Sequence record: PX969468.1
Source: a phage
Direction: 5' to 3' (one strand)
Length of the DNA: 64,000 nt
Shown: positions 1 through 64,000 of the stretch, one piece after another
How positions within the stretch are numbered: position 1 is the first letter of the stretch
Layout: the number at the start of each line of letters is the position of its first letter
The notes under the pieces: model-generated
Seen by the model: only the letters and a program-made list of their open reading frames with translations
What the model was told of the DNA's origin: nothing
The model's database searches: none
Translations under genes and position numbers: made by a program

Positions 1-560
1 GACAAGTTTTTCTCCTCTTTGTCAAGTGCTGCATGAAAAATTTACAAACTGGTATGGTAGCATTTTTGCGGCCCTGTTTACATTCAGGAGTGTATGTATA
101 ACCCTTGTTGTGTGGGCGTTTAGACGTCTGGACGGTCAGAAGTCCGCAGGTTAATATCTAATCTATTGGTCGCTAACTATATCCCCCACAAATAATAAGA
201 AATGCAATTGTTATGTGCGTAAACAGTGACTCATGTTATCAATCCCTGTATGTATCGCCAGTGGTGCGCATAATGGGTATTATGTTAAATTGCCCGTAAT
301 GATAACTATTCTCACAATGATAGGTATTCTCATTCAACCCCGCAAAACAGGTTGCAAATGTTGTGCCACTGTGTGAACGGCCTCACCTATTAATCTGCCT
401 CACTGCCCCGATATTTGAGAATTGTTATAAGAATGAGAAGTATTCCCATTTCGTCCGCCTGGCAGCACTCCAGTCGCTACCGGCTCCTGACAGGGAAGCA
501 CTCCTGTTGGTCAGGTCAAAATCGTGGTATAACTGGGTCTATTCAGATATTTCTGGCTGA

Positions 561-1748
561 CTCTTCAGGTCTGTGTGGGAAAAGCCAACCCCTCCGGCGG
601 CTGGGAGGGGGTCAATTAAAAAATTTACGTGGTGTATGAAGCGCTCTTCAGGTAAGGCATGTATTATGGGATGAAACCCTCTTCAGGCAATGATATTTGT
701 AGGTGTGATATTTGCTGGAGAGCCAGATATGACGGGACTCCCGGCGGGGCAGGGGTAGTACAGACAGGGAAAATATGGGGATGTAGTTGGGTGAATTGAT
801 CAGGCAGGTAGAGTATGGAATATGTTACAAGTATGTTAAATATGGAGGGTGAATATCTGCAGGATTTGTGTGTAAAATCAAAGACTTAAGTAGTGTTGTG
901 GTATTTTCTATAAATAATTCAAGTTTAATAGGTAATATTTGTCTCTATCCACTTTGTGTGGTAAACAAATTCAAATGAGGTTGGTTTACAAGTGTATACA
1001 TAATATACAAATTAAAGATACAAGAAACCCCCCTCCCCCTTCGGCTACCATTCACCTTTTCCTCTGACTGGTACTTAAACACTTATTCAGACTCTTCAGG
1101 TTATCACCCATATACCATATGGCAGTGACTGGTGTCCTCCGGCCCCTCTTTCGTCACCCGTCCGCTTCGCCATGCTAATGCCATAGCCAAATGTTCGGTT
1201 GTTCACCCTGTTCACTCAGGTGTATCTCCATACCCCTTCAAACCGAAGAGAACAGAAAACCCGAATTACTCGGTAAAAGAAAAGAGAAGAACTTAATTTT
1301 ATCAGGATAGGCAAGAATGTCAAGGCATGACTGCTCACTAAACAAGCAAACAGTCATGTGTGGGAGGTAAGTGATTGTGGTGGTGGGAAATTTAGTTGAA
1401 AGATGGGTTATAGGTGCTTCCAGCACTTTAGCCGGGCAGCTAATTGTGTGTCAGTCCAGCGGTTCATCCTCTACTTCACTGAAATCAATGTTCATGGTCT
1501 CTTCCCAACCATCGATCTCAGCACAAGAGTGGAGTTATTTAGGGTTTACTCCCAAAGCCTCAGCAACAGAGTCTATATTTAACACCTCTGGCAGGTATGA
1601 TTCATCGAATTCAAGGTAAATCAGGCCACGAGTGTTGTCAGCTCCACCAAATATTTCTATCTTCATGAAATCTCCTCTGGAAATGAGAGTGTGAACAGGG
1701 TTTTATACGTTCCAATGCACTGGAATTATACACGTTTGCCTCTTCAGG
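561..1748 (+). repeat. Five same-orientation copies of the 9-mer CTCTTCAGG (561-569, 644-652, 679-687, 1092-1100, 1740-1748) in an ORF-poor region
   Basis: Read directly from the sequence. About 0.2 copies per strand would be expected by chance in 64 kb. Region 1-1240 has no convincing ORF with an RBS. Confidence 0.5.
1535..1666 (-). CDS. hypothetical small protein (43 aa)
   Basis: ATG preceded by AGGAGA at 4 nt spacing. Below the ORF-track size cutoff. MKIEIFGGADNTRGLIYLEF... Confidence 0.35.
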   Translation of the reverse strand: MKIEIFGGADNTRGLIYLEFDESYLPEVLNIDSVAEALGVNPK

Positions 1749-1787
1749 CCATGCTTTAGCATGAGGAATCTGTGTGGGCTCGGTGCT

Positions 1788-2201
1788 TCATAGTCTACCG
1801 CCCCTAAACTCTTCGTGCTCAGGCATAATAGAGAACCAGATATCTACGATGTCCTCCCACGTCAGGTCATCAGCCTCAGGATCTACCTGGAGCGAAGATG
1901 AAGAGTCATCAGAATCGAAGTTTTCCTCTTTCACTGGCTCAGCCAATGGACATATGGTCACTCCTTCAAATGTCTCTTCAGATACATGTGTGTTGATCAT
2001 GTTCCACCCGTGAGTATTCCGGCAACAGCCGCTATGGACGTAATGATCATCAGGATCACCACTAAAACTTCGGACAGTGTTTTCATTGTGTATTCCATAT
2101 TCTCCAAATGATGTGTGGATATTATCACCGGAGCGGCAATGTGTCAACAGAAACGCCGCGAGGGTTTGGTTAAAATCCGAGCGTATGGTGATTTGGGTCA
2201 A
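1788..2201 (-). CDS. hypothetical acidic protein; start uncertain
   Basis: Track ORF with acidic C-terminus. An alternative 33-aa hydrophobic ORF (1997..2098) overlaps it in another frame. Confidence 0.3.
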   Translation of the reverse strand: MTQITIRSDFNQTLAAFLLTHCRSGDNIHTSFGEYGIHNENTVRSFSGDPDDHYVHSGCCRNTHGWNMINTHVSEETFEGVTICPLAEPVKEENFDSDDSSSSLQVDPEADDLTWEDIVDIWFSIMPEHEEFRGGRL

Positions 2202-2359
2202 AACGGACGTGCGTTCTCGCTACGCTCGAAAAGAGAGTTGTTTGTAGGAAGCTCTTAAACGCTCTGTAATGAGATTATCTGTCCAAGGTATGCAATCGTG
2301 CACCAGATAAAGAAAAGGACGCCACAGAGCGTCCTAGGTGTCTTAAATTTGATATTTTG

Positions 2360-2659
2360 CTATACCCATGATGGCTTATCAAGGTTGGAGTAGCTGAAAG
2401 GTGTCAAAAGGTGACTGTCAAAATCTCTCAAACTATCCAGATCTTTTTCCTCGTCCTGACACCATCTGTGCCTGCATTTATTGTTGTAGTGCATAGAATG
2501 CATGGCGTTCTGCAACTTAACAGGCACAAGCGATTCAGGAGTAGATAGTATTGTTGGGTATGCCAGAACCACTTCAAACAGTGGAAACACATCGAAACTA
2601 AAATCTACCTCTGCAGAGGTTGATGGCATGTAGGAGTATTTAGCCGCCTTTGTAGACAT
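2360..2659 (-). CDS. hypothetical protein
   Basis: Track ORF; start moved to the ATG preceded by GAGGTGG. Confidence 0.5.
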   Translation of the reverse strand: MSTKAAKYSYMPSTSAEVDFSFDVFPLFEVVLAYPTILSTPESLVPVKLQNAMHSMHYNNKCRHRWCQDEEKDLDSLRDFDSHLLTPFSYSNLDKPSWV

Positions 2660-2667
2660 AATCCACC

Positions 2668-3000
2668 TCACACAGGTTTGATAATACCTTCACCGAATAA
2701 CTCTTCGTATCTAATCTTATCCGGATCCCACTCCTGGATAATTTCGAAGATAATATCCAACCCTGGGATAATCACTTCTCCGGTATCAAGCTTAGCAAGA
2801 ACAAAACCGGAAGGTTGAATGGTTTCCCAGTTACGGCGATCAGAATAAAATACTTCGAAAATATCACCAACCTCAATCCGTTTCTGTTGCTCAAGATGCT
2901 CAAGGTTCTCTTTCATACGGATGCAGCGGATTTTTCGTGCAGGCCATAGACCACCTGCATCACGTTCATTCAATTCTTTTACAGTGATCCGTATACCCAT
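2668..3000 (-). CDS. hypothetical protein
   Basis: Track ORF in the co-oriented minus-strand gene array. Confidence 0.5.
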   Translation of the reverse strand: MGIRITVKELNERDAGGLWPARKIRCIRMKENLEHLEQQKRIEVGDIFEVFYSDRRNWETIQPSGFVLAKLDTGEVIIPGLDIIFEIIQEWDPDKIRYEELFGEGIIKPV

Positions 3001-3027
3001 CTCAAATCTCCTTCATAGATAGTAAAA

Positions 3028-3047
3028 AGAGGGGCCCAAGCCCCTCT
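3028..3047 (-). terminator. rho-independent terminator-like hairpin (AGAGGGGC-CCAA-GCCCCTCT)
   Basis: Perfect 8-bp GC-rich stem with 4-nt loop, followed on the minus strand by a T-rich run, just downstream of CDS 3056..3361. Confidence 0.6.
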
Positions 3048-3055
3048 CTTTGTCA

Positions 3056-3361
3056 TTATTCTACAGAGCGTTTGAACAGAATGTCTGCCTCGGACATGTG
3101 CTCAACCTCTTCTTCGATTTTAGCTCGACGTTTTTCAGCCTCATAGCGAATATCGAACTCGGTAGCCACCAGAGATTTGATGAATTTAGGAGAATACAGG
3201 TGATCCTGCTTCTCAACGAGAATGATATCCTTAATGGCATCTTTCAGATCTTTAATCTGAAGTTGGAGTTCCACCAGTTCTTCGATTGTCTTGCGAAGGC
3301 GATCACGCTCTGCAGTGTCAGAAGGAAGGGAGGTGAACAGTTCAACTTTAGATTTAGCCAT
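3056..3361 (-). CDS. hypothetical coiled-coil protein
   Basis: Track ORF; charged heptad-like sequence. Confidence 0.5.
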   Translation of the reverse strand: MAKSKVELFTSLPSDTAERDRLRKTIEELVELQLQIKDLKDAIKDIILVEKQDHLYSPKFIKSLVATEFDIRYEAEKRRAKIEEEVEHMSEADILFKRSVE

Positions 3362-3389
3362 AGTAAGAGTCTCCTTATGTTGTTTTAAA

Positions 3390-3641
3390 TTAACGTTCTA
3401 CAAAAATACCGTTCAGCTCAATAACCAGGAATTTCTGGTCTTCACTATCGTCTCGTGCCAGCACCTCACAGACGTATCGGTCATCTCCATCATCATCGCA
3501 GTCAAATACAAGACTGAGGACTTTATCATGATAAACCTTCGCCACTACCGCCTCGTAAGTATTGCCGATTGTGAATCCAAGATAATCTCCAATGCATTTG
3601 ACAACAACATGATCGCCAGCATTCAAGTCAATCTTCGTCAT
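3390..3641 (-). CDS. hypothetical protein
   Basis: Track ORF; start moved to the internal ATG (MTKIDLN...) preceded by AAGGAG. Confidence 0.5.
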   Translation of the reverse strand: MTKIDLNAGDHVVVKCIGDYLGFTIGNTYEAVVAKVYHDKVLSLVFDCDDDGDDRYVCEVLARDDSEDQKFLVIELNGIFVER

Positions 3642-3796
3642 TACTGCGCTCCTTGGGTAATAATACTGTATGTAAAACTTTAACCAGAGATGTGAATAAC
3701 GCCCCAAAACACACTGATAGCGCTAAAACAGACAAGGCCATCATTAAAGCTTCAGTAAAATCAGTCATTCCTCACCTCTTGTTAGTCACTATACTA

Positions 3797-4060
3797 TCAT
3801 TTATCCTCGCCGTCAAGAACTTTTTTAAATCTTTCAGGTATGTCACCCGTTCTTAGATAGTTCATGACCTCACAAGGTTCCCACTTGAATTTCTTACAGA
3901 GCAGGGCGGCTGAGATTGTCTCATTGCGGAAAGAAAGGATATTAATATCCCACTCTGAGAACCCTAATTTCCGAAGAGTGGCTATAGAAATCCTCACAGC
4001 AACCCAGCAAGAGAGGCACGCAACAAACGCCACTGCTATAACCCACATCAGGATGTTCAT
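3797..4060 (-). CDS. hypothetical membrane protein (N-terminal TM helix)
   Basis: Track ORF; hydrophobic N-terminus; GAGGTG upstream of the ATG. Confidence 0.5.
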   Translation of the reverse strand: MNILMWVIAVAFVACLSCWVAVRISIATLRKLGFSEWDINILSFRNETISAALLCKKFKWEPCEVMNYLRTGDIPERFKKVLDGEDK

Positions 4061-4069
4061 ACAAGCACC

Positions 4070-4153
4070 TCACTGAAATACAAGACACAGTGTTAAGGTT
4101 ACTGACCAGCAAATAATTAACAGTGCCGTTGCAACCTTGGCAAGATTTATCAT
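4070..4153 (-). CDS. small hydrophobic peptide (27 aa)
   Basis: ATG overlaps the stop of the upstream gene (ATGA coupling). MINLAKVATALLIICWSVTLTLCLVFQ. Confidence 0.35.
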   Translation of the reverse strand: MINLAKVATALLIICWSVTLTLCLVFQ

Positions 4154-4437
4154 AGTGCCTCTAAGATTTCATATCCTTCGGGTCGGAATACAAGCCACTC
4201 CGTGGCTCCGTTTGGTCGATACGCTTTATACAGAACAACCTGATCTCGGCACATGCACATAGCTACATAGTTTTCATCCACACCTGCAGCCTGCATTGCA
4301 GCTTCTTCTCCGGCAACTGCTTTGCTTACAACCTCCTTGGTAGGCAGGTGTGCGATCAGCTCGTCACCATCATTAATTCCAAAATGGCTGAGCTCCCCAT
4401 TGGTATCTTTAATCTTAATCTTAACCAGATCTTTCAT
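4150..4437 (-). CDS. hypothetical protein
   Basis: Track ORF; tight coupling with neighbours. Confidence 0.5.
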   Translation of the reverse strand: MKDLVKIKIKDTNGELSHFGINDGDELIAHLPTKEVVSKAVAGEEAAMQAAGVDENYVAMCMCRDQVVLYKAYRPNGATEWLVFRPEGYEILEAL

Positions 4438-4766
4438 TAGTCTTCCTCCAGGTTCAAAGGCCCTAAGATTTCATATGCCAGATTAGAAGTTACCAGAGGG
4501 TCTTCTGCATCTTTAGTATTATACCACCCGTGAATAACCAGAGTCCCACTCTGTTTCATATCCAACTGGAACTGTTCTGCAGTTTCCTCATCCATCTCTA
4601 AGATCTCCATGAGGTATTTGATGTTAGGAAGGTATGCAGCTGTTACAGTTCCCTCCACCAAACCTTCGGGCCAACCTACATCTGGATGACAAGTAGGAAC
4701 CAGGTTGGTCAGCTTAATGGTGTACGCTTTTTCTGCACGAGCCTTCAGTAACGGGTCAATCTTCAT
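4437..4766 (-). CDS. hypothetical protein
   Basis: Track ORF; overlapping stop/start with neighbours. Confidence 0.5.
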   Translation of the reverse strand: MKIDPLLKARAEKAYTIKLTNLVPTCHPDVGWPEGLVEGTVTAAYLPNIKYLMEILEMDEETAEQFQLDMKQSGTLVIHGWYNTKDAEDPLVTSNLAYEILGPLNLEED

Positions 4767-5116
4767 TATTCGTCCTCCTCTTCGGTGCCTGCTTCCAGTA
4801 ATAAGTTAAGAATATCTTCTGCACAAGGCTCATAGAACTCTTGGCCTTCATTATCGATGATTTTGTAGTCATCTCCACGAATAATCAGAGGATCACTCTC
4901 AAAATTATCGAGGCCTTTAACAACGACAACACGATCGATTGCCATCATTGTAAGAACTTTATCGACATCTTCCTCTGCTACACCATACTGCAGCAGAATG
5001 TCTTTGGTAGGAGGAACAGCATCCACCACAACGCCGTTACCAAAACCTTCCGGAAGTTTAGCTAAAATATCTTCCGGAACCACATTCACATCAAAACCGG
5101 TAATTTCTACTTTCAT
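4766..5116 (-). CDS. hypothetical small acidic protein (paralog family A)
   Basis: Track ORF; MKVEITG... N-terminus and acidic C-terminus shared with other family members. Confidence 0.5.
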   Translation of the reverse strand: MKVEITGFDVNVVPEDILAKLPEGFGNGVVVDAVPPTKDILLQYGVAEEDVDKVLTMMAIDRVVVVKGLDNFESDPLIIRGDDYKIIDNEGQEFYEPCAEDILNLLLEAGTEEEDE

Positions 5117-5365
5117 TTACAGCACCTCTTCGTCAACTAATTCATAAAAATGACCAGGAATCATGATTGGATCGTCCTCTTCCCCAATGAAGAGAGTGCC
5201 GTCCATAATTAGCATAATCATTGTTGCCGCACCATCTTCTGCAAAACTATTTACCATTTCTCGGGTAGGAATTTGTGCTTCAATGATATCCCCGTTTTTA
5301 AATGGAAAATCGAAATCGATACCTTCTAAAGCGGCCTCATCAATATTCTTAAGTTTAATTTTCAT
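5117..5365 (-). CDS. hypothetical small acidic protein (paralog family A)
   Basis: Start moved to MKIKLKN..., preceded by AGGAGA. Confidence 0.5.
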   Translation of the reverse strand: MKIKLKNIDEAALEGIDFDFPFKNGDIIEAQIPTREMVNSFAEDGAATMIMLIMDGTLFIGEEDDPIMIPGHFYELVDEEVL

Positions 5366-5445
5366 TATTAAAATCTCCTGTTTTGTTAAGATGGATGTAT
5401 TATTGCACACAGGGTTGGCGTTGTCAATACCTGTGTGCAAGAAAA

Positions 5446-5841
5446 TCACTGAAACAATGCGGATAAATTACCTTCTGGTGGGAACTTATCTGCCAAAAAC
5501 GGTGTTAGCACAGTAGCCTTCTGAAGATCTGGGGTCCACTCGTTGTTCAGAACATCCCAGTAGTACGCAATGTTGCTGTGCGGGTGCCGCATTACGAACT
5601 TTTTCCCTTCGTAGTCATCTGAAACCTCTACAGAAGAAATAACAACAGAATCTTCAAGGGTTTCTTCATAGAAAGACCCGCCTTCAAATTTCCAACGAGA
5701 TGCAAGAGCCCCTGCCTTGAACGCTGCAGATAACGGACTGTCGGCAAGAACATACATTTCTTGCACTCTGTCGCTGCGATCTTTGCTTCTTACGTTGTAC
5801 ACAGTATCTGAGCTATACTCAACACGGTATAGGCTTACCAT
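5446..5841 (-). CDS. hypothetical protein (paralog family B)
   Basis: Shares the C-terminal motif FV..HP.S....YW.....WTP with CDS 7652..8050. Confidence 0.5.
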   Translation of the reverse strand: MVSLYRVEYSSDTVYNVRSKDRSDRVQEMYVLADSPLSAAFKAGALASRWKFEGGSFYEETLEDSVVISSVEVSDDYEGKKFVMRHPHSNIAYYWDVLNNEWTPDLQKATVLTPFLADKFPPEGNLSALFQ

Positions 5842-6200
5842 TACCGCACCTCCTCAATAACTTCCACATCTGAACCCACCACAAATGCAAAAGGACAGGT
5901 TTCATGAAAGACATCCGGATCGCCGCCAAGCTTGCTAACAATTTCTCCACCACTAATAAACACAAGCTCACCGATATTCATCAGATTGCTGAAATAGTAT
6001 CCATAATGATTAAAGAATGCAGCCGGGTCAGGTAAACTAGTAGCCTCAAGTTCTACATCGTTTGAGATTACTTTCCTATCATAACCTCTCGCCTTCTGAG
6101 ATGCAAGATCTGCAGAATCTTCAGGCGACCGGAGATGCACAGGAATTGTTTCACCAATAAATCGTACTTTCATATTCTCACCCAACAACCATAGCTTCAA
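5841..6200 (-). CDS. hypothetical protein (paralog family A-like, ends ...DVEVIEEVR)
   Basis: Track ORF; C-terminus resembles 8052..8306 and 8296..8523. Confidence 0.45.
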   Translation of the reverse strand: MKLWLLGENMKVRFIGETIPVHLRSPEDSADLASQKARGYDRKVISNDVELEATSLPDPAAFFNHYGYYFSNLMNIGELVFISGGEIVSKLGGDPDVFHETCPFAFVVGSDVEVIEEVR

Positions 6201-6441
6201 AAGGAGTCATGAACGAATAAACGGCATCATCATCTGCTTCAGGGAATGCTCCCAAAGACTTCATGTCTGAGCCCTTGACAAATACAAGGTTTTGATCAAA
6301 AGCTTCTTGGGGATCAATCCGATACATATCTCGTAGAATATCGCTTACCTCCTCATCAAGAGGTGAGTATGCTGTGCACGTTTTTCCGATCAAGCTTTGA
6401 GAATCAGGGTATCCACCTGAAGTTTTAAAATAAACAATCAT
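6178..6441 (-). CDS. hypothetical protein
   Basis: Track ORF; GAGGTGAT upstream of the ATG. Confidence 0.45.
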   Translation of the reverse strand: MIVYFKTSGGYPDSQSLIGKTCTAYSPLDEEVSDILRDMYRIDPQEAFDQNLVFVKGSDMKSLGAFPEADDDAVYSFMTPFEAMVVG

Positions 6442-6536
6442 ATAGTATCACCTCTGGCAAGAGATGGGGATTCCTTTCCCACAAATAATTACAAACTTTT
6501 CTTTTTATTGAGAGAAGTATGCTAATCCAAGCAGGA

Positions 6537-6806
6537 TTACTCTTCTACAATCTCATACACATCAGGAGTTACAATCAACTCTTCTCCGTTACCCGGTGCA
6601 ACAAACACCACCAAGCCTTCAGGTGTGTGCTTTTTAGCCATCTCGATAACATCTTCTCGCAGGGCTGGCTCCATCAGATCAAAGCCTTCACCCAAGGCAT
6701 CACGAACTACTTTCATGTAGTCCACTGGTTGTGCTTCAACGATCATGCCTTCAACCAGTCCACAGTTTTTGTCTGCCAGCTCAGTTTTGAATAATTTAAT
6801 TTTCAT
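6537..6806 (-). CDS. hypothetical small acidic protein (paralog family A)
   Basis: MKIKLFKTE... start and ...YEIVEE end. Confidence 0.5.
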   Translation of the reverse strand: MKIKLFKTELADKNCGLVEGMIVEAQPVDYMKVVRDALGEGFDLMEPALREDVIEMAKKHTPEGLVVFVAPGNGEELIVTPDVYEIVEE

Positions 6807-6832
6807 TTAGAGGTCTCCTCAATTATTTGATA

Positions 6833-6934
6833 TTAATAGCCGTAACCTAACATATTAACTACAACTGCGATTGCAAACATAATTTCAAAGCATGCAATCT
6901 CTACATTTGGGACTAATTTCTTAATCACTCCCAT
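6833..6934 (-). CDS. small hydrophobic peptide (33 aa)
   Basis: ATG preceded by GAGGTG at 6 nt, immediately downstream of the HPF-like gene. MGVIKKLVPNVEIACFEIMFAIAVVVNMLGYGY. Confidence 0.4.
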   Translation of the reverse strand: MGVIKKLVPNVEIACFEIMFAIAVVVNMLGYGY

Positions 6935-6943
6935 TATAGCACC

Positions 6944-7261
6944 TCATTCTCCAAAGTCAATCTTTACTTTGCCTTTCCCCTTACCTTTCTTTCCACCGCA
7001 CTTAGCCAGCTGACGTGCTGCAACATCTACCATACGGTCAGTTGCCTCGTAAGCGTCACTGCCTTTAGCTTTGGCAATAACTTCTTTTCCGGAAGTGTCA
7101 AAAATGAACGCCATGACTTCCTGGTGATCATTTTCAACTTTTACACTTACACGTGCATGATTTACAGAAGGATGTAGACGCTCCAGTTTTGACATTTTGT
7201 GGGAAATGAAAGACACCATGCCTTCAGTGATTTCTACGTTGCCAGTGATTTCAATCTGCAT
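6944..7261 (-). CDS. ribosome hibernation promoting factor / RaiA (YfiA) family protein
   Basis: 105 aa; MQIEITGNVEITEGMVSFISHKMSKLERL... and ...DAYEATDRMVDVAARQLAK align by eye with E. coli RaiA/HPF; Lys/Gly-rich tail. Confidence 0.65.
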   Translation of the reverse strand: MQIEITGNVEITEGMVSFISHKMSKLERLHPSVNHARVSVKVENDHQEVMAFIFDTSGKEVIAKAKGSDAYEATDRMVDVAARQLAKCGGKKGKGKGKVKIDFGE

Positions 7262-7343
7262 AACGTGCTCCTTTTAAAGAAGAGGGAACCAAACCCTCTT
7301 TGAAAATAATGATACTAAAGATCAAGTGTTGTGTCAACAGTTT

Positions 7344-7634
7344 TTACAGCTTGTCGTCGATAGTTTTTAAAATATCTACTGCAAGATCTGCCATTTTACG
7401 AACATACTCTGCAAACTCAACAGGATCCTTGATCAATGAGTTCACAGGGTCATACCCTAAAGCGTTTAAAATGGCTACAGCATCCACGACCTTCTCATCA
7501 TTTGCGAAGATCTCACCGTCAAACTTGTAGGTCCATTTTGAGTCAATCTTGGCATGGCAGGATTGGTCCATGCTTATTACACCATCTTTTTTAAACGATT
7601 CGGTGTTATCAGTGTCTAAAACTAAATCCATCAT
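7344..7634 (-). CDS. hypothetical protein
   Basis: Track ORF. Confidence 0.5.
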   Translation of the reverse strand: MMDLVLDTDNTESFKKDGVISMDQSCHAKIDSKWTYKFDGEIFANDEKVVDAVAILNALGYDPVNSLIKDPVEFAEYVRKMADLAVDILKTIDDKL

Positions 7635-7651
7635 GTAAGTACCCCACTATT

Positions 7652-8050
7652 TCAGCTTATCTTTTCTTCAACAACCCCATAGCTTGGGGCAGAGTCAAGA
7701 GCTTTCTGGTTTAAAAGTGGTGTAGCAGAATCTGCAAACGGTGTCCAGGTTTTTGTTCTGGCATTCCAGTAATGCTTCACTCTAGAATCAGGATGCACTA
7801 TAACAAAAACTTTTTCACTTGTCAACACATTAATTTCTTCCACACCCTTGCTGATAATTTCTCCGTCATAGCCACCAGTCTGGTATCCTTCGTACCAGGT
7901 TCTTGCATAGGCATAGCCAGCCTGCCAGCATGCAGCCTCCTCCGAGGTGGAGACTACGTAAAAGTCTTTCTCAAATTCCGGAATACGCCCCTGCTTTACG
8001 CTCCAAGCTCCGCGAATTTTCATTGTTACTTTGAAAAGCTTGTTCTTCAT
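7652..8050 (-). CDS. hypothetical protein (paralog family B)
   Basis: Paralog of 5446..5841 (HPDSRVKHYWNARTKTWTP). Confidence 0.5.
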   Translation of the reverse strand: MKNKLFKVTMKIRGAWSVKQGRIPEFEKDFYVVSTSEEAACWQAGYAYARTWYEGYQTGGYDGEIISKGVEEINVLTSEKVFVIVHPDSRVKHYWNARTKTWTPFADSATPLLNQKALDSAPSYGVVEEKIS

Positions 8051-8051
8051 A

Positions 8052-8306
8052 CTACCGCTCTACAATCTCTACATCTGTTCCTACACCGAAGGCATAGTAA
8101 TGTTCTTCCCCAAAGTAATACTTGGGGACACCCGCTTTGATCAGATCTAACCCGCGAATAAATACCACACAGTGTGATACAGTGGAATGCTTCTGACGCA
8201 CAGGATCGTTGTCAGGCAACCATTCGAAGTATACCGCAGGTACAACCTTCCCTTTAAGAAAGGATTGCCCCAAGTAGACGTTAGAATCAAGAATTTTAAC
8301 CTTCAT
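8052..8306 (-). CDS. hypothetical small protein (paralog family A)
   Basis: MKVKILDS...GLDLIKAG...GTDVEIVER. Confidence 0.5.
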   Translation of the reverse strand: MKVKILDSNVYLGQSFLKGKVVPAVYFEWLPDNDPVRQKHSTVSHCVVFIRGLDLIKAGVPKYYFGEEHYYAFGVGTDVEIVER

Positions 8307-8523
8307 GATCGTCCTCCACTATCTCTACATCCTCACCTAGGGCAAAGTTGTAGGCCCACTGGCTGTCAAAGCAGTCCTGAGATGCTCCAGCGGCAATAAG
8401 ATCTGCACCCTTTATTTTTAAAAGGTCAGGATAATCTTCGTTAGGGACAGCGGTAAACACTTTACCCACTAAAGGCTCCTGACCAATATAGAAGCTTGAA
8501 TCTAAAACTTTAACTTTCATCAA
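8296..8523 (-). CDS. hypothetical small protein (paralog family A)
   Basis: MMKVKVLDS...GADLIAAG...GEDVEIVEDD; tandem duplicate of 8052..8306. Confidence 0.5.
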   Translation of the reverse strand: MMKVKVLDSSFYIGQEPLVGKVFTAVPNEDYPDLLKIKGADLIAAGASQDCFDSQWAYNFALGEDVEIVEDDHEG

Positions 8524-8804
8524 CGGTCTCCCTCAGGTGGTTGGGGGACGTAAACACTGTTACGAATCTCATCAGCGGTGTAGTAGCAGGTTTTTCCAGC
8601 CCTGTCCCTAGCAGCAATATATTCAGCTATACCTACAAGCGCCATGGCTTTGGTAGCATATCTCCCTAATTCATCTGCTCCCCAGTAGAATTTAGACCAA
8701 TATGGGATAAGTCCAAACAAATATACCTTTTGTCTCACTTCCCAATAGGTCTCTTTACTACACACCTTGAACTCCACATCTGTATCGCAAATCTTTTTCA
8801 TCAC
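8520..8804 (-). CDS. hypothetical protein
   Basis: Track ORF trimmed to the internal ATG (MKKICDTD...) that overlaps the upstream stop as ATGA. Confidence 0.45.
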   Translation of the reverse strand: MMKKICDTDVEFKVCSKETYWEVRQKVYLFGLIPYWSKFYWGADELGRYATKAMALVGIAEYIAARDRAGKTCYYTADEIRNSVYVPQPPEGDR

Positions 8805-9097
8805 TGCCCCTCTTCTGTGGTTGGATTGGTAGTAAGATATTGTGCATTGGCCGGAGGTACACCAGACATCTTCCACACAATCATACATTTATACCCAGGA
8901 ATTCTCCTAAAAGATGCTCCTGAGGTATCCGTGCAGGAATATTTCCGTTTACCGAACCCGTTCTCAAGCATGATCCAGTATCCCGTGTCTTTATCACCTG
9001 GAATTGGTAATCCCTCATCGTCCACCCACTGAATGGACCACGGCACGATGGCTACAGCTTTATATTTAAACTTTTTAAACCACTCAAAAAGTTTCAT
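8801..9097 (-). CDS. hypothetical protein
   Basis: Track ORF. Confidence 0.45.
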   Translation of the reverse strand: MKLFEWFKKFKYKAVAIVPWSIQWVDDEGLPIPGDKDTGYWIMLENGFGKRKYSCTDTSGASFRRIPGYKCMIVWKMSGVPPANAQYLTTNPTTEEGQ

Positions 9098-9100
9098 AAT

Positions 9101-9190
9101 TCAGCCTCGCATAGACATAATCACTATAAACAGGCAAACAATGAATCCGAATGCCACGCCACCCATAAACGTTAATATTGATGCAATCAT
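9101..9190 (-). CDS. small hydrophobic peptide (29 aa)
   Basis: MIASILTFMGGVAFGFIVCLFIVIMSMRG; only a weak RBS. Confidence 0.3.
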   Translation of the reverse strand: MIASILTFMGGVAFGFIVCLFIVIMSMRG

Positions 9191-9192
9191 AG

Positions 9193-9378
9193 TCAATCAG
9201 TCTCGCTTGGCAACTCTTCCACCTTAACATGCCGAAAAGTGTTACCGTAATGGTTGATCCATGACATCAGCTCACTTTCTTGCTCTTCCTCTGGAATGAA
9301 CTCTCGAATACTGACAAGTTTTAAGAAAACCCAATCACAATCTGCACCCATTCTACCAGACAGACAATAGTGCTTCAT
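9193..9378 (-). CDS. hypothetical protein
   Basis: Track ORF. Confidence 0.4.
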   Translation of the reverse strand: MKHYCLSGRMGADCDWVFLKLVSIREFIPEEEQESELMSWINHYGNTFRHVKVEELPSETD

Positions 9379-9397
9379 AAAAACCCTCCATCCTGGT

Positions 9398-9598
9398 TTA
9401 GAATACTGCCTCTTTTAATGATCCAAGGAGCAGCAGGTGTGAAATCTGATCCACATTCATGGTAGATTCAATCTCCTCTCCTTTGAAAGGTTCTCGGCAA
9501 AACAGTACTACATTCGGGTTTTCGCTACGCACTATATAATACAGATCGTTCAAATAATTCTCATAGTAGGTATTAAATTTAAGAATTTTGTCACTCAT
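9398..9598 (-). CDS. hypothetical protein
   Basis: Track ORF. Confidence 0.45.
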   Translation of the reverse strand: MSDKILKFNTYYENYLNDLYYIVRSENPNVVLFCREPFKGEEIESTMNVDQISHLLLLGSLKEAVF

Positions 9599-9882
9599 TT
9601 TCTACTCCTCTTCTTAGATTTTTGGGGAGAAACGCTTTCTGCAATACGAGACAAACGTTCTTCTGAAGCCTTGCCTATTCCAGGTTTTTTGAGTGGATTA
9701 TCTTTATGACCACAATCCAATTGGATATCGGATACCTCTCCAACCTTGTAAGTCAATTCTAGCAAAAGGTTGTCGTCCTTGTCAAATGTTTTTACGATAA
9801 ATTTTTTATCGTCCTCCTGAACCTCATATCGGGTACCTGCAGTATACAGCATGGTGCCATCAGTATAGGATATCCAGATCAT
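9595..9882 (-). CDS. hypothetical protein (basic C-terminus)
   Basis: Track ORF; overlapping stop/start. Confidence 0.45.
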   Translation of the reverse strand: MIWISYTDGTMLYTAGTRYEVQEDDKKFIVKTFDKDDNLLLELTYKVGEVSDIQLDCGHKDNPLKKPGIGKASEERLSRIAESVSPQKSKKRSRK

Positions 9883-10226
9883 TGAGCCTCCTTCTGCTGC
9901 AACAGCATTAACTCTTTGTTAGAGATCTTTACTGCTGTTTTTATTGTTCCATCTTCACGGAACCACGACCAGAACTCTACAGTGTCACCACTATCAAGCA
10001 AAGCATGCCCATGGTAAAAATCCTTGTCCTTAGACAGTTTCTCATCTATATCTGCATCAACACATTCGTGATCCATAGCATTTTGCCTGAATGCATCGGT
10101 TATGCCAATGCATGCCTTGCTCTCAAGACTGGTATATCCGATATCTTTTAATTCAGTTTCCCAAGTCCAGTATCCTACAAAAGCTACAACAGCTGCCCAC
10201 ATTAATACCGACTTAATCTTTGGCAT
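9879..10226 (-). CDS. hypothetical membrane-anchored protein
   Basis: N-terminal TM helix (VLMWAAVVAFVGYWTW). Confidence 0.45.
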   Translation of the reverse strand: MPKIKSVLMWAAVVAFVGYWTWETELKDIGYTSLESKACIGITDAFRQNAMDHECVDADIDEKLSKDKDFYHGHALLDSGDTVEFWSWFREDGTIKTAVKISNKELMLLQQKEAQ

Positions 10227-10286
10227 TCTCTCTACCTCTTTCTTAGTTTATTTAATCATGGCACATCCTTTGTGCCTTGTTGCACA

Positions 10287-10748
10287 CTACTTGAACAACA
10301 GTTCAAGATAGTGCAAAATTAACAGAAGTTGAATTACGCCTAGCACAACGGCGAGTATGTTAATCTTAGAATCAAAAAACTTCTTAACTTTTACCCTAAA
10401 AGGCTCTTTAATGTCCTTTACGATCCTATTTATAGATGATTTCATATCCCTGATTACCATCCTAAACATTAGAGACGGATCCTCCTTCTCTGTAACAGAA
10501 TCGAAAACATACTCTCTTCGGTCATAAGGCCCTCCAGATCTGCGTATTAACCTCTCCACAGAGACCTCGTACGACACACCTGTAACGTAATCATCTATGA
10601 CAAGTAGTGACGGGTCTTTATCATCCAAGGGTATCAAAGTTATCTTTCCAGATTTTGTTAAAATTTCTCCTTTTTCAAGCAAGGTGTACCAATGCTCTCT
10701 ACCAAGGTTGTTGAGGCACGTTTTTACATATTTAACAAACATCGTCAC
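10287..10748 (-). CDS. hypothetical protein with C-terminal TM helix
   Basis: Track ORF; hydrophobic C-terminus (ILAVVLGVIQLLLILHYL). Confidence 0.45.
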   Translation of the reverse strand: MTMFVKYVKTCLNNLGREHWYTLLEKGEILTKSGKITLIPLDDKDPSLLVIDDYVTGVSYEVSVERLIRRSGGPYDRREYVFDSVTEKEDPSLMFRMVIRDMKSSINRIVKDIKEPFRVKVKKFFDSKINILAVVLGVIQLLLILHYLELLFK

Positions 10749-10948
10749 CCCTCATCACACGTCTGATATAACCATTCTATGAAATCTTGATACCACTCTC
10801 CCTCTGAGCGCTCCGTAGGCCAATAATCTTCCCCCTCTCTTGCATTAAAATCTGAGTATTCGACTTTCCACTCCTTTACCAGCTCGTGGAGAAGGTTTTC
10901 AGCCTGTTCTAAGGATTTATTTTTTGTCATTACTGTCCCCTTTTTCAA
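10745..10948 (-). CDS. hypothetical protein
   Basis: Track ORF; start could be the internal MTKNK. Confidence 0.4.
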   Translation of the reverse strand: MKKGTVMTKNKSLEQAENLLHELVKEWKVEYSDFNAREGEDYWPTERSEGEWYQDFIEWLYQTCDEG

Positions 10949-11036
10949 GATAATTATACATTAGTGCCGCACCACCCAAAATGGCTACCAGCAGTAATAC
11001 TCCGGAGAGCATTTCAATAAACATGGCTTGAAACAT
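10917..11036 (-). CDS. small hydrophobic peptide (39 aa)
   Basis: ATG preceded by GAGGGG at 8 nt. MFQAMFIEMLSGVLLLVAILGGAALMYNYLEKGDSNDKK. Confidence 0.4.
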   Translation of the reverse strand: MFQAMFIEMLSGVLLLVAILGGAALMYNYLEKGDSNDKK

Positions 11037-11150
11037 TAGAAGGTCCCCTCTAATTTCACGCACCATTTTAAATACACACTCTTTTCCCATGAAGATACTG
11101 AACTAAGGTCTGTATAGAATGCAATCTCCCTAAGAACAGTATAAACAGTT

Positions 11151-11387
11151 TCAGTCACTGTTACCATTCTTATCTGCCTCCTTCATTTTTCTGACGGTTT
11201 TACAGTGATCTACCAAGCACATAACAACAATGAAGAGAACGACAGGCCAAAAAGGTGCGGCAGTGATTATAGTTATAAAGTCGTCAAACTTAATTTTTCT
11301 ACAAGATATGATGCAAAGAGTTGCTAAAACAACCATTGTCAGAAAGGTCAATGCGCAATACCAAACCAACACAGTATCTATGGCCAT
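11151..11387 (-). CDS. small membrane protein, two TM helices, charged C-terminus (holin-like topology)
   Basis: Hydrophobicity pattern only; not adjacent to the endolysin. Confidence 0.4.
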   Translation of the reverse strand: MAIDTVLVWYCALTFLTMVVLATLCIISCRKIKFDDFITIITAAPFWPVVLFIVVMCLVDHCKTVRKMKEADKNGNSD

Positions 11388-11388
11388 A

Positions 11389-11916
11389 TTACATCTCCTG
11401 GTTCAAACTGTTAAGAAAGGATACTCTGTCTTCGCTATTTTTCTCTGTGATATACCTTCCAAACATGGAAAGAATCACATGCTTCAAGTAATCTTTTTCT
11501 GGGTCGCTTAGATGATTGCGTGGCTTTATTTCCACATCATGGTAGTCATACAATCCACAATCATGATACCCCCAGTATCGACACACCTCAATACTGATCG
11601 GGAGTTTTTTGTCACACGAAACTTTCCAACGGGTTACGTTGTTACCAGGGGATAAATCCTCGCCCACCTTCACGAATGACAAATCGTAATTCATAAACTT
11701 TTCGTACAGTTTAAGTACAAAACCCTCTACCTGTGGAGAAACACCAGCCACTAGCTGGGCGTATCTATATTTACTTTCAATAATTTTTCGGCGCTTTGCT
11801 GTAAGGTTTATTGCAGCAATTTGACTCTCTGAGTATCTCCAAGGCTTATATATAAATGCTTTCGGGTCTTTATCGCCATAAAAATCTTTCCAATCAACCA
11901 GTAGCATACCTGTCAC
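11389..11916 (-). CDS. hypothetical protein
   Basis: Track ORF. Confidence 0.5.
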   Translation of the reverse strand: MTGMLLVDWKDFYGDKDPKAFIYKPWRYSESQIAAINLTAKRRKIIESKYRYAQLVAGVSPQVEGFVLKLYEKFMNYDLSFVKVGEDLSPGNNVTRWKVSCDKKLPISIEVCRYWGYHDCGLYDYHDVEIKPRNHLSDPEKDYLKHVILSMFGRYITEKNSEDRVSFLNSLNQEM

Positions 11917-12146
11917 TCCTCCACAACTTCAAGGCCTTTGCCGCCTCGTTCTGGTAGATTACTTAAAGACAGGTAATACGTATAGTCAGGAGAGATCCTG
12001 CCAGACTCTGCACCTGCAGATAGTAAATCTTTTCCCTTAACCATGACAACATTATCGTTTGCAGATAGTCGTTTTGCTTCCACAATTTTACCAACGCAGT
12101 CAACCAAGGAAGGGTACCCTAAATCTGTAAGAAATTTAACTTTCAT
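11913..12146 (-). CDS. hypothetical small protein (paralog family A)
   Basis: MKVKFLTDL...GKDLLSAG...GLEVVEE. Confidence 0.5.
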   Translation of the reverse strand: MKVKFLTDLGYPSLVDCVGKIVEAKRLSANDNVVMVKGKDLLSAGAESGRISPDYTYYLSLSNLPERGGKGLEVVEE

Positions 12147-12185
12147 GCTACCTCCTACTTCTACCGTCCCTGGTAAGATAAATTA

Positions 12186-12584
12186 TTACTGAACAGAGCG
12201 CGGAGCTGGGAAGGATAACTCTTCTAAAGAGAAGATTTCATTCCCCACAATCCATGTTGCAGGATCATCTGGGTTGACTGGATAGATAATCATCACCTCG
12301 TCAGTGTTACATACCCGCTTTTTACCTGTGGAGTCATCAGCGACCAGCATGCGCGGTTCTTCAGAAATGCACAGGTAGCCTCCTCGGCCCACTGTTCCTT
12401 CCACAGGATCTTGTCCTTTGATCACGATGATTATCTTCTCTCCTGAGGTGATATTACCTTGCACACTCACCGTTTGACCAACTTTAGATGTGCCGAACTT
12501 GGTGGTTTCAAACATTAAATCTCGAATTACTGTTGCATAGTCTCCAGACACTTTCTTACCTTCTTTAGTGATCTCAATCTTCAT
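12186..12584 (-). CDS. hypothetical protein
   Basis: Track ORF. Confidence 0.5.
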   Translation of the reverse strand: MKIEITKEGKKVSGDYATVIRDLMFETTKFGTSKVGQTVSVQGNITSGEKIIIVIKGQDPVEGTVGRGGYLCISEEPRMLVADDSTGKKRVCNTDEVMIIYPVNPDDPATWIVGNEIFSLEELSFPAPRSVQ

Positions 12585-12847
12585 ACACTGGGCTCCTTAA
12601 ATGAATCTATGTAATCAATTAAATCCCAAGCATCCCTATGACCTGTCAGAGGGTATACTTCTCCAAGAGGGATCATAGCAATAAGTCTATCAAAAACCCA
12701 ATCTGGACGCAACATTTTATGGTGATATTCCCACTCACCTTCTACAGATTTTTTCTGAGTAATCAGGATCTCTGTGTAGTGTTTCGCCTGTCTTGAGTAA
12801 ATTGAAAATGACTTGTACATAAATGACCCCCTTGTTGAGAACAACAA
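12581..12847 (-). CDS. hypothetical protein
   Basis: Track ORF. Confidence 0.45.
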   Translation of the reverse strand: MLFSTRGSFMYKSFSIYSRQAKHYTEILITQKKSVEGEWEYHHKMLRPDWVFDRLIAMIPLGEVYPLTGHRDAWDLIDYIDSFKEPSV

Positions 12848-12854
12848 TACATAA

Positions 12855-13139
12855 CTACCAGGTTACTGTCAAGTAGGCAACCGTGTTATTTTTCTCTGGA
12901 GAGATGCCAACAACATCTACCTGCAGACCTCCTGCCCTCAAATCCCCAACAATATGCGGGAAGTAATCTGAGAGATGTGAGGGTAGATTTATCGAAAATC
13001 CGCATCCCAGAAAGCCTGCTAACGCTTTATTTTGTATCTCCCCTACAATCGCATCATAAATGGAGTTAAGCTCGTCAGGGAGCGTTACAGGACGTTTTAG
13101 CGCTAACTGGTGCAACTTGTCCTTAGCACTCATTTTCAT
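12855..13139 (-). CDS. hypothetical protein
   Basis: Start moved to MKMSAKDK..., which overlaps the upstream stop as ATGA. Confidence 0.45.
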   Translation of the reverse strand: MKMSAKDKLHQLALKRPVTLPDELNSIYDAIVGEIQNKALAGFLGCGFSINLPSHLSDYFPHIVGDLRAGGLQVDVVGISPEKNNTVAYLTVTW

Positions 13140-13669
13140 TTCAAATCTACCTCTGGTGGTGCCAACCACATAAATGGCGGCAAGTCTAGACGGTTTTTCT
13201 TGTCCCATACAAAATATGCATATGCCTGCCCATCCGTTCTACCATTGGATTGGAATGACGGGCGCTTAGATATTGTGATCACAGTGGTAGGTGCATTATC
13301 AAGCCACCATTCAAATCTGGCCTTGCTTTCCAGAAAATTAAGACGCAAAAGCATAATAACTACGTCGGCATCTTTCAACGCCTTGTCCACAAACTCACGG
13401 GCCAGGCTGTACGGCGGGTTGGTGATAATACAGTCAACATGGTTGTATTCTGTATTCAGATAGTCAACACCTTCTTGGATTTCTCCCCATGCAGATCCTA
13501 ACGGCATACGGGAGTAGAACACACCTGAGGCACTATTCCTGCAAGGCTCTAAGTAGGTCCAGTCTTCTGGGAACGGAATAAGGTCATACAGCCCTTCTGC
13601 ACACCACTCCGGTGTCACATACTCATCGTAGGCGTTACGTTGTTCATCAGGTTTTCTAGCACAAGTCAT
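13136..13669 (-). CDS. DNA N6-adenine (or N4-cytosine) methyltransferase, small phage Dam-like
   Basis: ITNPPY catalytic motif (motif IV of amino-methyltransferases). Confidence 0.55.
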   Translation of the reverse strand: MTCARKPDEQRNAYDEYVTPEWCAEGLYDLIPFPEDWTYLEPCRNSASGVFYSRMPLGSAWGEIQEGVDYLNTEYNHVDCIITNPPYSLAREFVDKALKDADVVIMLLRLNFLESKARFEWWLDNAPTTVITISKRPSFQSNGRTDGQAYAYFVWDKKNRLDLPPFMWLAPPEVDLK

Positions 13670-13720
13670 GCAAATCTCCAGATCATAAAAGCCCTCCGAA
13701 GAGGGCTTTAGAATTAATGT

Positions 13721-14770
13721 TTAAGCTTCTTCGACAATTCCTGCACCCAGGATTTTTTCATTGAGCTCTTTTGCTGTTTTAATAATATTGTCCACCAGAC
13801 GCTTGCGCGTCTTATCTTTCACCTTAACCTCTTCACCGCCGTTCAGAGTAGTCTTCAATTGAGACAGAATATCCTGAAGTTCAACGACAGAGAATCTCTG
13901 CAGATCTTCTGAAGTAATCTCACCCAGGGCAATTCTGACGGTCTCGCCACTTTCCATCTGCAGATTCAGGAACACAGTGTGAACATCACCTTTCGAACCA
14001 CCCGCTTTTGCAGATTCAACAGCATGAACTAACTCATCTAAAGATGTGCACTGGTGAATCTCCGGAAGACCTGCTTCACCTAACACGCCTTCTTCATCAC
14101 CTTTTGCCAGAAGCTTTTTCGGTTTTTGTCCGTTCTGGATGCGTTGTATGTTGCCTTCATCCAGAATAATAGCTCCAGTGCGTGCTGCCAGCTCTTCTCC
14201 GTCCAACCACACTTCGCCACCAGCTGTGATGGATGCGATCTCATCTTCTGTCAGCACCCCACCGTAGTATTTTTCGATCAGGCGTTCAAAACGTTTTTTC
14301 CAGTAGCTGACCTGAGTATTCATGTTCACACCGTTACCATAAGTGCCACCTTGATAGTAGTGGAACATAAACTCTGTGTCCGGAGCCACAGTACGTTCTT
14401 TACAACCAAGCCATAAGATTGTTCCAGCAGAGCAGCACATCCCTTCAGCATGTGCAACAACGCTTGCCTGAGACTCGCGGAATGCCTGCAGATAAGCCAT
14501 TGCAATGTGCACGCAACCTCCAGGGCTATTGATGATCACCCGAATGCTTTCTTCCGGCTGAGCCATACGGATCGTCTGCAGACGAGACATATGATCTTGT
14601 AAGTCTTCCAAATCGTCGATATAAAGAACGTGGTCAACAACAGGTGTTGGGTAGCTGTATGTTTCCATAATACCACCCGGCATACCAAACATTTTATTAC
14701 TCATAGGTTCGAAACCGTTCTGTTTTTCTTTCATGCCGTGTACCATGGTGCTGCGAGGTGTTAAATTCAT
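13721..14770 (-). CDS. ClpP/S49-fold serine protease with charged coiled-coil C-terminal extension (possible prohead protease-scaffold type)
   Basis: INSPGGCVHIAMAYLQAF and GMCCSAGTILWLGC resemble ClpP/SppA motifs; the C-terminal third is charged and helical. Confidence 0.55.
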   Translation of the reverse strand: MNLTPRSTMVHGMKEKQNGFEPMSNKMFGMPGGIMETYSYPTPVVDHVLYIDDLEDLQDHMSRLQTIRMAQPEESIRVIINSPGGCVHIAMAYLQAFRESQASVVAHAEGMCCSAGTILWLGCKERTVAPDTEFMFHYYQGGTYGNGVNMNTQVSYWKKRFERLIEKYYGGVLTEDEIASITAGGEVWLDGEELAARTGAIILDEGNIQRIQNGQKPKKLLAKGDEEGVLGEAGLPEIHQCTSLDELVHAVESAKAGGSKGDVHTVFLNLQMESGETVRIALGEITSEDLQRFSVVELQDILSQLKTTLNGGEEVKVKDKTRKRLVDNIIKTAKELNEKILGAGIVEEA

Positions 14771-14830
14771 GAGAAATCCTTAATATTGGAAGTTGAAAGC
14801 TATTTATTTAAACCTGATTCACATTTACCT

Positions 14831-15142
14831 TTATTTAGCAATCACTAGGGAATACTTACGATTGTTAGAAGCATCACAGCTCAATGATTGCCAGTCTACC
14901 ACATACCACGTATCATTGTCAACAATTACTTTATCGCCTGTTCTGTAGCAGGTACTGCTTTCAATAATCCGAGACTCGATAAAGAATCTGTGTCGGCGCT
15001 CACGTAGCAACGCTAAGTTGATTATATCACCACCACTGTCCTTGATCCACACATTCTTGGATCCTTTATTTGCCAAAATTGTCTCGCCGTTGTAGACAAA
15101 CAGGCAGTATATTTTATTCAGTCTCTCTTGTATTGTAGCCAT
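14831..15142 (-). CDS. hypothetical protein
   Basis: Track ORF; AGGAGA upstream; downstream of promoter 15173..15201. Confidence 0.5.
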   Translation of the reverse strand: MATIQERLNKIYCLFVYNGETILANKGSKNVWIKDSGGDIINLALLRERRHRFFIESRIIESSTCYRTGDKVIVDNDTWYVVDWQSLSCDASNNRKYSLVIAK

Positions 15143-15172
15143 ACTATCTCCTTCTACTTGTCTTGTCCGATA

Positions 15173-15201
15173 ATAATATCTAAAGCTTACCTGTTTGTCA
15201 A
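15173..15201 (-). promoter_or_regulatory. sigma70-like promoter (TTGACA-17-TATTAT)
   Basis: Consensus hexamers at 17-bp spacing on the minus strand upstream of CDS 14831..15142. Confidence 0.5.
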
Positions 15202-15245
15202 CAACTGTTTTAGATATTTAAGGGTGGAATAACCACCCTTCTATA

Positions 15246-16034
15246 TTACTCGGAAACAGGGGTCCAAATATGATTTGCACGATCCTCGATAAGATTGAGT
15301 GCAATCTGACGACCCAACCCGGAACGAACGACATCATCTGGACTATCAAAGCTGATCATTCCAACCTCAGGATCTGGATGGCGAGTAAAGAAATCCGTCA
15401 CCCATGCAAGGCCAGATTTACCAGGGATGTCACGTTGGCTATTATCACCCATAATTACAAGAGTGGCTTGATCAGAGATCCTTGTGATAATTGACAACAT
15501 TTCTTCAGGGTTAGTTTGCTGTGCCTCGTCAATCAGGACAAAGCATCGCTCATCGAAACTACGACCACGAATGCTTTCAACTTCACAAATCTCTATACGA
15601 CTGTTCTGACCGTCTCCCAGCATTGCGGCAAAAGCACCTTTGCCAACACGGCGACAAATCGTGTCCATCATGCTTCGAAGATAGGGCCACAGTTTCTGCA
15701 TTGCATTTCCAGGTTTAAATCCTGAAGTCTTTCCTGTCTGAACGTAAGGGCGTGCAACAATGATCTTATCAATCTCGTTCTTACGCAGAAGATCACCTGC
15801 ATATGCAGATGCCATGAACGTCTTACCGGATCCAAACACACCGTTTACAATGATAATCTTACGCGACCCTAGATAATCAAGATACTTTTGCTGCTTTTTA
15901 TTCATTGGTCGGAGAGCTGGAGCGGTGTGCTCTCGTTCGTCAGCAAATTTTTCAGCAGCCTTACGCAGGCGATCAGATTTGCGAGCCTCTCTAGCTTCAT
16001 CACGCATGCGTTTTGTTTCTTTAGCTCGACCCAT
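15246..16034 (-). CDS. phoH: PhoH-like ATPase
   Basis: Walker A GVFGSGKTFMA, Walker B VLIDEAQ, and overall PhoH-like sequence. Confidence 0.75.
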   Translation of the reverse strand: MGRAKETKRMRDEAREARKSDRLRKAAEKFADEREHTAPALRPMNKKQQKYLDYLGSRKIIIVNGVFGSGKTFMASAYAGDLLRKNEIDKIIVARPYVQTGKTSGFKPGNAMQKLWPYLRSMMDTICRRVGKGAFAAMLGDGQNSRIEICEVESIRGRSFDERCFVLIDEAQQTNPEEMLSIITRISDQATLVIMGDNSQRDIPGKSGLAWVTDFFTRHPDPEVGMISFDSPDDVVRSGLGRQIALNLIEDRANHIWTPVSE

Positions 16035-16072
16035 GTTGGGACTCCTTTCAGATTGAGATGTGTCAAGTGCTT

Positions 16073-16423
16073 TTACTGCAATAGTTTTTCAATAGCCGCT
16101 TCCATACTGCTTGCAACAGCCTGAACTCGGATATTCATCTCTTCTTGGTGGATCAGCTCCTTAAGCTCTTTAATGGTAAATTCTTTAGAGAAACCTTCCA
16201 CCATAATCTTGTGTAAGGCTTCTTGCGTGTCTACCTGCAAGAACTTTTCCAGTTTGTTGGCAGAGGCTTCTAAATCAGCCCGAATGCGAGGGTCATCTGT
16301 GCGATTCAGCATTAGGCGTAAGCCATCAAGATTAGTAGAAATAGCGTCTGCATGTTGAGTAACTAACCGTGGCAAAATGAGATCTACAAACTTATTAGCC
16401 AAATCGATACGTTCTTGTGTCAC
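16073..16423 (-). CDS. hypothetical protein
   Basis: Track ORF; GTG start overlaps the stop of the upstream peptide gene. Confidence 0.45.
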   Translation of the reverse strand: MTQERIDLANKFVDLILPRLVTQHADAISTNLDGLRLMLNRTDDPRIRADLEASANKLEKFLQVDTQEALHKIMVEGFSKEFTIKELKELIHQEEMNIRVQAVASSMEAAIEKLLQ

Positions 16424-16533
16424 TGTTGCACCCCCTCTTCATCTTCATGATGTTTCTTTTCACGCTTGTGTTTTTTCTTAAGCTCAAGCGCAATCTCTTT
16501 CTTGTACGCCTTCTTCAAGGCTTTTTTAGCCAT
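16420..16533 (-). CDS. small Lys-rich basic peptide (37 aa)
   Basis: GGAGG RBS; MAKKALKKAYKKEIALELKKKHKREKKHHEDEEGVQQ. Confidence 0.45.
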   Translation of the reverse strand: MAKKALKKAYKKEIALELKKKHKREKKHHEDEEGVQQ

Positions 16534-16597
16534 TTGGCACCTCCTCTGCTTTCATTTTACGATAATTATACCTATCTAAACAAAGCTTTGTCAACAA

Positions 16598-17071
16598 CTA
16601 GTCTACCTGGACCCAACCGCCTGCTACTTTTTTAAACATTCTTTGGTTATCGCTACCTCGGAACGGTTTCTTGGTTGGTAAATCTTTTACATACTTACCG
16701 TCAATGATGATATCAGCCAGTTTAAGAACATCACTAGAGATATGGTCAAATGTGAACCCAGTATATACAAGAATAGTTTTCTTGTCACCAAATTTTTCCT
16801 TAATTTTCTCCATCAGGCTAATAATATCTGGCTCATTATAGTATGCTAAGGGTTCTCCACCCAGCAGAGAGATACCGCACACAGACGGGTTATCTAAATC
16901 TGACAAGATTTTTTGCAAGTCTTCTTCAGTGAACTCTCTTCCCTTATCTTTTGACCAAAATGCCTGATTAAAGCAACCAGGGCAAGCGTGTGGGCACCCA
17001 GATACCCACAAGGCAGTTCTAATACCTGGCCCTTCGGTATAAGATATTTCTGTGTATCCGGCAATGTTCAT
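16598..17071 (-). CDS. nrdG: anaerobic ribonucleotide reductase activating protein (radical SAM)
   Basis: CxxxCxxC-type cluster (GCPHACPGC), GGEPL motif, NrdG size, adjacent to nrdD. Confidence 0.8.
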   Translation of the reverse strand: MNIAGYTEISYTEGPGIRTALWVSGCPHACPGCFNQAFWSKDKGREFTEEDLQKILSDLDNPSVCGISLLGGEPLAYYNEPDIISLMEKIKEKFGDKKTILVYTGFTFDHISSDVLKLADIIIDGKYVKDLPTKKPFRGSDNQRMFKKVAGGWVQVD

Positions 17072-17193
17072 AGATACTCCGCATCACATTCAGGACAATG
17101 CCAAATAAAATCATCAAGTGCCTTGCACCAACGAAGATTGCACTTACAACCGCAGTGTTTACAAATTTTTACTTTAAAGCCACCAGATGACAT
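17068..17193 (-). CDS. small Cys-rich zinc-ribbon-like protein (41 aa)
   Basis: AAGGAG RBS at 5 nt; seven Cys (CKHCGCKC...C...CPEC); stop overlaps the nrdG start. Confidence 0.5.
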   Translation of the reverse strand: MSSGGFKVKICKHCGCKCNLRWCKALDDFIWHCPECDAEYL

Positions 17194-17254
17194 AACAACT
17201 CCTTAATTTACAACGGACTGAAGGGCTAGAATAAAGCTGGCCCTTTGTGTGTTA

Positions 17255-18415
17255 TTATTTATTAGCAAATTTCTTCAAATGTTCTTCTACTAGCTCGAAT
17301 ACCTCCGGTCTGTAGTAGAAGAACTCTCGACAGCCATCAAACTTCTCTGTGAAGTTGATTTTGTATTGGCTCAAGGCTTGGTGCATAGCTTTTTCTAAAG
17401 TTTGCATGTCGTCTGTTGTTCCTTCCCAAGTTTTTATAACATGTAGATCAGAGAATCTAGCACCAGCTTTTTTAGCTCTTTTTAACACATCTTTTCTTCG
17501 TTCATCTACCCGGACACTCACACCAATTTTCATCATAGTTGGTACTTCCAGATCGTCAACCATGATATAAAGGCTACCATGTTCATGAGATAAGAAGCCG
17601 ACTTTAGCACATTTTTGACAGCCAGCTTTTTGGTTGATGTGGACAAACGGTTTTTGTGTGAACTCCCCGTGAATCGGACAGATGATAGTGACCTCTGTCT
17701 CCCTATTAACATATTCCACCCCGGAATAATCGTATTTATCTTTATGGATAGCTCTGGCTCTTGCCTCAAACCTTTTAGCCACCTCAGATGCTTTCTTTCT
17801 CTGCGTCTTCCTACTAACCTCGGCCACCTTCTTCTTCCCGCACTCGGGGCAACCTTTTCCACTTGGTGCATGGTCATGAGGTCTTTGTGGGAAGTGAGCA
17901 CCACATGTATTACAGATTATCTCCACTTTATCATTACCGGTTTTATAATTTACAAGAGAGTAATCATACTTATCGCCATGAAGCGCTTTTGCCTCAGCGA
18001 TCCACTCTTCAGTAGTCTTTCTCTCAGTTCCTCCACACTTACGGCAACCCCCCTCGCGGAGATGGTTATCAGGCTTTTGCTCAAACTCGCCGTGAACAGG
18101 ACAAACAATCACAACTTTAGTTTTAGCATTTACATACTCTACCTTAGAGTAATCATATTTATAATTATACTTAGCCTCGGCCTCCGCTTTAAATTTTTCA
18201 GCAGAAGCCGCTCTTTCTGCTTCAATCTGACATTTTGGGCAACCCTGTTTTTTACGGAGGTGATCTCCAAGAGTTTTCTTAAATTCTCCATGCTCAGGGC
18301 ATATAATTACAACCTTGGTGTGTGCACCCACATATTTGACTTTGGAATAATCATATTTATCACCATGAACTGCTTTCGCCCCCTCTATAAAATCTTCGGT
18401 TGTAAGTTTTCTCAC
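17255..18415 (-). CDS. repeat protein: four tandem ~60-aa zinc-ribbon-like modules plus C-terminal T5orf172/GIY-YIG-like domain (possible mobile endonuclease-like protein)
   Basis: Four repeats of YDYSKV.YV...TKVVIICPxHGEF...HL...GCxKC; C-terminus LYIM...MKIGVS...R...DLHVIK...REFF. Family assignment is from memory. Confidence 0.45.
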   Translation of the reverse strand: MRKLTTEDFIEGAKAVHGDKYDYSKVKYVGAHTKVVIICPEHGEFKKTLGDHLRKKQGCPKCQIEAERAASAEKFKAEAEAKYNYKYDYSKVEYVNAKTKVVIVCPVHGEFEQKPDNHLREGGCRKCGGTERKTTEEWIAEAKALHGDKYDYSLVNYKTGNDKVEIICNTCGAHFPQRPHDHAPSGKGCPECGKKKVAEVSRKTQRKKASEVAKRFEARARAIHKDKYDYSGVEYVNRETEVTIICPIHGEFTQKPFVHINQKAGCQKCAKVGFLSHEHGSLYIMVDDLEVPTMMKIGVSVRVDERRKDVLKRAKKAGARFSDLHVIKTWEGTTDDMQTLEKAMHQALSQYKINFTEKFDGCREFFYYRPEVFELVEEHLKKFANK

Positions 18416-18481
18416 TGCTGAATCCTCTTAGTTCTCGTCTTTGAACTAAGGGTGCCACATCCTTGTGGCTTTTGTCAAGTA

Positions 18482-19744
18482 TCAGCAACCACAACTTCCG
18501 TAGTGCTTAACTCGCTCGATAACTTCCGCTTGCTTACCTTTATTGTAAGGACGGGAGTTAGGACTGGAAAGGTATCCAGATACACGCCTGATCACACTGA
18601 TCGTACCTTCCTCATGGTTTCCACAACAAGGGCATATAAAACCTCTTGGAGAGGCTTTAAATTCTCCCTGGAAACCGCACTTGAAGCATTGGTCAACAGG
18701 CTGGTTTATACCGAAGTACATAATGTGTTTATACCCGAAGTCAACAAGAGCCTCTAAAGCATCCAGGTTGTTTTTCAGGTTAGGTGTTTCTACGTATCCG
18801 ATGTTGCCACCAGAGGAGATCATAGCAAAACCTTCCTCATACTCCCACTTATCAAAAGGAGAGCTATTTATCCATACTGGCTGATGGAAACTGTTGGTGA
18901 GATATTCATGCTCGTGCTTCAACACTTCCGGATATTCACGATCCAGACAGGTTGCAGCTTTATAGCATAGACTCTCAGAAGGAGTGCCGTACAAGCTAAA
19001 TGCTAGTCTACTTTCCTTCTTGTATCGCTCACAAGCATCTCTCATGTGCTGAAGGATTTCAAGAGCTAAAGCCTTGTCACCCTCTCTACCCAAAATCTGA
19101 CAGGTTTCATACACACCGATATACCCAATACTGATGGAAGCGTACCCGTCATAGAAGAGTTTATCAATACTCTCTTCAGGATCCAGGCGAGCAAGAGCGC
19201 CTTCACACCACATGATGGGGTTCTGCCCTGCCTTTGTTCCTTTTAGACGATTAACCCTTACAAGGTGAGCCTCGTATGCAAGATCCAAGTATTCGTCAAG
19301 AACTGCAAAGAAATCAACACCTTCCGTCTTGGCTTTTGCCGCAATCATTGGCAGGTTAAGGCTAACAACACCTAAGTTAAATCTACCAAGGTATTTCTCC
19401 TCGCCTGTTTCCAAGTCATTGTATTTGCTAAGAAAACTCCGGCAACCCATGCTCGTTACTTTGCCATCTGTCGAGCCTGTCACTTTTCTATTTAGTGGTA
19501 CAGATACGAAGTCAGGGTAGATACGTTCTGCACAGCATTCCAGAGCTAATCGTTTCAAATCATAGTTAGGATCCCCAGGGTTCATGTTGACACCCTCTTC
19601 CAGGAAGAACAGCACTTTAGGGAACACAGGTGTGATACGTTCTTCACCAAGACCCATTTTGTGGACTTTCAAGTAGTTTTTGGTAATCATTCTACCAAAG
19701 ACCGAGGTATCCAGTCCTAAACTTAATGTGATGAATGGAGTCTG
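18482..19744 (-). CDS. nrdD: anaerobic ribonucleoside-triphosphate reductase, exon 2
   Basis: In-frame extension upstream of the track ATG reads QTPFITLSLGLDTSVFGRM..., continuing T4 NrdD-like sequence; glycyl-radical motif RVSGYL and CxxC pairs at the C-terminus. Confidence 0.7.
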   Translation of the reverse strand, partial: QTPFITLSLGLDTSVFGRMITKNYLKVHKMGLGEERITPVFPKVLFFLEEGVNMNPGDPNYDLKRLALECCAERIYPDFVSVPLNRKVTGSTDGKVTSMGCRSFLSKYNDLETGEEKYLGRFNLGVVSLNLPMIAAKAKTEGVDFFAVLDEYLDLAYEAHLVRVNRLKGTKAGQNPIMWCEGALARLDPEESIDKLFYDGYASISIGYIGVYETCQILGREGDKALALEILQHMRDACERYKKESRLAFSLYGTPSESLCYKAATCLDREYPEVLKHEHEYLTNSFHQPVWINSSPFDKWEYEEGFAMISSGGNIGYVETPNLKNNLDALEALVDFGYKHIMYFGINQPVDQCFKCGFQGEFKASPRGFICPCCGNHEEGTISVIRRVSGYLSSPNSRPYNKGKQAEVIERVKHYGSCGC

Positions 19745-20541
19745 CTGTCTCCTCTCTGTGTTTCCACAGGGCCAGACTATCTCTTACTCTACTTCAATAA
19801 GATAATAACCCTTTATTGTGAGATGCTTACCTTCGGCATTTCCTTCGATAGCCCTATGAACGTTACCTACGTTCAAATTTAAGGCTTTTGCACAGGCATA
19901 AAGTGAAGGATATTCACCCACCAAGGTTTTCCCTTTATATGCCTGCACTTTCCTATAGCACTTACCTGGACAAAGTCCTGTTCGGAAAGCATGTCTCTTA
20001 TTATCTTCCGGCAAAACCCACTCTAGGTTAGACGGATGATCATTCAATGTATTGCCATCTTTATGATTCACTTCCCAGTTTTCAGGATCTTCTGGGACAT
20101 CTGGCAAACAATACAAGGCAACAATCCTTGAGGTTTGGATTCGAATCTTTTTACCTTTGTGGTTGAAAGAGTACATATAACGGCGTTTAACATGCTTGTT
20201 ACCTTTTCCATAACCTCCCCACAATATTGGGTGTAGCATTCCACGTTTTCCGTATACGTTTCCAACCTCATCAATCACATAGTTTGATTCTTCACCATTA
20301 AGAATGATCTTTTTCATAGAGCCTCTCCATTTCGAAGTTAGTATTTCAACTAACCCCTACACTACTTGGTTCAGAAATGTTTGTCAAGCATCTCTGCCTT
20401 TCGTTAGTCGTTACAACCGTTCCAACTCCTGTAAGAACTAGTCACGGGATTGGCATAGCTTTCGCCTTAGCGTTCCCCGTTAGCCGGATTTACCGACCCC
20501 TCTTATGAGGTTAGGAGAGTTTTACAACGGCCAGTTTGTTA
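19745..20541 (-). mobile_element. putative group I intron interrupting nrdD (about 797 nt) carrying an HNH endonuclease ORF
   Basis: Exon 1 ends ...TSVNG on a U; exon 2 resumes at QTPF after a G; the interval holds 224 nt non-coding, an HNH ORF, and 39 nt. T4 nrdD is known to carry a group I intron. Confidence 0.65.
19784..20317 (-). CDS. HNH homing endonuclease (intron-encoded)
   Basis: HNH motif VNHKDGNTLNDHPSNLEWVLPEDNKRHA. Confidence 0.65.
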   Translation of the reverse strand: MKKIILNGEESNYVIDEVGNVYGKRGMLHPILWGGYGKGNKHVKRRYMYSFNHKGKKIRIQTSRIVALYCLPDVPEDPENWEVNHKDGNTLNDHPSNLEWVLPEDNKRHAFRTGLCPGKCYRKVQAYKGKTLVGEYPSLYACAKALNLNVGNVHRAIEGNAEGKHLTIKGYYLIEVE

Positions 20542-21402
20542 ACCGTTGACAGAAGTTAACGTATTGATTTGGTAGAGCAAAGTCTGCATACTATCAAACA
20601 CGTCTTTATCTGTCATTTGCATTGCAACAGTCTCAGCATCTGGCAACCAATGTTCCTGACAAAATTTAAGGTTCTTCTCGTAGGTTGCTTCAGCATACTG
20701 TGCCAGATAATGATCAATATGGCTCATGGTCTGACCACCATATTGAGCACTAGCTACTGCACTAGAGATTTGGCTAAGGATTGTTGTTGCAACCCCTATT
20801 GACTTCGGCTTACTGACATGGGCGTTGCCAATGTTGAATCCGTTTTCCAGCATATCCGGATAATTTACCAAACAACAGTTTGTTAACGGACTGATCAGGT
20901 AGTCAAGATCATGCACATGGATGAAGCCTTTGTTGTGCTCTTCGGAGACACGGTCTGGCAGGATCTGTGTTGATGCAAGATGTTTGCTAAGGATGCCTGC
21001 AAGCAGGTCACGATGAGTATGAACATGATTAGTAGGCTTATTTGCGTTTTCTTTTGTAAATTCATCACAAGTTCGATCCAAGAAGCCACTAATATCTGCA
21101 AGCAGTTTTCCACCTGCCTCTCTGTTATTATCTCTTGTCTGTCTGTACTGGATGTATTCTCTGGCTGCACATTTTAAACCCATATCCATAAGAGCATCTT
21201 CAACAAGGATATGGATATTTTTTACAGAGATCGTGCACTGATCGGTTGGTAGATTGTTAGCAACAACTTCATTAACCGCACAGGCGATCCGGTAAGCTTC
21301 TTCTTCAGTATGTCCAGACTCAAGTAAGGCGGACTCTGCCGCCTTGATCACCTTAATTCCGTTATAGAACTCTTCTCTACCGTCCCGTTTTACAACTTTC
21401 AC
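20542..21402 (-). CDS. nrdD: anaerobic ribonucleoside-triphosphate reductase, exon 1
   Basis: ATP-cone N-terminus (KVVKRDGREEFYNGIKVIKA); ...KGFIHVHDLDY...GFNIGNAHVSKPKSIGVATTI... matches T4 NrdD from memory; ends at an in-frame stop inside the intron. Confidence 0.7.
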
Positions 21403-21677
21403 TTTTTCTCTCCAAAACCATTCTTAACAAAAGAGATGAAATCGTCGGCACCGCCTATATGGACACTGTCAAGATCGCTTTCTAAGAAGATCTGCGGCAA
21501 CGTTCTGGGGACGATTGGACTACACTTCTCAATAAGCTCTTCTTTTGTGTAGCCCTCGCCAAGTGTCTTATATACAAAAGGCAGACCTTTACTGACTGCA
21601 AATTCTTTTGCTCTTACACAATGTGGGCAGTTATCTTTACCGTAAATAATAAAGAAAAAAGATTTTTCACAGCTCAT
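21399..21677 (-). CDS. glutaredoxin/thioredoxin-like protein
   Basis: CPHC active-site motif after a beta-strand start (FFFIIYGKDNCPHC). Confidence 0.6.
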   Translation of the reverse strand: MSCEKSFFFIIYGKDNCPHCVRAKEFAVSKGLPFVYKTLGEGYTKEELIEKCSPIVPRTLPQIFLESDLDSVHIGGADDFISFVKNGFGEKK

Positions 21678-21680
21678 GTA

Positions 21681-22769
21681 TTAAAACTCCCAAATTTCTT
21701 CTTCAGCGTCATTAACAGTTGTGTTGACGCGGTAGTCAGTGTTCGACATTTCTTGGTTCGCCGTCTGTTGCAATGAAGGTTTCATCCACACCTGCATAAA
21801 CGGTAGAGGGTCCTTTGTTGGCGGCACAAAGTCTTTGTCGATGCCGTAGTAATCATAAATCGGTGAGCAGTTATAGTCAACCCATTCTTTAAGCAACGGT
21901 GAGTTAAGACCTATAATCGCTCTTCCTTCGCTGAAAATATAGTCACTCCAACCGTACTCTTTGGTTCGTACTTCATCAAGAATCTCTTTTAACTCCCCTT
22001 TTATCTCAAGGAAGCTTTTCTCCCATGCCGGATCATTAAGCAGGATATCAATGATGGCAAAATCACCTTTCGAATGTAGCATTTCGTCAAGCATGATTTT
22101 TTGAACAAGCTGCGCCACCTGAACAAAAATACCCTGTTCAGCTACTGCGAAAGTGCATGCAAAACTTGCAATAAACTCAATACTTTCCAGGGCTAAAAGT
22201 GCAAAAAGCGCTCTAAGAATGCATTTCCGCACAATATCTTCTTCAACACTAGAAGGATCCAGTCGGTATTTTGCACCAATAACCTCAAGCTCTTGCATGT
22301 ATTTGACAATAACGCCAGATCTGCTCAGAACGTTTTGGTTTTCCTGAATCTCTTCTATAATCTCACGGGCATTGGGGAGGCATTGTCTAACAATCTCTGA
22401 GTAAGTTAGTGCGTGAAGAACTTCAATCTCTGACTGTTTCATCAATAGAGTGAAAAGCTCACTATTAGTGATGAATGGTGAAAAGAGGCAGATGATCGAT
22501 CTTGCCGCAACGCTATCAGCCTCCCATTGCCACATCAAGGTCTGCACCATCACATCATAAGTTGACTTGGAGCATGTTACAAAATCTGAAATAGATTGCG
22601 ACAAATCCACTTCATCCTCTGCCCAGTCTTGTTCTTTTTGTTTTTTGTACAGTTCGAACAGTTGTGGATATTTTTTGTTGATAGAGTCGTACATACCCAT
22701 TTGCTGTCCCAGAAACAGCGGATAGTCACCAGTTTTATGAGCGGTGTTCTCAGCATTAAATACAGCCAT
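21681..22769 (-). CDS. nrdB: ribonucleotide reductase class I small subunit
   Basis: Ferritin-like iron-ligand pattern and R2 length; start moved to the ATG (MAVFNAEN...) with an AGAGGT RBS. Confidence 0.7.
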   Translation of the reverse strand: MAVFNAENTAHKTGDYPLFLGQQMGMYDSINKKYPQLFELYKKQKEQDWAEDEVDLSQSISDFVTCSKSTYDVMVQTLMWQWEADSVAARSIICLFSPFITNSELFTLLMKQSEIEVLHALTYSEIVRQCLPNAREIIEEIQENQNVLSRSGVIVKYMQELEVIGAKYRLDPSSVEEDIVRKCILRALFALLALESIEFIASFACTFAVAEQGIFVQVAQLVQKIMLDEMLHSKGDFAIIDILLNDPAWEKSFLEIKGELKEILDEVRTKEYGWSDYIFSEGRAIIGLNSPLLKEWVDYNCSPIYDYYGIDKDFVPPTKDPLPFMQVWMKPSLQQTANQEMSNTDYRVNTTVNDAEEEIWEF

Positions 22770-22807
22770 TATTCTACCTCTAAAATGGGGCCGAAGCCCC
22801 TTTAAAA

Positions 22808-25123
22808 TTATAGTGCACAGCTTTCGCAATACGGATCTTCAACTGAACTATCTGCAATCAAAGGGTAGTTCTTTCTGGTTTCATCTTCAGCCTGTTTCTT
22901 GGCATGAAGTTCCTCTGCCAAGGAGTCACCAGCACCAACCCTAGAGTTTAAATAATACCATGTCTTCATCCCGAATTTAGTGGCACGGATAAGGTACCCT
23001 AGCTGCTCCTTCATTGAAATTTTACCATCTTTCAACTTGGTGTAGTCTATGTATAAATCCGCGCTGATTGCCTGACCTGTGAATTTTTGAATCACAGCAT
23101 ACATATCGATCATGTCGTTAGTATCAACGTCCCAAGCCGAAGTGTAATACTCTTTCAACTCATCATAGTCAGGAACGATAAACAGCACCTGCCCTTGTGG
23201 CGACTTTTTAAAGATAATGTGCTCACGGACAGGATAAACCCCGTTAGTGGTGTTTGTTGCCAGCGAAGAGCTTTCATTAGGCATATATGCTTCAAGAACG
23301 CTATTACGTAGCCCACCATTTTCAATGATTTCTTTACGTAACCCTTCCCAATCCTGTTTAAGAGAAGGATCTTTCACCACGCTATCGACCTCTTTGTTAT
23401 AGGTGTCGATTGGTAACCAACCTTCTGGATATTTTGTTTTATGCATCCACTCGCAGACACCACGCTCTTTTGCCAACCGTAAACTTGCCTTATGCAAGCT
23501 GTAGCTGTGAAGTTCTGCAAGATCGTGAACAAGCTGTTTACTTTCAGGAGATCCGTAAGTAATCTTGTGGCTGGCAATAAAATGTGCAACGTTGGTAAGG
23601 CCAACCCCGATGGATCTGCGTTTTTTAACAGTGCTCTCCATATTTTCATACGGATATGTCATGATTTCCATAACATTGTCAATCATAAGCACCGTGTAGT
23701 ATGCAACATCCTCATACTCTTCTGGAGTAACCCTTCCAGCTACAAGGGATGACAGGAAGCACAATGCAACTTCGCCGTCATCAACATCGTGCTTGAAGAT
23801 ATTACGCATATCTGAATAGCCTTTTGTCGGGAGGGCTATTTCTGCACACAGGTTACTTGAATAGATCACATCTTTAAAAGGTGTATGTCTATTCATCTCG
23901 TCTGTCCAGTATACGTACAGCCTTCCAACCTCAGTACGCTGCGTGATCAGCTCAACAGCAAGATCTCTAGCTCGGATCCATGTTTTAGGAATACTATCAT
24001 CTTTAGCTATACGATCAACCTCTGCATCAAACTCCTCCATAGACATGGTGAAGATACCTTCATGCAGTTGAGGCGCGTGCTTATAAGAAACAAGCATCCA
24101 ATCTAAATTCTTAGCCACACGGTTGATAAACGACCTATTAATACCTATAGAGTAGTCCATGGTGTTGATTCTTTTTGAAGCAACAGTCATAGGGTTTCTC
24201 AAACGGATTAGCTCATCAATCTGCGGGTCTAGTGCAAGAAATGATACTGTTGCAGAACCGCCACGTGATTGTTGTCTGTTCTCCTTAACCCCAGCATCAA
24301 TACCTCGATAATATGGAATCTTACCCATGTGTTTAATAGTGTTACCACGAACACCATCGCCTGCAGATCTTGATGATAAATAGTAGCCGATACCTGCTTG
24401 GTTAACCGTCATTGTGTACGCAACTTCACGTGCCACACCAATAGATTTTGCTGTATCGTCAGCTTTTATTACACAACAAGATGCATACCCTGTCTTACCT
24501 GTGCGCAGCCCGTTTAAGTACGGTGTCGGGGCATTGATCTTTAAGTCGGACAGATAAGTGTATAATTTTACAACATCGTTGATACGACGTTCTTTCGGCA
24601 TATTCTTCATGACAGCCATTGCTATCCCCATAAACATCATCTGGGGAGATTCAAACAAGGTGTCTTTAAGAGTATCCTTGATCCCGTATTTGTCGCGAAA
24701 CTGTTTAAGGACTGCATAGCCATAACCGAGATCTTTACTGTGGTCAATAACAGCGTCTAAAGTGTTTAGCTCGGTAAAGCTATAGCCCATATCCTCCCAA
24801 TACCCTTTCTCAACCATGGTATTGTAAAATGATGGTAAGGAAGGGATCTTTGTAAACCCTCCAAAAGCCTCTTTATAAATCTGACCAATAAGAACACGAC
24901 CAGCCATACGGGAATGTGCTTCGTCTTTACGGCTAACACAGGAGTCTATGATAGCTTGGTTAACTTCTTTGGTTGTACATCCATCATACAGTCGTTTGTA
25001 TGCATCCAGTGCAATGTGTGACCAATTGCCGTTACCGTCGTCACCGAAAATAGCTGCCTTATTTAAACGTTCTGGATCGAATGCCACTTCACATCCGTTG
25101 CTTTTAATTACCTTGGTGATCAA
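22808..25123 (-). CDS. nrdA: ribonucleotide reductase class I large subunit
   Basis: 771 aa; N-terminal ATP-cone; C-terminal Cys pair (YCESCAL); immediately upstream of nrdB. Confidence 0.8.
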   Translation of the reverse strand: MITKVIKSNGCEVAFDPERLNKAAIFGDDGNGNWSHIALDAYKRLYDGCTTKEVNQAIIDSCVSRKDEAHSRMAGRVLIGQIYKEAFGGFTKIPSLPSFYNTMVEKGYWEDMGYSFTELNTLDAVIDHSKDLGYGYAVLKQFRDKYGIKDTLKDTLFESPQMMFMGIAMAVMKNMPKERRINDVVKLYTYLSDLKINAPTPYLNGLRTGKTGYASCCVIKADDTAKSIGVAREVAYTMTVNQAGIGYYLSSRSAGDGVRGNTIKHMGKIPYYRGIDAGVKENRQQSRGGSATVSFLALDPQIDELIRLRNPMTVASKRINTMDYSIGINRSFINRVAKNLDWMLVSYKHAPQLHEGIFTMSMEEFDAEVDRIAKDDSIPKTWIRARDLAVELITQRTEVGRLYVYWTDEMNRHTPFKDVIYSSNLCAEIALPTKGYSDMRNIFKHDVDDGEVALCFLSSLVAGRVTPEEYEDVAYYTVLMIDNVMEIMTYPYENMESTVKKRRSIGVGLTNVAHFIASHKITYGSPESKQLVHDLAELHSYSLHKASLRLAKERGVCEWMHKTKYPEGWLPIDTYNKEVDSVVKDPSLKQDWEGLRKEIIENGGLRNSVLEAYMPNESSSLATNTTNGVYPVREHIIFKKSPQGQVLFIVPDYDELKEYYTSAWDVDTNDMIDMYAVIQKFTGQAISADLYIDYTKLKDGKISMKEQLGYLIRATKFGMKTWYYLNSRVGAGDSLAEELHAKKQAEDETRKNYPLIADSSVEDPYCESCAL

Positions 25124-25350
25124 TTTGCTTCCTCCACTTCACTAACGTATTTATCAAGGCAGGTATCAGTATCTTGCTGGATAAAAGTATCCTCTTCTAC
25201 AGAGATATTTATAATTTTACCTGTATACTCGTCATAATAGACATCATCATACATTTTAATATCGTTTGTCAGGCCATTGAACCAAAGCCAACCAACATAC
25301 TCTGCCCGACTTGCAAAACCAAGATCCTTCCACTTGGAGTTATGACTCAT
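25120..25350 (-). CDS. hypothetical protein
   Basis: Start moved to MSHNSKWK..., preceded by AAGGTGGTG. Confidence 0.45.
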   Translation of the reverse strand: MSHNSKWKDLGFASRAEYVGWLWFNGLTNDIKMYDDVYYDEYTGKIINISVEEDTFIQQDTDTCLDKYVSEVEEAN

Positions 25351-25360
25351 CTTCACCACC

Positions 25361-25822
25361 TTAGCTTTCAATACCGAATAATTTTTCCAGGCGATGCAGA
25401 TCTTCAAAATTGAAAGGTTCATCAACAATATGAATATCTTCAGCCTTTTCAGATTGTTTTGTATACTTTCTTACATTAACACGATCCTCTACAGGGATAT
25501 CATACGGAAGATCTTGAACAAGCATTGCCTCACCGGGTGCTTTATCTACATCTAAAATATCTACACCGTTATACATTTGCGGGTATCTAAAGTCTGCACG
25601 CATGACACCAGCAAATACATCTGCCTTTCGATAATGTGTTGGCTTATTTTTGCATCGAACATTTTTTCCACGAAGAACATCAATACTTTTTAAATCAAAA
25701 CCTACGGCAAAGAGTGCAGCTCGGAGACCGTTTCGTGTGCGAACGTTAAACCCGGGAACGGTAGATAGGAAATCCAAAGTAACTGAAATAAATGTCTTTT
25801 TAGGAATCATAACATTACTCAT
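25361..25822 (-). CDS. hypothetical protein
   Basis: Start moved to MSNVMIPKK... (GGAGA RBS) because the track ATG lies inside the -10 element of promoter 25863..25891. Confidence 0.45.
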   Translation of the reverse strand: MSNVMIPKKTFISVTLDFLSTVPGFNVRTRNGLRAALFAVGFDLKSIDVLRGKNVRCKNKPTHYRKADVFAGVMRADFRYPQMYNGVDILDVDKAPGEAMLVQDLPYDIPVEDRVNVRKYTKQSEKAEDIHIVDEPFNFEDLHRLEKLFGIES

Positions 25823-25862
25823 ATCTGTCTCCATTTCTGGCTCACTAACAAAGTGAGCCATT

Positions 25863-25891
25863 ATTATAGATTATCTAATACTATTAGTCAA
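25863..25891 (-). promoter_or_regulatory. sigma70 consensus promoter (TTGACT-17-TATAAT)
   Basis: Perfect -10 and near-perfect -35 at 17-bp spacing on the minus strand, between thyX and the downstream gene. Confidence 0.55.
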
Positions 25892-25920
25892 CACAAAAGT
25901 TACCTATCGCTGTGATAGGA

Positions 25921-26904
25921 TTAACCTTTCACGAAGTGGTTATTAAGCAGCTGTCTGTGCTGAACCCACCCACAAAAGTTGGCAGACCAGAATTTACCAT
26001 CACGGTCTTGATGGGTTACACCTTCCTGCCAAGTACTAATGTCTTGTGTGATTTCACATGAAGACAGGTAGTAGTTTAAACGTTCCATTGCGTTATCATG
26101 ATCCATAGGTGTTGCCTGGTGTTCGTAAGGGCTTGCATGAATACGATCCCCACCAATCAACTTTTTAGCCACACTGTCTGCCTTTTCAAACGTACTGTCA
26201 ATATTTCGATAAGATACTTGTGCACAGCAACTAGCACTAATAGACAGAGCTTCTTTAGTATCAAGAATGCAGAGCTTTCCTTCTGTGTCACGTACAGCGT
26301 AGTTAAACTCTCCGTCCAAATAAACGTGCTCTACGTATGGAGTGTGCCATTGACCTGGTTTAAGGATTTCAGGAGTGCTATTCACAAGAGCTTCCCACAT
26401 ACAATTAGCCAACATCTGAATCGTAGGATCCGCATCGTGCCAGCAACGGAGATGGAAAAAATTATTCCACTCTGTGCTTGTTACAACTGTTTTCATGCGC
26501 TGAAACGGCTCCACTAAGCGGTTACATACTTGTTTATGGTAACCAGCAAGGGCGAACTTCTCTGCATGCCAAGCGGCGTTTTTTGCAGCTTCTTTCCAAA
26601 ACTCTTCAGGGGTTAGCTCCATGTCAGTGTACTCTACACGGATCTTTTGATCGTGTTCCCCACCATCTTCCATCCCTCGCTTATTTACACCGAAGCGAAC
26701 TGGCATTGCCGGATTCTCCACAATCTGTTGCAGCATCTTGCCGACAGGCACTGCACGGGAAGACATGGCGTTTCGGCTGAACACTCGGTGCGTCATAAGC
26801 TCTGAGTGAATAATTCGAGGATACTCTAGTTCAAAAGTGGTGATACGCTTACCTTTCTCGGAAATGCTGTCAGCAATGATCTTTGCAGTGCACAGTTTTA
26901 GCAT
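25921..26904 (-). CDS. thyX: flavin-dependent thymidylate synthase (ThyX-like)
   Basis: THRVFSRNAMSSRAV resembles the ThyX RHRxxxxxxxSxR signature; nucleotide-metabolism context. Confidence 0.5.
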   Translation of the reverse strand: MLKLCTAKIIADSISEKGKRITTFELEYPRIIHSELMTHRVFSRNAMSSRAVPVGKMLQQIVENPAMPVRFGVNKRGMEDGGEHDQKIRVEYTDMELTPEEFWKEAAKNAAWHAEKFALAGYHKQVCNRLVEPFQRMKTVVTSTEWNNFFHLRCWHDADPTIQMLANCMWEALVNSTPEILKPGQWHTPYVEHVYLDGEFNYAVRDTEGKLCILDTKEALSISASCCAQVSYRNIDSTFEKADSVAKKLIGGDRIHASPYEHQATPMDHDNAMERLNYYLSSCEITQDISTWQEGVTHQDRDGKFWSANFCGWVQHRQLLNNHFVKG

Positions 26905-27104
26905 TATTTAGCTCTCCTTGTTTTAATTTTGGAAATTTCGTCTGGGTTTATGTTAGCCTTAAATGCAAGGTATCTGTTGAACATATCGGAGCACATGTCT
27001 TGGGTGATCCTGGAGGCATACACCAGCTTACCTCCCAGATCATACACCTCTAGCCAGTCACCGTATCTGACTACAGGATCGCCACCTTTAGAACATCTGC
27101 CCAT
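26904..27104 (-). CDS. hypothetical protein
   Basis: Track ORF. Confidence 0.45.
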   Translation of the reverse strand: MGRCSKGGDPVVRYGDWLEVYDLGGKLVYASRITQDMCSDMFNRYLAFKANINPDEISKIKTRRAK

Positions 27105-27105
27105 T

Positions 27106-27699
27106 TCAAATACCTTCTAAAAACTTTCCTATTTTATACCAGCTATCAGCGGTATAGTCAACACTGACCTTTAACTCCTCAAATTGCTCATAAGGCGTAT
27201 CTTTTAAGATTTTAATAACTTCAGGTCGTGAAGCGAATTGGTTCAGGTATTCATGCCTGTCGTCAATTATAACATCTACAGCCACATTTCCTTTAAAATG
27301 TGTGGCGTAGAATCCGTGGCCCTGGGTGTGATCGTCCAGATCCATAAACTCACTTGTCCAACGCTTTAAGAACCTTGATTTAGATGCAAGGTGACCTTTC
27401 TTGCATACCGAGATAAATGCAAGCTTGTGACCACGAGCCACCAAATCTTTCATAACCTCAATAGCCCCCTCTTCAGGCTTAAGGAAGTCGTAGAGGAACG
27501 GATCACTCCAGAAATCAAAAGGTCCTATGATGTTTTCTTTGGGGCGATCAGGCCAATACTTTGACAGATCGTAATACATCAGCCCATTAGAAGGTTTAAC
27601 GACTGTCTTACTGGCTGGACCATACAAACGCTCCAACCACTCCCACCATGCTGTTCCTGAATCTACCAGTGTCAAATCTACATCAATTCCGATTAACAT
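27106..27699 (-). CDS. HAD-superfamily hydrolase, 5'(3')-deoxyribonucleotidase-like
   Basis: N-terminal DxDxT motif (IGIDVDLTLVDS); about 190 aa. Confidence 0.5.
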   Translation of the reverse strand: MLIGIDVDLTLVDSGTAWWEWLERLYGPASKTVVKPSNGLMYYDLSKYWPDRPKENIIGPFDFWSDPFLYDFLKPEEGAIEVMKDLVARGHKLAFISVCKKGHLASKSRFLKRWTSEFMDLDDHTQGHGFYATHFKGNVAVDVIIDDRHEYLNQFASRPEVIKILKDTPYEQFEELKVSVDYTADSWYKIGKFLEGI

Positions 27700-28310
27700 T
27701 CTTCTTGGGCCTCTTTAGCATCAATATACTTGCACACAATCTCCGATGCACATCCCCAAGGTGCACCTTCAGGATTTACAACATCGAACTCAATCCCTTT
27801 TATTCCATTCTTTTCCAGACTTAGATAGGTTCTGGAATCATTTCCCCAGTCATATCCAACACGGTGAATACGGAACAACAACAGATCTCCACCTGTGCTG
27901 TATGCGTACTCACTAAGGCATGCCAGCTCCTCTTTGAATCCACCATCGGAGTAAACAACAACCCCTTTACCTTTAGGGAAATCTTTCTTCAAGGATGTGA
28001 CTGCGGCCTTACCGAAAGCATCTTCACCAAAGATAGGTTTAATCAGATTTTCACTACAATGGATCATCCACTCTCGCGGAGAAACATGCTTACCGTCTAT
28101 CATTAAGAAAGGGCAAGGCTCTTCTTTGTAGTGGCGGTCATAAAGTGCATTCCAGAGTTGAGGAGTTACACCAGCTGCCTTAATTGCCACGCTGAAGAGC
28201 ATCTCCTTAACCTCACGATGGTGTGAGTTAGGAATAGCTTCCAACAAGAGATCTGCAATGTGATCCTTACCACTACTAGGTGGGGCGTTAAGAACAATAA
28301 TATCCATCAA
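27693..28310 (-). CDS. deoxynucleoside monophosphate kinase-like P-loop kinase
   Basis: P-loop NAPPSSGKDHIADLL resembles the T4 gene 1 dNMP kinase N-terminus. Confidence 0.5.
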   Translation of the reverse strand: MMDIIVLNAPPSSGKDHIADLLLEAIPNSHHREVKEMLFSVAIKAAGVTPQLWNALYDRHYKEEPCPFLMIDGKHVSPREWMIHCSENLIKPIFGEDAFGKAAVTSLKKDFPKGKGVVVYSDGGFKEELACLSEYAYSTGGDLLLFRIHRVGYDWGNDSRTYLSLEKNGIKGIEFDVVNPEGAPWGCASEIVCKYIDAKEAQEEC

Positions 28311-28510
28311 AAACCTCCGTGGTATTCTTCAACTGCATCAATAATACTTTTACACTCATCTACCAGCTCGTTAGCCACTACAGCATCGTCTTCCCAAACA
28401 GCCTCTTCAATCTGATCAAGCAATGATCGCATCTTATCCATCATTTCTGGGATAAAGTTTTCTGAAAAGCTGTCTGGAACTGTTAACTTTAGTGTCATTG
28501 CGGTCTCCAA
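28307..28510 (-). CDS. hypothetical protein
   Basis: Track ORF. Confidence 0.45.
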   Translation of the reverse strand: METAMTLKLTVPDSFSENFIPEMMDKMRSLLDQIEEAVWEDDAVVANELVDECKSIIDAVEEYHGGF

Positions 28511-28525
28511 TCATACTATGCGTTA

Positions 28526-28984
28526 TTAGAAGTTTGTTTTTACACGTCCCTTTTCATCTACCTCATTGTTAGCTAAAAGCGTTACAAAGTCTGTGAAACG
28601 GACATGAAGAACTCTTTTCTTGTCAAGGTATCCTAAAGCCACCCCTGAAAAATTTAGCATCAAGGGGGCTAAAGAAGCTCTAGCACTGAAATGCTGTTGT
28701 TCTACTCTTCCTACACCCTTAGTGTAGGATGGGTTAAGATTGTAAGTTCTGAATCCCAGTTTTGTTGGAGCTTTAGAATTAAAAACAACTTTATAGCGTT
28801 TCTTACTCAACTTATGCTCCAGGATAAGAATTCCCTTATCACCCTTGATAAGTTGAAAATCTGTAAAGTGCTCTTTTAAGACGAAAGGTAGTGCCAGTCC
28901 CATAGCCTGGCCTCTTTGTACCGCTGTCTCACCAAAAGCTTTTGCATCAGTAAGTTCTTTGGTCAAGTCTATGCTTTTGATCAT
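28526..28984 (-). CDS. hypothetical protein (downstream of methyltransferase)
   Basis: Track ORF overlapping the 3' end of the methyltransferase gene. Confidence 0.45.
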   Translation of the reverse strand: MIKSIDLTKELTDAKAFGETAVQRGQAMGLALPFVLKEHFTDFQLIKGDKGILILEHKLSKKRYKVVFNSKAPTKLGFRTYNLNPSYTKGVGRVEQQHFSARASLAPLMLNFSGVALGYLDKKRVLHVRFTDFVTLLANNEVDEKGRVKTNF

Positions 28985-29765
28985 ACCGGGTCTCCAAAAT
29001 GTATTGTAGTTCTTTCTTGCCTATACTCTTCATTCCAGCAGTCTTACCTGCTTCTTCTTGAAAAGAAGAATAGCATTCAGCAAACACTCTGTCAACACCG
29101 TCAACTAAAGATTTTATGAAATATGTAGATTCTTCAGATTTTGGATCATCATCACCCAATACTTTTCCAGCGTTATACCCAACACGTCTTACACAGAAGT
29201 CGTAGTCATCCGGTGTGCCAAAAGAAAATAACTTATTCTCTCCAATCTCTACAGGATCCCTATTGCACGCCTTTTTCTCCCAAATTTGGAAAACACATGG
29301 CACGTCATAAGGTTTGCCATTAAGTAAAAACGAGTTCTTAGGGCACCTTTCGCTGTAGACAAGGTGCATAGACATGTCCAGCCTGTTTGAAAAAAATATT
29401 TTTTCAAATGTCCGTGGCAAGATGAAGGCTATAGCCCCGCCAAGCTCTAGCAATGATGCACAATGGTTAAAGAATTTGCAAGCTAAAGATGAATTCTTAC
29501 CAAACGGTGGGTTACCTATGAAGACATCTGCCTTGGGGTGCACCTCCAAGAAGTTTGCCTGAATGCACGGTGTTGGTCCTTCAAATTCAGGATCTGGTAC
29601 TAAATCGTACGACAGTATCTCTGAAAATAGTTTTGAAAAAGAACCTCTTCCAGCAGAAGGCTCAACGTATGCACAATTCCCATACTTATCTTTTACTTTA
29701 CCAACAAGATATTCTGCATACTCAGGGTTTGTGTAATATTTGTCGTTGGACTCTTTCTTACTCAA
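28947..29765 (-). CDS. DNA N6-adenine methyltransferase
   Basis: Motif I-like VEPSAGRGSF and motif IV FIGNPPFG; probable TTG start preceded by GGAGG. Confidence 0.6.
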   Translation of the reverse strand: MSKKESNDKYYTNPEYAEYLVGKVKDKYGNCAYVEPSAGRGSFSKLFSEILSYDLVPDPEFEGPTPCIQANFLEVHPKADVFIGNPPFGKNSSLACKFFNHCASLLELGGAIAFILPRTFEKIFFSNRLDMSMHLVYSERCPKNSFLLNGKPYDVPCVFQIWEKKACNRDPVEIGENKLFSFGTPDDYDFCVRRVGYNAGKVLGDDDPKSEESTYFIKSLVDGVDRVFAECYSSFQEEAGKTAGMKSIGKKELQYILETRYDQKHRLDQRTY

Positions 29766-29770
29766 AGTGC

Positions 29771-29802
29771 CTCCAAAAGGAAAAGGGAGGCGCAAGCCTC
29801 CC
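29771..29802 (-). terminator. rho-independent terminator (GGGAGGC-GCAA-GCCTCCC plus T-run)
   Basis: 7-bp GC stem with GNRA loop, followed on the minus strand by TTTTCCTTTT; lies between the exonuclease and methyltransferase genes. Confidence 0.6.
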
Positions 29803-29810
29803 TATACTTG

Positions 29811-30794
29811 TTAGATTATCTGAATCAGGGTGTTTTTCATCTCTTCTCGGGTACGGATGTTGTTACGATCACGAACAACAGATCCACAACCTTCGCAGCG
29901 GTATGTTTTAAATGCACTCAGCTGAGTATATGCCAAAGCTTCTTCCTCGTGAAGGTGTTCTCCACCACAGCGTGGGCAACGAACCTTTGGCTCCTCGTCC
30001 TGGTAATACAATGACATGTTTGGGTGTTGCTTAGCAAACGGGCGAGCCAGCAAATACAGTCCTTCCAGAGACAGGATATCACCAACATTATACTCCCGCA
30101 TCTGCTTAAATGCCTCAAGATCACCATGGACACACTTGATCCACATTTCAAATGTGTGATCAATCAGTTTCTGTCGGGCCAGTTGGAAGTATTTGCATGC
30201 ATACTCCAAAGTGTTTGCATTCAAACGGAATGCCTTCTTGATCATTTTAAGGGTGTCAACCTCTTTGTAGGGGCTTGTTGGAGGCAACCCGTGAAATGCA
30301 AATCGTTGGTTGGCCCACCCGCAGTCAAAACCTGAATTGTGGGCTACTGCGACATCGCATTTATCCAGATAATACCACAAATCCTGAATCAATTCGAGAT
30401 CATTGTGAATATCTTCATCCCACATTTTGTAATCTGGAAGAGCGCAGTCAACTACACTAGGGCTGTCTAACCACTTACCTGCGAAAGTTAGCATATAGGG
30501 CATAACTTCAATACCACAGGTTTGAATGTTGGTCTTATAGTGCCCAAAGAACCAGCCGTTTGTTGGGGATGTCTCTGTATCATACACCCAAACTTTAGCA
30601 CCTTTGTGCTCTTCAAGGAAGCGCTCCGTTGCTTCTCCTACAATCTCTGACATATTCTCTTGTGCACGTTTAAGCTGTAGTCGGATCCAGCTCTCACGTG
30701 ACTCACGGCCTAAAAATTCACGAGCAATTTGTCTATTAGTGTATCCCTGTTGCTTTAGTGTTAAAATTTGCTCAAGAGTTAACTTTGTCATCAT
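29811..30794 (-). CDS. DnaQ-like (DEDDy) 3'-5' exonuclease with N-terminal HTH and C-terminal zinc ribbon
   Basis: Exo motifs VWVYDTETSP, AHNSGFDCGW and YNVGDILSLE; C-terminal CPRCG...CEGCG. Confidence 0.55.
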   Translation of the reverse strand: MMTKLTLEQILTLKQQGYTNRQIAREFLGRESRESWIRLQLKRAQENMSEIVGEATERFLEEHKGAKVWVYDTETSPTNGWFFGHYKTNIQTCGIEVMPYMLTFAGKWLDSPSVVDCALPDYKMWDEDIHNDLELIQDLWYYLDKCDVAVAHNSGFDCGWANQRFAFHGLPPTSPYKEVDTLKMIKKAFRLNANTLEYACKYFQLARQKLIDHTFEMWIKCVHGDLEAFKQMREYNVGDILSLEGLYLLARPFAKQHPNMSLYYQDEEPKVRCPRCGGEHLHEEEALAYTQLSAFKTYRCEGCGSVVRDRNNIRTREEMKNTLIQII

Positions 30795-30806
30795 CGTTAA
30801 GATTCC

Positions 30807-31028
30807 TTAGTAAAACTGAAGAATGTCTTTTAAAGCGAAGTCACGATATTCGCCCTTGTCTACATCGAAGGCACGCATCAACCACTGCTCTTCTTTATGA
30901 TACTCTGTAGAGCCAAACCATAAATTAGGCTCAGTAACGCAGCGATCTGCAACAACACCTTTCCAGTTACGGTATTTCATCCTGATCAGGACTGAGTCGC
31001 AAGGATTGAATACCTTTTTCATCCCCAT
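30807..31028 (-). CDS. hypothetical protein
   Basis: Track ORF; overlaps the 3' end of the upstream gene. Confidence 0.4.
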   Translation of the reverse strand: MGMKKVFNPCDSVLIRMKYRNWKGVVADRCVTEPNLWFGSTEYHKEEQWLMRAFDVDKGEYRDFALKDILQFY

Positions 31029-31572
31029 AGAAATCTCTCTCCTCAGTTTTCTTTATAAACTCTTGCATGTAGAACTCAATAGCCTCATGCTTGGTGCACT
31101 CCGGATCAATGACAAGATTGAGATCTGATTCTGCTCGTGCAATAATCGTAGCTTTAGAGCATCTCCTCAAGAACTTTGTCATATCATCTCTGTAGTTTTT
31201 GTGGAGCGGGAAGTCGCTGTAGTCTTTCTCCAAATAGTCAGCCATCCGGCGCAACGCCTCTGATAAACTGCAATCTGTATACTCGTTACAGTATTTCATC
31301 CAGTATTTAAGCACATACCCCTCAAAGGTATTAGTGCATTGAGACAAAACACCCCTGCAACGACCAGTCAGATGATCATGATCTAAACAAGGCTTACGAA
31401 GTGGCTCGCACAAGATCGGATCAAGACCATCCTGCTCCTCTGACAATTCTTTTCGAAAGTTGGCTATGTCCTTAGAATCTTTTAACCACCCGTTATGAAC
31501 GGGGGCTTTGACAGCTTTCTTTCTTATTTTACGCTTTGCGATAATCCCTCCAGATGCGCCCTGCCTATCCAA
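30967..31572 (-). CDS. endonuclease VII-like (T4 gp49-type) junction-resolving nuclease; start uncertain
   Basis: CLDHDHLTGRCRGVLSQCTN matches the EndoVII DHDHxxGxxRGxLCxxCN core. Confidence 0.5.
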   Translation of the reverse strand: MDRQGASGGIIAKRKIRKKAVKAPVHNGWLKDSKDIANFRKELSEEQDGLDPILCEPLRKPCLDHDHLTGRCRGVLSQCTNTFEGYVLKYWMKYCNEYTDCSLSEALRRMADYLEKDYSDFPLHKNYRDDMTKFLRRCSKATIIARAESDLNLVIDPECTKHEAIEFYMQEFIKKTEERDFYGDEKGIQSLRLSPDQDEIP

Positions 31573-32153
31573 TAAGCATCTGCGAGATCGGCCTTACCTT
31601 GTACCAAATTGATCCCATCTAGGAACCCAGGTTCAGATACTTCGCAGGCCTTAACCATCAACTTTTTATCCATTGTAACAGGTTTCTTCACAGTATGCTC
31701 TTTACCTGTCTTTTTGTCAAGCTTTTTCTTCTCCTCGAAAGCAAGTTCCTCAGGAAGATGACTACGAGCAAACTTTTTGGCAGTTGTTGGTGTCACTGTG
31801 TGGACCTTAAACAGGCCGTCATTTTCACAATCAGCTAAGGCATCCCAAAGCATAACTTCAAGACCGTAAAACAACCCAGCCAGTTCACGTGTGGCATCCC
31901 CGCGTGATCCAAAGGAAAGCCCTTCCATAACTACGGTGTCAACGCCGTGCGTGTGGATATAATATCTGACCTGTTTGCAGATCCAGTCAATACGCTCAGC
32001 AGCTGTTGCAAAAGAAACCGTCCCTGGTTTCTTCTCTTTTGCAGATGAGCTTTGAGTTCGTAACACAACCTTATGAACAGGCTTTCCATCGTCCCATACA
32101 ACGCAAGCTGTGTGTGTCAACGACTGGTCTATGGATAATAGACGCTCTCTCAT
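31524..32153 (-). CDS. RuvC-like Holliday junction resolvase (RNase H fold)
   Basis: N-terminal LLSIDQSLTHTACVV and VVMEGLSFG resemble RuvC/YqgF catalytic strands. Confidence 0.45.
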   Translation of the reverse strand: MRERLLSIDQSLTHTACVVWDDGKPVHKVVLRTQSSSAKEKKPGTVSFATAAERIDWICKQVRYYIHTHGVDTVVMEGLSFGSRGDATRELAGLFYGLEVMLWDALADCENDGLFKVHTVTPTTAKKFARSHLPEELAFEEKKKLDKKTGKEHTVKKPVTMDKKLMVKACEVSEPGFLDGINLVQGKADLADAYWIGRAHLEGLSQSVK

Positions 32154-32485
32154 GCTTCCTCATCCTCCTCTCCTTCATCAGGAGCATAAGCCTTATCTTT
32201 GAACAAGACGAGAGAGCAAAGCTTAACATCTGTTTCCACACTGGTGAACATGCATAACCGCTCGCCCTCAATCAGCTCACAATCCTCTTTTAAAACAGCA
32301 GACCATACACGGTCATCTGCGTAATCATCCGTGTACAGGATGTATGAAATGGTGTCATCTTCATACAACCGCCACATACCTGTGGCAACAACGAATGTGT
32401 TTTTTGTTTTAAGTGTCCCTGTTGTATGATCATCCTCAAAAACAGCTTCCATAATTGCGTTATCTACAGCATTTTTAGTCATCAA
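32150..32485 (-). CDS. hypothetical acidic protein
   Basis: Track ORF. Confidence 0.45.
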   Translation of the reverse strand: MMTKNAVDNAIMEAVFEDDHTTGTLKTKNTFVVATGMWRLYEDDTISYILYTDDYADDRVWSAVLKEDCELIEGERLCMFTSVETDVKLCSLVLFKDKAYAPDEGEEDEEA

Positions 32486-33621
32486 ATTGCTCCAACATTT
32501 CTAAGAACATTAACAAGTTTTGTTTGATCATTGAATGTTCGCTTCATATACAAACAGTCAAAAATTATACTCATCCATTGACCTACGGAAATTCTGCGAT
32601 CAATACCATTGAAGTCAGTATACTTAACAACACCTTTCGGGAACCACTTCTTGTACTGATCAATAATAGCCACCCACATCTCCTTTGGAGTGCTGCACTG
32701 AGACAGTAGGTAGAATGCTGAGGCATCCCCGAACTTACCCTTACCGATAAGTCCTTGATACGGCTTGATATTGTCAGCAGAGTCACCACACAGCATTTGG
32801 TATCCGAAGAACAGCATCCCGTAACCACCAACCTCTCCATTAGGCTTCATGAAGATGTTCCCCATACCGTTATCGATCAGCATAGGGGTTTCCCTTACAA
32901 AATCTCCCTTATCGTTTCGCATGGGATCGAACACAAGCCCCGGTAGTGTTCTTTGGTCCTTATCAATAGAGATAATAAACTTGTTGAACTTACCTGTTTT
33001 TTGGTAGTGGTTCCAACCTTCAAATTGCTGGATAGCTAACCAGTCGTCAGCCTCGATACCGTTGATCACTTGAGCATTATACTGCTTTTGGAGATACTGT
33101 CTTGCATCTCCAAGCAGCAGTGGTCGAAGAGTATTGTTACGGTTGGCTTTATATCTTTCCGGCATGGGAAGATCTAGTCTGAAATTACCTGTGCCTCCAA
33201 GTACCCCTACGCACCGATCTTCCGGAATACCGAGATAATTAAGGACTGCATTAGCTTTACACTTAATTGTGTGCAAGCAGTTCTCTACAGGATCAGGGGT
33301 TTGGATATCCAAGACATCGAAATCTTCTCGTGTCCACGGAATAAACTCCTTGCCAGCCTTTTTACATGCAGCTTCACGGTTGGTATTCTCAGCTTTTAAC
33401 CAACCACCAACGGTGTTCTTCTGCCGCCCCCAGAACTCTGTTCGTGTTTTAAACATCTTCTTACGTCCGGAGGCTTTGTGTGTTACCTCAATTGTCCTTT
33501 TTTCACAACTTGCTGCAGCTTGATATGCAACCTGATCGAAGTCATAATAAACTATAGCGTCAGGTTCAAGAAGATCAGCCAGACAATCTATGGACTCAAT
33601 AAGTGGATATTCTCTACTCAA
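32482..33621 (-). CDS. 5'-3' exonuclease / flap endonuclease (RNase H-like)
   Basis: GIEADDWLAIQQ matches the GxEADD motif of 5' nucleases. Confidence 0.6.
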   Translation of the reverse strand: MSREYPLIESIDCLADLLEPDAIVYYDFDQVAYQAAASCEKRTIEVTHKASGRKKMFKTRTEFWGRQKNTVGGWLKAENTNREAACKKAGKEFIPWTREDFDVLDIQTPDPVENCLHTIKCKANAVLNYLGIPEDRCVGVLGGTGNFRLDLPMPERYKANRNNTLRPLLLGDARQYLQKQYNAQVINGIEADDWLAIQQFEGWNHYQKTGKFNKFIISIDKDQRTLPGLVFDPMRNDKGDFVRETPMLIDNGMGNIFMKPNGEVGGYGMLFFGYQMLCGDSADNIKPYQGLIGKGKFGDASAFYLLSQCSTPKEMWVAIIDQYKKWFPKGVVKYTDFNGIDRRISVGQWMSIIFDCLYMKRTFNDQTKLVNVLRNVGAI

Positions 33622-33922
33622 AGACCCTCCTGTTAGTTATTCTGCAAGATGGTTGGATGCTGTAATGGAATGCATCATCACTCTCTGCAATAAGTGACTC
33701 AACATCCCAATACTTTTCAAAAAGGAACGGATTAGACCCCCAGTGGTGGGTTATTTTCATCAAGGAGTCTGGTATCATATAACCACAGATCTTAATTACA
33801 TCGCCAGGTTGAATTGTGTTTTCATGAAGGTTGCTTGCCTTCTTCAGAATCATACCTTTATGATTCTCGTTTGCATACAACTGGACAATATCTTTATCTT
33901 CAACAATAAAAATTTTAAGCAT
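33614..33922 (-). CDS. hypothetical protein
   Basis: Track ORF. Confidence 0.45.
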   Translation of the reverse strand: MLKIFIVEDKDIVQLYANENHKGMILKKASNLHENTIQPGDVIKICGYMIPDSLMKITHHWGSNPFLFEKYWDVESLIAESDDAFHYSIQPSCRITNRRVFE

Positions 33923-33981
33923 ATCTAGTTCTCCTAGTTTATAGATATCTGACCGATAATATCAGATTAATAACACTTTTG

Positions 33982-34275
33982 TCAAGACTTTTTAGTCTTT
34001 CTTGGAGAGCTTTTTGTTGATCTTTTCCTTTTGTGGTAGATTCCAAGTGCAGCGTTTTCTTGGGCGCACGTTTTAACAGTTCTCAGACAAGAACTTTCAG
34101 CTTTAGGCAGGTTTAACTCCCACCAACCAAGCCAGTAAAGTTCTGATTCAGACAACTGCTCAGATTCAGCCTTCCGATACAAGGCTTGCATACCTCTGAT
34201 GATATCGTCCAGAGGTGTATCGAATACAAAAGCTGTCTTATCGAATTTCTCTTTTACAGGTCTCTTAGCCATCAA
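33982..34275 (-). CDS. hypothetical protein (basic C-terminus)
   Basis: Track ORF. Confidence 0.45.
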   Translation of the reverse strand: MMAKRPVKEKFDKTAFVFDTPLDDIIRGMQALYRKAESEQLSESELYWLGWWELNLPKAESSCLRTVKTCAQENAALGIYHKRKRSTKSSPRKTKKS

Positions 34276-34729
34276 GGTAACCCTCTATCCACGAAAAGTC
34301 AGTCTTCCATTCTGGAACTTTACTAAGCTCACGCCACTCTGCAAAGCAGTCTCTGTAATACGCCTCTGCCATACCTTTGGTGATCTTATTCACCTTAGCC
34401 AACTGATTAACTGCCTGAGCATACTTTCCACGGATATTTGCTAACCCAGGATGCACCGATGTGTGACAATCTGGGCACAACGCTATCAGTCCGACAAGCC
34501 GGATCACTCCATCTTCGAAAGTGTAAAGTTCATGACACTCCACTGGGTGTTTGCTGCCTTTACCGCCGCACACCTCACAGGTGTAGTTGGCTTCTCTATA
34601 GCACTTCTTGCGGATCTTATCCCACTCACTCTTCTTTACAGCGTTTCGGAGGTTATTATACCAAGCTGTTTCTGGGATCAGTTGCACAATAAGCCTGCGT
34701 TCAGACTTCATTAAACGTCCGTCTTCCAC
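34265..34729 (-). CDS. HNH-like zinc-finger nuclease family protein
   Basis: CEVCGG...HPVECHELY...LCPDCH pattern. Confidence 0.4.
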   Translation of the reverse strand: MEDGRLMKSERRLIVQLIPETAWYNNLRNAVKKSEWDKIRKKCYREANYTCEVCGGKGSKHPVECHELYTFEDGVIRLVGLIALCPDCHTSVHPGLANIRGKYAQAVNQLAKVNKITKGMAEAYYRDCFAEWRELSKVPEWKTDFSWIEGYLDG

Positions 34730-34738
34730 GTATTCTCC

Positions 34739-34945
34739 TCATTCAAAGAAATGGGTGCGAGGACAAGATCCAGCCTCGCCTTGTTTCACAAGCTCGTAGA
34801 GCTCACCTTGACTTGTCTCATAAAGGCAAATACGTTTACCATTGTCCCGGTATACATCGACAAGATACGCTGTTTCACCTGCAAACACGACACCACAGGC
34901 CAGACATGCTGCCATGAACAAAATTGCCAACAGAAAATCTTTCAT
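34739..34945 (-). CDS. small secreted protein or lipoprotein (signal peptide)
   Basis: N-terminal hydrophobic signal (MKDFLLAILFMAACLACGVVFAG). Confidence 0.45.
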   Translation of the reverse strand: MKDFLLAILFMAACLACGVVFAGETAYLVDVYRDNGKRICLYETSQGELYELVKQGEAGSCPRTHFFE

Positions 34946-35008
34946 GGTTAAACCCTCCTAAACATTTTATGAGGTAACAATACCACGTCCGTGTGGTTAT
35001 GTCAATGA

Positions 35009-35770
35009 TCAATCCTTAACACAAGGTCTTGGATAGCCTCTGGATAACTTCCACTCAGTTAGTGACATCTCTCCGTAGAGACAGTTTACTTCCCAAGACT
35101 TTCTTGCACAAACTGCCTCCCACCACGGATTTAGCCACTTCCTGTCGTTGAAGCACCTTAAGTTTCTTCCTTTGTTATCTCGTGCCCTCCAACAGGTATC
35201 TTTCTTAGACCAATCAATACCGGGCAGGATATTATTCTTGTGCGGGTTTGGAACTATCTTTAAAGCCTCTTCCGGGTTGGCTATCGACCATTCAATCCTA
35301 GATTTAGCCTCTTCGAAAGTGTCAAAATCTCCCAACCTAACATTTACCCTATTTATCCTTCTACTTGCCCTCCACTTACCCTCTCTTTTCAGCCATACCA
35401 CACCAGTCACTGTAGAGGTATTATTGCTTTGTACATTTTCCAAGGCTCTCTTACAGTAGTTATCCCATGGCTTCAACATTTGAAGGTTTTCTATCTTGTC
35501 TACAGGCACTCCGTTAGTAGAATTTTTCTTAGATACGATATGATCGATATGCCAAGTATCTGTGACACATCCGTAAAACATGTCAAAAATTTCCCTATGT
35601 CTGCCACGTTTAACATTTGTCAGCTTATTGTACACTTGGAAATATCCAGTCTTTTTGTTGTAGTGTCCAGCCCTATTTCCATTCCTACTGTAGCCAGGTT
35701 TCCAAAAGATTAGATCACCATCCTTGTACCAATAAGGGTAATGATCATTAAAAAAGAAATGTATCTTCAT
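35009..35770 (-). CDS. free-standing HNH homing endonuclease with AP2-like DNA-binding domain
   Basis: HNH motif HIDHIVSKKNSTNGVPVDKIENLQML; AP2-like VTGVVWLKREGKWRASRRINRVNVRLGDFDTFEEA. Confidence 0.65.
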   Translation of the reverse strand: MKIHFFFNDHYPYWYKDGDLIFWKPGYSRNGNRAGHYNKKTGYFQVYNKLTNVKRGRHREIFDMFYGCVTDTWHIDHIVSKKNSTNGVPVDKIENLQMLKPWDNYCKRALENVQSNNTSTVTGVVWLKREGKWRASRRINRVNVRLGDFDTFEEAKSRIEWSIANPEEALKIVPNPHKNNILPGIDWSKKDTCWRARDNKGRNLRCFNDRKWLNPWWEAVCARKSWEVNCLYGEMSLTEWKLSRGYPRPCVKD

Positions 35771-35824
35771 ATCTCAACACACCTCTGGTGTAGAAAGGTA
35801 GGCGAGTGGCCTACCTTTTGATCA

Positions 35825-36322
35825 TTAATCCAGAACAACACCTCCAAACTCTACAAATTTCTTAAGCAACTTGTCAATGGTTTTTGGATTTTGGTCGTAC
35901 TGGTTGTATGGGAACGAAGCCCAAATATTTGAGGTCTTACGTATAGCAGATTTAATATGACCGTTATCTATGTCTTCAAGTGCTTTACGTTCCCTGATCA
36001 ACTGGATTGCCCACTTATCCTGGCTATCTGGTCCAAAATCCGGCAACTTAAGCTGTTTTTTGTAGTGTTCCCAGTATTTGACAAGAAATTGATATTTACC
36101 GCAGGCTGTAGTTCTTTGCCCTTTTGAGTTAAACACTTTACCAGGGCGACCGTTTGCAAAAGGGTGTGTAGAAAAATCTGTAAAGATTTCAGGTTTTCCG
36201 TCCATCCCGTATGCTACAACATCGTATCCTCCACATTTGGTGGCAGGGTGGGTTGTTGTTCCCTCTGCCCAGCCAATAAGATCCAAGAAAGCTTTTCGTT
36301 GAATATTTTTATCAAGTTTCAT
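35825..36322 (-). CDS. endolysin, lambda R-like lytic transglycosylase
   Basis: NIQRKAFLDLIGWAEGT... aligns by eye with lambda R (NNQRKAFLDMLAWSEGT), including the catalytic Glu context; 165 aa. Confidence 0.8.
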   Translation of the reverse strand: MKLDKNIQRKAFLDLIGWAEGTTTHPATKCGGYDVVAYGMDGKPEIFTDFSTHPFANGRPGKVFNSKGQRTTACGKYQFLVKYWEHYKKQLKLPDFGPDSQDKWAIQLIRERKALEDIDNGHIKSAIRKTSNIWASFPYNQYDQNPKTIDKLLKKFVEFGGVVLD

Positions 36323-36464
36323 TTTTCATACTCTCCAGTTCACTCATAACGAGCCCCGATCAGCACCACTGTGTGGTGTGGCTAGGTTGCCCAGTTCATA
36401 CATCAGGGCATATGTAGGTGCAAATTGAAAACACTTATTCAATTGGCTACTAAACATACCTAAA

Positions 36465-37748
36465 TTATTCCAGCACCTCCCAAGTGTCTGGGTTAACATT
36501 TCGGACGCAGATACCGACAGGGAATTGGTAGTTATTGTCTTCTGTCCTTGCTTGATATTTGAAGGTGACAAACTTGCCGATCATTTCCTGCATTCTGTCA
36601 TAGCTACGCTCCTCGTGCGTACCTTTCATCTTCATTTTAACAACAATACCTTCCTTGTCAACACAGATAAGAACACCTTCATCATTCTTATCTTTCTCAA
36701 CGTCAATAACTTTCACCTCTGCGTCGTTGAACTTTTTCCATTTCAATGCTTCAGATGTTCGCTGACCGTACTCGTATTTACCGCAGAAATTACGCATGAT
36801 AGTACCTTCATATCCTTCGGACATGAATATACCAACAGATTCTTCGCAATGATCAACTGTGTACGCAAGCTCTGCGTCAACAACCTTGATATGGTCAAGC
36901 ATCAGAGTGGTAACGGTATCCTCTGCATCCATAAGATCCTTGCAGCGTCCAGACTCTGTTTCTGGATCCCACCACACCTTGTCGCTAGGAATATCAAAAA
37001 TGTGATACTCCAGATCGTAGCTACAGTACCCACCGTAACGCAAATCATCACGAACAGGCTCAACATCGACAGGAATATCTACCTTGTTGAAGTTTTTGTA
37101 TGTTGATAAGCCTGCCTTAATTGCGGCATGACGGCGTTTTTTATCTGCCTCATAGTCTTTATCGATCTCGGCCTGAATCTCTTCCTGTGTGCGCCACCGT
37201 TTAGCAAGAGACACTATTTTCTGCAAAGGAAGACCATGAATGTATAGTTCCCCATCAAGTTGTTTAATCCCAGTGGTAGAATGGAAAGAACGAAGTTGCT
37301 CTAAAAGCTTTCCTTGAATAGGGTAGGACTTATTACCACGGGAAATAAATTTAGGCTCACCGTTTTGGAAAACAACTAGTAGACGAAGGCCATCTAACTT
37401 ACGCAAGATCCAGCAAGGTAATTTAAGTGCCTTTCCACGCTTCAGGTAGTCATGCACCAGCATGGGTAAAAGGTCAACACCCTGCTCGCAATCTTCCATA
37501 TTTTCAACATACCCCAGACGGACTTGTTTTTCCCACTTACTGATCGCTTCCAGCTCAGCCTGTTGCTCAGCTGTAGTTTCATTGGCACGACCCACGTTCT
37601 TAGGTGTGCAGATCGTCTCTTTGTATTGCAGTTTACCATCAAGCTTGCCAAACTCTACGATAACCTTATCACCATCCGTGAATACTTTCCACTGTTGGTA
37701 GCTGCCATCTTTATTCAGTGCGTACAGTGTTGTTTTGATTTGATGCAT
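36465..37748 (-). CDS. ATP-dependent DNA ligase
   Basis: Nucleotidyltransferase motifs KLDGLR (I), DGELY (III), EGYEGTIMR (IV), LKWKK (V). Confidence 0.65.
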   Translation of the reverse strand: MHQIKTTLYALNKDGSYQQWKVFTDGDKVIVEFGKLDGKLQYKETICTPKNVGRANETTAEQQAELEAISKWEKQVRLGYVENMEDCEQGVDLLPMLVHDYLKRGKALKLPCWILRKLDGLRLLVVFQNGEPKFISRGNKSYPIQGKLLEQLRSFHSTTGIKQLDGELYIHGLPLQKIVSLAKRWRTQEEIQAEIDKDYEADKKRRHAAIKAGLSTYKNFNKVDIPVDVEPVRDDLRYGGYCSYDLEYHIFDIPSDKVWWDPETESGRCKDLMDAEDTVTTLMLDHIKVVDAELAYTVDHCEESVGIFMSEGYEGTIMRNFCGKYEYGQRTSEALKWKKFNDAEVKVIDVEKDKNDEGVLICVDKEGIVVKMKMKGTHEERSYDRMQEMIGKFVTFKYQARTEDNNYQFPVGICVRNVNPDTWEVLE

Positions 37749-38017
37749 TACTCGGCCTCTTCCTTAAAAATTTTAAACATCTCTTCTTTACTCATTACCA
37801 ACCAGTCTCCCATAAAGTCAACTAACCAATCTCCCTGGTACAAGACTAGGTTACCAAACGGCTCTACAAGCTCACACATGCGACGAAGATCTCTGGTCCG
37901 AACAGGTGACGATGTAAACACACCTGTATCAATCCACCGTTGCAGATCAGATACTGATGAAGAGCTTCCGTCAAACTGGTGTGCTTCTACAGGTTTAGCA
38001 AGATTAAATAACGGCAT
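37748..38017 (-). CDS. hypothetical protein
   Basis: Track ORF. Confidence 0.45.
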   Translation of the reverse strand: MPLFNLAKPVEAHQFDGSSSSVSDLQRWIDTGVFTSSPVRTRDLRRMCELVEPFGNLVLYQGDWLVDFMGDWLVMSKEEMFKIFKEEAE

Positions 38018-38312
38018 TACAGTCCTCCTTATCTAATAGGTCTTTTATCGGGTAAACAAGCAGGTGTGGATCGTAATAATTTATAGTTTTATTCTGCCAC
38101 ACTATGAACTTAATTACAACTAAATTTACCACATCTTTATCTCCATGTAGTCCAACACACAGATTTGTCCATATTTTGTGGTTGAATACTTTGCTGTCGA
38201 TGTAGATCTTAGTGTCAAACTTATCCTCTATCCTGCCTATGAGTTTAACCAACTCTTTCATCTGATCCCCAAACACAGCATCGTTTTCAAGATCTCTAGA
38301 GTGCTTGTACAT
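38004..38312 (-). CDS. hypothetical protein
   Basis: Track ORF. Confidence 0.45.
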   Translation of the reverse strand: MYKHSRDLENDAVFGDQMKELVKLIGRIEDKFDTKIYIDSKVFNHKIWTNLCVGLHGDKDVVNLVVIKFIVWQNKTINYYDPHLLVYPIKDLLDKEDCNAVI

Positions 38313-38376
38313 AACTTTCTACCTCACTTGCATACTTTCCTAAACAAGTAAAGCCGGGATCGCCCCGGCTATGTTA

Positions 38377-39090
38377 TTAAATATATTCTGTTACATCCTT
38401 GAAGCTTGAAGGCTTCATAATCTTACCTTTACTGTCGAGGAATATGATAACTTTATTTCCGTTGTAGAATTCTTCTTTAGCAACAAAACCTTCATAGCGA
38501 CCATCAAAGCGTCGCTCAAGATCTTTAATCTCCAACTCGATGAGTTGTTCAACAGGCATATCTGCACTGGCACCGTGTGAATACCGCAGATGGTTGACGC
38601 GTGCAAACTTGCTGTCATTAGATTTTAGAACCTTCCGCATCATCCCGCACACATCACCGCGAAGCTGGAACAGCAAAGCTGTTGACAACTCTGCTAAGCG
38701 GTAAGCAGACGCTCTTTGCTTAGAGGTATTTTTCGCAGCGATCAGTGTATCATAAAATTCACCGATCTTAAACTTAAGACCTCGCGGATTATCAAACAGG
38801 TTTGACCACTTTTCATGGTTATCGTTAACAAGATAAGCGGCATAACTTGTGACAACATGAAGATCGCAGGCCTCTTTTAGGAGATGATCCCCACCATCAC
38901 CTTTCTCCAACTCTTCCAAAACCTCATTGAACTCTTCCTCAATGAAACTCAGCTGAAGTTCGAATGGTGTGTATGATTTTTTCACTTTAGCTGCTACACG
39001 GTTCCAGTTTTCCACCCAGTTGGCAGACCAAAGGTAGTTTTCAGGCTGGGACAGTTTTTCCAGGTTGTCGATCAGTTTAGTATTCAGCAT
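38377..39090 (-). CDS. hypothetical protein (possible MazG-like NTP pyrophosphohydrolase)
   Basis: Acidic helical EE..E pattern (FIEEEFNEVLEELEKGDGGDHLLKEACDL); weak. Confidence 0.35.
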   Translation of the reverse strand: MLNTKLIDNLEKLSQPENYLWSANWVENWNRVAAKVKKSYTPFELQLSFIEEEFNEVLEELEKGDGGDHLLKEACDLHVVTSYAAYLVNDNHEKWSNLFDNPRGLKFKIGEFYDTLIAAKNTSKQRASAYRLAELSTALLFQLRGDVCGMMRKVLKSNDSKFARVNHLRYSHGASADMPVEQLIELEIKDLERRFDGRYEGFVAKEEFYNGNKVIIFLDSKGKIMKPSSFKDVTEYI

Positions 39091-39104
39091 TAAAAGGCCT
39101 CCGC

Positions 39105-39866
39105 TTACAGTTCCATAAAGTTTTCTACGATGTCAATAAATGTTTTATCAGAGAAAGCGTCAACCGCCCCGTTAAACCAAACTGGGATGCCGCGATCCTC
39201 ATATTGATAAAGGTCGCTACGTGAAATGCCGCTTCCATCTGCACTCTGCGAATCATACTTGTTTACAATCAGTAGTTTTGTGCCTTTACAAGTAGCAGGA
39301 AACAATTCCCAGTTAAAATTAATAACTGTGTTAGAACAACCCACCAGAATCACCATATCATTGCTGGTAAGAGATGTCAATAGGTCATACATGTCTGTAT
39401 ACTTAGGAGCAACCTCACCGAAGAACACCACATTGGGCTTAACCCAAGTATACTTGCCTGTATCTACCTCCGTGTATCCGATATTTTTAATTACATCATT
39501 ACCTTCAGCATCTTCGTAGGTGATTTCAGGCAAATACCCGTGGACATGTAAGATATCTTCATGTTTAACACCAGCACGCTCCAGCAAATCATCTATATTG
39601 GTTGTCAGGTTGATCACACGACCAGACCAACGTGAATACCACTCAGCGATCCGGAGATGTGCAAGGTTAGGATCAACACTGCCCAGAGCTACACGCCGTG
39701 CATTGTAAAAGTCATGCACCTTATAGTAGTTCTTGGCAAAGGTGTGGATGTTACACACCTCATCGATGCTGAAATTCTCCCACATTGCAGTTTGACCAGA
39801 ACGAAAAGTTGGGATCCCAGATTCTGCGCTCAAGCCAGCACCAGAAATAACAATAAGTCGTCGCAT
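39105..39866 (-). CDS. Sir2-family NAD-dependent enzyme
   Basis: ISGAGLSAESGIPTFRSG NAD-binding signature; 253 aa. Confidence 0.65.
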   Translation of the reverse strand: MRRLIVISGAGLSAESGIPTFRSGQTAMWENFSIDEVCNIHTFAKNYYKVHDFYNARRVALGSVDPNLAHLRIAEWYSRWSGRVINLTTNIDDLLERAGVKHEDILHVHGYLPEITYEDAEGNDVIKNIGYTEVDTGKYTWVKPNVVFFGEVAPKYTDMYDLLTSLTSNDMVILVGCSNTVINFNWELFPATCKGTKLLIVNKYDSQSADGSGISRSDLYQYEDRGIPVWFNGAVDAFSDKTFIDIVENFMEL

Positions 39867-39874
39867 AAATGTCC

Positions 39875-40225
39875 TTAGTAGATGTTTTGGTTGATCTCTA
39901 TTCCAAACTTCTTGAATGAGTCAGCAGCAAGCATAAATTTACGAGCCGCTGATGGGTTAGAAGTATGCACGAAAATCTTCACGTTGTCAACTACAGGAGG
40001 CTTACCAAATACAAATTTTTCCTCCAACATAGATAGGCAATCGTACCCTTCAAATACCTCTCCAAGATCGTTGTCCATGTGCCACTCAGAAACGCGCCTG
40101 TAGAGCTTTCCCTTATCGTTAATAAAATCCATAAACTCAGAGGAATTCTTTAGCCAAATAGCATCGGGGATCCCATAATTTGACGGATCTCTCAAGTCAT
40201 CCAGCCACACGATCAACTTCTTCAT
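39875..40225 (-). CDS. hypothetical protein
   Basis: Track ORF between the Sir2-like and RNA ligase genes. Confidence 0.45.
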   Translation of the reverse strand: MKKLIVWLDDLRDPSNYGIPDAIWLKNSSEFMDFINDKGKLYRRVSEWHMDNDLGEVFEGYDCLSMLEEKFVFGKPPVVDNVKIFVHTSNPSAARKFMLAADSFKKFGIEINQNIY

Positions 40226-41157
40226 TGCATATAGTCCTCGTTGTGGAAATAGCAGTCAAGTATCTCACGGCGTTCCTGCTCTAGGAGGCAGTTCCACACA
40301 TCTTCTGTGTAATTGTTACGAATGAAGTTTACCATGCCGTAAAACTCTTCGTCAATACGTTTAAAGATATCATCATCCCAAATCTTCCAAGCTTTACCCC
40401 TCATTACGGCCTTCCGTGCCAAATAGTATGGAGACTTGATCTTCAGCTGCAGATCATAAGGGTAGTAAGGCTTACGAATCATATACCCTTCACCTCTTGT
40501 TTCTGCAGCTAATTCTTTTGCATAGCTGAACGGAATTTCACGCACAGTGTGAGGACGTTTTGCACCAAGGTATTTGGCAATCCCATCTAAAGCTGCTTCT
40601 GGTAGCATTATTCCAGAATCATTATATCTGCAACCTATCAAATATGCGCCATGATCTTCCTGAACAATATGCGGATCTGAAGGGTGACAAATTTCAAACA
40701 TGAATGTCATGTTTTCATGGCCCATAACCTTCTTGATAAGATCTAAATTACCACATTGCTCCTGGATGGTTTCCTTTGCAAGGTTACAATATGGAGAATC
40801 AAGAGACCCGGTTGTTGAAAACAATAGTTCACCTTTATGAGATGATACCACACCAAGGAATCCGTTCTTTTTCTCTACCGCCGTCACAAGTTTATTGTCA
40901 GGCAGGTTGGTGGAGTTTTCTCCCAAATTAAACACTTTTGTGAAGGGCCATGCCACAACATTTCCTTCATTACCGACAACAATGCCTCGGCACTCTAGTA
41001 AACGCGGAGACAAATGCCATAAATTGTTGTAGAATACTTTTCTGGCATATTTGTAGATCTTTAATCCAAGATCTGGGTAATATCTGCTGGTTACAAGACC
41101 TTTGTCAACCAGGTCGTCTGCATTAAAATACTTCATCATACATTCCTCATTTGTCAT
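40222..41157 (-). CDS. RNA ligase-like nucleotidyltransferase
   Basis: Putative adenylylation motif VEKKNGFLGVV (KxxG); sits next to a polynucleotide kinase and separately from the DNA ligase. Confidence 0.45.
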   Translation of the reverse strand: MTNEECMMKYFNADDLVDKGLVTSRYYPDLGLKIYKYARKVFYNNLWHLSPRLLECRGIVVGNEGNVVAWPFTKVFNLGENSTNLPDNKLVTAVEKKNGFLGVVSSHKGELLFSTTGSLDSPYCNLAKETIQEQCGNLDLIKKVMGHENMTFMFEICHPSDPHIVQEDHGAYLIGCRYNDSGIMLPEAALDGIAKYLGAKRPHTVREIPFSYAKELAAETRGEGYMIRKPYYPYDLQLKIKSPYYLARKAVMRGKAWKIWDDDIFKRIDEEFYGMVNFIRNNYTEDVWNCLLEQERREILDCYFHNEDYMQ

Positions 41158-41200
41158 TTTGTCCCTTTATTCTGCCACACAAATAACCTGGTGTCAACAC

Positions 41201-41229
41201 TTGAAATTAACAAAACAGTTAGGTATACT
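41201..41229 (+). promoter_or_regulatory. sigma70-like promoter (TTGAAA-17-TATACT)
   Basis: Hexamers at 17-bp spacing, about 30 nt upstream of the first plus-strand gene. Confidence 0.5.
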
Positions 41230-41257
41230 CTCATTAAAATTAAAACGGAGAGTTACT

Positions 41258-41668
41258 ATGTCTAAAATGCTATATATCGTGCGTGGTCTACCAGGGTCTG
41301 GCAAATCAACACTGGCAAATGCGCTATCTTTAGAAGGTCTGTATCCACATTTTGAGAACGATATGTTCTGGTACGACGATGACGGCAATTACAATTGGGA
41401 TGCAAGTAAAGTAACACTTGCAGCAAAATGGTGCAAAGATAACGTAGAAGATATGATGCGTATGGGCTACGACCGTATCGTGGTAAGTAATACGTTTACA
41501 AAAGAAAAATATGTGCAAGAATATATTGACATGGCGATCAGTCATGGATATAGTTATACCGTGATCGTGGTTGAAAACCGCCATGGTAATAAAAGCATTC
41601 ATGATGTTCCAGACAGGGTTGTGGATCGTATGGAACGCCAGCTTAAAAACTGCATTAAACTTAAATGA
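41258..41668 (+). CDS. polynucleotide kinase-like P-loop kinase (Pnk kinase domain)
   Basis: LYIVRGLPGSGKSTLANAL resembles the T4 Pnkp kinase N-terminus; GGAGAG RBS. Confidence 0.55.
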   Translation: MSKMLYIVRGLPGSGKSTLANALSLEGLYPHFENDMFWYDDDGNYNWDASKVTLAAKWCKDNVEDMMRMGYDRIVVSNTFTKEKYVQEYIDMAISHGYSYTVIVVENRHGNKSIHDVPDRVVDRMERQLKNCIKLK

Positions 41669-41675
41669 GGAATGT

Positions 41676-42230
41676 ATGAAATACTTTGTAACAAGCGACA
41701 CACACTTTCTCCACCAGCGGGTAATGGAGTTCGACTCATGTCAAAAACACAGATCTCAGTATGATCACAATCTTGACAGTATGAATGCGGGAATCATCAC
41801 CAAGTGGAACTCTGTTGTGTCACCTGCAGACACTGTGTTTCACTTGGGGGATATTGCGTGCACTAATGATAAGAATATCAACAAATTGCTTCCAGATGTT
41901 CTAAATATGTTGAACGGACATATTATTCTTGTTCGTGGTAACCATGACACAAGGACGACTGTCAGAATTATGAAAGAGTTCGGTCATGAGGTTGTAGATT
42001 ATTACGAGCTTCGCCACAACAAGAATTTGATCTGTATGAGCCATTACCAGTTTGCAAAGTGGAACAGAAAGCCTCACGGATCAGTCCAACTGTTCGGTCA
42101 TGCTCACGGAACCACACAGCAGTTGTTTGGCAGGCAGTTTGATGTCGGTTGGGATGTGTGGGGGAGACTCTTACCATTAGAAGAGGCATACCGTATTGCA
42201 ATGAGTCTTGCTATTGACAGCGGGGAGTAA
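41676..42230 (+). CDS. calcineurin-like metallophosphoesterase
   Basis: Motifs DTHF, GDI and GNHD; GAGGAA RBS. Confidence 0.6.
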   Translation: MKYFVTSDTHFLHQRVMEFDSCQKHRSQYDHNLDSMNAGIITKWNSVVSPADTVFHLGDIACTNDKNINKLLPDVLNMLNGHIILVRGNHDTRTTVRIMKEFGHEVVDYYELRHNKNLICMSHYQFAKWNRKPHGSVQLFGHAHGTTQQLFGRQFDVGWDVWGRLLPLEEAYRIAMSLAIDSGE

Positions 42231-42277
42231 TCCCTGCTATTTTAAAGAAAATTGCCACACAAGGAGAATCAGGAGAT

Positions 42278-42628
42278 ATGAAAGATGAGGATAAGCTGCT
42301 ATATCTTAAAGTCCCCCTTGAAATACTGTCTATGTCAAAAGTTTTGAATGGCACAACTGGGGAGGTTGTTGTTCTTGACTTATATGACAAGATCGTATAC
42401 TGCTACCTGCACAACTGGTATAAGCTTGGAGAAAATTCACGCTTCACACCCAGCACCAGGAAAATTGCAGCAGATGTTGGGATAAAGAAAACAAAAGCAG
42501 CAGCGTGCGTTAAAACTTTAGAATGTGCAGGAGTGGTTGAAATATCCACACAAGGGAGAGGTAAAAGATGCACATTTTCCAAAGTTTTGCCACCAGAAGA
42601 AGTTATTCGAATGTCAACAACTGGTTAG
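42278..42628 (+). CDS. helix-turn-helix DNA-binding protein (putative regulator or initiator)
   Basis: HTH-like segment RKIAADVGIKKTKAAACVKTLECAGVV; directly upstream of the iteron array. Confidence 0.45.
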   Translation: MKDEDKLLYLKVPLEILSMSKVLNGTTGEVVVLDLYDKIVYCYLHNWYKLGENSRFTPSTRKIAADVGIKKTKAAACVKTLECAGVVEISTQGRGKRCTFSKVLPPEEVIRMSTTG

Positions 42629-42700
42629 ACCAGTAAAAACTTAAACATCTGTACTATAAGGATTTGTATGTTTTATGTTCACTCTGGAGCAGAAGTTAGT

Positions 42701-42785
42701 AACTGTCCGTGATACGGACACTACTGTCCGTCACGCGGACACATCTGCCCGTAATACGGACACTAACTGTCCGTGATACGGACAC
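42701..42785 (+). repeat. Four tandem 21-bp direct repeats, each with a 15-bp palindrome GTCCGT-N3-ACGGAC (iteron/operator array)
   Basis: Repeat cores at 42705-42719, 42726-42740, 42747-42761 and 42769-42783; 21-bp period. Confidence 0.7.
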
Positions 42786-42925
42786 ATAAAGAATATAACT
42801 AAAATAACTAAATAATAAAAAATAAAAGATCTAGTACTTATGGTACTAAAGTACATATACTTAACTTATGTAGAATATACTAGATCCTAAGTACCATGTT
42901 TTAAATTTATTACTTATTATGGGTA
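42786..42925 (+). other. AT-rich block with a 9-bp inverted repeat (GATCTAGTA ... TACTAGATC); possible DNA-unwinding element
   Basis: Strongly AT-rich by eye, directly after the iterons. Confidence 0.5.
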
Positions 42926-43160
42926 GTGTCGGCCCTTCATTGGCACTCGCCTACGAGGGGCGAGATGCCGGGCCTCCATAGTGCACACAATAACAGAAGT
43001 GCATACATGCAGGACTGTTAACATGTGTGGGAACGAAGCGATAGCGCAGGCCAAAGGCCGAGCACTAATGTGGACCACCGACGAAAGCTTGCCAGCGCCG
43101 GAAGGAGTCGGTTGAGAGCCTCCCGCGCGAGTTCGGATAAAGTTTATGTGTGGAAACTGA
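42926..43160 (+). other. GC-rich ORF-free segment; candidate structured non-coding RNA
   Basis: No ORF of 60 aa or more in any frame between 42628 and 43290; abrupt rise in GC; multiple stem-forming segments. Confidence 0.35.
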
Positions 43161-43289
43161 CAAGAAGGACCCTAAATCGCTCCACAGCTATATAAACTAT
43201 ACCAAGTAAGGCAATCGCACCAGTTTGATAGAAAAGCTCGTTACAAAGCGATACAGTGAGTTTTTCTATAACTTGAAGAGGAGGCTGCT

Positions 43290-43868
43290 ATGAGTTCACG
43301 CAAAGATGCCAGTGAAAAGATTGCAAAACGTTATCAGAATGAAGAACAGATGGAGAAAACTTTCAAGTGGAAGCCAGGTTTCCAGCGTAATCATTCTAAC
43401 GCTCGTGATCGTAAGCATCCTGATAAGTGGCTAACACCGCCAAATGATGGCATGCAGGTTGGTGATGAGAAGGAGCTATCACCTGGAAAAGATGGCAACT
43501 ACATTCGCACTAAGGACGCTAGTCCAAAGGATGACAGCTATCTTGTAGATAAGGTTCTTAATGGTATTGATGTAGATGTTGACACTACACGGAACTTTTT
43601 TCTTGGGTGGTATCGCACAGGTTTTTTCGACATCAAGGCCATTCGTCGTGTTTGTGATATTAAAAAGTCTGCATATGATGACGACTCGTTACATCGCACA
43701 CTGAGACAATATTCAGAAAGATATGGTCATCCGGTTATCACTCTTGACGATGTTAACGAAGTGATGTATCATGCAGAGGTTGTTGCAGGCAGATTTGGTG
43801 ATGCATATCTTGATATCCTTTCTGCAAACGATGAGGTAATGTTGAATAAGATTTACTACGAACGTTGA
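43290..43868 (+). CDS. hypothetical protein
   Basis: Track ORF; GAGGAGG RBS. Confidence 0.55.
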   Translation: MSSRKDASEKIAKRYQNEEQMEKTFKWKPGFQRNHSNARDRKHPDKWLTPPNDGMQVGDEKELSPGKDGNYIRTKDASPKDDSYLVDKVLNGIDVDVDTTRNFFLGWYRTGFFDIKAIRRVCDIKKSAYDDDSLHRTLRQYSERYGHPVITLDDVNEVMYHAEVVAGRFGDAYLDILSANDEVMLNKIYYER

Positions 43869-43878
43869 GGAGAGCTTA

Positions 43879-44067
43879 ATGAACAATCCGGTAGCAAAGA
43901 ATTGTAATAAGTTCAACAAGTCTGCAATTCACACTGACAGGAAAAAGAGCTGGTCACCGGACATTGACGAGGAGCTGGAGAATTACTTTGAAGATCTGGT
44001 TACCAATGCAGGCGAGGTTGCGATTAAAGAATACGCAGACAGGAGGGATAAGGCCGGAATCTGTTGA
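43879..44067 (+). CDS. hypothetical protein
   Basis: Track ORF; GAGGAG RBS. Confidence 0.45.
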   Translation: MNNPVAKNCNKFNKSAIHTDRKKSWSPDIDEELENYFEDLVTNAGEVAIKEYADRRDKAGIC

Positions 44068-44143
44068 CAAAAATAATGTTACCTGATAAGATCTGCAATA
44101 TGATGTGATACAATTTTAACTTACGAGGTCTACAGGTAATGCT

Positions 44144-44386
44144 ATGTTTAAGGTTAAGCTCGTTTTCCGTTCCATGAATGAGGATTATTTAGAAGATGAA
44201 GGTGAATTTCGTGCACTAGATGATGCAATAGATTTTGCCAACGACTTAGCTTGTATGAATACGGGTTATGGTTTATGTTGTTGGGATGGTGGTGTTCAGA
44301 TTGGTGATAGCAAGATCTTCTACTTCTACCCTGAGCCCGATAACAAACAAATTAAGTATGTTTTATTTATTTGTGCTTTACAATGA
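44144..44386 (+). CDS. hypothetical protein
   Basis: Track ORF. Confidence 0.45.
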   Translation: MFKVKLVFRSMNEDYLEDEGEFRALDDAIDFANDLACMNTGYGLCCWDGGVQIGDSKIFYFYPEPDNKQIKYVLFICALQ

Positions 44387-44399
44387 GGTTGTTTTCGTG

Positions 44400-44720
44400 T
44401 ATCATGATGAATATCCAATTTAAAGATGAGTTTGATGGCTTTATCTCCGGATGCTTTGAAACAGGGTTCGGAGAAGGCTGAGTTACCCTTAGAGGGCTTG
44501 ATAGTGCACCACACTTAAAATGGTAGGGGCAGCCAGCACATGACGATGTGACCCCAGCCAACCTGTAATAAGGTCGAGCCAGAGCGCGGTAATGGGTATC
44601 TGGTAACCCACTCGTTGGGTCTTGTTGGTCCAGGACGCTGGGCAAGTCGCAGGGAACACCACCCTGCGGCGAACTTGACAATCAGTATTTGCCGTGATAA
44701 AATCCACCTATCACGTGATA
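44400..44720 (+). other. GC-rich segment upstream of the tRNA cluster; candidate stable structured RNA
   Basis: Only mutually overlapping ORFs on both strands; GC-rich with hairpins such as CAGGG-aacaccac-CCCTG. Confidence 0.35.
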
Positions 44721-44731
44721 ATGGAGGAAAC

Positions 44732-45070
44732 ATGGCGGATACAACTAAAAAGCGTCGCCGTAGAGGCAGACCTCTGAAAGAGGAGTCCAACGCCATTCAG
44801 CTAGAGAAGAACATTCTTGATATGAAGGAATCTTTTATAGCGATGGTTCCAGAAGCTCACAAAGTTTTAAGAGAGCTGATGTTGGATCCGAAAACCAAGC
44901 AAAATATTCGTCAAAGCATTGCAGAGTATGTCCTTGATAAGGCAGACCGAATGCAGGAAGAATATGATGAGATGTTTGGTGAAGAGGAAGAGGTGGTAGT
45001 AGAAGAGGCTGAAAAACCAGCACCTTTTATGCCATTTACCACAGAGATACAGCCTGTTGGCAATAGTTAA
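44732..45070 (+). CDS. small basic protein with AT-hook-like KKRRRRGRP segment
   Basis: Start moved to the ATG preceded by GGAGG. Confidence 0.5.
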   Translation: MADTTKKRRRRGRPLKEESNAIQLEKNILDMKESFIAMVPEAHKVLRELMLDPKTKQNIRQSIAEYVLDKADRMQEEYDEMFGEEEEVVVEEAEKPAPFMPFTTEIQPVGNS

Positions 45071-45079
45071 AATATTTTC

Positions 45080-45108
45080 TTGACAAACTTTGCTTAACAG
45101 TGTAATAT
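45080..45108 (+). promoter_or_regulatory. sigma70 consensus promoter upstream of the tRNA cluster (TTGACA-17-TAATAT)
   Basis: Perfect -35, 17-bp spacer, near-consensus -10; about 60 nt before the first tRNA. Confidence 0.6.
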
Positions 45109-45166
45109 TATAAACATGGTCTCCCACCTTTTCTGGCGGCTCAGGTGTAAAAGAAAGCCACCCAGT

Positions 45167-45241
45167 GCCCTGTTAGCTTAGTGGATAAAGCAGCGGCCTT
45201 CTAAGCCGTTGACACTGGTTCGAGTCCAGTACGGGGTGCCA
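45167..45241 (+). tRNA. tRNA-Arg (anticodon TCT)
   Basis: Cloverleaf folded by eye: 7-bp acceptor stem, D-arm GCTT/AAGC, anticodon loop CTTCTAA, T-arm ACTGG-TTCGAGT-CCAGT, encoded CCA. Confidence 0.75.
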
Positions 45242-45245
45242 AATT

Positions 45246-45332
45246 GGGGAGTTATCCCGTAGAGGTAGCGGTGTAGACTGTAAATCTATTGTCATTGCGA
45301 CTCGGGTGGTTCGACTCCACCACTCCCCACCA
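45246..45332 (+). tRNA. tRNA-Tyr (anticodon GTA), type II with long variable arm
   Basis: Acceptor GGGGAGT/ACTCCCC, anticodon loop CTGTAAA, T-arm GGTGG-TTCGACT-CCACC, CCA. Confidence 0.75.
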
Positions 45333-45446
45333 AATTTATATTTTTAAATGCATAAATCATACAGATAATGACATTGATATTTATCGTCGTTTATACTAGT
45401 CACTAACTGCTCGAAAATCAGTGTCATTATCAGTGTAATTTATAAA

Positions 45447-45537
45447 GGAGGGTAGGGAGCAATGGTGCTCAAGCGGTCTTGAAAACCGTCCCGTTGAGGA
45501 TGACTCGATGATGGTTCGATTCCATTACTCTCCGCCA
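45447..45537 (+). tRNA. tRNA-Ser (anticodon TGA), type II
   Basis: Acceptor GGAGGGT/ACTCTCC, anticodon loop CTTGAAA, long variable arm, T-loop TTCGATT, CCA. Confidence 0.65.
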
Positions 45538-45635
45538 CATTGTTGACCTTGTAATTAAGCGAAAGCCGGAAGCAGAACCGGATTATCAAATGTTACAGTC
45601 GTCATCGCCGACTAGCCACATGGTCAACATATTGC

Positions 45636-45734
45636 GCTAGGTAAGCCCTTTGGCAAGGGCGAGGATTTTTAATCCTGAAAATAGACGAGGTAGTCGTTGA
45701 ATACATAGGTGGTTCGATTCCATCACCTAGCACC
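45636..45734 (+). tRNA. atypical tRNA-like gene (about 99 nt; Lys TTT-like anticodon loop; about 29-nt extra region); possible pseudogene
   Basis: Perfect 7-bp acceptor (GCTAGGT/ACCTAGC), D-arm, T-arm GGTGG-TTCGATT-CCATC, anticodon loop TTTTTAA with a 4-bp stem; insertion too long for a canonical type I tRNA; no full CCA. Confidence 0.35.
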
Positions 45735-45738
45735 TTTT

Positions 45739-45814
45739 GCTGATGTAGCACAATTGGCAGTGCAATTGATTTGTAATCAATAGGTTGCAGGTTCAAGTCC
45801 TGCCATCAGCACCA
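45739..45814 (+). tRNA. tRNA-Thr (anticodon TGT)
   Basis: Acceptor GCTGATG/CATCAGC, D-arm GCAC/GTGC, anticodon stem ATTGA/TCAAT, loop TTTGTAA, T-arm GCAGG-TTCAAGT-CCTGC, CCA. Confidence 0.8.
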
Positions 45815-45815
45815 T

Positions 45816-45890
45816 GGCCCTGTAGCTGGAAGGTTCAAGCAAGCGACTCATAATCGCCAGACGGTGGTTCAATTCCACCCAGGGCCACCA
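45816..45890 (+). tRNA. tRNA-Met or Ile2 (anticodon CAT)
   Basis: Acceptor GGCCCTG/CAGGGCC, anticodon loop CTCATAA, T-arm GGTGG-TTCAATT-CCACC, CCA; G1-C72 argues against initiator. Confidence 0.7.
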
Positions 45891-45901
45891 AATAATAAAT
45901 A

Positions 45902-45978
45902 CTCCGCGTAGCTCAGCTTGGTAGAGCGCCTGATTTGGGATCAGGAGGTCGAGTGTTCGAATCACTCCGTGGAGACCA
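45902..45978 (+). tRNA. tRNA-Pro (anticodon TGG)
   Basis: C1-G72 acceptor, D-arm GCTCAGCTTGGTAGAGC, anticodon stem CCTGA/TCAGG, loop TTTGGGA, T-arm GAGTG-TTCGAAT-CACTC, CCA. Confidence 0.8.
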
Positions 45979-46024
45979 CCTTTAGTTATACTTTAAATAT
46001 ATACACACAAAAGGAACCTTTAAA

Positions 46025-46294
46025 ATGTATACACTTAAAATTGTAGAACGTGTAAATCCAACCCATACTTTAGATCTTCGTGACGATTTCAACCCTCTTG
46101 CTGTAAATCTTCGAGAGTCGTATCATGAACTAAGCTGCGATGCAGTTGTGGTCTTCTTTGAAGACAACTCTGAAGGGGCAGTAGCTTGTGTTGTTGATAG
46201 CGAGCAGAAGTTTTATATTTACAGAGATGTGGATGCTTACTTGATGAATGAGAATGCGGTTACTGTCAGAATCATCCACCGAGTGCCTCGATAA
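46025..46294 (+). CDS. hypothetical protein
   Basis: Track ORF; AAGGAA RBS. Confidence 0.5.
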   Translation: MYTLKIVERVNPTHTLDLRDDFNPLAVNLRESYHELSCDAVVVFFEDNSEGAVACVVDSEQKFYIYRDVDAYLMNENAVTVRIIHRVPR

Positions 46295-46347
46295 GTATTA
46301 GTCTCCTTTTAGTTAGTTTCGATCTATTTAGGTTACTCAATTTTAAC

Positions 46348-46382
46348 CCGCCCCGTTAGCTGTATAGCTGCGGGGTTTTTTC
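46348..46382 (+). terminator. rho-independent terminator (GC hairpin plus TTTTTT)
   Basis: CCCCG...CGGGG stem followed by a T6 run downstream of CDS 46025..46294. Confidence 0.55.
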
Positions 46383-46399
46383 GTTTCTGGAGCCTTAAA

Positions 46400-46798
46400 A
46401 TGATTTCAGTCTTAACATTGATGAGTAAATACAGAGGGATCATAAAAGGTTTAGTTTTTGCAGCGGCTATAGGCATGGCTTATCTTGGGGCCGTGTATTG
46501 GTTTAACTCTAAGCTCAATGATGCTTATCAGGAAGGTGTGTCAGCAACAGAGTTAAAGTGGGAACGGATCCTTGACCAACAACAAAAGCAGGCCGACAAA
46601 ATTAAAATGGGCCACGCAGAGGAGGTTAAAAACCTTGAAAAATCTCTTTCTGATCTACAGGATAAATTAAATATGGCTGAGAAGGCAGGTAAAGAAAAGC
46701 AGATTATCTACCTCCAATCTCCTGAAGGTAAGAAGTCAACACTTCCTGATCAGCTAATAGATATTTATAATGAGAGTATCAATCAGGAGGTTCGATGA
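46400..46798 (+). CDS. i-spanin (Rz-like): N-terminal TM helix plus periplasmic coiled coil
   Basis: TM segment GLVFAAAIGMAYLGAVYWF then charged coiled-coil; immediately followed by a lipoprotein gene. Confidence 0.6.
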   Translation: MISVLTLMSKYRGIIKGLVFAAAIGMAYLGAVYWFNSKLNDAYQEGVSATELKWERILDQQQKQADKIKMGHAEEVKNLEKSLSDLQDKLNMAEKAGKEKQIIYLQSPEGKKSTLPDQLIDIYNESINQEVR

Positions 46799-47082
46799 GA
46801 GTTACTGCACTGGTTGTTTTGTGCTTGTTATTGTGTGGGTGTGCAACCAGCGTTGAGAGAGAATACAAGATTGACCCTCCGGATGTAGGAAGGTTGATTG
46901 TTAAACCTCCCGAGGGTGCTATGAAACCACCTGCTAAAGCTATCCCTTTGAAGAAAGGTGCGCCAGATGCGGTGAATTCTGGCATTATGAGGGATAATAA
47001 CCTGTCTTGTAGTAATGATAGAGCTAAATTGATCATTTTGCAAGACTATATAAGAACACTGTTTCCAAAGGAGAGAGGTTAA
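46795..47082 (+). CDS. o-spanin (Rz1-like) outer-membrane lipoprotein
   Basis: Signal peptide with lipobox-like LLCGC, proline-rich mature region; start overlaps the i-spanin stop (separate architecture). Confidence 0.6.
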   Translation: MRVTALVVLCLLLCGCATSVEREYKIDPPDVGRLIVKPPEGAMKPPAKAIPLKKGAPDAVNSGIMRDNNLSCSNDRAKLIILQDYIRTLFPKERG

Positions 47083-47507
47083 TGTCTAAGATTTACGGAC
47101 CGTGTTCTGAAAAGCAGAAGATGATCCTAGAGAACGATGCAGATATTTTGGTGATCGGAGGTGCAGCTGGGTCTGGAAAGTCGTTCCTCTTGCAGCTAAT
47201 GCCACTTAAAATTATTGATGACCCACACAGCTCTGTGGTTATGTTCCGAAGAACAACTCCACAGTTGGAAGGTGAGGGTGGGCTATGGCCTAAAGCAGTA
47301 GCTATTTACAGTGATCTGCCTGAAAACATTAAACCAAAGTTCAGAGAGAAGGATCATAAGTTTATTTTTCCACGGTTTGATCCGAGCACTGGCAAGTGGG
47401 ACAGGAGCAAAAAAGGGGCCGTTGTAAAATACTGCCACATGGAGTATGTCCAAGATAAGCTTAACCATCAAGGCCTTGAGTACACCATGGTTTGCTTCGA
47501 TGAGGGT
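47082..47507 (+). CDS. terminase large subunit, exon 1 (ATPase N-terminal part)
   Basis: Walker A GGAAGSGKS, Walker B-like MVCFDEG; reading frame stops right after the Walker B region. Confidence 0.65.
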
Positions 47508-47557
47508 TAATTTGTAGCTCTCGTAAAACCTCCCTAATTGCGGGGAAATCTTTATTA

Positions 47558-47586
47558 TTGACACCACCAACCTGTTATGGTAACAT
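47558..47586 (+). promoter_or_regulatory. sigma70-like promoter inside the intron (TTGACA-17-TAACAT)
   Basis: Hexamers at 17-bp spacing about 140 nt upstream of the endonuclease ORF. Confidence 0.4.
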
Positions 47587-47725
47587 GATAGAGGCTTCGA
47601 AGAGAGATCGAAGGTATGGTAACAGTGTGTTGATTTAGATAATCCGCAGCGAAGCATCCGAGAGGATGAACGTTCAACGACTAGTCGAAAGACGTAGAAT
47701 CAAGCGATTCGAAACGGGAGGGTGA

Positions 47726-48316
47726 ATGTGTAATACTAAAAAATGTATGGATTGCCAAAGAGTTCTACCTCTTGATGATTTCTTTTTATCATCTAAGAGC
47801 CAGGATGGATACTCAGGTACATGCAAGGAATGCTATATGTACTACAGGAAGAATGGATCTCGTAGAAACAAAAATATGGTTAAGAGAGATGATGCAGCAT
47901 CTTTTATTCAAGACTTACTGAAGAAAGGTGAGCTTTTTGAATGTAAATCTTGTCATGAAAGTATGCTTGCTGATAGTTTTTACACAAAACGCGACTATGG
48001 TAAAGTGTATCTAGTCACGAACAGGTGTAAGATGTGTGAAAAGTTTTATCAGATTGAGAAGAAATTTCACATAACAAAAGATGAATACTATCGTCTACTC
48101 TCAGATCAAGATCATAAGTGTGCAATCTGTAGAATATCTCTTGATGAGTATAAGACTCAAGGATATAGAGATTTCTTTTGTGTTGATCATGACCATAAAA
48201 CTGGTGCTGTAAGAGGGTTGCTTTGTGATAAATGCAACAGGGCTTTAGGTTTCTTCCAAGAGGATGAGGAAACCATTCTTAGAGCGGCAGAGTATTTACA
48301 CATTCATAAGATATAG
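47726..48316 (+). CDS. endonuclease VII-like / HNH-family zinc-finger homing endonuclease (intron-encoded)
   Basis: CVDHDHKTGAVRGLLCDKCNRALGF matches the EndoVII core; several upstream CxxC pairs. Confidence 0.6.
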   Translation: MCNTKKCMDCQRVLPLDDFFLSSKSQDGYSGTCKECYMYYRKNGSRRNKNMVKRDDAASFIQDLLKKGELFECKSCHESMLADSFYTKRDYGKVYLVTNRCKMCEKFYQIEKKFHITKDEYYRLLSDQDHKCAICRISLDEYKTQGYRDFFCVDHDHKTGAVRGLLCDKCNRALGFFQEDEETILRAAEYLHIHKI

Positions 48317-48390
48317 TCTGGTCTGCATGGAGACATGCAGCTGCCTGAAAATGGCGGGGCAAGACTAGCGACCTTGCCCGAACATAAACG

Positions 48391-49512
48391 ACGCAATTCG
48401 AATGGGAGCAGATAGACTATTTGATGTCTCGTCTGCGATCTCAGTCAAAGTATCCATCAAGAATGGTTATCAGCTGTAACCCCGACTCAGAACACATGCT
48501 TGCCAAACTGGTTAGGTGGTGGTTGGACGATGAAGGGTATCCAGATCCGGAGAAATGCGGTAAGAAAAGATATTTTATCCGACGCGACGGGGAATTTATC
48601 TGGGGAGATTCTAAAGAAGAGTTGATAGAGAAATACACCACGGTTAACGGACTTGGCGTAGAGATCAAGCCAAGACCGTTGTCATTCTCGTTCATAGGCG
48701 CAACAATATTCGATAATCCTGTCTGTTTGAGAGACAACCCAGAATACCTTGCTTTCCTCGAAGGTCTACCAGAGCTGGAAAAAGCTCAGCTTCTCCATGG
48801 TAACTGGTTTGCAAAGCCTGAGGGTGCAAACTATTTTCAAAGATCTTTCCTTCGTGATGCCGATAGAGTACCTCTTGGGTCAGTATCTTGCAGGGCATGG
48901 GATAAGGCAGGAACCGAGAGAACTTCCGGTAATAAATTTCCTGACTTTACTGCCAGTATTAAGGTAAGTAAAGATAGCGACGGATTTTATTACCTGTCCG
49001 GTGATTATTGTCCTGAGAACGTGGATGACGGGAGGTATTCCACAGGTCTGGAAGGCAAGTTCTGTAAAAAGGCTGGTGAACGAGATGTGATCATCAGGAA
49101 ACAGGCGCAGTTCGATGGTGATGATTGCATAATCGTCTTCTCTGTGGACCCAGGGCAGGCAGGTAAGAGTGAGTTCTTAACCTCCTCCAGATCCTTGCTT
49201 GCCGAAGGGTTCAGGGTTGAAGAAGACCCAATGCCTTCCAACAAGTCTAAACTGACAAGGTTCTCACCTTTTGCCAATCTTGCCCAACAAGGAATGGTGA
49301 GGATTGTAAAATCCAGTTTCCATCCTGATACTCTGGAAGCATTTCTGACTGAACTTGAAAAATTCAACGGGGAAAGATCAACATTTAACAGAAAAGACGA
49401 CTGGGCCGACTGCGTAGCTTCTGCGATTAATTTCCTGGAGAAAGAGGAGGTAGCACTTCCTTGTGTGATTCCATCAATCTCATCACCTTCTATGTTCAAG
49501 CGTTTTATCTAA
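48391..49512 (+). CDS. terminase large subunit, exon 2 (ATPase motif C plus nuclease domain)
   Basis: In-frame region upstream of the track start reads TQFEWEQIDYLMSRLRS...; ISCNPD coupling motif; nuclease Asp contexts RAWDKAGT, IVFSVDPGQ, DDWADCVASA. Confidence 0.65.
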   Translation, partial: TQFEWEQIDYLMSRLRSQSKYPSRMVISCNPDSEHMLAKLVRWWLDDEGYPDPEKCGKKRYFIRRDGEFIWGDSKEELIEKYTTVNGLGVEIKPRPLSFSFIGATIFDNPVCLRDNPEYLAFLEGLPELEKAQLLHGNWFAKPEGANYFQRSFLRDADRVPLGSVSCRAWDKAGTERTSGNKFPDFTASIKVSKDSDGFYYLSGDYCPENVDDGRYSTGLEGKFCKKAGERDVIIRKQAQFDGDDCIIVFSVDPGQAGKSEFLTSSRSLLAEGFRVEEDPMPSNKSKLTRFSPFANLAQQGMVRIVKSSFHPDTLEAFLTELEKFNGERSTFNRKDDWADCVASAINFLEKEEVALPCVIPSISSPSMFKRFI

Positions 49513-49562
49513 GTGTTGCCAATCTTAATTAGATGTGGTACAATAAAGTAATTGGAGATACT

Positions 49563-49588
49563 AGCCCTCTGACGAGGGCTATTTTGTT
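49563..49588 (+). terminator. terminator-like hairpin (AGCCCTC-TGAC-GAGGGCT plus T-rich tail)
   Basis: 7-bp stem then ATTTTGTT, after the terminase gene. Confidence 0.45.
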
Positions 49589-49612
49589 ATACTGTTTTGA
49601 GGGGTAAAGCTT

Positions 49613-51169
49613 GTGTCCAAAAAGAACCGCAGGAAACACAACGCCACAGCCAAAACTGTGAATAAATCTGGGAACGCAGGCGCACCAACTCATAATGTTC
49701 GTATGAGTGAGATCGGTTCTGGCGCACTTTCCCAAATTATGGCAGAATCGCAATCTATGATGGTTGAGGAATTGCGTTGGCCTCAGCTGATTGCCACAGT
49801 GGAGACTATGAAATGTGATTCCACAGTTGCTACTGCCTTAGATACAAAATATGTTTTCATCACGAAAGCATTCAATGATTTTAAGATCCTTTATAATGTT
49901 AAAAGTGAAGACTCTAAGAAAGCTGCCGAGCTTATAGAGTATTCTTTGCGTAATTTGGCAAACCAACAAACTCTTCGAGATATTGCAAGAAGCGCAGCTA
50001 CCTTTAACGAGTATGGTTTTTCACTGTTTGAGAAAGTATACCGCAGAGAGAAAGAAGGTAAATACGCCGGGATGCTTCTTATTGATAAAATTGCATTCCG
50101 ACCTCAGGCCAGTTTGTCCAGATCAGAGCCGTTTGTCTTTGACAAGAATAGTAGAACACTGACAGGTATTTATCAATCACCTAATGCATTTCTAAACACG
50201 CAGAATGCACGCTGGGCTGGTCCTCTTGCTGCAATGCCTTCAAAAGGCTTTAATGAGCCTGAAATTTTCATCCCTGCTAAAAAGCTTATGCTCATGACTC
50301 TGTCAGGAACAGAATCTAACCCTGCAGGTGTGTCACCAATGATAGGTTGCTACAGATCTTTCCGTGAGAAAGTCTTGATTGAAAACCTTGAGGTAGTTGG
50401 CTGCTCCAAAGACCTTGGTGGTGTGCTTGAGCTGAAAATTCCTTCCAATATTCTGAACAAGGCCAGCATTGACCCGAATTCAATGGAAGGGAGAATGGTT
50501 GCAGATCTTATGCTTGACGCAGCAAATGCCCATAGTGGGGAGCAAAGTTTCTTTATACTTCCGTCTGATAGAGATAAGTCTGGTAAAGAGCTTTACTCCA
50601 TGACCCTGAAGGGGGTTGATGGTATGGGCAAGCAGTATTCGACTAAAGATTTGATTGATGCCCGTAAGAAGGCGATTCTTGACCGTTTCGGTGCTGGCTT
50701 TATTAACCTCGGTAACGATAACGTTGGATCCTTCTCTCTGTCTGAGTCAAAACAGTCTATCCATGGTCATTTTGTTCAGCGTGATATAGATATTATCACT
50801 GAAGCCTTCAATAAGGATCTTATTCCACAGCTTCTGGCATTGAATGGTATCATCCTTGAAGATGATGATATGCCTAAACTGAAACCTGGTCTGATTGAAG
50901 AGGTGGACATGGAGAGCTTCTCCAAATTTGTCCAGAGGATCGGTGCTGTAGGTTACTTGCCAAAAACTCCTGCAGTAATTAATAAGATTCTTGAAGTAGG
51001 CGGGTTTGATGAAAGATTTGACGAGGACATGGATCAGGAAGAGCTGATGAAGCTCTTGGGCCAGGATATCAGTAGGGCTGGTGATGGAATGGCTGCAGGA
51101 TCCACTGGTAACGGCACTTCTAAGATGTCATCAACCAGAGATAATTCCATATCCAACATGGAAAATTAA
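49613..51169 (+). CDS. portal protein (putative)
   Basis: 518 aa immediately after the terminase; GTG start with GAGGGG RBS; position and size only. Confidence 0.5.
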   Translation: MSKKNRRKHNATAKTVNKSGNAGAPTHNVRMSEIGSGALSQIMAESQSMMVEELRWPQLIATVETMKCDSTVATALDTKYVFITKAFNDFKILYNVKSEDSKKAAELIEYSLRNLANQQTLRDIARSAATFNEYGFSLFEKVYRREKEGKYAGMLLIDKIAFRPQASLSRSEPFVFDKNSRTLTGIYQSPNAFLNTQNARWAGPLAAMPSKGFNEPEIFIPAKKLMLMTLSGTESNPAGVSPMIGCYRSFREKVLIENLEVVGCSKDLGGVLELKIPSNILNKASIDPNSMEGRMVADLMLDAANAHSGEQSFFILPSDRDKSGKELYSMTLKGVDGMGKQYSTKDLIDARKKAILDRFGAGFINLGNDNVGSFSLSESKQSIHGHFVQRDIDIITEAFNKDLIPQLLALNGIILEDDDMPKLKPGLIEEVDMESFSKFVQRIGAVGYLPKTPAVINKILEVGGFDERFDEDMDQEELMKLLGQDISRAGDGMAAGSTGNGTSKMSSTRDNSISNMEN

Positions 51170-51236
51170 AAATTATCAACACAGGGGGTTGCAAAACCTC
51201 CTTTGGCGTGATAAAATAATCCACATGGGGAATAAG

Positions 51237-51656
51237 ATGCCACAGGAAGAAATGATTTCCTACGAAATCATCTACGAGCCTGACACTAAAGATGCTCACG
51301 GTGAGTGGATGAGTAAAGACACCATCAAAAAGGCTAAAGATAACTGGGACGCAGCATACGCCGCAGGCCTAGTTTCTGAAAACCTTTTTCACTTGACCTC
51401 TACAGATGCTTTCACTATTGAAAAGACGTGGATTCAAGAAGAGTTTGATGTTGTAGTAATTGGCACTGAGCAGGTCATCAAGGCTGGCTCTTGGGTTGCT
51501 AAAGTTAAATACAATAATCCTGAACTATGGGAAGCTAAGAAGGCTGGCATTGTTGGTGGCCTAAGCATTCAGGCAACAGGTAATGTTGATGAAGAAACTG
51601 GTGAAATTACCAACGTAAACTTCGGGATCAGTGTTGTAGAAGAGGGCAATGAATAA
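51237..51656 (+). CDS. hypothetical head-module protein; start uncertain
   Basis: Track ORF between portal and scaffold. Confidence 0.4.
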   Translation: MPQEEMISYEIIYEPDTKDAHGEWMSKDTIKKAKDNWDAAYAAGLVSENLFHLTSTDAFTIEKTWIQEEFDVVVIGTEQVIKAGSWVAKVKYNNPELWEAKKAGIVGGLSIQATGNVDEETGEITNVNFGISVVEEGNE

Positions 51657-52633
51657 TGTCTGAAAAAACGATTACTATTAAAGAGAAGGGGATTGCCCTG
51701 TGCCATAAGGCGCAAGGCTATAGCGCTAACAACAGACCTGTATCTCTTTTGATGAAGAGTGATCTTAAGCCTGAGCAGTTAACAGACGACATTGTTAAGG
51801 CACTTCGCCAAGTTACTGTGGAGCTTAGTTTTGAAGAATACCTGCGTCGTTTCTTCGATATGTGGTATGATGATGCTAAAGCACTTGCACACATGCTTGG
51901 TTTTGAGATTGAAGAGGAGGCTTGGGCTAAAGAGCATCCTGATTGGGAATGGGCGCAAGCTGACGCAGAGTCTTGTATTGCATGGCTGGAAGAGCGTTGT
52001 GATAACGTGACCATTCATAAAGCTGCAAAAGAAGGCAAACAGCTTAGTGTGGTAGATCAATACAGCCTGTTAAAAACACAACAGATTTTTGAACAAGTAA
52101 CCGCTGATCTCTTCGATAAAGAAGGGAACCTGATCAAGGCGGTACAGGAACCTGCTGAGGTGGATAAAACTACCGAGGTGGATGATGTTGCAAAATCCGC
52201 AAATACCGAGGAGAATCCGGTGGACGTAACCAAAACTAAAGAGTATCTGGATCTGCTGAAGCAAGTAGAAGAGCTGAAAGCAACCCAGAGTAAAGCTGAA
52301 GAAATCATCAAGGCCCAGGTTGAAGTTGAAAAAGCTAAAATGCTGACTAAGGCTCAAGCTTTAAGCTTTGTTGGTGAAGAAGATCACGCAACCCTGGTTG
52401 ACTTCATGCTGGAAAAAGCTAACGAACCTATCGTAGCTATGCTGGAGAAAGCTCAAGCAAAAATTGAAGAGCTGGAAGCAGAGGTGCATAAAACTAAAGA
52501 AGAGTTTGCCACCACTGAACATGGTAATGATGGCGAACCTGTTGTGGATGATATTGCAAAATCCGCAGAAGAAATTCTTGCTGAAAACGTTGCAAAAGCA
52601 CTTGCTCGTGCACGTGCAGAATCTGCCAAATAA
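51656..52633 (+). CDS. scaffolding protein (putative)
   Basis: Long charged helical region (KAEEIIKAQVEVEKAKMLTKAQALS...) upstream of the capsid genes. Confidence 0.5.
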   Translation: MSEKTITIKEKGIALCHKAQGYSANNRPVSLLMKSDLKPEQLTDDIVKALRQVTVELSFEEYLRRFFDMWYDDAKALAHMLGFEIEEEAWAKEHPDWEWAQADAESCIAWLEERCDNVTIHKAAKEGKQLSVVDQYSLLKTQQIFEQVTADLFDKEGNLIKAVQEPAEVDKTTEVDDVAKSANTEENPVDVTKTKEYLDLLKQVEELKATQSKAEEIIKAQVEVEKAKMLTKAQALSFVGEEDHATLVDFMLEKANEPIVAMLEKAQAKIEELEAEVHKTKEEFATTEHGNDGEPVVDDIAKSAEEILAENVAKALARARAESAK

Positions 52634-52653
52634 GACATTAACGGGGGAAATAA

Positions 52654-53043
52654 ATGATTACCGCTCAATATTCTGATATCGTGCTCGGCAAAGTTGATTC
52701 TAGCGATGCTGGCTACAATTTTAAAGAGATGGAAATTACACTGACAGAGCACCATCATGCTGGTACTGTTGTAACAAAAACTGGCACTATCGCTAACGAT
52801 GATGGCTCAGACGTTTATGGTGTTCTCGTAGACCGAGCTCTGGTAAAAGATGCAGGAAAAGTTCATCTCGCTGAGCCTCTGCAAACAGGTCAGAAATATA
52901 AACTGGTTGTTGCAGTTCACGGTGTTACCTTTGCAAAAGATAAGCTGCTGGGGTCTAACGGTGAAGCAGCTAAGCAGGCTGTTCTTGAAAAGCTGGAAGC
53001 TCTGGGTAACAAAGTTCACGTCCAGACTCTTGGTGAAGAGTAA
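52654..53043 (+). CDS. head decoration or minor capsid protein (putative)
   Basis: 129 aa directly before the major capsid gene; codon use typical of highly expressed genes. Confidence 0.4.
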   Translation: MITAQYSDIVLGKVDSSDAGYNFKEMEITLTEHHHAGTVVTKTGTIANDDGSDVYGVLVDRALVKDAGKVHLAEPLQTGQKYKLVVAVHGVTFAKDKLLGSNGEAAKQAVLEKLEALGNKVHVQTLGEE

Positions 53044-53091
53044 GCCCTAAATTGTTCGGGAAAATATTTAAGTTTTACTTTGGAGAAATAA

Positions 53092-54102
53092 ATGATTACT
53101 CGTAAAGATGAATTTGGCATTGTCGATTTAGGTGCTACTCTGGACCTTGTTCCGCGTCAATTTCGCCTGATTACCGGTATGGATCTGTTCGAAACTCGTC
53201 TCGGCACCTCAACAATTGCTCAGATTGAACGTGTTGATGAAGTTGTAACCGACATTCCGGCACGCCGTCGTGGTGGTGAGCGTAACTACGTGGGTAGTGA
53301 ACGTGCTCAGGTTAAAAACCTGAACATCCCGTTCTTCCCTCTGGACAAAGGCATCACCGCAGCAGATGTTCAGAACTTCCGTCGTTACTTCACCCCTGAT
53401 GCTCCGAAAACTGTTCAGGACGTAGTAACCCGCGTTGTTCGCCGTATCCGTGTTTCTCATGAAGCACTGCGTGAGAAAGCACTGTTCCAGGCTATTCTGG
53501 GTAAATCCTATGCGCCTGGTGACACAACCTGTCAGTATGACTACTACACTCTGTGGGGTGTGTCTCAGAAGTCTGTTGAGATTGACCCTGCAAAAGCAGA
53601 TCAGGATCCGATGGAGGTTCTGGAAGAAGCTCGTCTGCACATCGCGCTGCAAGCTGGCGATAACGCAGCTGGCTATCGTATTGTAGCCCTGTGCTCACCA
53701 GAGTTCTTCAGTGCTATTACCCATCACCCTCTGGTAGAACTGGCATACACCTATTACGGCTCTGCTCAGGAACCTCTGCGTCGCCGTCTGGGTGCTGGCG
53801 GTCAAGACAGCGTATACCGTGTGTTTGAGCATAAAGGTATCACCTTTATCGAAGATATCTCTGGCAATATTCCTAAGAAAGAAGCTCGCATTCTGCCGAT
53901 GGGTATTGATCAGATGTTCCAGCTGCACTTTGCTCCGGCAGACGATGTTAACGAAGCAAACACCCCAGCACAGGAACTGTACATGTGGTATAAACACTCT
54001 GCATACCTGCGTGAAGAGAAGATTGAATCTGAAACTTCTATGCTGGCAGTTAACACCCGTCCAGAGCTGGTTGTTAAAGTAACTCTGAAAAACGGTGACT
54101 AA
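53092..54102 (+). CDS. major capsid protein (putative)
   Basis: 336 aa after scaffold and decoration genes; strong codon bias; followed by the strongest terminator in the window. Confidence 0.55.
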   Translation: MITRKDEFGIVDLGATLDLVPRQFRLITGMDLFETRLGTSTIAQIERVDEVVTDIPARRRGGERNYVGSERAQVKNLNIPFFPLDKGITAADVQNFRRYFTPDAPKTVQDVVTRVVRRIRVSHEALREKALFQAILGKSYAPGDTTCQYDYYTLWGVSQKSVEIDPAKADQDPMEVLEEARLHIALQAGDNAAGYRIVALCSPEFFSAITHHPLVELAYTYYGSAQEPLRRRLGAGGQDSVYRVFEHKGITFIEDISGNIPKKEARILPMGIDQMFQLHFAPADDVNEANTPAQELYMWYKHSAYLREEKIESETSMLAVNTRPELVVKVTLKNGD

Positions 54103-54126
54103 TCACTAAGGTGATTCATCCCATAC

Positions 54127-54160
54127 GGGGAGGGGGTTCTCCCCTCCCCTTTTTATTTAT
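54127..54160 (+). terminator. rho-independent terminator (GGGGAGGGG-TTCT-CCCCTCCCC plus TTTTTATTT)
   Basis: 9-bp G/C stem and T-run immediately after the capsid gene. Confidence 0.8.
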
Positions 54161-54182
54161 TAGGGTTTAACAGGAGTGTCCC

Positions 54183-55010
54183 GTGAAGAGAGCCGTATAT
54201 CCAGTTGAGTATGATCCTCTATTAAGAGTTTTCAACAATCAGTTAAGTTTTTATCAATTTTTAGCACAATATAACCCAGAAATCAATGTTGGTTTATCAG
54301 CCCTGCTGCCACCAACAGAATTCGTTATTGGCAGTGTTCACTATCCATGCAGAACGATTGTAGACTTCTTCGAGAAGATTGCAAAACATACAGGCCTGCC
54401 AATTGATACTGGTATTTCAACTATCCGTATGGGTGTTATTCTTCTGTTCTTCACAGAAAACCTTGATGAAAGCACTTTAACACTGCAAAGCGGGGATGTC
54501 AATATCACACTCACTCCGTCAGTGTTTAAAGAGGTAGATGCTGCTTTCCAAGTTTCCGTGGCAGAGGGCCATTTATGGGACCCTGTAGGGATGCCTAAAA
54601 AAGTGACCATAAACGATGAGCAATGCAACATTGTTTATGAAGAAGATACCCAAACTTTCACCATTGAGTGGCCTAAGAAACGTTCTCAGGTTGTAAATCT
54701 TGGACTGGTCTCTACGATAGCTCCACCTCCTGAACCAGAGCCGGAGCCGCCTGTAGGTCCTACTGAACCTAGTGGTGACGGTGAAGTTACTGTAGCAGAT
54801 CCGCAAGATGTGACTGTATCATCTTCCTCATTTGTAGCCATTGAGAATAAGGATGAAATCCTTAAACAGGCCGCAGCTCTTAACAACGAAGATGACAAAA
54901 GTGGTTCAAAAGATGCACTCCAAACCTTCGCTAAAGAGTACGGTGTTACCTTAAGTAAGGCAAAAACTTTCCAAAATATGATGAAAGATTTTGAGGCTGC
55001 ACTGGCATAA
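54183..55010 (+). CDS. hypothetical structural protein with Pro/Glu-rich linker
   Basis: GTG start with AGGAG RBS; linker PPPEPEPEPPVGPTEPSGDGE. Confidence 0.5.
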   Translation: MKRAVYPVEYDPLLRVFNNQLSFYQFLAQYNPEINVGLSALLPPTEFVIGSVHYPCRTIVDFFEKIAKHTGLPIDTGISTIRMGVILLFFTENLDESTLTLQSGDVNITLTPSVFKEVDAAFQVSVAEGHLWDPVGMPKKVTINDEQCNIVYEEDTQTFTIEWPKKRSQVVNLGLVSTIAPPPEPEPEPPVGPTEPSGDGEVTVADPQDVTVSSSSFVAIENKDEILKQAAALNNEDDKSGSKDALQTFAKEYGVTLSKAKTFQNMMKDFEAALA

Positions 55011-55019
55011 TTTTGTTAA

Positions 55020-55055
55020 GGCCCCTTCCAAATCAGGAATGGGGCTTTATTTTTA
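55020..55055 (+). terminator. terminator-like hairpin plus T-run
   Basis: GCCCCTTCC...GGAATGGGGC followed by TTTATTTTT. Confidence 0.5.
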
Positions 55056-55069
55056 CGAGGTATTTTCAA

Positions 55070-55690
55070 ATGGCATGGTATGAAGATGAAGAGATTATCC
55101 CGTCACCGCCTAACCATGATGGTGTAGTCGATACCCCAGAAGAGCCACCAAAAGAAGATCCTGTACCTCCAGAACCTGATCCAGACCAACCTCTTATTAA
55201 TATTATGAGGTTGTTGCTCGGCAATGTTGATGAGGAAACTCTCCCTGATGAGGTAATTAAAACATTCCTTGACATGGAGAAGTTGAAACTAAATTATCCG
55301 GCAGATCCTGATAAGCTACCTCTACTTAAATACAATGTGCTTGTGCAACTTGTGCGGTGGCTGATGATGCAGGAAGTGTCCAGCGGTAATGCAAGTATAA
55401 CTTCCCGTCTGGAAAAAATAGGTGATGAGACTATAGAGATTCGTGGTGGGTCTTCCTACGCTCAATGGAAAGATTTCCTTGATTGGCTGCTGGCACACCC
55501 CGACTATGTAGATTCTGAGCTAGATGCTTACAGCAGAATGATTATCATTGGTGGTGTTCGTGTAGATGAAGGAATTCGGGTTAAATTTAATGAAAACAGC
55601 AACGGGCCGTTCGATGTCCAGGGTATTACACCTATCAGTGGTCTAAATAACCAACCTCCTCGCCACCCAAGACGCAAACGCAGTTTTTAA
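55070..55690 (+). CDS. hypothetical head-tail joining region protein
   Basis: Start moved to MAWYEDEE... downstream of the terminator hairpin. Confidence 0.5.
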   Translation: MAWYEDEEIIPSPPNHDGVVDTPEEPPKEDPVPPEPDPDQPLINIMRLLLGNVDEETLPDEVIKTFLDMEKLKLNYPADPDKLPLLKYNVLVQLVRWLMMQEVSSGNASITSRLEKIGDETIEIRGGSSYAQWKDFLDWLLAHPDYVDSELDAYSRMIIIGGVRVDEGIRVKFNENSNGPFDVQGITPISGLNNQPPRHPRRKRSF

Positions 55691-55696
55691 AAATTG

Positions 55697-55725
55697 TTGC
55701 TTTTGATGTATCTTTGTGGTAAAAT
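55697..55725 (+). promoter_or_regulatory. sigma70-like promoter with extended -10 (TTGCTT-17-TGgTAAAAT)
   Basis: Shares the tGGTAAAATAC motif with the promoter at 59218..59246. Confidence 0.5.
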
Positions 55726-55743
55726 ACATTAGTGAGGGATATA

Positions 55744-56202
55744 ATGCTAAAGGTTAAATGTCAAACAAGGTTCAACCTAAAGCGTTTAGATCGCTTCTAC
55801 AAAGAACTTGTGAGACTTGAAAGTAAAACAATAACCTACGGCTTTTATGACGAACCTCACCCGTCAGGCTTAAATATGGCAACATTGGCAGCCATTCACA
55901 ACTTCGGTTGGAACGGGCTGCCTGTTCGCAATTTCATGGAGACAGCCTTTGCATTTCACAGCACTCAACTACAGACCTTGACAGAAAAATTGTTGAGAGC
56001 TATGGCTAGAGGATCAAGTGCAGAGGCTATTCTTAAGCAGATGGGGGACACAGGGGCCAAAGCTATCCAGTTTGTTATTGAGGCTGGTCAGTTTAGTAAC
56101 CCTACTGTTAGTGAGCAGTGGGCACAAGAAAAGGGCTTCAACGAGGCTATGCGGCATTACGATGTGCTGCTTGAATCTGCAACCTTTAAAATTGGACAGT
56201 AA
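55744..56202 (+). CDS. hypothetical structural protein (neck/tail completion region)
   Basis: ATG preceded by GAGGGA. Confidence 0.5.
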   Translation: MLKVKCQTRFNLKRLDRFYKELVRLESKTITYGFYDEPHPSGLNMATLAAIHNFGWNGLPVRNFMETAFAFHSTQLQTLTEKLLRAMARGSSAEAILKQMGDTGAKAIQFVIEAGQFSNPTVSEQWAQEKGFNEAMRHYDVLLESATFKIGQ

Positions 56203-56217
56203 AAATAAGGGGGTTGA

Positions 56218-56643
56218 GTGGCAGCAGGTTATAAGCTGATAGGAAAGAACAGGCTAATACCTCGTAAAACATTCAAAGGTCGCCACAGAGTGTATAACAA
56301 AACAGTTGGTGGTCCTTTTGCTAACGAGGGGTTAGAACTTAAGTATGAAGAGTTTGATGTCTTAGAGTGTGTTGTGCAGCCGTTGACAGGAAGGGCAGCC
56401 AAAGATTACTCCTCTCAAATAAACCCTGAAGGTGACAGACAGTACGAGGCTTTTACAGTTTACTCCTCAACCAAGTTGTATAGTCCGGATGAAGGAACAT
56501 ATGCAATGGCTGACCAAATTCAGCTGCCCGACATCCGTGGTGACTTGAAATGGTTTACTGTTTTAAAATGCGATGCATATGTTACCTCTGGTGGTGGGAG
56601 ATATAGATTTTTTGTGGTAGAAGAGCCTGAAGGAGAAAACTGA
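56218..56643 (+). CDS. hypothetical structural protein
   Basis: GTG start with GGGGG RBS. Confidence 0.5.
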   Translation: MAAGYKLIGKNRLIPRKTFKGRHRVYNKTVGGPFANEGLELKYEEFDVLECVVQPLTGRAAKDYSSQINPEGDRQYEAFTVYSSTKLYSPDEGTYAMADQIQLPDIRGDLKWFTVLKCDAYVTSGGGRYRFFVVEEPEGEN

Positions 56644-57194
56644 TGGAAGCTTTCGAAAAAGTTTTTTCTGATCTTGAAACAACCATTGCTAAGCTCGTCA
56701 AGGTTGCCACAGGAAGAACTGTAGTTCTGGCAGAAAGCTCTACCATACCTAAGCCGGAAGGTGAGTTTGTACTTTTACAAACCTTGGCGATCAATCCAAC
56801 CACTTGGGAAGATAATGAGTTTCAAGACGCGGAGGGTAATGCCTACGTCACCCACAGTTACACTGTTACTTATCTGTTAACAGCTTATCGTGGCAGGGCA
56901 TATGCTGCACTTAGCAGAGTATTGCAAGCAATAAACCTTCCGATGTTTTATGACAAGTATTTCCCTCTGGGATCGTGCTTTGCCTACTCTAACAATTCAA
57001 CAATCTCACCTCAAAGAGTGCCGTTGAATAAGCAGACGTATGAAAATAGAGCCACTGTGATGCTGACATTTAACGTAAGGTTTGTTGAAACAGACATTGG
57101 GGCTTTTGAGGATCTTGAGGGAATTAAGGCTGAAATAACCACACACTTCCCTTCACCCAATTCTGGTAAAGCGGTTACAGACAGTGGTCAGTAA
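56643..57194 (+). CDS. hypothetical structural protein
   Basis: Translationally coupled (ATGA overlap). Confidence 0.5.
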   Translation: MEAFEKVFSDLETTIAKLVKVATGRTVVLAESSTIPKPEGEFVLLQTLAINPTTWEDNEFQDAEGNAYVTHSYTVTYLLTAYRGRAYAALSRVLQAINLPMFYDKYFPLGSCFAYSNNSTISPQRVPLNKQTYENRATVMLTFNVRFVETDIGAFEDLEGIKAEITTHFPSPNSGKAVTDSGQ

Positions 57195-57266
57195 TCGTTA
57201 TAATTGTGTAGTGTAATGATTACACTGCGTGTTTGATATCCGTGCACAGATATTAAGAGGAAACAA

Positions 57267-58643
57267 ATGCCATATTTAGATAAAGTGGTAGATGTTACAG
57301 TTAACCTCGGAACCCAGCCTATTGACACTGTAGGTTTCGAAACTCCCCTGTTCATCGCTATCCACAACAACTTTACTGAGCGAGCTCGCGTATATGCAGA
57401 GCTGGATCAGATGGTGGAAGATGGTTTCGCACAAGGCTCTGCAGCGTATGAGTTTGCAGCAAAAGCTTTTGGTGGTGTATTCCCTCCACAATACGTTATG
57501 ATCGGTAGACAGGCCAAAGAAAAGACCACTGTAGATTTTAAAGGTATTGCTGCCGCAGCTGATACCGATGTCGTAATGACTATTGCAAAAGGTAGCTACA
57601 ATACCTCTTTGATAGTCCCTATCTCTGGTGGAACAGCTGCAACTCAGATTGCAGAATCAATGAAGACTAAAATCGAAGCAGATGATAACTTGGACGATAT
57701 CACTGTAGAGGCTGCTGATGGTGTTATCACCATCACTGGTGACTGTACTGTTGGTTACCATACTGGTAACTATACAATCAAAAATATCGCCAATGCTGAA
57801 AAACCTTCTACAGTAGTTGATAAGATCAATGCTGAGCGTGACAATTGGTACTTCCTGTGCCATGAAGACCACACCGACATTGAAGCATGTGCTAAGTGGG
57901 CTCAGGCTAACTACAAGCTGCATGTCTACTCTACGGCAGAAGATGTGACTGGTAAAGATAATAACATCGCCACCAAACTGAAAGCTGCACAATATGACAG
58001 TGTCGGCATGTACGATCCTCGCGCAGATAAGGACTTCCCAGAGGGTGGTATCGTAGGCGCTATGGCATCCAACGATCCGTCTTACGGTGACAGCTTGCAT
58101 TTAAAACAGATGCCGGGTGTGATTGCACCATCTATGACTTTAACTCAGCGTATGGCGATTTGGGAAAACCACGTTAACTTCTACAGAATGATTAACGGTG
58201 TTGGTGCTTTCTGGGAAGGCAAGTGTGCTTCAGGTCAGTATGCAGACGCTATTCGTTTTGCACACTGGATCAAGTTCAGATCTGAAGAATCTATGTTTGG
58301 GTACATGCATCGTCGCTCCAACATGGGTTTAAGCATGAAGATGTCTGATGATGATCTTCCGGTTATCAAGTCTGTCCTGATGAACAACCCAATCAACACT
58401 GGCATTAAGAATGGTGCGATCCTGACAGGTTTTGACGAAGACAACAATGTGTTCTACGACCCGATCATCACAGTTCCTAAACGTGCAGAGATTCCAACCA
58501 ATCAGTTGGCTGCTCGTGTTCTGGAAGGTGTGAAAGTAGAACTGGTGTATAACAACGCCCTGCACTTCGTTCGTATCCGGATCAACGTCCTTCTGGACAA
58601 AGTTGGTTCTAAATCCACCAATGCTGTTGCAATGACTGAATAA
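57267..58643 (+). CDS. tail sheath protein (putative)
   Basis: 458 aa immediately followed by a 157-aa tube-sized protein, chaperone and tape measure (contractile-tail gene order); strong codon bias. Confidence 0.5.
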   Translation: MPYLDKVVDVTVNLGTQPIDTVGFETPLFIAIHNNFTERARVYAELDQMVEDGFAQGSAAYEFAAKAFGGVFPPQYVMIGRQAKEKTTVDFKGIAAAADTDVVMTIAKGSYNTSLIVPISGGTAATQIAESMKTKIEADDNLDDITVEAADGVITITGDCTVGYHTGNYTIKNIANAEKPSTVVDKINAERDNWYFLCHEDHTDIEACAKWAQANYKLHVYSTAEDVTGKDNNIATKLKAAQYDSVGMYDPRADKDFPEGGIVGAMASNDPSYGDSLHLKQMPGVIAPSMTLTQRMAIWENHVNFYRMINGVGAFWEGKCASGQYADAIRFAHWIKFRSEESMFGYMHRRSNMGLSMKMSDDDLPVIKSVLMNNPINTGIKNGAILTGFDEDNNVFYDPIITVPKRAEIPTNQLAARVLEGVKVELVYNNALHFVRIRINVLLDKVGSKSTNAVAMTE

Positions 58644-58653
58644 GGAAGACTAG

Positions 58654-59127
58654 ATGGAAACTCAAATTTTAACTCCTTATGCTTATGATCCTAAAAAGGT
58701 CAAACTGTATCTGATGCAGCAGCGTGTCACTGGCTTCGCTGCTGACACCAAGATCGTTGTTTCAAGAAACGAAGACAACATCTACCCTCACGTTGGTGTG
58801 GATGGCGAAATGTCTGCTGCCCTGTCTCGTAACCAATCTGGTGTTATGACTGTATCTTTGCAGAACACTTCTGTATGGAACGCTTACCTTTCTGACTGGC
58901 AGAAACAGGCATCGATTACTGGCCTGGTATTCTTCCCGGTTCTGCTGGAAGGTAGCCAGGGCCCTGGTATTTCCACAATTGGTTGGATCCAGAAACAGCC
59001 TGACCTGACTTACGGAACCGAAGTAGGTCAGCTGGACTGGGATATCGGTATTCTGGATGCATGGCTCAACCGTGATAACATCACTGGTGCTCTTACTGGC
59101 CTCGCAGGTCTTGCAGGTATTATCTAA
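58654..59127 (+). CDS. tail tube protein (putative)
   Basis: 157 aa between sheath and chaperone genes. Confidence 0.5.
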   Translation: METQILTPYAYDPKKVKLYLMQQRVTGFAADTKIVVSRNEDNIYPHVGVDGEMSAALSRNQSGVMTVSLQNTSVWNAYLSDWQKQASITGLVFFPVLLEGSQGPGISTIGWIQKQPDLTYGTEVGQLDWDIGILDAWLNRDNITGALTGLAGLAGII

Positions 59128-59145
59128 GGGCACACTTTAGCATAA

Positions 59146-59170
59146 GCCTCACCTTCGGGTGGGGCTTTTT
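59146..59170 (+). terminator. rho-independent terminator (8-bp stem, TTCG loop, T5)
   Basis: GCCTCACC-TTCG-GGTGGGGC followed by TTTTT. Confidence 0.7.
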
Positions 59171-59217
59171 GCTTTTATGGTTTTGACACACGTTCTTGAA
59201 TTGCTTGAAAGGTTAAA

Positions 59218-59246
59218 TTGACAATGCACCATAATCATGGTAAAAT
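59218..59246 (+). promoter_or_regulatory. sigma70-like promoter (TTGACA-17-TGgTAAAAT)
   Basis: Consensus -35 and extended -10 upstream of the chaperone gene. Confidence 0.55.
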
Positions 59247-59289
59247 ACACAAATATGGTGCACAACATGACTAATAAGGATGCTATAAA

Positions 59290-59763
59290 ATGGCTATAAA
59301 CTTTAGACCTACAACAGAGATTGATTTAGCAGGGCACAACTTTGTGATCACCCACTGGGGACCGATGAAAGCAATGAAAAACATGCCTAAAATCGGTAAG
59401 ATTGTGGCTGTCCCGCTAGGTGCTATCGGTGGATCTATTATCTCAGGCGGTCAGAACATGGCAGAGGTCCTTCCTACAGCTCTGGCTTACCTGTTCCAAG
59501 AACTTGATGATAACTCTATTGAAGAGCTATTTAAAATCTTGTTCGAAGATATTACCGTAGATGGTGTGGATAAGCTTAACCCGGATGTTGTGTTTGCAGG
59601 GCATCTGCTGGAGATGATTAAGCTGGCAGGTAAGGTTCTGGAGGTTAACTACGGCTGTTTTTTCACACAAGACGGTTTAGGAAGCCTTCTGGAGATGTTA
59701 CAGCAGATGGGTATGATTCAGCAGGTGAACAACCTGGATCAGACTCCGGAAGAGCAGGAATAA
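59290..59763 (+). CDS. tail assembly chaperone (short form)
   Basis: Located between tube and tape measure genes; contains a slippery heptamer and an overlapping -1 frame ORF. Confidence 0.6.
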   Translation: MAINFRPTTEIDLAGHNFVITHWGPMKAMKNMPKIGKIVAVPLGAIGGSIISGGQNMAEVLPTALAYLFQELDDNSIEELFKILFEDITVDGVDKLNPDVVFAGHLLEMIKLAGKVLEVNYGCFFTQDGLGSLLEMLQQMGMIQQVNNLDQTPEEQE

Positions 59764-60023
59764 GCAAGGTTGTTGTGAGGGCCAGTGAGTGGGCAGCCAA
59801 GAACAGTTCACTCAACTGGTTCGACTTTCTTTGGTGCAGGGTGCTCAAGAATTTCAAAGGGGAAAATTTTGAATCGCTAAATCTTGCAGATATGGCGTAT
59901 TTCCTGAAGCTCTGTGAGTATCTTGATATCGAAGAATTCCTAGATACCGTCCAAAACAGGGAAATGGAGCGGGAGCAGAAGGCTGCCGCAGCTGCTGCGA
60001 AAGCTAAGCGCAGGAGAGGATAA
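59290..60023 (+). CDS. tail assembly chaperone, predicted -1 frameshift-extended form (about 244 aa)
   Basis: Slippery T TTT TTC at 59658-59664; the -1 frame is open from 59649 to 60023 and covers track ORF 59775..60023. Confidence 0.5.
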
Positions 60024-60027
60024 TCTA

Positions 60028-60066
60028 AGGGCCGGATTCCTTTTCTGGGATCTGGCCCTTTTTATT
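60028..60066 (+). terminator. terminator-like hairpin plus T-run
   Basis: AGGGCCGGA...TCTGGCCCT followed by TTTTTATT. Confidence 0.5.
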
Positions 60067-60077
60067 ATGAGGAAACC

Positions 60078-62411
60078 ATGGCTACAAACAAAATAGTTGC
60101 CACAACAGTCAACAAGATTGGCTTTGAGATAGAGAACTCCTCCTACAAAAAAGCTGTAGAGAAAATTCGCAGTATTGGGAGGGAGTTCAGGAAACTGGGC
60201 GAGGATTTTAACTCAGCCAACCCCATGAGTAGATGGCAGGCGGTAGCTGTTAAAACCCAGCAGACAATGCAGAGGGTTGCCAGACAGCAATCTCAGGCAA
60301 ATGCTAAACTGCACAGAGAGAGCGTAGCACAGGCCAAGAAAGAGGCTGCAGTAAGGGCTGCAATAGAACGTAGGGAGAATGCGAGACGTAAACAAGCTGT
60401 AGGTAATCTTACCGCTAAAAATCCAGAAATGGCTAGGATGCGTAAGTTCTACCAGCAGCAAGCTAAAGAGGCCAAAAAGGCTGCCAAATCTGCACCAGTG
60501 TCTTACGGCGGTTATAAGCCACCTAAGGCAAGAGTTCTGGCTAATGCTAAAGCTTTCAAATATATCCCCGGTAACCCTAATATGGGTGGTGTGGCTTCCG
60601 ACCCTAATCTTGTGAAAGCTCAGACAGCTGCTATGAATCGTTATCATAGACAGCTAAGAAGGGACGGTAAAGCTGGTATGGATAATAGGCTTATGTCGGA
60701 TCGTGAGGCAAGAAGAACCCACCTCTACAACTCCGCGATAAGACTTTCTGCCAAGTATGGTGCCGGATTCCGTGGAAGCTTGCCAGGATACTCAGAGTTA
60801 GAGTCCAGGTTTGCTCGCGGGGAGATGAAAAAGTCAACCTTTAACGCCCACCTGTCAGCGCTGCAGTCTGGATTTAAAAGTGCCACCAGCCAAACGCTTA
60901 CACTAGGCGATGCCATGAGAGACTTACGTAGATCTGTTATTAATGCAACAGCTGCGTATACAGCTTTTTCTGGATTTGCTGCGGTTAACAGATCCGGTCA
61001 CATGATGGAGGGGGCAAGTGCTGCTCTTACTGCTGTTACTGGAGATCCAAACAAAGCCAACAGTGAGGTTGCGTTTGTCCAGCAAGAGGCTATGCGTCTT
61101 GGTTTTGATCTCAAATCTGGTCTTCAAGGTTACGCCCAAATGTCGGTAAACGCCAAAAACCAGATGACAAACCAGGAAGTGCATGAGCTGTTTTCTGCAT
61201 ATTCCCAGTATGCTGCTGCTTATGGTGCTGATGAGGTAAAATACCAGCGCGGTATTATGGCAATCCAACAGATGCTCGGTAAGGGACAAGTAATGTCCGA
61301 AGAGCTGAAGCAACAACTCGCTGAAGCATTGCCTGGTGCATATGAACCTTTTATCAAGGCCACCAAAGAGGCTTTTGGTCTTTCTGAACTCTCCATGGAT
61401 CAGTTCATGGACATGATGAAGAAAGGTGAGGTTAAAACAGCCAAGATCATGAAGTATGTAGCTAAGTACATGAACGAGGCATCTGCAGCTGGTTATGAAA
61501 GAATGCAGAAGTCTAACGTGCTGGCAGAAAACAGACTGAAAACCTTCATCGAACTGACTCGTCAGAAACTGTTCACCCGTTGGTCTGACGAACTAACAGA
61601 GTTCTATTATACACTAATCCGCACTGGTGAGACTCTGCAATTTGTGTGGGATGCCTCTGGTGATTTTGTTAGCGGGTTTGTGAGAGGCCTTAACTGGGTA
61701 GTTGGTGAACTAAACAATACTATAGTTAAGATCCGCATGTTTTTCCTTGAATGGGGTATTAAATGGGGATTCATAACAGCTAAGACGAAGGAATATTCTG
61801 AAGAGCTTCATGACACCTTTAGCTATGCTAAATGGGCAGGGTTTGCTGCTGCCATCATGCTGGTCGTCAACGCCCTAACAAAAGGTTTTGTCATGGCATC
61901 TATGCTTGTAAAAACCTTTAAATTCCTTAATTCTCTAAGAGGTGCAGCTGGAGCAGCAGGTGCAGCTACTGCAGAAGGATCTGGTGGTGGCGCGGCAGGA
62001 AAAGGTGGAGGTGGCCTCAAGACACCTGGTGGTAAAGTTGGTCTGCTTGGCAAGCTGGGCATTATCGGTACAATATTAAGCGCCGGGGAATTATTTAATG
62101 ACCGTTTCAACCCGCTGAGTGAAAGAAATCAGCAACTGGATACTATCAGCGATATGATTCGCAAAGATATCATATCGGGAGGTAACGGGTTTGTTAATCC
62201 TTTGGACACCTTGCCGGGTGGGACTCTTCCGTTGCCAGGTGGTCCTGGTTTTGCTTCTCAATTAAGAACTATGGAAATGCTACCTTTAGAGATCAGTGAT
62301 GGGAAAATCACGCTTTCCATAGATGAGGGCGAGTTTAGCAAAATACTTGATGCAAAACTTGAGTGGGAGAACAGTAAAGATATCAACTTCATGTCTACCG
62401 ACCTTTGGTAG
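60078..62411 (+). CDS. tail tape measure protein
   Basis: 777 aa, Ala/Gln-rich helical N-terminus, Gly-rich tract (GAAGAAGAATAEGSGGGAAGKGGGG), directly after the chaperone pair. Confidence 0.7.
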   Translation: MATNKIVATTVNKIGFEIENSSYKKAVEKIRSIGREFRKLGEDFNSANPMSRWQAVAVKTQQTMQRVARQQSQANAKLHRESVAQAKKEAAVRAAIERRENARRKQAVGNLTAKNPEMARMRKFYQQQAKEAKKAAKSAPVSYGGYKPPKARVLANAKAFKYIPGNPNMGGVASDPNLVKAQTAAMNRYHRQLRRDGKAGMDNRLMSDREARRTHLYNSAIRLSAKYGAGFRGSLPGYSELESRFARGEMKKSTFNAHLSALQSGFKSATSQTLTLGDAMRDLRRSVINATAAYTAFSGFAAVNRSGHMMEGASAALTAVTGDPNKANSEVAFVQQEAMRLGFDLKSGLQGYAQMSVNAKNQMTNQEVHELFSAYSQYAAAYGADEVKYQRGIMAIQQMLGKGQVMSEELKQQLAEALPGAYEPFIKATKEAFGLSELSMDQFMDMMKKGEVKTAKIMKYVAKYMNEASAAGYERMQKSNVLAENRLKTFIELTRQKLFTRWSDELTEFYYTLIRTGETLQFVWDASGDFVSGFVRGLNWVVGELNNTIVKIRMFFLEWGIKWGFITAKTKEYSEELHDTFSYAKWAGFAAAIMLVVNALTKGFVMASMLVKTFKFLNSLRGAAGAAGAATAEGSGGGAAGKGGGGLKTPGGKVGLLGKLGIIGTILSAGELFNDRFNPLSERNQQLDTISDMIRKDIISGGNGFVNPLDTLPGGTLPLPGGPGFASQLRTMEMLPLEISDGKITLSIDEGEFSKILDAKLEWENSKDINFMSTDLW

Positions 62412-62421
62412 TAAACTGTGT

Positions 62422-62447
62422 AGGGGGCTCTGGCCCCCTTTATTTTA
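62422..62447 (+). terminator. rho-independent terminator (AGGGGGC-TCTG-GCCCCCT plus T-rich)
   Basis: 7-bp stem followed by TTATTTTAT. Confidence 0.6.
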
Positions 62448-62515
62448 TCAGTGTTGTAAAAACGGCTATTTTATGATACAATATTTAGATGGTATCGGAG
62501 TGTCCTGGAGAGGTT

Positions 62516-63400
62516 ATGCAAAGTAATATAGTTGATGAAAAAGACCTGTACAAGCCTCAAGAGGTTAAATCTCCAAAGGCTGAAAAGGCAGAGCAGCAAA
62601 CCGAAAGCGATGTAAAGTACACTATGTTTGTCAGCGGTCTTAACTATGGCGGTCGCAACATAGAAATGAAGGGTAAAAACTTTACTAACGATCTTGCCAT
62701 TATCTTCGATCAGGTTGAGAATTACTCTTTCAAACATTCTGTTGATAAGACGGGGTTTGCGGTGGAAGATAAATCTACCCTGTCAGACCACGCTGTAATT
62801 AAAGATGGTGTATTTTCTTTTACCGGTAGGGTAAATACATCTCCACATATAATCTATGAGCAAAACTACATCGATAGGAATACTGACTCTAAAAACCCTG
62901 CAGCATCTATGCGACCAAGTGCTGCACTGGAGGCTTTGACTGAGATCATTAACAAGCGACAGTTGGTTTCTTTGGTTACCGAGGAGAGACTTCTTGAGAA
63001 CTACATCATAACCAGCCTTTCTGCCAGCAAGTCTGTTGGTGAAGGTGCTGCAATGGTTTTTGATGTAGAACTTACAGAGTTCCGCACATTCTACTTGAAC
63101 AAAGTTGTTAATGCAACTGTATACAGCAATCCTAAGAAAGTAGGCAAGACCCAACAAAAAGGTGCTGTCAACGACTGTAAGAATGGTAGTAACGTAGGTA
63201 ACAAGAGGGACACAGGAGCATTCGCAGACACCGCATCCACAAATGCTGCAGAGGAGTGGCAGCCATATAAATCTATGATGTGGACAGATGAAAACGGTGT
63301 TACCCAATCGGCTGCGGATTGGTATTACCAGGAATATGGAAGACCTTCTACCATAGTCCCATCTGAGCAGGGAAACTACGACAAAGTTAACGGGAAATAA
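62516..63400 (+). CDS. hypothetical tail/baseplate-region protein
   Basis: Start moved to MQSNIVDEK... (GGAGAGG RBS) downstream of a TTGTAA/TACAAT promoter-like element; start coordinate may be off by 1. Confidence 0.5.
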   Translation: MQSNIVDEKDLYKPQEVKSPKAEKAEQQTESDVKYTMFVSGLNYGGRNIEMKGKNFTNDLAIIFDQVENYSFKHSVDKTGFAVEDKSTLSDHAVIKDGVFSFTGRVNTSPHIIYEQNYIDRNTDSKNPAASMRPSAALEALTEIINKRQLVSLVTEERLLENYIITSLSASKSVGEGAAMVFDVELTEFRTFYLNKVVNATVYSNPKKVGKTQQKGAVNDCKNGSNVGNKRDTGAFADTASTNAAEEWQPYKSMMWTDENGVTQSAADWYYQEYGRPSTIVPSEQGNYDKVNGK

Positions 63401-63412
63401 GGGGAGCGTATA

Positions 63413-63793
63413 ATGGAGCTTAAAGATTGGTGCATAATCACCTTTGTGTGGGACATTGACGGCTTTCCTGATCAAACCATGCGTGTTGTTTTAGACAATG
63501 AAACGTATGAAATGCGTATGCAATGGAATGAGAGGGATGAGTCCTGGTGGTTATCTCTTGGTCCAGTAGGTGACAGCCCTTTAGTAACCAGAAAAGTAAC
63601 AGCTTGTCAAGATATTTTAGACGGACTGCATTACAGAGATGATTTACCAAAAGGTAGACTGATGGCGCTGTCGTTTAAAGACGATCAATATTGGGGTAGG
63701 GTTGGAAGATATAACCTTGGGGCGAGATCTGAGCTACAGCTTGTATACGGCACCCCGGTTGATCTTTACAAGGAACAGCAAGGGTTAGAATAA
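63413..63793 (+). CDS. hypothetical tail/baseplate-region protein
   Basis: Track ORF; GGGGAG RBS. Confidence 0.5.
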   Translation: MELKDWCIITFVWDIDGFPDQTMRVVLDNETYEMRMQWNERDESWWLSLGPVGDSPLVTRKVTACQDILDGLHYRDDLPKGRLMALSFKDDQYWGRVGRYNLGARSELQLVYGTPVDLYKEQQGLE

Positions 63794-64000
63794 TGGCAGA
63801 GTACAGACGTAGAACATGGCGATTATTGTTTGGTCGTCCGGTAGAGCATGGGGGTAAATCAAAAACCAATATCCCAAAATCTGTTGAAAAGAAAGGGGAT
63901 AGTGATTCCGGAGTTTATGAAGTTAGCTCAGACACTGGTGCTGCCAATATAGAGTTTGACATACAAAAGGACAATACCAAAGAGCCGAACAAAGGTTATG
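63793..64000 (+). CDS. hypothetical protein, 5' partial (runs off the window)
   Basis: ATG overlaps the upstream stop; open to the window end. Confidence 0.4.
   Translation, partial: MAEYRRRTWRLLFGRPVEHGGKSKTNIPKSVEKKGDSDSGVYEVSSDTGAANIEFDIQKDNTKEPNKGY

Follow-up and report, generated by a model that had tools for sequence, protein, structure and literature searches.

In bacteriophage lambda, the replication origin contains four direct repeats of about 19-21 bp with dyad symmetry; the initiator O binds these repeats as dimers through a winged-helix-type N-terminal domain, and an AT-rich, easily unwound stretch adjoins them. Among lambda-type phages, repeat number and specificity vary together with the initiator. 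A similar combination of phased iterons, a winged-helix initiator and an adjoining AT-rich region characterizes iteron-containing theta plasmids (P1 oriR, pSC101, R6K, F and RK2), and in P1 oriR, GATC sites are located inside the AT-rich part. By contrast, the origins of large lytic phages (T4 and T7, for example) are promoter-dependent and lack iterons. Few coliphages are isolated more often than the rV5-like ones, which have found wide use in cocktails for therapy and biocontrol, and yet their replication origin has never been located so far; a search of the accessible literature for an origin, pac site, satellite or transcriptome of Vequintavirus turned up nothing relevant.

Here, we explored a locus in the genome of a Vequintavirus, an rV5/FV3-like phage of Escherichia coli that matches phage ECP26 at 99.5%. 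The window analysed is a stretch of 64 kb (G+C content of 42.8%) out of a genome of about 137 kb, and all positions refer to it. A preliminary description of this DNA had drawn attention to a small HTH protein followed by palindromic repeats and an AT-rich stretch, as a candidate replication origin or operator array. We find that these elements, together with a conserved folded element further downstream, make up what could be an iteron-type origin-like module.

Results

Genomic setting

Contrary to the preliminary description, which placed the locus at a strand switch, the switch maps 1.5 kb upstream of the repeats, at about 41160-41257, between an RNA ligase gene on the minus strand and an AAA_33 kinase-like gene on the plus strand. 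The minimum of the cumulative GC skew, which had been proposed as a check, coincides with this switch (about 41 kb) and tracks gene orientation. We therefore rejected the skew as an origin marker: it follows the direction of transcription in these phages and carries no origin information. In the rV5 genome paper, too, GC and AT skew were tried and reflected transcription-direction effects only (PMC3606486).

The first gene downstream of the locus, orf192 (43290..43868, plus strand), encodes a 192-aa protein (phrog_12226) of unknown function. It borders the module in each of the two phage lineages and is a context gene rather than a demonstrated component. The large terminase gene is 4.4 kb away, past tRNA and spanin genes. 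Vequintavirus genomes are circularly permuted and packaged by the headful mechanism (PMC8407724, PMC13211470), and no small terminase has been identified in rV5 (PMC3606486). In the other Vequintavirinae that we compared (Seunavirus SSE121, Mydovirus and phage TH18), the HTH homolog is absent beside the phosphoesterase gene, which is accompanied by a different, co-directional gene block. Judging from this comparison, the module at this position is specific to Vequintavirus.

A small winged-helix protein

The gene at the upstream end of the locus (42278..42628, plus strand) encodes a winged-helix DNA-binding protein of 116 aa, the proposed iteron binder, with matches to the Pfam families HTH_36 (E 1.5e-5) and DUF6945 (E 2.9e-6). 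Its diversity at codon positions 1/2/3 is 0.020/0.029/0.096, which reveals purifying selection and hence a real gene, so that the small HTH protein of the preliminary description stands. The gene is preceded by a sigma-70-like promoter with an extended -10 element (42214..42243, plus strand; TTGACA-18-TATTTT, 10/12, TG present), annotated as P76 in the rV5 RefSeq record, which implies transcription by the host RNA polymerase. Promoters elsewhere in the rV5-type phage are near-consensus (PMC3606486).

In a structure model, the protein is a single compact winged-helix domain. The two-winged-helix architecture of Rep proteins was looked for in this model and a single domain was found; likewise, neither protein length nor the model provides for a second, helicase- or loader-recruiting domain. 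The PHROG matches are to families labelled 'replication initiation protein' (E 8e-6 to 7e-3), and the remote and structural relatives are mostly annotated phage replication initiators. However, this label is a putative annotation in both PHROGs and RefSeq, and homology alone is no pointer to replication because the winged-helix domain is widespread, being also fused to GIY-YIG/T5orf172 nucleases and present in regulators. There is no match to Pfam RepA_N. Searches for distant homologs by tblastn against 50,697 phage records, by a word-indexed search of 5.8 billion proteins and by HMMER against 1.84 billion representatives yielded only the Vequintavirus copies and a few generic HTH_36 proteins, which makes functional transfer impossible; pattern scans of IMG/VR, with a peptide for the HTH gene and with DNA for the repeat/AT junction, gave zero matches.

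Phased palindromic repeats and an adjoining AT-rich block

The first repeat starts 72 bp from the end of the HTH gene. The spacer (42629..42699) has a diversity of 0.123, at or above that of synonymous sites, and is uneven, with 42629-42680 nearly invariant and 42681-42699 hypervariable. It contains a weak leftward promoter-like site (42681-42653, minus strand, 9/12), 20 bp from the array.

The array consists of four direct repeats of 21/22 bp, or iterons (42700..42785, plus strand), at 42700-42721, 42721-42742, 42742-42763 and 42764-42785, with palindromic cores at 42704-42720, 42725-42741, 42746-42762 and 42768-42784. The spacing of 21, 21 and 22 bp bears out the period of two helical turns that had been noted. 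Four repeats are indeed present; that each carries the palindrome was a slight overstatement, given that TGTCCGT-N3-ACGGACA is perfect in copies 1 and 4 and has one mismatch each in copy 2 (...GCGGACA) and copy 3 (TGCCCGT...). The right half-site, CGGACAC, is invariant; variation occurs in the left half and in the 3 nt at the centre. With up to 2 mismatches allowed, 0.09 matches to the palindrome are expected by chance per 64 kb, and none of 100 shuffled sequences contained 5 or more; in the genome of about 137 kb, the repeat occurs nowhere else. Close relatives carry 4, 3 or 2 copies, via in-register deletions of 21 or 42 bp.

The AT-rich block (42786..42920; 135 bp, 18.5% G+C), the proposed DNA-unwinding element, begins with the base directly after the last repeat and matches the stretch of about 140 bp of the preliminary description. 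In AT content as well as in instability, it ranks first among the 100-bp stretches of the 64 kb (nearest-neighbour dG of -101.7, compared to a window mean of -132.6 and a standard deviation of 5.8, i.e., about 5 standard deviations below in stability). The 9-bp inverted repeat reported there is real (GATCTAGTA at 42828-42836 and TACTAGATC at 42878-42886) and is accompanied by 8-9-bp repeats (ATAACTAAA) at 42795-42820, two GATC sites (42828 and 42883) and several GTAC motifs about 9 bp apart. The diversity of the repeats is 0.016 and that of the AT-rich block 0.024, against about 0.10 at third codon positions, so that both are four to six times better conserved than synonymous sites, the block being nearly invariant even among the most divergent type-A relatives. 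Neither DnaA boxes (TTWTNCACA) nor the IHF consensus (WATCAANNNNTTR) are present in 42200-43300, and a scan for sigma-70-type promoters on the plus strand of 42650-43250, which includes the repeats and the AT-rich block, found none.

A conserved folded element

The AT-rich block is followed by a conserved structured non-coding element, denoted X (42921..43135, plus strand; G+C content of 59%), which has homologs in plasmids. It comprises hairpin 1 (42931-42974), with 2 compensatory pairs, and a core domain (43021-43135), with helices 43044-43047/43125-43128, 43056-43059/43072-43076 and 43077-43082/43107-43112 around the invariant stretch GAAAGCTTGCCAGCGCCGGAAGGA. The core shows covariation: 19 pairs are 100% paired across 14 sequences, and 4 pairs display compensatory changes, one of which arose independently within phages. 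These compensatory changes point to selection of X as a folded single strand, and the G.U wobbles are compatible with the plus strand only. An additional 5' helix suggested by the single-sequence fold (42915-42923 with 42975-42983) was rejected, because the variation there is non-compensatory.

X appears to be a folded nucleic-acid element without earlier description. It could not be assigned to a known RNA, as no Rfam match reaches the gathering score, and at E values up to 10 there are three sub-threshold hits, mainly over the repeats and the AT-rich block. A protein-coding gene was also rejected, although small ORFs are annotated over X in some records: the variable sites lack 3-base (codon) periodicity, and the phage-plasmid differences are paired substitutions that preserve the helices and alter the putative peptide. 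Neither is X host-derived DNA, considering that 5,426 E. coli genomes contain no chromosomal match, the sole hits being in four plasmids. X is single-copy per replicon; a covariance model found no second copy in the large non-coding region of the phage. By blastn against the phage collection, only Vequintavirus matches were obtained, and a scan of genome contigs for the core gave zero matches. In metagenomes, 110 matches to an 18-mer of the core were found, 104 of them without the extended X context; the 7 matches with this context that were checked (6 from the metagenome scan and 1 from a viral-contig scan, a duplicate of one of the 6) are phage-type in 5 cases and plasmid-type in 2.

The tail of the non-coding region (43136..43289, plus strand) has a diversity of 0.082 at 43136-43225 and of 0.020 at 43226-43289. 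The latter segment, which is also conserved in the divergent relative described below, includes a 12-bp inverted repeat (43228-43239/43258-43269) and the ribosome-binding site of the next gene. No terminator was found after X or between the HTH gene and the downstream gene block.

Exchange of protein and repeats in a divergent relative

In a divergent relative (contig L025), the same flanking genes enclose a protein of 143 aa that shares the winged-helix fold and is 27% identical (E 3e-7). Behind it lie palindromic repeats of another sequence (ATCTGATRCAAATATGTATC), with a spacing of 22/33/55 bp, then an AT-rich block and the conserved X. The promoter equivalent to 42214..42243 is found upstream of its HTH gene (11/12). 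The AT-rich block of L025 lies about 160 bp from the repeats and adjoins X instead; it contains a 9/12 promoter-like site that is not above chance (2 found, 2.7 expected). Because divergence of the winged-helix protein to 27% identity goes along with a complete change of the palindromic repeats, the two appear to form a cognate pair. Given this exchange and the uniqueness of the repeat in the genome, the repeats are probably the binding sites of the adjacent HTH protein. The repeats and the proteins that would bind them are swapped in three contexts, those of the plasmids described below included, and X remains constant.

A parallel layout in E. coli plasmids

Homologs of X are present in E. 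coli plasmids of 13.3-13.7 kb (L021-L024, L043 and L051), which are related to the phage, carry phage capsid and tail genes and receive no replicon type from MOB-suite. In their sole large non-coding region, of 2.3-2.9 kb, the order is own iterons (six or more, 19 bp, at a 23-bp spacing), AT-rich repeats and the X homolog; a promoter-like site, small ORFs and the only initiator-like gene follow downstream. The operon promoter lies 0.6-1 kb downstream of the iterons, beyond X, and the repeats of the phage are absent from the plasmids. The initiator-like protein (288-306 aa) has an HTH_36 N-terminus and matches phrog_270 (5e-12) as well as O-like and DnaD-like families. We also rejected a split O gene, in which the HTH protein would supply the N-terminal half and orf192 the C-terminal one, since the plasmid initiators have no similarity to orf192 in their C-terminal part. 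Between phage and plasmids, the X core has an identity of 85%, compared to only 25-51% for the shared proteins, and X is by far the largest non-coding nucleotide similarity between the plasmids and the window, the other being a 24-nt match at 410-433.

Discussion

We propose, with a probability of roughly 45%, that the locus is an iteron-type origin-like module whose initiator is limited to the binding domain. In the course of events that we infer, the 116-aa winged-helix protein would be made early from the host-type promoter and bind the four dyad-symmetric repeats as dimers; the two-turn spacing would place all sites on one face of the DNA, in a compact complex like the O-some of lambda, strain from which could open the adjoining 135-bp AT-rich block, where the phage's own primase-helicase and polymerase would begin synthesis. 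X, on the plus strand, would be the constant part of the origin, either a priming/loading signal on the unwound DNA or a structured transcript. In support of the origin reading, the phased palindromic repeats greatly exceed chance expectation and have no further copy in about 137 kb; the block that abuts them is an extreme outlier of low stability; non-coding DNA is under purifying selection here (0.016 and 0.024, against about 0.10 and, in the spacer, 0.12); L025 swaps protein and repeats together; the relatives of the protein are mostly annotated as phage replication initiators; the plasmids repeat the layout near their only initiator-like gene; and the repeats and AT-rich block lack a consensus-like promoter on the gene strand. 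Conversely, the protein has no helicase-recruiting domain, unlike O of lambda or the plasmid proteins; its homology is not specific to replication; DnaA boxes and the IHF consensus are absent; the AT-rich block of L025 stays by X, which fits a promoter or leader of X equally well; and large lytic phages are precedents for origins of another kind. The plasmid parallel is also weakened, because the non-coding region that holds X there may serve several unrelated functions.

The main rival, which we regard as rather doubtful, takes up the second option of the preliminary description and is an operator or roadblock array. Here, the HTH protein would be a transcription regulator that coats four phased operators after its own gene and controls either read-through from the HTH promoter or a promoter in or near the AT-rich block, thereby setting the expression of X and the downstream block (orf192, small genes and tRNAs); the AT-rich block would be a promoter/UP-element region or a plain leader. 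Indeed, the array is flanked by an early promoter-driven gene on one side and a co-directional block on the other, with no terminator detected in between, the G.U evidence puts the fold of X on the gene strand, as for a transcript, and the protein has a transcription-factor fold, its co-variation with the sites being equally expected for repressor-operator pairs. The weak leftward site close to the array and, in L025, the association of the AT-rich block, with its promoter-like site, with X rather than with the repeats fit this option as well. However, the plus strand has no sigma-70-like promoter at the repeats, the L025 site does not exceed chance, the genome holds a single target cluster, and iterons that far upstream of the operon promoter of the plasmids, across X, would be oddly placed operators. 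Furthermore, the extreme meltability and near-invariance of 135 bp are unnecessary for a roadblock. Of the preliminary description, the pairing of the HTH protein with the repeats is well supported by comparison; support for its origin reading is indirect.

Within the origin reading, X could be the constant half, independent of the initiator, of a modular origin shared by the phage and the satellite-like plasmids of roughly 13 kb, with the iterons and the cognate winged-helix protein conferring specificity and X providing priming/loading or giving the plasmid access to the replication or packaging machinery of the phage; this extension is speculative, and we consider it unlikely. Still less probable is a special case of the operator scenario, in which X is an independent non-coding RNA gene, e.g., for a regulator or for a factor used by both phage and plasmid, and the repeats and AT-rich block are its regulated promoter region. 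The constancy of X while repeats and binding proteins are swapped, its single copy per replicon, the strand-specific support for its structure and the conservation of its core far beyond that of the shared proteins are all compatible with an RNA gene, but X has neither a conserved promoter at a constant distance before it nor a terminator after it, the lack of an Rfam family leaves it without functional precedent, and a folded DNA strand also accounts for the covariation.

Nu1 of lambda is a winged-helix protein that binds repeated elements, and what other helper-satellite pairs, such as P2/P4, mainly have in common at the DNA level is the packaging site. These precedents, the headful packaging, the missing small terminase and the extent of the similarity in X suggest another idea: the repeats and/or X would be a pac site, the winged-helix protein would be that terminase, and the plasmids would owe X to their packaging by the phage. 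It is very improbable, as the plasmids lack the phage repeats, the compensatory changes imply a folded single strand, which would be unexpected for a site recognised as a duplex, the gene for the large terminase is distant, and the protein has neither linkage to it nor the architecture of small terminases (a DNA-binding domain with a helical oligomerisation core).

If the origin reading is true, a defined origin with a swappable cognate protein would aid the engineering of rV5-like phages, explain the control of replication in a large lytic myovirus outside the T4/T7 pattern and offer a direct experimental handle in the form of one protein, four sites and one AT-rich block. The sharing of X between phages and plasmids may matter more than the origin itself: it points to the plasmids as so far unrecognised satellites or relatives of Vequintavirus and to X as a structured element, of RNA or DNA, that is new and fulfils an essential function in both. 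Should X be half of a modular origin, one of the most commonly isolated coliphage groups would turn out to have an origin of a new architecture and to be part of a new helper-satellite system.

Among known systems, a close counterpart is the lambda origin with O, with which the locus shares the dyad repeat array, the adjoining AT-rich region and a co-varying protein-repeat pair, binding being predicted in our case. The differences are substantial: the repeats follow the gene rather than lying inside it, the protein has 116 aa, in contrast to about 300 aa in O, and contains no counterpart of the domain that recruits P-DnaB, the AT-rich block is more than 3 times longer and followed by a conserved folded element, and the replicon is that of a large lytic myovirus, which has a primase-helicase of its own. 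Moreover, no significant sequence similarity of the phage protein to O itself was seen; the O-like PHROG matches belong to the plasmid proteins. The iteron theta plasmids resemble the locus in phasing, protein fold and AT-rich region, down to the GATC sites of P1 oriR, but the phage locus lacks DnaA boxes and the IHF consensus and its protein has one winged-helix domain, not two; the related E. coli plasmids, with iterons and a roughly 300-aa initiator-like gene, fit this type well. The RepA_N initiators of Gram-positive plasmids and the Vibrio satellite PLE (PDB 4pql, 5kbj, 4pt7 and 4pta) match the phage protein weakly and possess a C-terminal host-specific domain that it lacks, and the N-terminal domain of a Vibrio cholerae protein (PDB 4RO3, DUF6945) is uncharacterised and functionally uninformative. 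For the role proposed for X, finally, the nearest parallels are single-strand initiation signals (G4-type, and the G site downstream of R1 oriR) and transcript-primed origins (ColE1 RNA II, and oriF/oriG of T4). X has no sequence similarity to these in the blastn phage collection or Rfam, and the role assigned to it is entirely putative; what it would share with them is a folded element of a few hundred nucleotides that acts on one strand beside the first opening of the duplex.

Genomic context of the repeat locus

Over the 3 kb around the repeat locus, identity is 99.5% with Escherichia phage vB_EcoM-ECP26 and 96–99% with ~120 Vequintavirus records (rV5, FV3, slur16, Murica and others). Vequintaviruses are lytic myoviruses with genomes of ~137 kb. 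Across the locus, 96–97% identity to E. coli Vequintavirus genomes is also seen for eighteen UNVERIFIED GenBank records (MG0656xx) entitled 'Campylobacter phage ...'; their attribution to Campylobacter jejuni as host is doubtful. Two Sir2-like genes, a small receiver-like gene and the gene for RNA ligase 1 are encoded on the minus strand, before the strand switch (~41160–41257), which is followed, on the plus strand, by genes for a kinase-like ATPase (AAA_33, polynucleotide-kinase-like; 41258–41668), a metallophosphoesterase (41676–42230) and a helix-turn-helix (HTH) protein (42278–42628). A 661-bp gap without an accepted gene separates the HTH gene from that for a 192-aa protein (43290–43868, plus strand), beyond which lie small genes, seven tRNA genes, spanins and the large terminase. 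The preliminary description placed the locus at the strand switch; the switch is actually 1.5 kb upstream of the repeats.

The switch is spanned by an RNA-repair-type gene cluster (39105–42230), 3 kb from the tRNA genes, whose members are Sir2-like proteins, a cyclic-phosphate-processing receiver-like domain protein (39875–40225) and RNA ligase 1 (40222–41157), as well as the ATPase and metallophosphoesterase mentioned above. Since other Vequintavirinae genera have these genes in a single co-directional block, the cluster has undergone inversion in Vequintavirus. A tRNA-like gene at 45636–45734 has a four-base anticodon (atcc) according to ARAGORN and an Rfam tRNA score of 35.5 bits, and is variously labelled tRNA-OTHER or tRNA-Lys, or carries no annotation. 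In the 112-aa protein encoded at 44732–45070 (phrog_3330), a very basic N-terminus (KKRRRRGRP) leads into a helical central part and then an acidic C-terminus, a composition that makes the protein, speculatively, a candidate small terminase of these phages.

Conserved palindromic repeats and the adjoining AT-rich block

All the elements initially reported, namely, the HTH gene, four repeats, an AT-rich block and a 9-bp inverted repeat within it, are present. The repeats start at 42700, 42721, 42742 and 42764, with a unit of 21/22 bp. Each had been described as carrying a 15-bp palindrome; of the 17-bp form, TGTCCGT-N3-ACGGACA, only the first and last copies have a perfect version, the two middle copies deviating at one position each. 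By chance, 0.09 matches with ≤2 mismatches are expected per 64 kb; outside the array, the window, completed by 73 kb from the closest relative, contains a single match, with two mismatches, at 28588, most likely a chance occurrence, and lacks even the 8-mer ACGGACAC. Directly after the repeats comes the AT-rich block (42786–42920; 135 bp, 18.5% G+C), including the most AT-rich and thermodynamically least stable 100 bp of the entire window (42786–42885; −101.7 kcal/mol versus a mean of −132.6, s.d. 5.8, and −110.9 for the runner-up). The inverted repeat is formed by GATCTAGTA at 42828–42836 and TACTAGATC at 42878–42886.

The repeats and the AT-rich block are the best-conserved DNA of the locus, with diversities of 0.016 and 0.024, respectively, compared with ~0.10 at synonymous-like sites; in the 20 bp directly upstream of the array, diversity is 0.12. 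Across relatives, the right half-site, CGGACAC, is invariant, with variation affecting the left half-site and the three central nucleotides. Most genomes carry four copies, two carry three and one carries two, copies being lost always through in-register 21- or 42-bp deletions. Three independent Logan assemblies (contigs L013, L019 and L020) break off inside the array or at its border, and GenBank record MG065672.1 (phage A141) begins exactly with the first base of the array. These ends may reflect copy-number heterogeneity within populations or an assembly problem. A promoter-like site on the minus strand (42653–42681; TGAACA-17-TATAGT, with TGGACA in FV3) lies ~20 bp before the array, where the spacer is invariant. 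It points leftwards, entering the HTH gene from its 3′ end, and could yield an antisense transcript.

The HTH protein and its probable binding sites

Diversity in the HTH gene is 0.020, 0.029 and 0.096 at codon positions 1, 2 and 3, respectively, indicative of purifying selection. Upstream of the gene lies a host-type promoter, close to consensus and with an extended −10 element, annotated as P76 in rV5. The protein matches Pfam HTH_36 and DUF6945 with scores at about the thresholds. The PHROG family of which it is the founding member, phrog_12838, is labelled 'replication initiation protein', as are three more PHROG families with weaker matches; the identical RefSeq name is an annotation rather than a result. 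In exhaustive searches, homologues were confined to Vequintavirus (at least 85% identity), bar a handful of remote winged-helix proteins, some of them fused to GIY-YIG or T5orf172 nuclease domains. In the AlphaFold2 model (pLDDT 82.6), the protein forms one compact winged helix, accompanied by an N-terminal helix and a β-hairpin. In the structure comparison, ordinary transcription factors follow the best matches; among predicted viral structures, the closest are DUF6945 proteins from lytic phages, several of which are named replication protein or replication initiator. Judging from these matches, the modelled fold is one that initiators use to bind specific DNA sequences, and does not decide the function.

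The repeats are probably the binding sites of this protein, given their uniqueness, the conservation of the repeats and AT-rich block and, most tellingly, an exchange in L025, a divergent 137-kb Vequintavirus-like contig. There, the same phosphoesterase and 192-aa protein genes flank a module encoding another member of the family, with 143 aa (27% identity, E = 3e-7; also matching phrog_8102), directly followed by wholly different palindromic repeats, ATCTGATRCAAATATGTATC, spaced by 22, 33 and 55 bp. Protein and repeats were swapped together, the behaviour of a cognate pair. The AT-rich block of L025 lies ~160 bp from the repeats, adjoining the element considered next.

A folded element shared with plasmids

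The AT-rich block is followed by element X (42921–43135; 215 bp, 59% G+C, diversity 0.04–0.05), left blank by most annotators, with no three-base rhythm in its variable positions and no match in Rfam. Small ORFs annotated in this region (42921 to ~43225) in some records, such as rV5 ORF78, are probably spurious. When E. coli genomes and plasmids were searched with blastn, the X core (43021–43135) unexpectedly proved 84–86% identical to un-annotated DNA of circular plasmids of 13.2–13.7 kb and of a 39.6-kb record made up of three such units. This ~85% identity compares with 25–51% for the proteins shared by phage and plasmids. The phage and plasmid copies differ by paired substitutions that keep the helices: two G-C pairs become U-A in hairpin 1 (42931–42974) and, in the core, ACCGAC/GUCGGU becomes GCUGCC/GGCAGC around an invariant 24-nt stretch. 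Independently, phage EduardKellenberger pairs a C-to-A with a G-to-U change in another helix. All 19 predicted core pairs are 100% paired over 14 distinct sequences, with compensatory changes in four, and none of the shuffles and register shifts used as controls came near this pairing. In searches with a covariance model, every replicon yielded exactly one copy. Taken together, the paired substitutions and full pairing mark X, on comparative grounds, as a genuine folded element, be it RNA or a DNA strand. Two sets of G·U wobbles would be A·C mismatches on the opposite strand, placing the fold on the plus strand, in the sense of the flanking genes.

The plasmid family comprises NZ_CP020521.1 (L021), NZ_CP178698.1 (L022), NZ_CP035869.1 (L023), NZ_CP043822.1 (L024, the trimer), CP148565.1 and metagenome contigs L043 and L051, and is represented in 4 of 5,426 complete E. 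coli genomes. Its members encode a major capsid protein, a tape-measure protein (25% identical to the product of 60090–61808), a Dit-like tail protein (51%, 62588–63202), a 152-aa protein (45%, 55750–56172) and small HTH proteins; no terminase or portal gene is annotated, and MOB-suite assigned no replicon type. The family has the appearance of a hitherto undescribed satellite of rV5-like phages, or of a reduced relative of them. Their sole replication-like gene encodes a 288–306-aa protein with an HTH_36 N-terminus, matching PHROG replication-initiator, lambda-O-like and DnaD-like families (best E = 5e-12). The single large non-coding region contains, in order on the strand of X, iterons (at least six palindromic 19-bp units spaced by 23 bp), AT-rich palindromic repeats, X, strong promoter-like sites and the operon that includes the initiator-like gene; the iterons vary between plasmids in step with the initiator-like protein. 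Counting the phage, L025 and the plasmids, the layout of specific iterons, AT-rich DNA and constant X thus occurs three times, with three iteron/protein specificities, and one of the three is a replicon whose origin must sit somewhere in that non-coding region.

Positions 1–1100 of the window form the edge of a large ORF-free region, described as 'non-coding' (2.6 kb) in the rV5 paper (PMC3606486). Here, the motif TGTGTGGG is followed by hairpins (e.g., 105–140 and 565–612), and the same motif punctuates X and the plasmid non-coding DNA. A 24-nt stretch at 410–433, 96% identical to positions 519–542 of L021 and found in all the plasmids, could be another shared cis element.

Discussion

The best-supported reading of the locus, to which we assign a probability of roughly 45%, is an iteron-type origin. 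From the anatomy, conservation, co-variation and X fold observed here, we infer a path of binding, melting and initiation: dimers of the winged-helix protein would occupy the four sites on one helix face, the resulting complex would destabilise the adjoining AT-rich block, and the phage's own primase-helicase and polymerase, encoded elsewhere, would then take over. X might serve as a priming or loading signal once the strand is exposed, or as a structured transcript. Several observations weigh against an origin: the HTH protein has no recruiting domain, its homology involves a domain also found in regulators, neither DnaA nor IHF sites occur at 42200–43300, and the AT-rich block of L025 stays with X, not with the repeats.

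The co-variation of protein and repeats would be explained equally well by an operator or roadblock array controlling read-through or a local promoter, with which the plus-strand fold of X also agrees. However, no consensus-like promoter adjoins the repeats, the genome contains a single target cluster, and the plasmid iterons are far from the operon promoter, so that we consider such an array the less probable, if serious, alternative. An overlapping proposal, that X is an independent RNA gene and the remainder its control region, appears improbable. A packaging site bound by the HTH protein as small terminase would suit the fact that the rV5 small terminase has not been identified so far and that satellites usually have packaging sites in common with their helpers, but is very improbable because the plasmids lack the phage repeats, the protein fold is not terminase-like, and paired substitutions are unexpected in a duplex recognition site.

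The replication origin of rV5 could not be located in the original study (PMC3606486). The array is marked only as 'repeat_region' in some GenBank records, and we found no description of the array, X or the plasmids in the literature. The significance of the locus rests largely on X and the plasmids, and less on the repeats themselves. Functionally, the closest system to the proposed iteron-type origin is the lambda origin with its O protein, where, as here, four dyad-symmetric repeats lie beside an AT-rich stretch; iteron plasmids, such as P1, come next. Unlike in these families, the putative initiator is single-domain, the repeats lie outside its gene, DnaA boxes are absent, and there is an extra conserved folded element, X. 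On these defined points, the locus falls outside both the lambda-O and the iteron-plasmid families.

Follow-up and report, generated by a model that had tools for sequence, protein, structure and literature searches.

In the replication origin of phage lambda, an AT-rich tract adjoins four iterons of dyad symmetry. No lambda-type origin is known to require an adjoining 200-nt GC-rich structured element. A related arrangement was found in an rV5-like coliphage, a myovirus of the genus Vequintavirus, from which a stretch of 64,000 nucleotides (sequence record PX969468.1; referred to below as the window) was analyzed. As in ori lambda and related iteron origins, an AT-rich tract, here directly 5' of a folded element, is preceded by four phased dyad repeats, and a winged-helix protein that may be an initiator is encoded beside them; plasmids that carry the same element encode O-like/HTH_36 Rep proteins and have iterons 23 bp apart. 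In contrast to ori lambda, the repeats of the phage lie outside the gene, the protein has only 116 aa and no helicase-recruiting domain, and the likeness is one of layout. The origin could not be placed in the paper on rV5, and a literature search for the Vequintavirus transcriptome, origin, sRNA or satellites yielded nothing relevant.

The element extends from about 42927 to 43135 on the plus strand (about 210 nt) and is the best-conserved non-coding feature near this origin-like module. It is a genuine, conserved, base-paired non-coding element, most likely an RNA, and it probably constitutes a new RNA family that is absent from Rfam and missed by current libraries. Phages of the rV5 type are widely isolated and have been used in E. 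coli O157 typing and in therapy trials.

Extent and distribution of the element

The segment from 42926 to 43160 (235 nt) had a GC content of 56.2%, compared with a window mean of 42.8% (S.D. 3.5% for 235-nt windows). A value of at least 56.2% was reached by 0.02% of all 235-nt windows, the maximum being 56.6%. No ORF of 60 aa or more overlapped positions 42629-43289 in any frame; the longest ORF in this gap comprised 56 aa (43025-43195, plus strand) and the second longest 53 aa (42917-43078, minus strand), both with a GTG start. The original prediction of a GC-rich, ORF-free segment of about 235 nt was thus confirmed, as was the presence of a 14-mer, CCGGGCCTCCATAG, which occurred a single time at 42968-42981. 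The boundaries given there need shifting, since alignment with divergent relatives placed a sharp left edge of conservation at about 42927, at GTCGGCCC, and the structured core ended at about 43135.

The element was present in all 119 Vequintavirus records found, and 701 bases around it matched at 90-99% identity. The most distant phage relative, the IMG/VR contig L003, was unrelated upstream of the element and alignable from GTCGGCCC onward. Identity to L003 was 93% in the 5' hairpin, 74% in the middle part, and 91% in the 3' core. It was 61% in the poorly conserved spacer at 43136-43205 (plus strand), against 91-93% in the flanking blocks, and 90.5% in the block before the ATG of the adjacent 192-aa gene. 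The gene itself reached 82.7%, so that the element (93% and 91%) is better kept than its coding neighbor; the block before the ATG likewise exceeded the coding sequence. Eighteen records labeled as “Campylobacter phage” (MG0656xx, UNVERIFIED) are rV5-like coliphage genomes by sequence, and the host named in them is probably incorrect.

When collections of viral, metagenome, and genome sequences were scanned for exact patterns, rV5-like contigs alone were returned; five matches in genome contigs of Bradyrhizobium and other non-enteric bacteria were discarded, as they showed no extension past 20-24 nt. In two further genera of the Vequintavirinae (Hena1 and LNA4) the corresponding regions lacked the element and differed in synteny. 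On contig L026, a homologue of the 192-aa protein with 50% identity is preceded by a 60-nt gap and no element. Because the element is absent from the two other genera and the 192-aa family occurs elsewhere without the leader, these comparisons indicate that it is genus-specific and not a gene-specific riboswitch.

Homologues were found in unannotated DNA of small circular E. coli plasmids from complete genomes (NZ_CP020521, NZ_CP035869, NZ_CP178698, and NZ_CP043822), with a further copy in CP148565 from PLSDB. The plasmid loci compared were L019/L021 (NZ_CP020521.1), L020, L023, L024, L025, and L033-L036. These plasmids of about 13.5 kb each contain 2.4-2.9 kb of non-coding DNA. They encode an HK97-like capsid protein, whose cluster comprises 441 members from 13.4-14.3-kb contigs, a Dit-like protein and a neck protein that are 57 and 48% identical, respectively, to proteins of this phage, a tape measure protein, and an O-like/HTH_36 Rep protein matching “replication initiation O-like.” A terminase was neither annotated nor present among the family-assigned plasmid proteins. 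Comparison of a plasmid with the complete genome of an rV5-like phage revealed non-coding similarity in the 5' hairpin and the core only. Judged by these sequences, the plasmids look like hitherto undescribed plasmid-borne satellites of rV5-like phages; if so, the element would be a direct handle on the exploitation of a lytic myovirus. No paper on these plasmids or their accessions was found in the literature. On a 30-kb contig (L036; NTNY01000053.1) the plasmid copy was linked to cargo that included a transposase and genes for aminoglycoside phosphotransferase; the plasmid replicon can therefore form cointegrates carrying resistance genes.

Fold, strand, and non-coding character

The 5' hairpin domain (42931-42974, plus strand) is a bulged structure of 15 pairs. 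It is built from an outer stem GGCCC/GGGCC (42931-35 with 42970-74), a stem GGCA/UGCC (42942-45 with 42966-69), and a stem CUCGCC/GGCGAG (42946-51 with 42959-64), all on the plus strand; the bulges, six nucleotides UUCAUU and an A at 42965, are kept. All 15 pairs were 100% paired across eight distinct sequences, compared with 35-48% in slid controls, and the plasmid homologue showed two double changes from G-C to U-A. The minimum free energy (MFE) of the hairpin was -28.1 kcal/mol (z = -3.85). It is followed by a variable middle hairpin (ACAG.../...CUGU, 42983-43021, plus strand; defined from the alignment, with indels), which is dispensable because 18 nt of it are deleted in the phages Murica, MaxTheCat, and A147. 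The flanking CACACA (42984-89) can pair with UGUGUG (43024-29) and does so in the MFE structure predicted for the full segment; alternatively, UGUGUG can pair with the downstream CGCGCG. The motif UGUGUGG(G) was over-represented in the window, with 17 copies compared with 4.9 expected.

The 3' core (43022-43135, plus strand) is a multi-helix domain in the RNAalifold consensus. Its G-U-rich closing helix H1, UGUGUGGGA/UCCCGCGC, joins 43025-33 with 43120-28 on the plus strand; in L003 one of its G-C pairs has become G-U. Helix Pb (GGCC with GG-A-CC, 43056-59 with 43072-76, plus strand) showed one compensatory change from C-G to A-U, in phage EduardKellenberger and hence within the phage lineage. 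Helix H2 (ACCGAC/GUCGGU, 43077-82 with 43107-12, plus strand) reads GCUGCC with GGCAGC in the plasmids, three of six pairs being changed on both sides, and contains a G-U pair in phage Aya and in L003. In the core helices, 97.7% of cells were paired, against 31-45% in slid controls. A covariance model of the core (R1) found exactly one copy per genome, with scores of 104-140 bits. For a sequence of its composition, the core was of average stability (plus strand, z = -0.5; minus strand, z = -1.1), and thermodynamic z-scores did not separate the strands.

H2 closes a 24-nt loop, GAAAGCUUGCCAGCGCCG(G/U)AAGGA (43083-43106, plus strand), of which 23 nucleotides are invariant. The loop was identical in 12 sequences, plasmids included, apart from one position, and the variable base gives GGAA or GUAA, so that a GNRA-type tetraloop is kept. 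It is unaltered although half of its closing helix (three of six pairs of H2) has been replaced. No complement of 11 nt or more to the loop was present elsewhere in one complete rV5-like genome. The invariance of the loop on a co-varying stem and its lack of a complement in the phage genome suggest that phage and plasmid have one partner in common, either a protein or a host factor. Overall, six pairs in three helices showed compensatory changes (two in the 5' hairpin, three in H2, and one in Pb), in an alignment whose effective diversity is about three lineages (phage, L003, and plasmids), so that pair counts are not independent events. The element combines conserved, compensated helices with a lack of coding signal, as is generally expected of structured non-coding RNAs.

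In the plasmids, the core terminates an array located 3' of plasmid-specific iterons and consisting of one to several hairpin cassettes with UGUGUGG(G) between them. Six of the 12 cassette pairs were compensatory, pairing was 100%, and several cassettes have C-UUCG-G loops. In L033, L034, and L035 the frame UGUGUGGG ... AAUGUGGAG ... UUCCGCGCG is kept, with the single-base variants AAUGUGAAG and UUCUGCGCG in L035; the 24-nt loop is missing, and a UCCGGAU/AUCCGGA helix with another loop of 18 nt takes the place of H2. No phage with this alternative terminal unit was found. The iterons vary between plasmids, apparently together with the Rep allele. The same iterons occur with different terminal units (L025 compared with L033, L034, and L035), and the rV5-type core is common to plasmids with different iterons; hence the core does not depend on the specificity of the initiator. 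Every plasmid also contained a C-rich and then a G-rich block (CCCCCCTAACCCCCCAGGGGGAATGGGGAGGG...GTGGGG) between the iterons and the hairpin array, e.g. at 2780-2830 of L025, which with its four G-runs could form a G-quadruplex or an R-loop.

The wobble pairs (U-G in H1 and the A-to-G changes in H2 of Aya and L003), which amount to few events, fit the plus strand only. H1 was present in the MFE and centroid folds of the plus strand and absent from those of the minus strand, and in phage and plasmids alike the flanking operons have the plus strand as their sense strand. Watson-Crick compensation would also be compatible with hairpins in single-stranded DNA or with cruciforms. From the RNA-type loops, GGAA/GUAA at the GNRA position and C-UUCG-G in the plasmid cassettes, we infer an RNA and not a single-stranded DNA. 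No strong match to a sigma-70 promoter was found in the AT-rich spacer at 42786-42925, and the promoter table of the rV5 paper lists none directly upstream of the element, the nearest being P081 ahead of the kinase gene. A search for a terminator after the element found none, in agreement with the table in that paper. Thus, neither a convincing upstream promoter nor a terminator points to an independent transcript.

Some BASEL phage records annotate “hypothetical proteins” of 31 and 56 aa in the element, and the corresponding ORFs (42926-43021 and 43025-43195) are annotated in EduardKellenberger and related records. It is very improbable that these are small protein-coding genes. Both ORFs have a GTG start. 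The 192-aa gene, which served as a control, had 36/21/88 variable columns at the three codon positions, whereas the three plus strand candidate ORFs gave 14/20/16 (the 56-aa ORF), 8/7/6 (the 31-aa ORF), and 11/8/8, and the minus strand candidate gave 9/13/10; the excess of third-position substitutions was absent. The frames are shifted by 1-nt indels inside the element, one in MaxTheCat and one in L003, and L003 has another 1-nt and a 3-nt insertion where the core begins. The 31-aa ORF annotated in EduardKellenberger is missing from the annotation of MaxTheCat, a record with the 18-nt deletion, and the plasmid homologue keeps the helices and not the reading frames. Given the lack of codon periodicity and the frame-breaking indels, the 31-aa and 56-aa annotations are therefore unlikely to be genes, and the element corrects the database records that contain them.

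The segment was also compared with the 4227 covariance models of Rfam 15. The original prediction had proposed a structured non-coding RNA, which is supported by the conservation, the non-coding character, and the three helices with compensatory changes. It had further likened the 14-mer to the P4 region of RNase P RNA, and this lead failed: at gathering thresholds there was no match to any family anywhere in the segment, including the bacterial RNase P, group I intron, and tmRNA models that had been named for the check. A permissive scan (42600-43320, E ≤ 10) gave no match to RNase P, tmRNA, group I intron, or SRP RNA and yielded three weak, chance-level matches (rli43, mir-154, and rliB), of which rli43 scored 24.6 bits, compared with a gathering score of 100, mostly across the AT-rich spacer. 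The plasmid homologues matched nothing in Rfam at E ≤ 1, RNase P included. ARAGORN detected no tmRNA, and its sole calls were seven tRNAs at 45167-45978. A group I intron was discarded, as there was no Rfam match and the element is intergenic and not inside a gene.

The resemblance that had pointed to bacterial RNase P RNA (RF00010/RF00011) covers 13 of 14 nucleotides of the P4 5' strand and concerns the stretch CCGGGCUCCAUAG of E. coli M1 RNA; genes for tRNAs and RNA repair are also close by. In the element, the first half of CCGGGCCTCCATAG (42968-42981, plus strand), CCGGGCC, lies within the 3' strands of two 5' hairpin stems (UGCC and GGGCC), where it pairs locally and has no P4-like pseudoknot placement or P4 partner strand. 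The second half, CCAUAG, belongs to a variable linker and reads CUCUUUGG (CUUUGG) in phage pangalan, CCCUAG in L012, and CCUGUG in the plasmid homologue, so that the motif is not conserved. With about 210 nt, the element is also far below the size of a bacterial RNase P RNA, and neither the phage nor the plasmid copies matched a covariance model. As far as sequence and structure models reach, the RNase P reading is refuted, and there is hardly any chance that the element is another known stable RNA (tmRNA, group I intron, SRP RNA, or 6S). Likenesses seen by eye to E. coli 4.5S/SRP domain IV (CCGGAAGGA...), to the type I-E CRISPR repeat (CCCGCGC...GGATAAA), and to a T-loop (UUCAAUG) were dropped, as the homologues do not keep them, and an anti-Shine-Dalgarno pairing of the 5' hairpin with the ribosome-binding site of the 192-aa gene is broken in L003.

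Neighboring modules and possible function

Upstream of the element, an RNA ligase gene on the opposite strand is followed by genes for a polynucleotide kinase-like ATPase, a phosphoesterase, and the 116-aa winged-helix protein (42278-42628, plus strand; Pfam HTH_36, E = 1.5e-5, and DUF6945, E = 2.9e-6). In public records this protein is named “transcriptional regulator” or “replication initiation protein.” It matched phrog_12838, “replication initiation protein,” with E = 2e-77 and, more weakly, the N-terminal parts of longer initiators. Its top PDB relative was 4ro3, an uncharacterized wHTH protein. The protein consists of the winged helix alone, and its resemblance to repressors is equally weak. 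The gene is followed by four direct repeats of 21-22 bp (family D1; 42700-42785; spacing 21/21/22 bp), each containing the dyad TGTCCGTnnnACGGACA, which are iteron- or operator-like. Within the window, good matches to the dyad (0-1 mismatch) are confined to these four copies at 42700-42785, and four further matches have 2-3 mismatches. Between the repeats and the element lies an AT-rich spacer of 140 bp (42786-42925) with inverted repeats I7 and I10 inside. A phased repeat array with an adjoining AT-rich region (22-28% GC compared with the window mean of 43%) is thus present, as in iteron origins. In L003 the 116-aa protein is replaced by a different HTH protein of 143 aa, and L003 and each plasmid have different repeats with 21-23 bp spacing at the equivalent position. 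L003 also contains about 160 nt of unrelated sequence (2400-2560) with hairpin-like segments and a GGTGTTCAAGTTC string, which separates the repeats of L003 from the A-rich tract in front of the element.

Downstream of the core, the spacer at 43136-43205 contains a second UGUGUGGA (43147-54) and CUAAAUCGC (43172-80), a motif that recurs downstream of the plasmid copies. The conserved block from 43206 to 43289 (plus strand), which the RNAalifold consensus includes, ends at the ATG at 43290 and forms a 12-bp hairpin (43228-39 with 43258-69; inverted repeat I9) just 5' of the Shine-Dalgarno sequence that serves the 192-aa gene. Probably this block is an element in its own right, with a leader or translational role, and it may be a translational operator. 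The 192-aa protein (43290-43868, plus strand; phrog_12226), the product of the first downstream gene, had no match in Pfam, PDB, or NCBIfam, and its AlphaFold model (pLDDT 51) was too poor for use.

Several further features of the window were recorded. A GC-rich stretch (50-58%) at 44482-44675, non-coding according to the deposited annotations, had a fold z-score of -1.1. It lies just 5' of a strong sigma-70-like promoter, TTGACAATCAGTATTTGCCGTGATAAAAT (44675-44703), and contains a 10-mer, TAATGGGTAT, that is common to position 271 of the window and to two sites in the plasmid non-coding region. At 45636-45734 an odd tRNA-like gene of 97-99 nt was assigned a four-base anticodon by ARAGORN and scored 35.5 bits in Rfam; public records list it as tRNA-OTHER or tRNA-Lys. 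Positions 1-1400 (ORF-poor to about 2300) form a large, partly GC-rich region with no convincing ORFs, where two early transcription units diverge, and are probably the “non-coding” box of the rV5 paper. On the plus strand of this region CTCTTCAGG occurs five times (561, 644, 679, 1092, and 1740) and TGTGTGGG at 109, 572, 1357, and 1771. One repeat copy reads GCGCTCTTCAGG, which is boxA-like, and the string GCCTCTTCAGGCAAT is common to the plasmids.

We favor, with a probability of about 0.5, the reading that the element is a docking RNA for a trans-acting factor, a structured element outside Rfam that acts in cis or after processing. It would be transcribed rightward with its operon (Pnk, phosphoesterase, HTH gene, element, 192-aa gene) and would fold into the stable bulged 5' hairpin, the dispensable middle hairpin, and a 3' domain closed by UGUGUGGGA/UCCCGCGC that presents the 24-nt loop. 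The loop, and probably the bulged 5' hairpin as well, would serve as the docking site for a factor that is most likely a host or phage protein. The RNA would act either in cis, on the transcript or replicon that contains it, or once processed, and the capsid-encoding plasmids would carry the element to engage the same factor. The invariant loop on its co-varying stem suggests that such a factor may bind the element. The constancy of the loop, the covariation of the stems, and the naturally occurring loop swaps make the element well suited for genetics.

Other functions were weighed against a docking RNA. We consider it possible, with clearly less confidence, that the element is a recognition module shared by helper and satellite, in RNA or single-stranded DNA form, on which one machine acts in both, such as a priming, packaging, or transcription-control factor, the exchangeable loop setting the partner. 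Rather unlikely is a role as a component of a replication origin, i.e. as a place for priming or replisome loading beside the lambda-ori-like module. It could then provide a primer or activator transcript, as ColE1 RNA II or T4 oriF do, or single-stranded DNA hairpins of the ssi/sso type, and the plasmids would retain it to share the replication machinery. The position of the element 3' of iteron-like repeats in the phage, L003, and the plasmids, whose repeats and initiator-like proteins differ, fits such a role, as do the intervening AT-rich spacer, which is clear in the phage and L003, and the HTH_36 domain, which also occurs in the plasmid Rep proteins with “replication initiation O-like” matches. 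The four dyad repeats and the AT-rich tract correspond to the ori lambda layout. However, the core is independent of the iteron type, the G-T pairs of H1 would be weak in DNA, and the 116-aa protein, a bare winged helix, and its four dyad repeats could equally be a repressor with four operators. Weak additional points for an origin are the left edge of the element, GTGTC in the phage and L019 or GGGTC in L003, which are T7-type primase recognition sequences, and the gp4-like primase-helicase encoded by rV5; the turns in GC skew, however, follow only the direction of transcription.

A packaging site (pac) that plasmids without a recognizable terminase copied from their helper is improbable. Compensation in the stems would be unexpected at a double-stranded site read by the small terminase subunit, and strand-specific wobble pairs would be meaningless in duplex DNA. 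The element is the only non-coding segment common to both genomes in the whole-genome comparison, and the plasmids combine capsid, neck, Dit-like, and tape measure proteins with the lack of an annotated or family-assigned terminase, which would suit a pac site. The record start points of rV5-like genomes vary widely, as expected of permuted, headful-packaged DNA, but the terminase gene is about 5.5 kb away from the element, and the rV5-type loop is missing in three plasmids.

Comparison with known systems

The likeness of the element to known systems is partial in each case. Like ColE1 RNA II and the T4 oriF/oriG primers, in which the fold of a structured transcript beside the unwinding region decides priming, it lies next to a potential unwinding region, and this phage encodes RNase H; unlike them, it has no sequence or Rfam similarity to these RNAs and no antisense partner was seen. 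The sso signals of rolling-circle plasmids and the ssi and G4/phiX-type complementary-strand origins are likewise strand-specific, strongly folded non-coding cassettes (150-300 nt) located near origins, and they pass from one replicon to another. However, they act as single-stranded DNA, whereas the abundant G-U pairs in H1 and the loops of the UUCG and GNRA types in the element better suit an RNA, and the replicons here are of the iteron/theta type.

The plasmid arrays, with hairpin cassettes in variable number punctuated by single-stranded UGUGUGG(G), recall the sponge sRNAs CsrB and RsmZ. In contrast to these, the repeated motif is UGUGUGG(G) and not GGA, it lies outside the hairpin loops, and the phage has only two or three copies. 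In the CI RNA of satellite P4 (seqA/seqB/seqC), repeats in a satellite leader are able to pair with one complement in the same transcript, and a candidate for such pairing here is UGUGUGGG with CCCACA or CCCGCGCG; there is no sequence similarity, however, and the RNA of P4 is not common to its helper.

Compared with HK022 put (about 70 nt, two hairpins) and lambda nut boxA/boxB (about 35 nt), the element is considerably larger (about 210 nt), and neither downstream terminators nor an N-like protein were identified at this locus. It shares with them bulged hairpins near the start of an early operon. HK022 put and lambda nut act on RNA polymerase, and a conserved host machine of this kind would account for the presence of one invariant loop in both phage and plasmids.

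Follow-up and report, generated by a model that had tools for sequence, protein, structure and literature searches.

Why phages carry small stable RNAs without known function is a question that dates from the 1970s. T4 encodes two short, stable, non-coding RNAs, rnaC and rnaD ("species 1 and 2"), which lie with its tRNA genes and are presumably co-transcribed with them, and similar stable RNAs have been reported for T5. Phage tRNA clusters are now being reinterpreted as counter-defence and translation-maintenance islands, and both phage tRNA regions and the denV-vs region of T4 are known as plastic parts of T4-type genomes. Among catalytic RNAs, HDV-like ribozymes have a P1 helix of 6-7 bp with a G-U pair at the cleavage site, a 3-bp P3 whose loop (L3) pairs as P1.1 with the two Gs that follow P1′, and a catalytic C in J4/2; the domain in the P4 position is dispensable.

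HDV-like theta ribozymes have been described beside phage tRNAs (PMC10879173). GOLLD and ROOL are phage- or prophage-associated non-coding RNAs that often adjoin tRNA genes and whose function is unknown (PMC5737381). Uncharacterised csRNAs, that is, covarying intergenic structures, have been predicted in bulk from IMG/VR viral contigs; the main text of that work presents no motif common to T4-, rV5- and N4-type phages, and its catalogue may contain the motif described below under a serial number (PMC10690425). A literature search, which took in this catalogue through its main text, found no description of the motif or of its core sequence.

Here we analyze positions 44400-44720 of a phage sequence of 64,000 nucleotides (PX969468.1; the whole stretch is referred to as the window), which a sequence-only reading had proposed to encode a structured non-coding RNA. 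The GC-rich stretch is very probably such an RNA. We consider it likely that the + strand at 44482-44672 encodes a structured non-coding RNA, whose core belongs to a phage RNA family for which we found no description and which may bind a partner in trans.

Limits of the non-coding interval

With 97-99% identity to rV5/FV3-like Vequintavirus genomes, the window represents an rV5-like coliphage, not the T4-type phage that had been supposed. High GC content, ascribed earlier to the whole interval, is confined to ~44450-44700 (0.50-0.58); 44350-44450 has 0.29-0.41, and the flanks have about 0.34-0.42. The pattern of mutually overlapping ORFs on both strands was described correctly. ORFs of at least 25 aa occupy 44371-44481, 44426-44518 and the TTG-extended 44615-45070 on the + strand, and 44326-44514, 44367-44681, 44489-44707 and 44515-44796 on the − strand; none on the + strand crosses 44530-44610. 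The internal ORFs match neither Pfam nor PHROGs, whereas flanking ORF74 (44732-45070, phrog_3330) and ORF75 both match PHROGs. The authors of the rV5 genome left the region between ORF75 and promoter P74 without annotation.

The proposal of a non-coding structured RNA is supported for the middle of the interval, where internal ORFs lack matches and a core with compensatory changes recurs across lineages, and fails at its edges, the 5′ quarter being a small ORF and the 3′ end a promoter. The first 80 nt carry a 32-aa ORF (MRLFSCIMMNIQFKDEFDGFISGCFETGFGEG; 44383-44481, + strand) that other groups have annotated. Its ATG overlaps the stop codon of ORF75 (ATGA), it matches phrog_6828 (E 5.5e-9), and it probably lies outside the RNA element; its KDEFDGF stretch recurs in L119-type contigs as part of an 8-codon mini-ORF with a Shine-Dalgarno site. 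A hairpin predicted inside this small ORF, or leader, at 44444-44475 (UCUCCGGAU...GUUCGGAGA, + strand) occurs in rV5-type phages only; in L111 it has undergone compensatory C>U and G>A changes, which are non-synonymous (Gly>Arg), and L119-type contigs have a promoter in its place. At the other end, the segment had been placed directly upstream of the tRNA promoter (45080-45108, with the first tRNA starting at 45167), but it abuts P74, the promoter of ORF74 (44675-44703, + strand; TTGACA-17-TAAAAT, 11/12 matches, with a TG extension). P74, annotated under that name in rV5 (DQ832317), is the 3′ limit of the non-coding element, which is confined to about 44482-44672 on the + strand.

We infer expression from promoter-like and terminator-like sites. 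A sigma-70-like promoter candidate at 44377-44405 (+ strand, TTTACA-17-TATCAT), proposed on a consensus match at 10/12 positions and kept in rV5-type relatives, could start a non-coding transcript near 44412. The RNA of rV5-type phages would probably arise from this site or by read-through from the ORF75 promoter. L119-type relatives instead carry a strong promoter-like site of their own, TTGACA-16/17-TATACT, which ends 87 nt upstream of the core, and contigs L007 and L042 have intrinsic terminators downstream. More generally, the transcription units giving rise to the RNA would be non-coding and in most cases include phage tRNA genes as well.

Architecture and covariation of the RNA core

The modelled core (44526-44604, + strand, ~80 nt) consists of a P1 hairpin domain, a three-way junction closed by P2, and a pseudoknot. 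P1 is composed of an outer helix, P1a (GGGG 44526-44529 with CCCC 44552-44555), and an inner hairpin, P1b (CACAU 44537-44541 with AUGUG 44546-44550), and its internal loop contains the segment X (GCCAG, 44532-44536). P2 (GCC 44557-44559 with GGU 44595-44597) would close the junction around P3 (ACCU 44561-44564 with AGGU 44571-44574, loop GUAAUA) and P4 (GC 44578-44579 with GC 44586-44587), which are joined by J2/3 (AA), J3/4 (CGA) and J4/2 (GGUAAUG, 44588-44594). X′ (CUGGU, 44600-44604) is predicted to pair with X, forming the pseudoknot. The unpaired junction nucleotides AA, CGA and GGUAAUG and the GUANNA hexaloop are essentially invariant.

Additional elements flank the core on the + strand. 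A 5′ module (44486-44525) comprises a hairpin, CCC-UUAGA-GGG (44486-44496), followed by the conserved CUUGAUAGUGCACCACACUUAAAAUGGUA; it is near-identical between rV5-type and L119-type RNAs despite their differing flanks, is absent from other lineages, and is specific to Vequintavirinae-type RNAs. Three further hairpins are predicted on the 3′ side of the rV5-type RNA, at 44606-44620 (ACCCA/UGGGU), 44630-44641 (CCAG/CUGG) and 44648-44668 (CGCAGGG/CCCUGCG). The first is half-deleted in L126, the second is kept in L119-type contigs with swapped strands (GCUGG...CCAGC), and the third is missing from those contigs; all three (44606-44668) are lineage-specific accessories.

That the segment is structured is not borne out by thermodynamics alone. 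Folding z-scores are −2.17 on the + strand versus −0.78 on the − strand for 44400-44720, and −1.10 versus −0.67 for 44482-44672, where the single-sequence fold of the + strand is no better than that of shuffled sequences (21/200 equal it). Comparative evidence does support it: structure prediction with covariation, the check suggested at the outset, reveals compensatory changes in P1, P2 and the pseudoknot. In a core alignment of 24 sequences, 23/45 columns are invariant, 97.7% of the cells are paired, and all three P2 pairs have changed on both sides.

For the whole motif, MAFFT misaligned the variable P1 domain, and an N-padded, hand-registered alignment was used instead. The full model, pseudoknot included, pairs 98.6% of cells as opposed to 75.8% after shuffling (0/500), a figure that is inflated by hand registration to the proposed helices and to which the shuffles and the sliding of partners (at most 47% paired) provide a partial control. 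Fourteen pairs have changed on both sides, including five in P1a and six in X-X′. P1a is fully complementary in 13/13 representatives, which have 10 different sequences among them. X and X′ likewise remain complementary lineage by lineage (GCCAG/CUGGU, UGAGG/CCUCA, GUGAGGG/CCCUUAC, CGGA/UCCG, CGGUU/AGCCG, AAACCA/UGGUUU and AUAGCAG/UUGCUAU; 4/20000 in a permutation test of the pseudoknot), with a weak pairing of 3 bp in T4-type phages and L054. P3 shows a single compensatory change, from CCU/AGG to CCA/UGG in phage KIL1, and P4 is invariant in the alignment because the search patterns required those bases; the true diversity of the family is therefore under-sampled. Inspection of the core alignment by eye revealed no covariation between the loops of P3 and P4. 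On the opposite strand, the G-U pairs of P2 and X-X′ would turn into A-C mismatches, so the + strand, which is also the tRNA strand, is the functional one.

Occurrence among phages and genomic setting

A covariance model of the core scores 69.6 bits at 44555-44599, its sole real match in the window, and the core is single-copy, both in the window and at every related locus. A candidate second copy at 36877-36920 (18.9 bits) was rejected, as it falls within a 427-aa ORF, and so was kinship with the first GC-rich segment (42920-43190), which occurs only in rV5-like genomes. Beyond the window, about 560 T4-like genomes carry the 45-nt core at 91-95% identity, and it is present in T4 itself, in the N4-like Klebsiella phage Pylas, in the Pseudomonas phage KIL1, and in uncultivated contigs. 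KIL1 and contig L007, whose terminases are ~36% identical to that of rV5, score 58-65 bits for the RNA core. The lineages have only these 45 nt in common, set in unrelated flanks. When ORFs within 5 kb were compared all against all, no neighbouring protein family proved to be shared except the terminase connecting L007 and L042 with rV5, and homologs of vs.8 occur in T4-type genomes only. The core was not found in bacteria or archaea (one genome for each of 185,579 species), where four matches are chance hits in GC-rich coding sequence; an origin from the host was rejected after blastn against 5,426 E. coli genomes gave no match. The core is kept nearly letter for letter in phages of Escherichia, Klebsiella and Pseudomonas with terminases only about 36% identical. 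Conservation across such distant phages suggests very strong constraint, probably through contact with a universally conserved cellular component.

At 13 loci (the window, L005, L007, L011, L019, L025, L036, L042, L086, L108, L115, L119 and L130), the core and tRNA genes share a strand and are separated by 40-1200 nt. No tRNA end adjoins it directly; the closest is 40 nt away and most are at 150-700 nt. The L105 unit, which has no ORF, contains four stem-enclosed RNA modules between a promoter and tRNA-Arg/tRNA-Met, and the core is the second of them; only RNA genes follow the motif in L105 and L042. T4-type phages carry the motif away from tRNAs, with 40-60 nt between it and the start codon of vs.8 downstream, 95-104 nt between the core start and the vs.8 ATG, and a hairpin before the ribosome-binding site. 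In T4, the core is located at about 64857-64901 of NC_000866, between denV and vs.8 and about 6 kb from the tRNA cluster, and this record annotates vs.8 as a 219-aa protein with its start inside the motif.

Possible roles and comparison with described RNAs

We propose that the helices serve as a scaffold that is free to evolve and that the invariant junction forms a pocket for a partner that is conserved throughout the Gammaproteobacteria and is most likely a protein or RNA of the host translation/tRNA machinery. During infection the RNA would then be a stable small RNA that acts in trans, serving as decoy, sponge or cofactor. This mechanism is our best guess, since the comparison of neighbouring ORFs revealed no partner. 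Given a functional RNA, the chance of a trans-acting binder falls a little short of even; a cis-regulatory aptamer has a small share of the probability, as have other roles, and a self-cleaving or processing element has a slightly smaller one. More speculatively, and with the balance of probability against it, the motif may constitute a new catalytic or ligand-sensing RNA class (ribozyme or riboswitch), or a decoy for a conserved factor of the host, for instance a defence nuclease directed against tRNA, that is common to T4, rV5-like, N4-like and Pseudomonas phages and hidden in T4 inside the annotated vs.8 start.

Were the motif a regulatory aptamer acting in cis, as a riboswitch or a protein-binding leader, its junction would bind a metabolite or factor and thereby control ORF74, vs.8 or the tRNAs downstream; we judge this unlikely overall. 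Like riboswitch aptamers built from a three-way junction and a pseudoknot, the motif combines freely covarying helices with an invariant junction in about 80 nt, and its conservation and covariation are those expected of an aptamer, but it has no Rfam riboswitch match. The T4-type position resembles a 5′ UTR, with the core 95-104 nt before vs.8 and a hairpin ahead of the ribosome-binding site; across lineages, however, the downstream elements differ, and the genes concerned (ORF74, the P-loop protein vs.8, tRNAs and RNA modules) are mutually unrelated and form no consistent class. In the window, the separate promoter P74 stands between the motif and ORF74, and several phages, including L105 and L042, have only RNA genes after it. 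Hints of an expression platform come from L007, with a terminator 63 nt downstream of the motif and then an ORF, and from N4-type phages, in which a downstream AGGUUAG could pair with the 5′ strand of P3 and replace P3; this alternative pairing is restricted to one lineage, and no conserved platform was found.

Still less probable, and argued by analogy, is a new theta-like self-cleaving ribozyme or obligatory processing signal that would cut polycistronic tRNA/small-RNA or mRNA precursors. The strand order of the motif, P1a(5′)-X-P1b-P1a(3′)-junction domain-X′, matches the nested double pseudoknot of HDV-like ribozymes (P1-P2-P3-P1′-P4-P2′), but in topology only. The motif's P1a has 3-7 bp and closes with G-C, U-A or A-U, not the HDV-type G-U; P1.1 is absent, with no GG after P1a-3′; and P1b, the counterpart of P3, has 3-6 bp and a loop of 3-6 nt and is missing from N4-type members. 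The linker between P2-3′ and X′, where the catalytic C would be expected, has 0-5 nt (AU, U, AUAG, UACA, AAAUA, none, AAGUA or AAU) and no conserved base, and the conserved part of the motif is the three-way junction, which occupies the P4 position. Both are small, compact, pseudoknotted RNAs near phage tRNAs, with theta ribozymes as the precedent (PMC10879173), and the motif, about 80 nt with an invariant junction, occurs inside multi-RNA operons that must be processed; it nonetheless lies away from tRNA ends, and searches at E up to 10 gave no match to HDV, hammerhead, twister, pistol or hatchet models.

A protein-coding origin of the conservation, through an antisense ORF (72-104 aa) annotated in some records or, following the T4 reference, through the N-terminal part of the protein encoded downstream, is largely refuted and retains almost no probability. 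One record annotates a − strand ORF equivalent to 44489-44707, and NC_000866 starts vs.8 inside the motif, but these candidates lack Pfam and PHROGs matches, the + strand has no ORF of at least 25 aa over 44530-44610, the lineages share 45 nt between unrelated flanks, and the helix substitutions are compensatory. The frame of the vs.8 extension is closed before the core in 12/13 T4-like loci, and the core-to-ATG spacing (95, 96, 97, 103 or 104 nt) shifts the frame. A conserved coding frame in homologs, which the sequence-only reading had regarded as decisive against a non-coding RNA, was looked for and not found. A DNA-level element with incidental RNA structure (a hotspot for recombination or homing, a site bound by protein, or what is left of a mobile cassette) is likewise barely credible: identity above 90% among otherwise unrelated phages suggests horizontal transfer of a small cassette, and phage tRNA regions and T4 denV-vs are known to be plastic, but compensatory changes in P1a, P2 and a pseudoknot with strands 60-70 nt apart are unexpected for a duplex DNA site, the structure is strand-specific through its G-U pairs, and each genome has one copy without terminal repeats.

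The presence of the motif in T4, the best-studied phage, makes it testable with existing T4 genetics, and rV5-like phages of the BASEL collection are suitable as well; yet the T4 reference genome reads it as the N-terminus of vs.8. That start and the antisense "hypothetical proteins" annotated here need correction. A covariance model of the motif family would be a useful addition to Rfam, and a conserved non-tRNA RNA that travels with tRNA clusters offers a concrete new starting point for explaining why phages carry small stable RNAs.

Comparison with known families underlines the separateness of the motif. The Rfam scan proposed earlier was negative: 44400-44720 has no match in Rfam 15 at gathering thresholds or at E up to 10, a 201-nt query returns only eukaryotic miRNA, lncRNA and snoRNA noise (at most 12 bits), an N4-type member has no match, and the core family is absent from Rfam 15. 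A tRNA or tRNA-like RNA was rejected, as ARAGORN and Rfam (RF00005) detect the neighbouring tRNAs and nothing at 44400-44720, and the core has no GTTCGAATC-type T-arm. Mimicry of host rRNA was considered for likenesses to GCGGUAAU (16S 527-534, the 530 loop), to GUAA(C/U)AAGGU (16S 1497-1506) and, in the GUAAUA loop, to 23S H44; it was rejected, since the longest exact matches to E. coli rrnB are 8-10 nt (CGCGGTAAT, GTAACAAGGT), no longer than those of shuffled cores (mean 9.05 nt, 26% reaching at least 10 nt). GOLLD and ROOL differ in size (500-800 nt), in distribution (mainly Firmicutes, plus other lineages) and in their unrelated sequence, and the motif lacks an Rfam match.

The likeness to small stable RNAs of phage tRNA regions holds in part. 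The motif has no sequence or structure relationship to T4 rnaC/rnaD: covariance model R1 finds nothing in T4 69000-74500, the region containing both of these RNAs, its best score there being 10 bits inside the e.8 coding sequence, and the T4 copy lies between denV and vs.8. What the motif shares with these RNAs is that it is non-coding and, in most lineages, occurs within or next to the tRNA cluster and on the strand of the tRNAs.

Boundaries and coding status of the segment

The 361 bases around 44400-44720 are 97-99% identical to 119 rV5/FV3-like Vequintavirus genomes, and in the original rV5 record this stretch carries no feature and is bounded by ORF75 and by P74, the promoter annotated for ORF74. 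The phage is therefore rV5-like, and not of the T4 type as the sequence-only reading had supposed. The GC-richness it described holds for about 44450-44700 (GC 0.50-0.58) but not for the first 50 nt, which are AT-rich. The segment does not lie directly upstream of the tRNA promoter: its 3′ limit is P74 (44675-44703, TTGACA-17-TAAAAT), and ORF74 (44732-45070, matching phrog_3330) intervenes before the tRNA promoter at 45080-45108 and the first tRNA, which starts at 45167.

Every ORF of at least 25 aa in 44400-44720 overlaps others on both strands, as had been noted. At the 5′ end, a 32-aa ORF (44383-44481) annotated by other groups matches phrog_6828 and begins with an ATG that overlaps the stop codon of ORF75; this 5′ quarter of the segment is probably coding. 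The four internal ORFs all lie on the minus strand, are 62-104 aa long and match neither Pfam nor PHROGs, unlike the genes flanking the segment, both of which match PHROGs. Among the ORFs of at least 25 aa surveyed, none on the plus strand spans 44530-44610. The peptide KDEFDGF of the 32-aa ORF, which is coupled to ORF75 in rV5-type phages, is encoded by a conserved nucleotide block, AAAGAUGA(A/G)UUUGAUGGCUUU, and recurs in related uncultivated L119-type phages within an 8-codon mini-ORF that has a strong Shine-Dalgarno site (about 4575-4601 in contig L119). The block could act as an RNA element or code for a leader peptide.

A first GC-rich segment at 42920-43190 (GC 0.48-0.58, overlapping ORFs only) is present only in the 119 rV5-like genomes and matches no Rfam family (a spurious 24.6-bit rli43 match lies beside it). 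It has the 9-mer AUAGUGCAC in common with 44500-44509 and may represent another non-coding RNA, one restricted to this lineage. Upstream of the segment, 42700-42785 holds four tandem 21-22 nt units, each with the palindrome GTCCGT-nnn-ACGGAC and 68-100% identical to the reference copy, which look like operators or hairpins. Eighteen "Campylobacter phage" records (host given as C. jejuni; including MG065635, MG065644, MG065652-55, MG065662, MG065672, MG065676-77 and MG065690) match rV5-like coliphages at 91-98% identity over both GC-rich segments and are probably mislabelled or contaminant assemblies.

Architecture and covariation of the RNA motif

On the plus strand the folding z-score of the whole interval is -2.17 and that of 44482-44672 is -1.10; the corresponding minus-strand values are -0.78 and -0.67. 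Since single-sequence thermodynamics is thus unimpressive, the case for structure must be comparative. Comparison with the L119 group, relatives of rV5, divides the plus-strand rV5-type RNA into three parts: a 5′ module (44486-44525) consisting of a hairpin and CUUGAUAGUGCACCACACUUAAAAUGGUA, almost the same in both groups; a universal core (44526-44604); and two or three accessory 3′ hairpins (44606-44668), of which the L119 group retains one with exchanged strands and lacks another, and one more is half-deleted in L126.

Within the core, helix P1a pairs GGGG (44526-44529) with CCCC (44552-44555) and encloses an optional hairpin, P1b (44537-44550), together with strand X (GCCAG, 44532-44536) in the P1 internal loop. 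P2 (GCC at 44557-44559 with GGU at 44595-44597) closes a three-way junction, in which the strand AA leads to P3 (ACCU/AGGU, capped by a GUANNA hexaloop), CGA joins P3 to P4 (a 2-bp GC/GC helix with a variable loop) and GGUAAUG follows P4. After a linker of 0-5 nt, strand X′ (CUGGU, 44600-44604) pairs with X to form a pseudoknot. Across 24 distinct sequences, 23 of the 45 core columns are invariant.

Pairing holds for 97.7% of cells in the core alignment, compared with 91.3% after shuffling (0/500). Each of the three P2 pairs varies on both sides, P3 shows a single compensatory change (CCU/AGG to CCA/UGG in Pseudomonas phage KIL1) and P4 does not vary. All 13 representatives have a fully complementary P1a, with 10 different sequences; its pairings comprise GGGG/CCCC, GGAAC/GUUCC, GGGAA/UUCCC, GGGAG/CUCCC, UGAAUG/CAUUCA, UGAGUG/CACUCA, UGUGUAU/AUACACA, GGC/GCC, GAGG/CCUC, GUGG/CCAC and GGAG/CUCC. 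The X-X′ pairing likewise depends on lineage (GCCAG/CUGGU, UGAGG/CCUCA, GUGAGGG/CCCUUAC, CGGA/UCCG, CGGUU/AGCCG, AAACCA/UGGUUU, AUAGCAG/UUGCUAU), and when partners were permuted among nine lineages the observed complementarity was reached in 4 of 20000 trials. The pseudoknot is weak, at 3 bp, in T4-type phages and contig L054.

Because MAFFT fails to align the variable P1 domain, N padding was used to bring every structural segment of the full motif to a set width before pairs were counted. Of 417 cells, 98.6% are paired, a percentage inflated by hand-fitting the alignment to the structure; the meaningful number is the shuffle control, 75.8% (0/500). Sliding the partners gives at most 47%. Fourteen pairs change on both sides, including five in P1a and six in X-X′, and the covariation score is 0.479, compared with 0.134 in shuffles. 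Compensatory changes in P1a, P2 and X-X′ provide covariation support of the kind that the sequence-only reading had proposed to look for. On the opposite strand the G-U pairs of P2 and X-X′ would become A-C mismatches, so the functional strand is plus, which is also the strand of the tRNAs.

Distribution and genomic context

Sensitive blastn matched 682 phage records, of which 119 are rV5-like and match at full length; about 560 T4-like genomes match 44554-44598 only, at 89-95% identity, in an unannotated spot. Exact-pattern scans of IMG/VR and metagenomes placed the core in additional settings unrelated to these: in a group of 46-70 kb phages including the N4-like Klebsiella phage Pylas, in the Pseudomonas syringae phage KIL1 (L042), in uncultivated contigs (L007, L008, L054, L085/86, L130) and in the L119/L117/L110 group. 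The L007 and L042 cores score 58-65 bits against the family model despite terminases only about 36% identical to that of rV5. By the covariance model, the motif is present exactly once in the window (44555-44599, 69.6 bits; the next-best match, 18.9 bits, lies within a 427-aa ORF) and exactly once in each related locus. A single scan of 185,579 bacterial and archaeal species, one genome each, gave only four chance matches in GC-rich coding sequence, and E. coli genomes gave no match.

In the window, as in 12 further loci (L005, L007, L011, L019/Pylas, L025, L036, L042/KIL1, L086, L108, L115, L119, L130), tRNA genes lie on the same strand 40-1200 nt from the motif, and in KIL1 and L115 they lie on both sides of it. 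In contig L105 the promoter TTGACA-17-TAGATT precedes four stem-enclosed RNA modules, the second of which is the motif, followed by tRNA-Arg and tRNA-Met, with no ORF. This non-coding operon spans -235 to +400 relative to the motif on the L105 reverse strand and occurs also in L011 and L019; its module junctions repeat the pattern ...CACAACAGG-stem-CCGUUGUG..., and UGCUCUUUCC in it presumably resembles the rrn boxA antitermination signal. In L119-type phages a near-consensus promoter, TTGACA-16/17-TATACT, ends 87 nt upstream of the core, and the predicted start falls just before the conserved CCCUUAGAGGG hairpin. Intrinsic terminators follow the motif at 63 nt in L007 and 186 nt in L042. As judged from promoter-like sequence, the transcript in the window could arise from a weaker site at 44377-44405 or by read-through from the ORF75 promoter.

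At 45636-45734 ARAGORN predicts a tRNA of 99 nt whose anticodon has four bases (atcc; Rfam tRNA, 35.5 bits). It is unannotated in the rV5 record, is called likewise in relatives L106 and L126, and could be intron-containing, frameshift-suppressor-like or degenerate. In Pylas (L131, MH899585), about 1 kb of unannotated sequence downstream of the tRNA cluster (66769-67776) holds the motif and other stem-enclosed modules; the cluster's annotated "tRNA-Pyl" (anticodon CTA) is likely an amber suppressor.

T4-type phages are the exception: the motif lies about 6 kb from the tRNA cluster, and the match starts directly after the denV stop codon, upstream of vs.8. In the T4 reference (NC_000866), vs.8 is annotated as 219 aa from an ATG inside P1b, with an N-terminal extension of 41 codons traversing the motif (L144 2358-2413, record 64857-64912). 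The extension frame is shut before the core in 12 of 13 other T4-like loci, and core-to-ATG distances (95, 96, 97, 103 and 104 nt) do not differ by multiples of three; these first 41 codons are therefore probably an annotation artefact hiding the RNA. The start that is conserved reads MRTFLTGPY. Within vs.8, GGRQSGKS resembles a Walker A motif and ILYIIDEP a Walker B motif; the protein has no homologues outside T4-type genomes.

Possible roles and comparison with known systems

The element forms a non-coding RNA structure, strand-specific and present once per genome, with compensatory helix evolution, usually within tRNA or non-coding RNA operons. Phages of Escherichia, Klebsiella and Pseudomonas all keep the same junction nucleotides. 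The earlier observation is partly confirmed and its interpretation partly supported: a structured, non-coding ally of the tRNA region stands, while the phage type, the boundaries and, as a matter of homology, the comparison with T4 stable RNAs do not.

Assuming a functional RNA, differing downstream genes, RNA-only operons and the absence of any neighbouring protein shared between lineages lead us to favour, weakly, a stable trans-acting binder, a reading that is plausible but short of probable. In the mechanism we infer, the helices would serve as scaffold and the working surface would be the GUANNA loop together with the invariant junction strands AA, CGA and GGUAAUG. The partner bound there would be one that is conserved among Gammaproteobacteria, probably part of the translation or tRNA machinery or else a nuclease attacking that machinery. 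A cis-acting aptamer would agree with the T4 arrangement and is, on the same assumption, unlikely. More doubtful still, even for a functional RNA, is a new self-cleaving or processing element, which would agree with the multi-RNA operons.

The RNA family is widely shared and apparently undescribed, and is open to direct testing in T4. The proposed Rfam scan returned no Rfam 15 family at any threshold tried, and searches of the accessible literature found neither the core sequence nor such a motif; it might be among the unnamed entries of a bulk catalogue of candidate structured RNAs from viruses (PMC10690425). Likeness to rRNA (16S 530 loop, 16S 1497-1506, 23S H44 loop) was no better than for shuffled sequences. 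The motif is unrelated to rnaC and rnaD, two stable RNAs of T4. HDV-like ribozymes, a class with a "theta" subgroup reported beside phage tRNAs (PMC10879173), have the same helix strand order as the motif, which differs from them in lacking a 6-7 bp P1 with a G-U pair, P1.1 and the conserved catalytic C, and, in its N4-type members, the P3-like hairpin.
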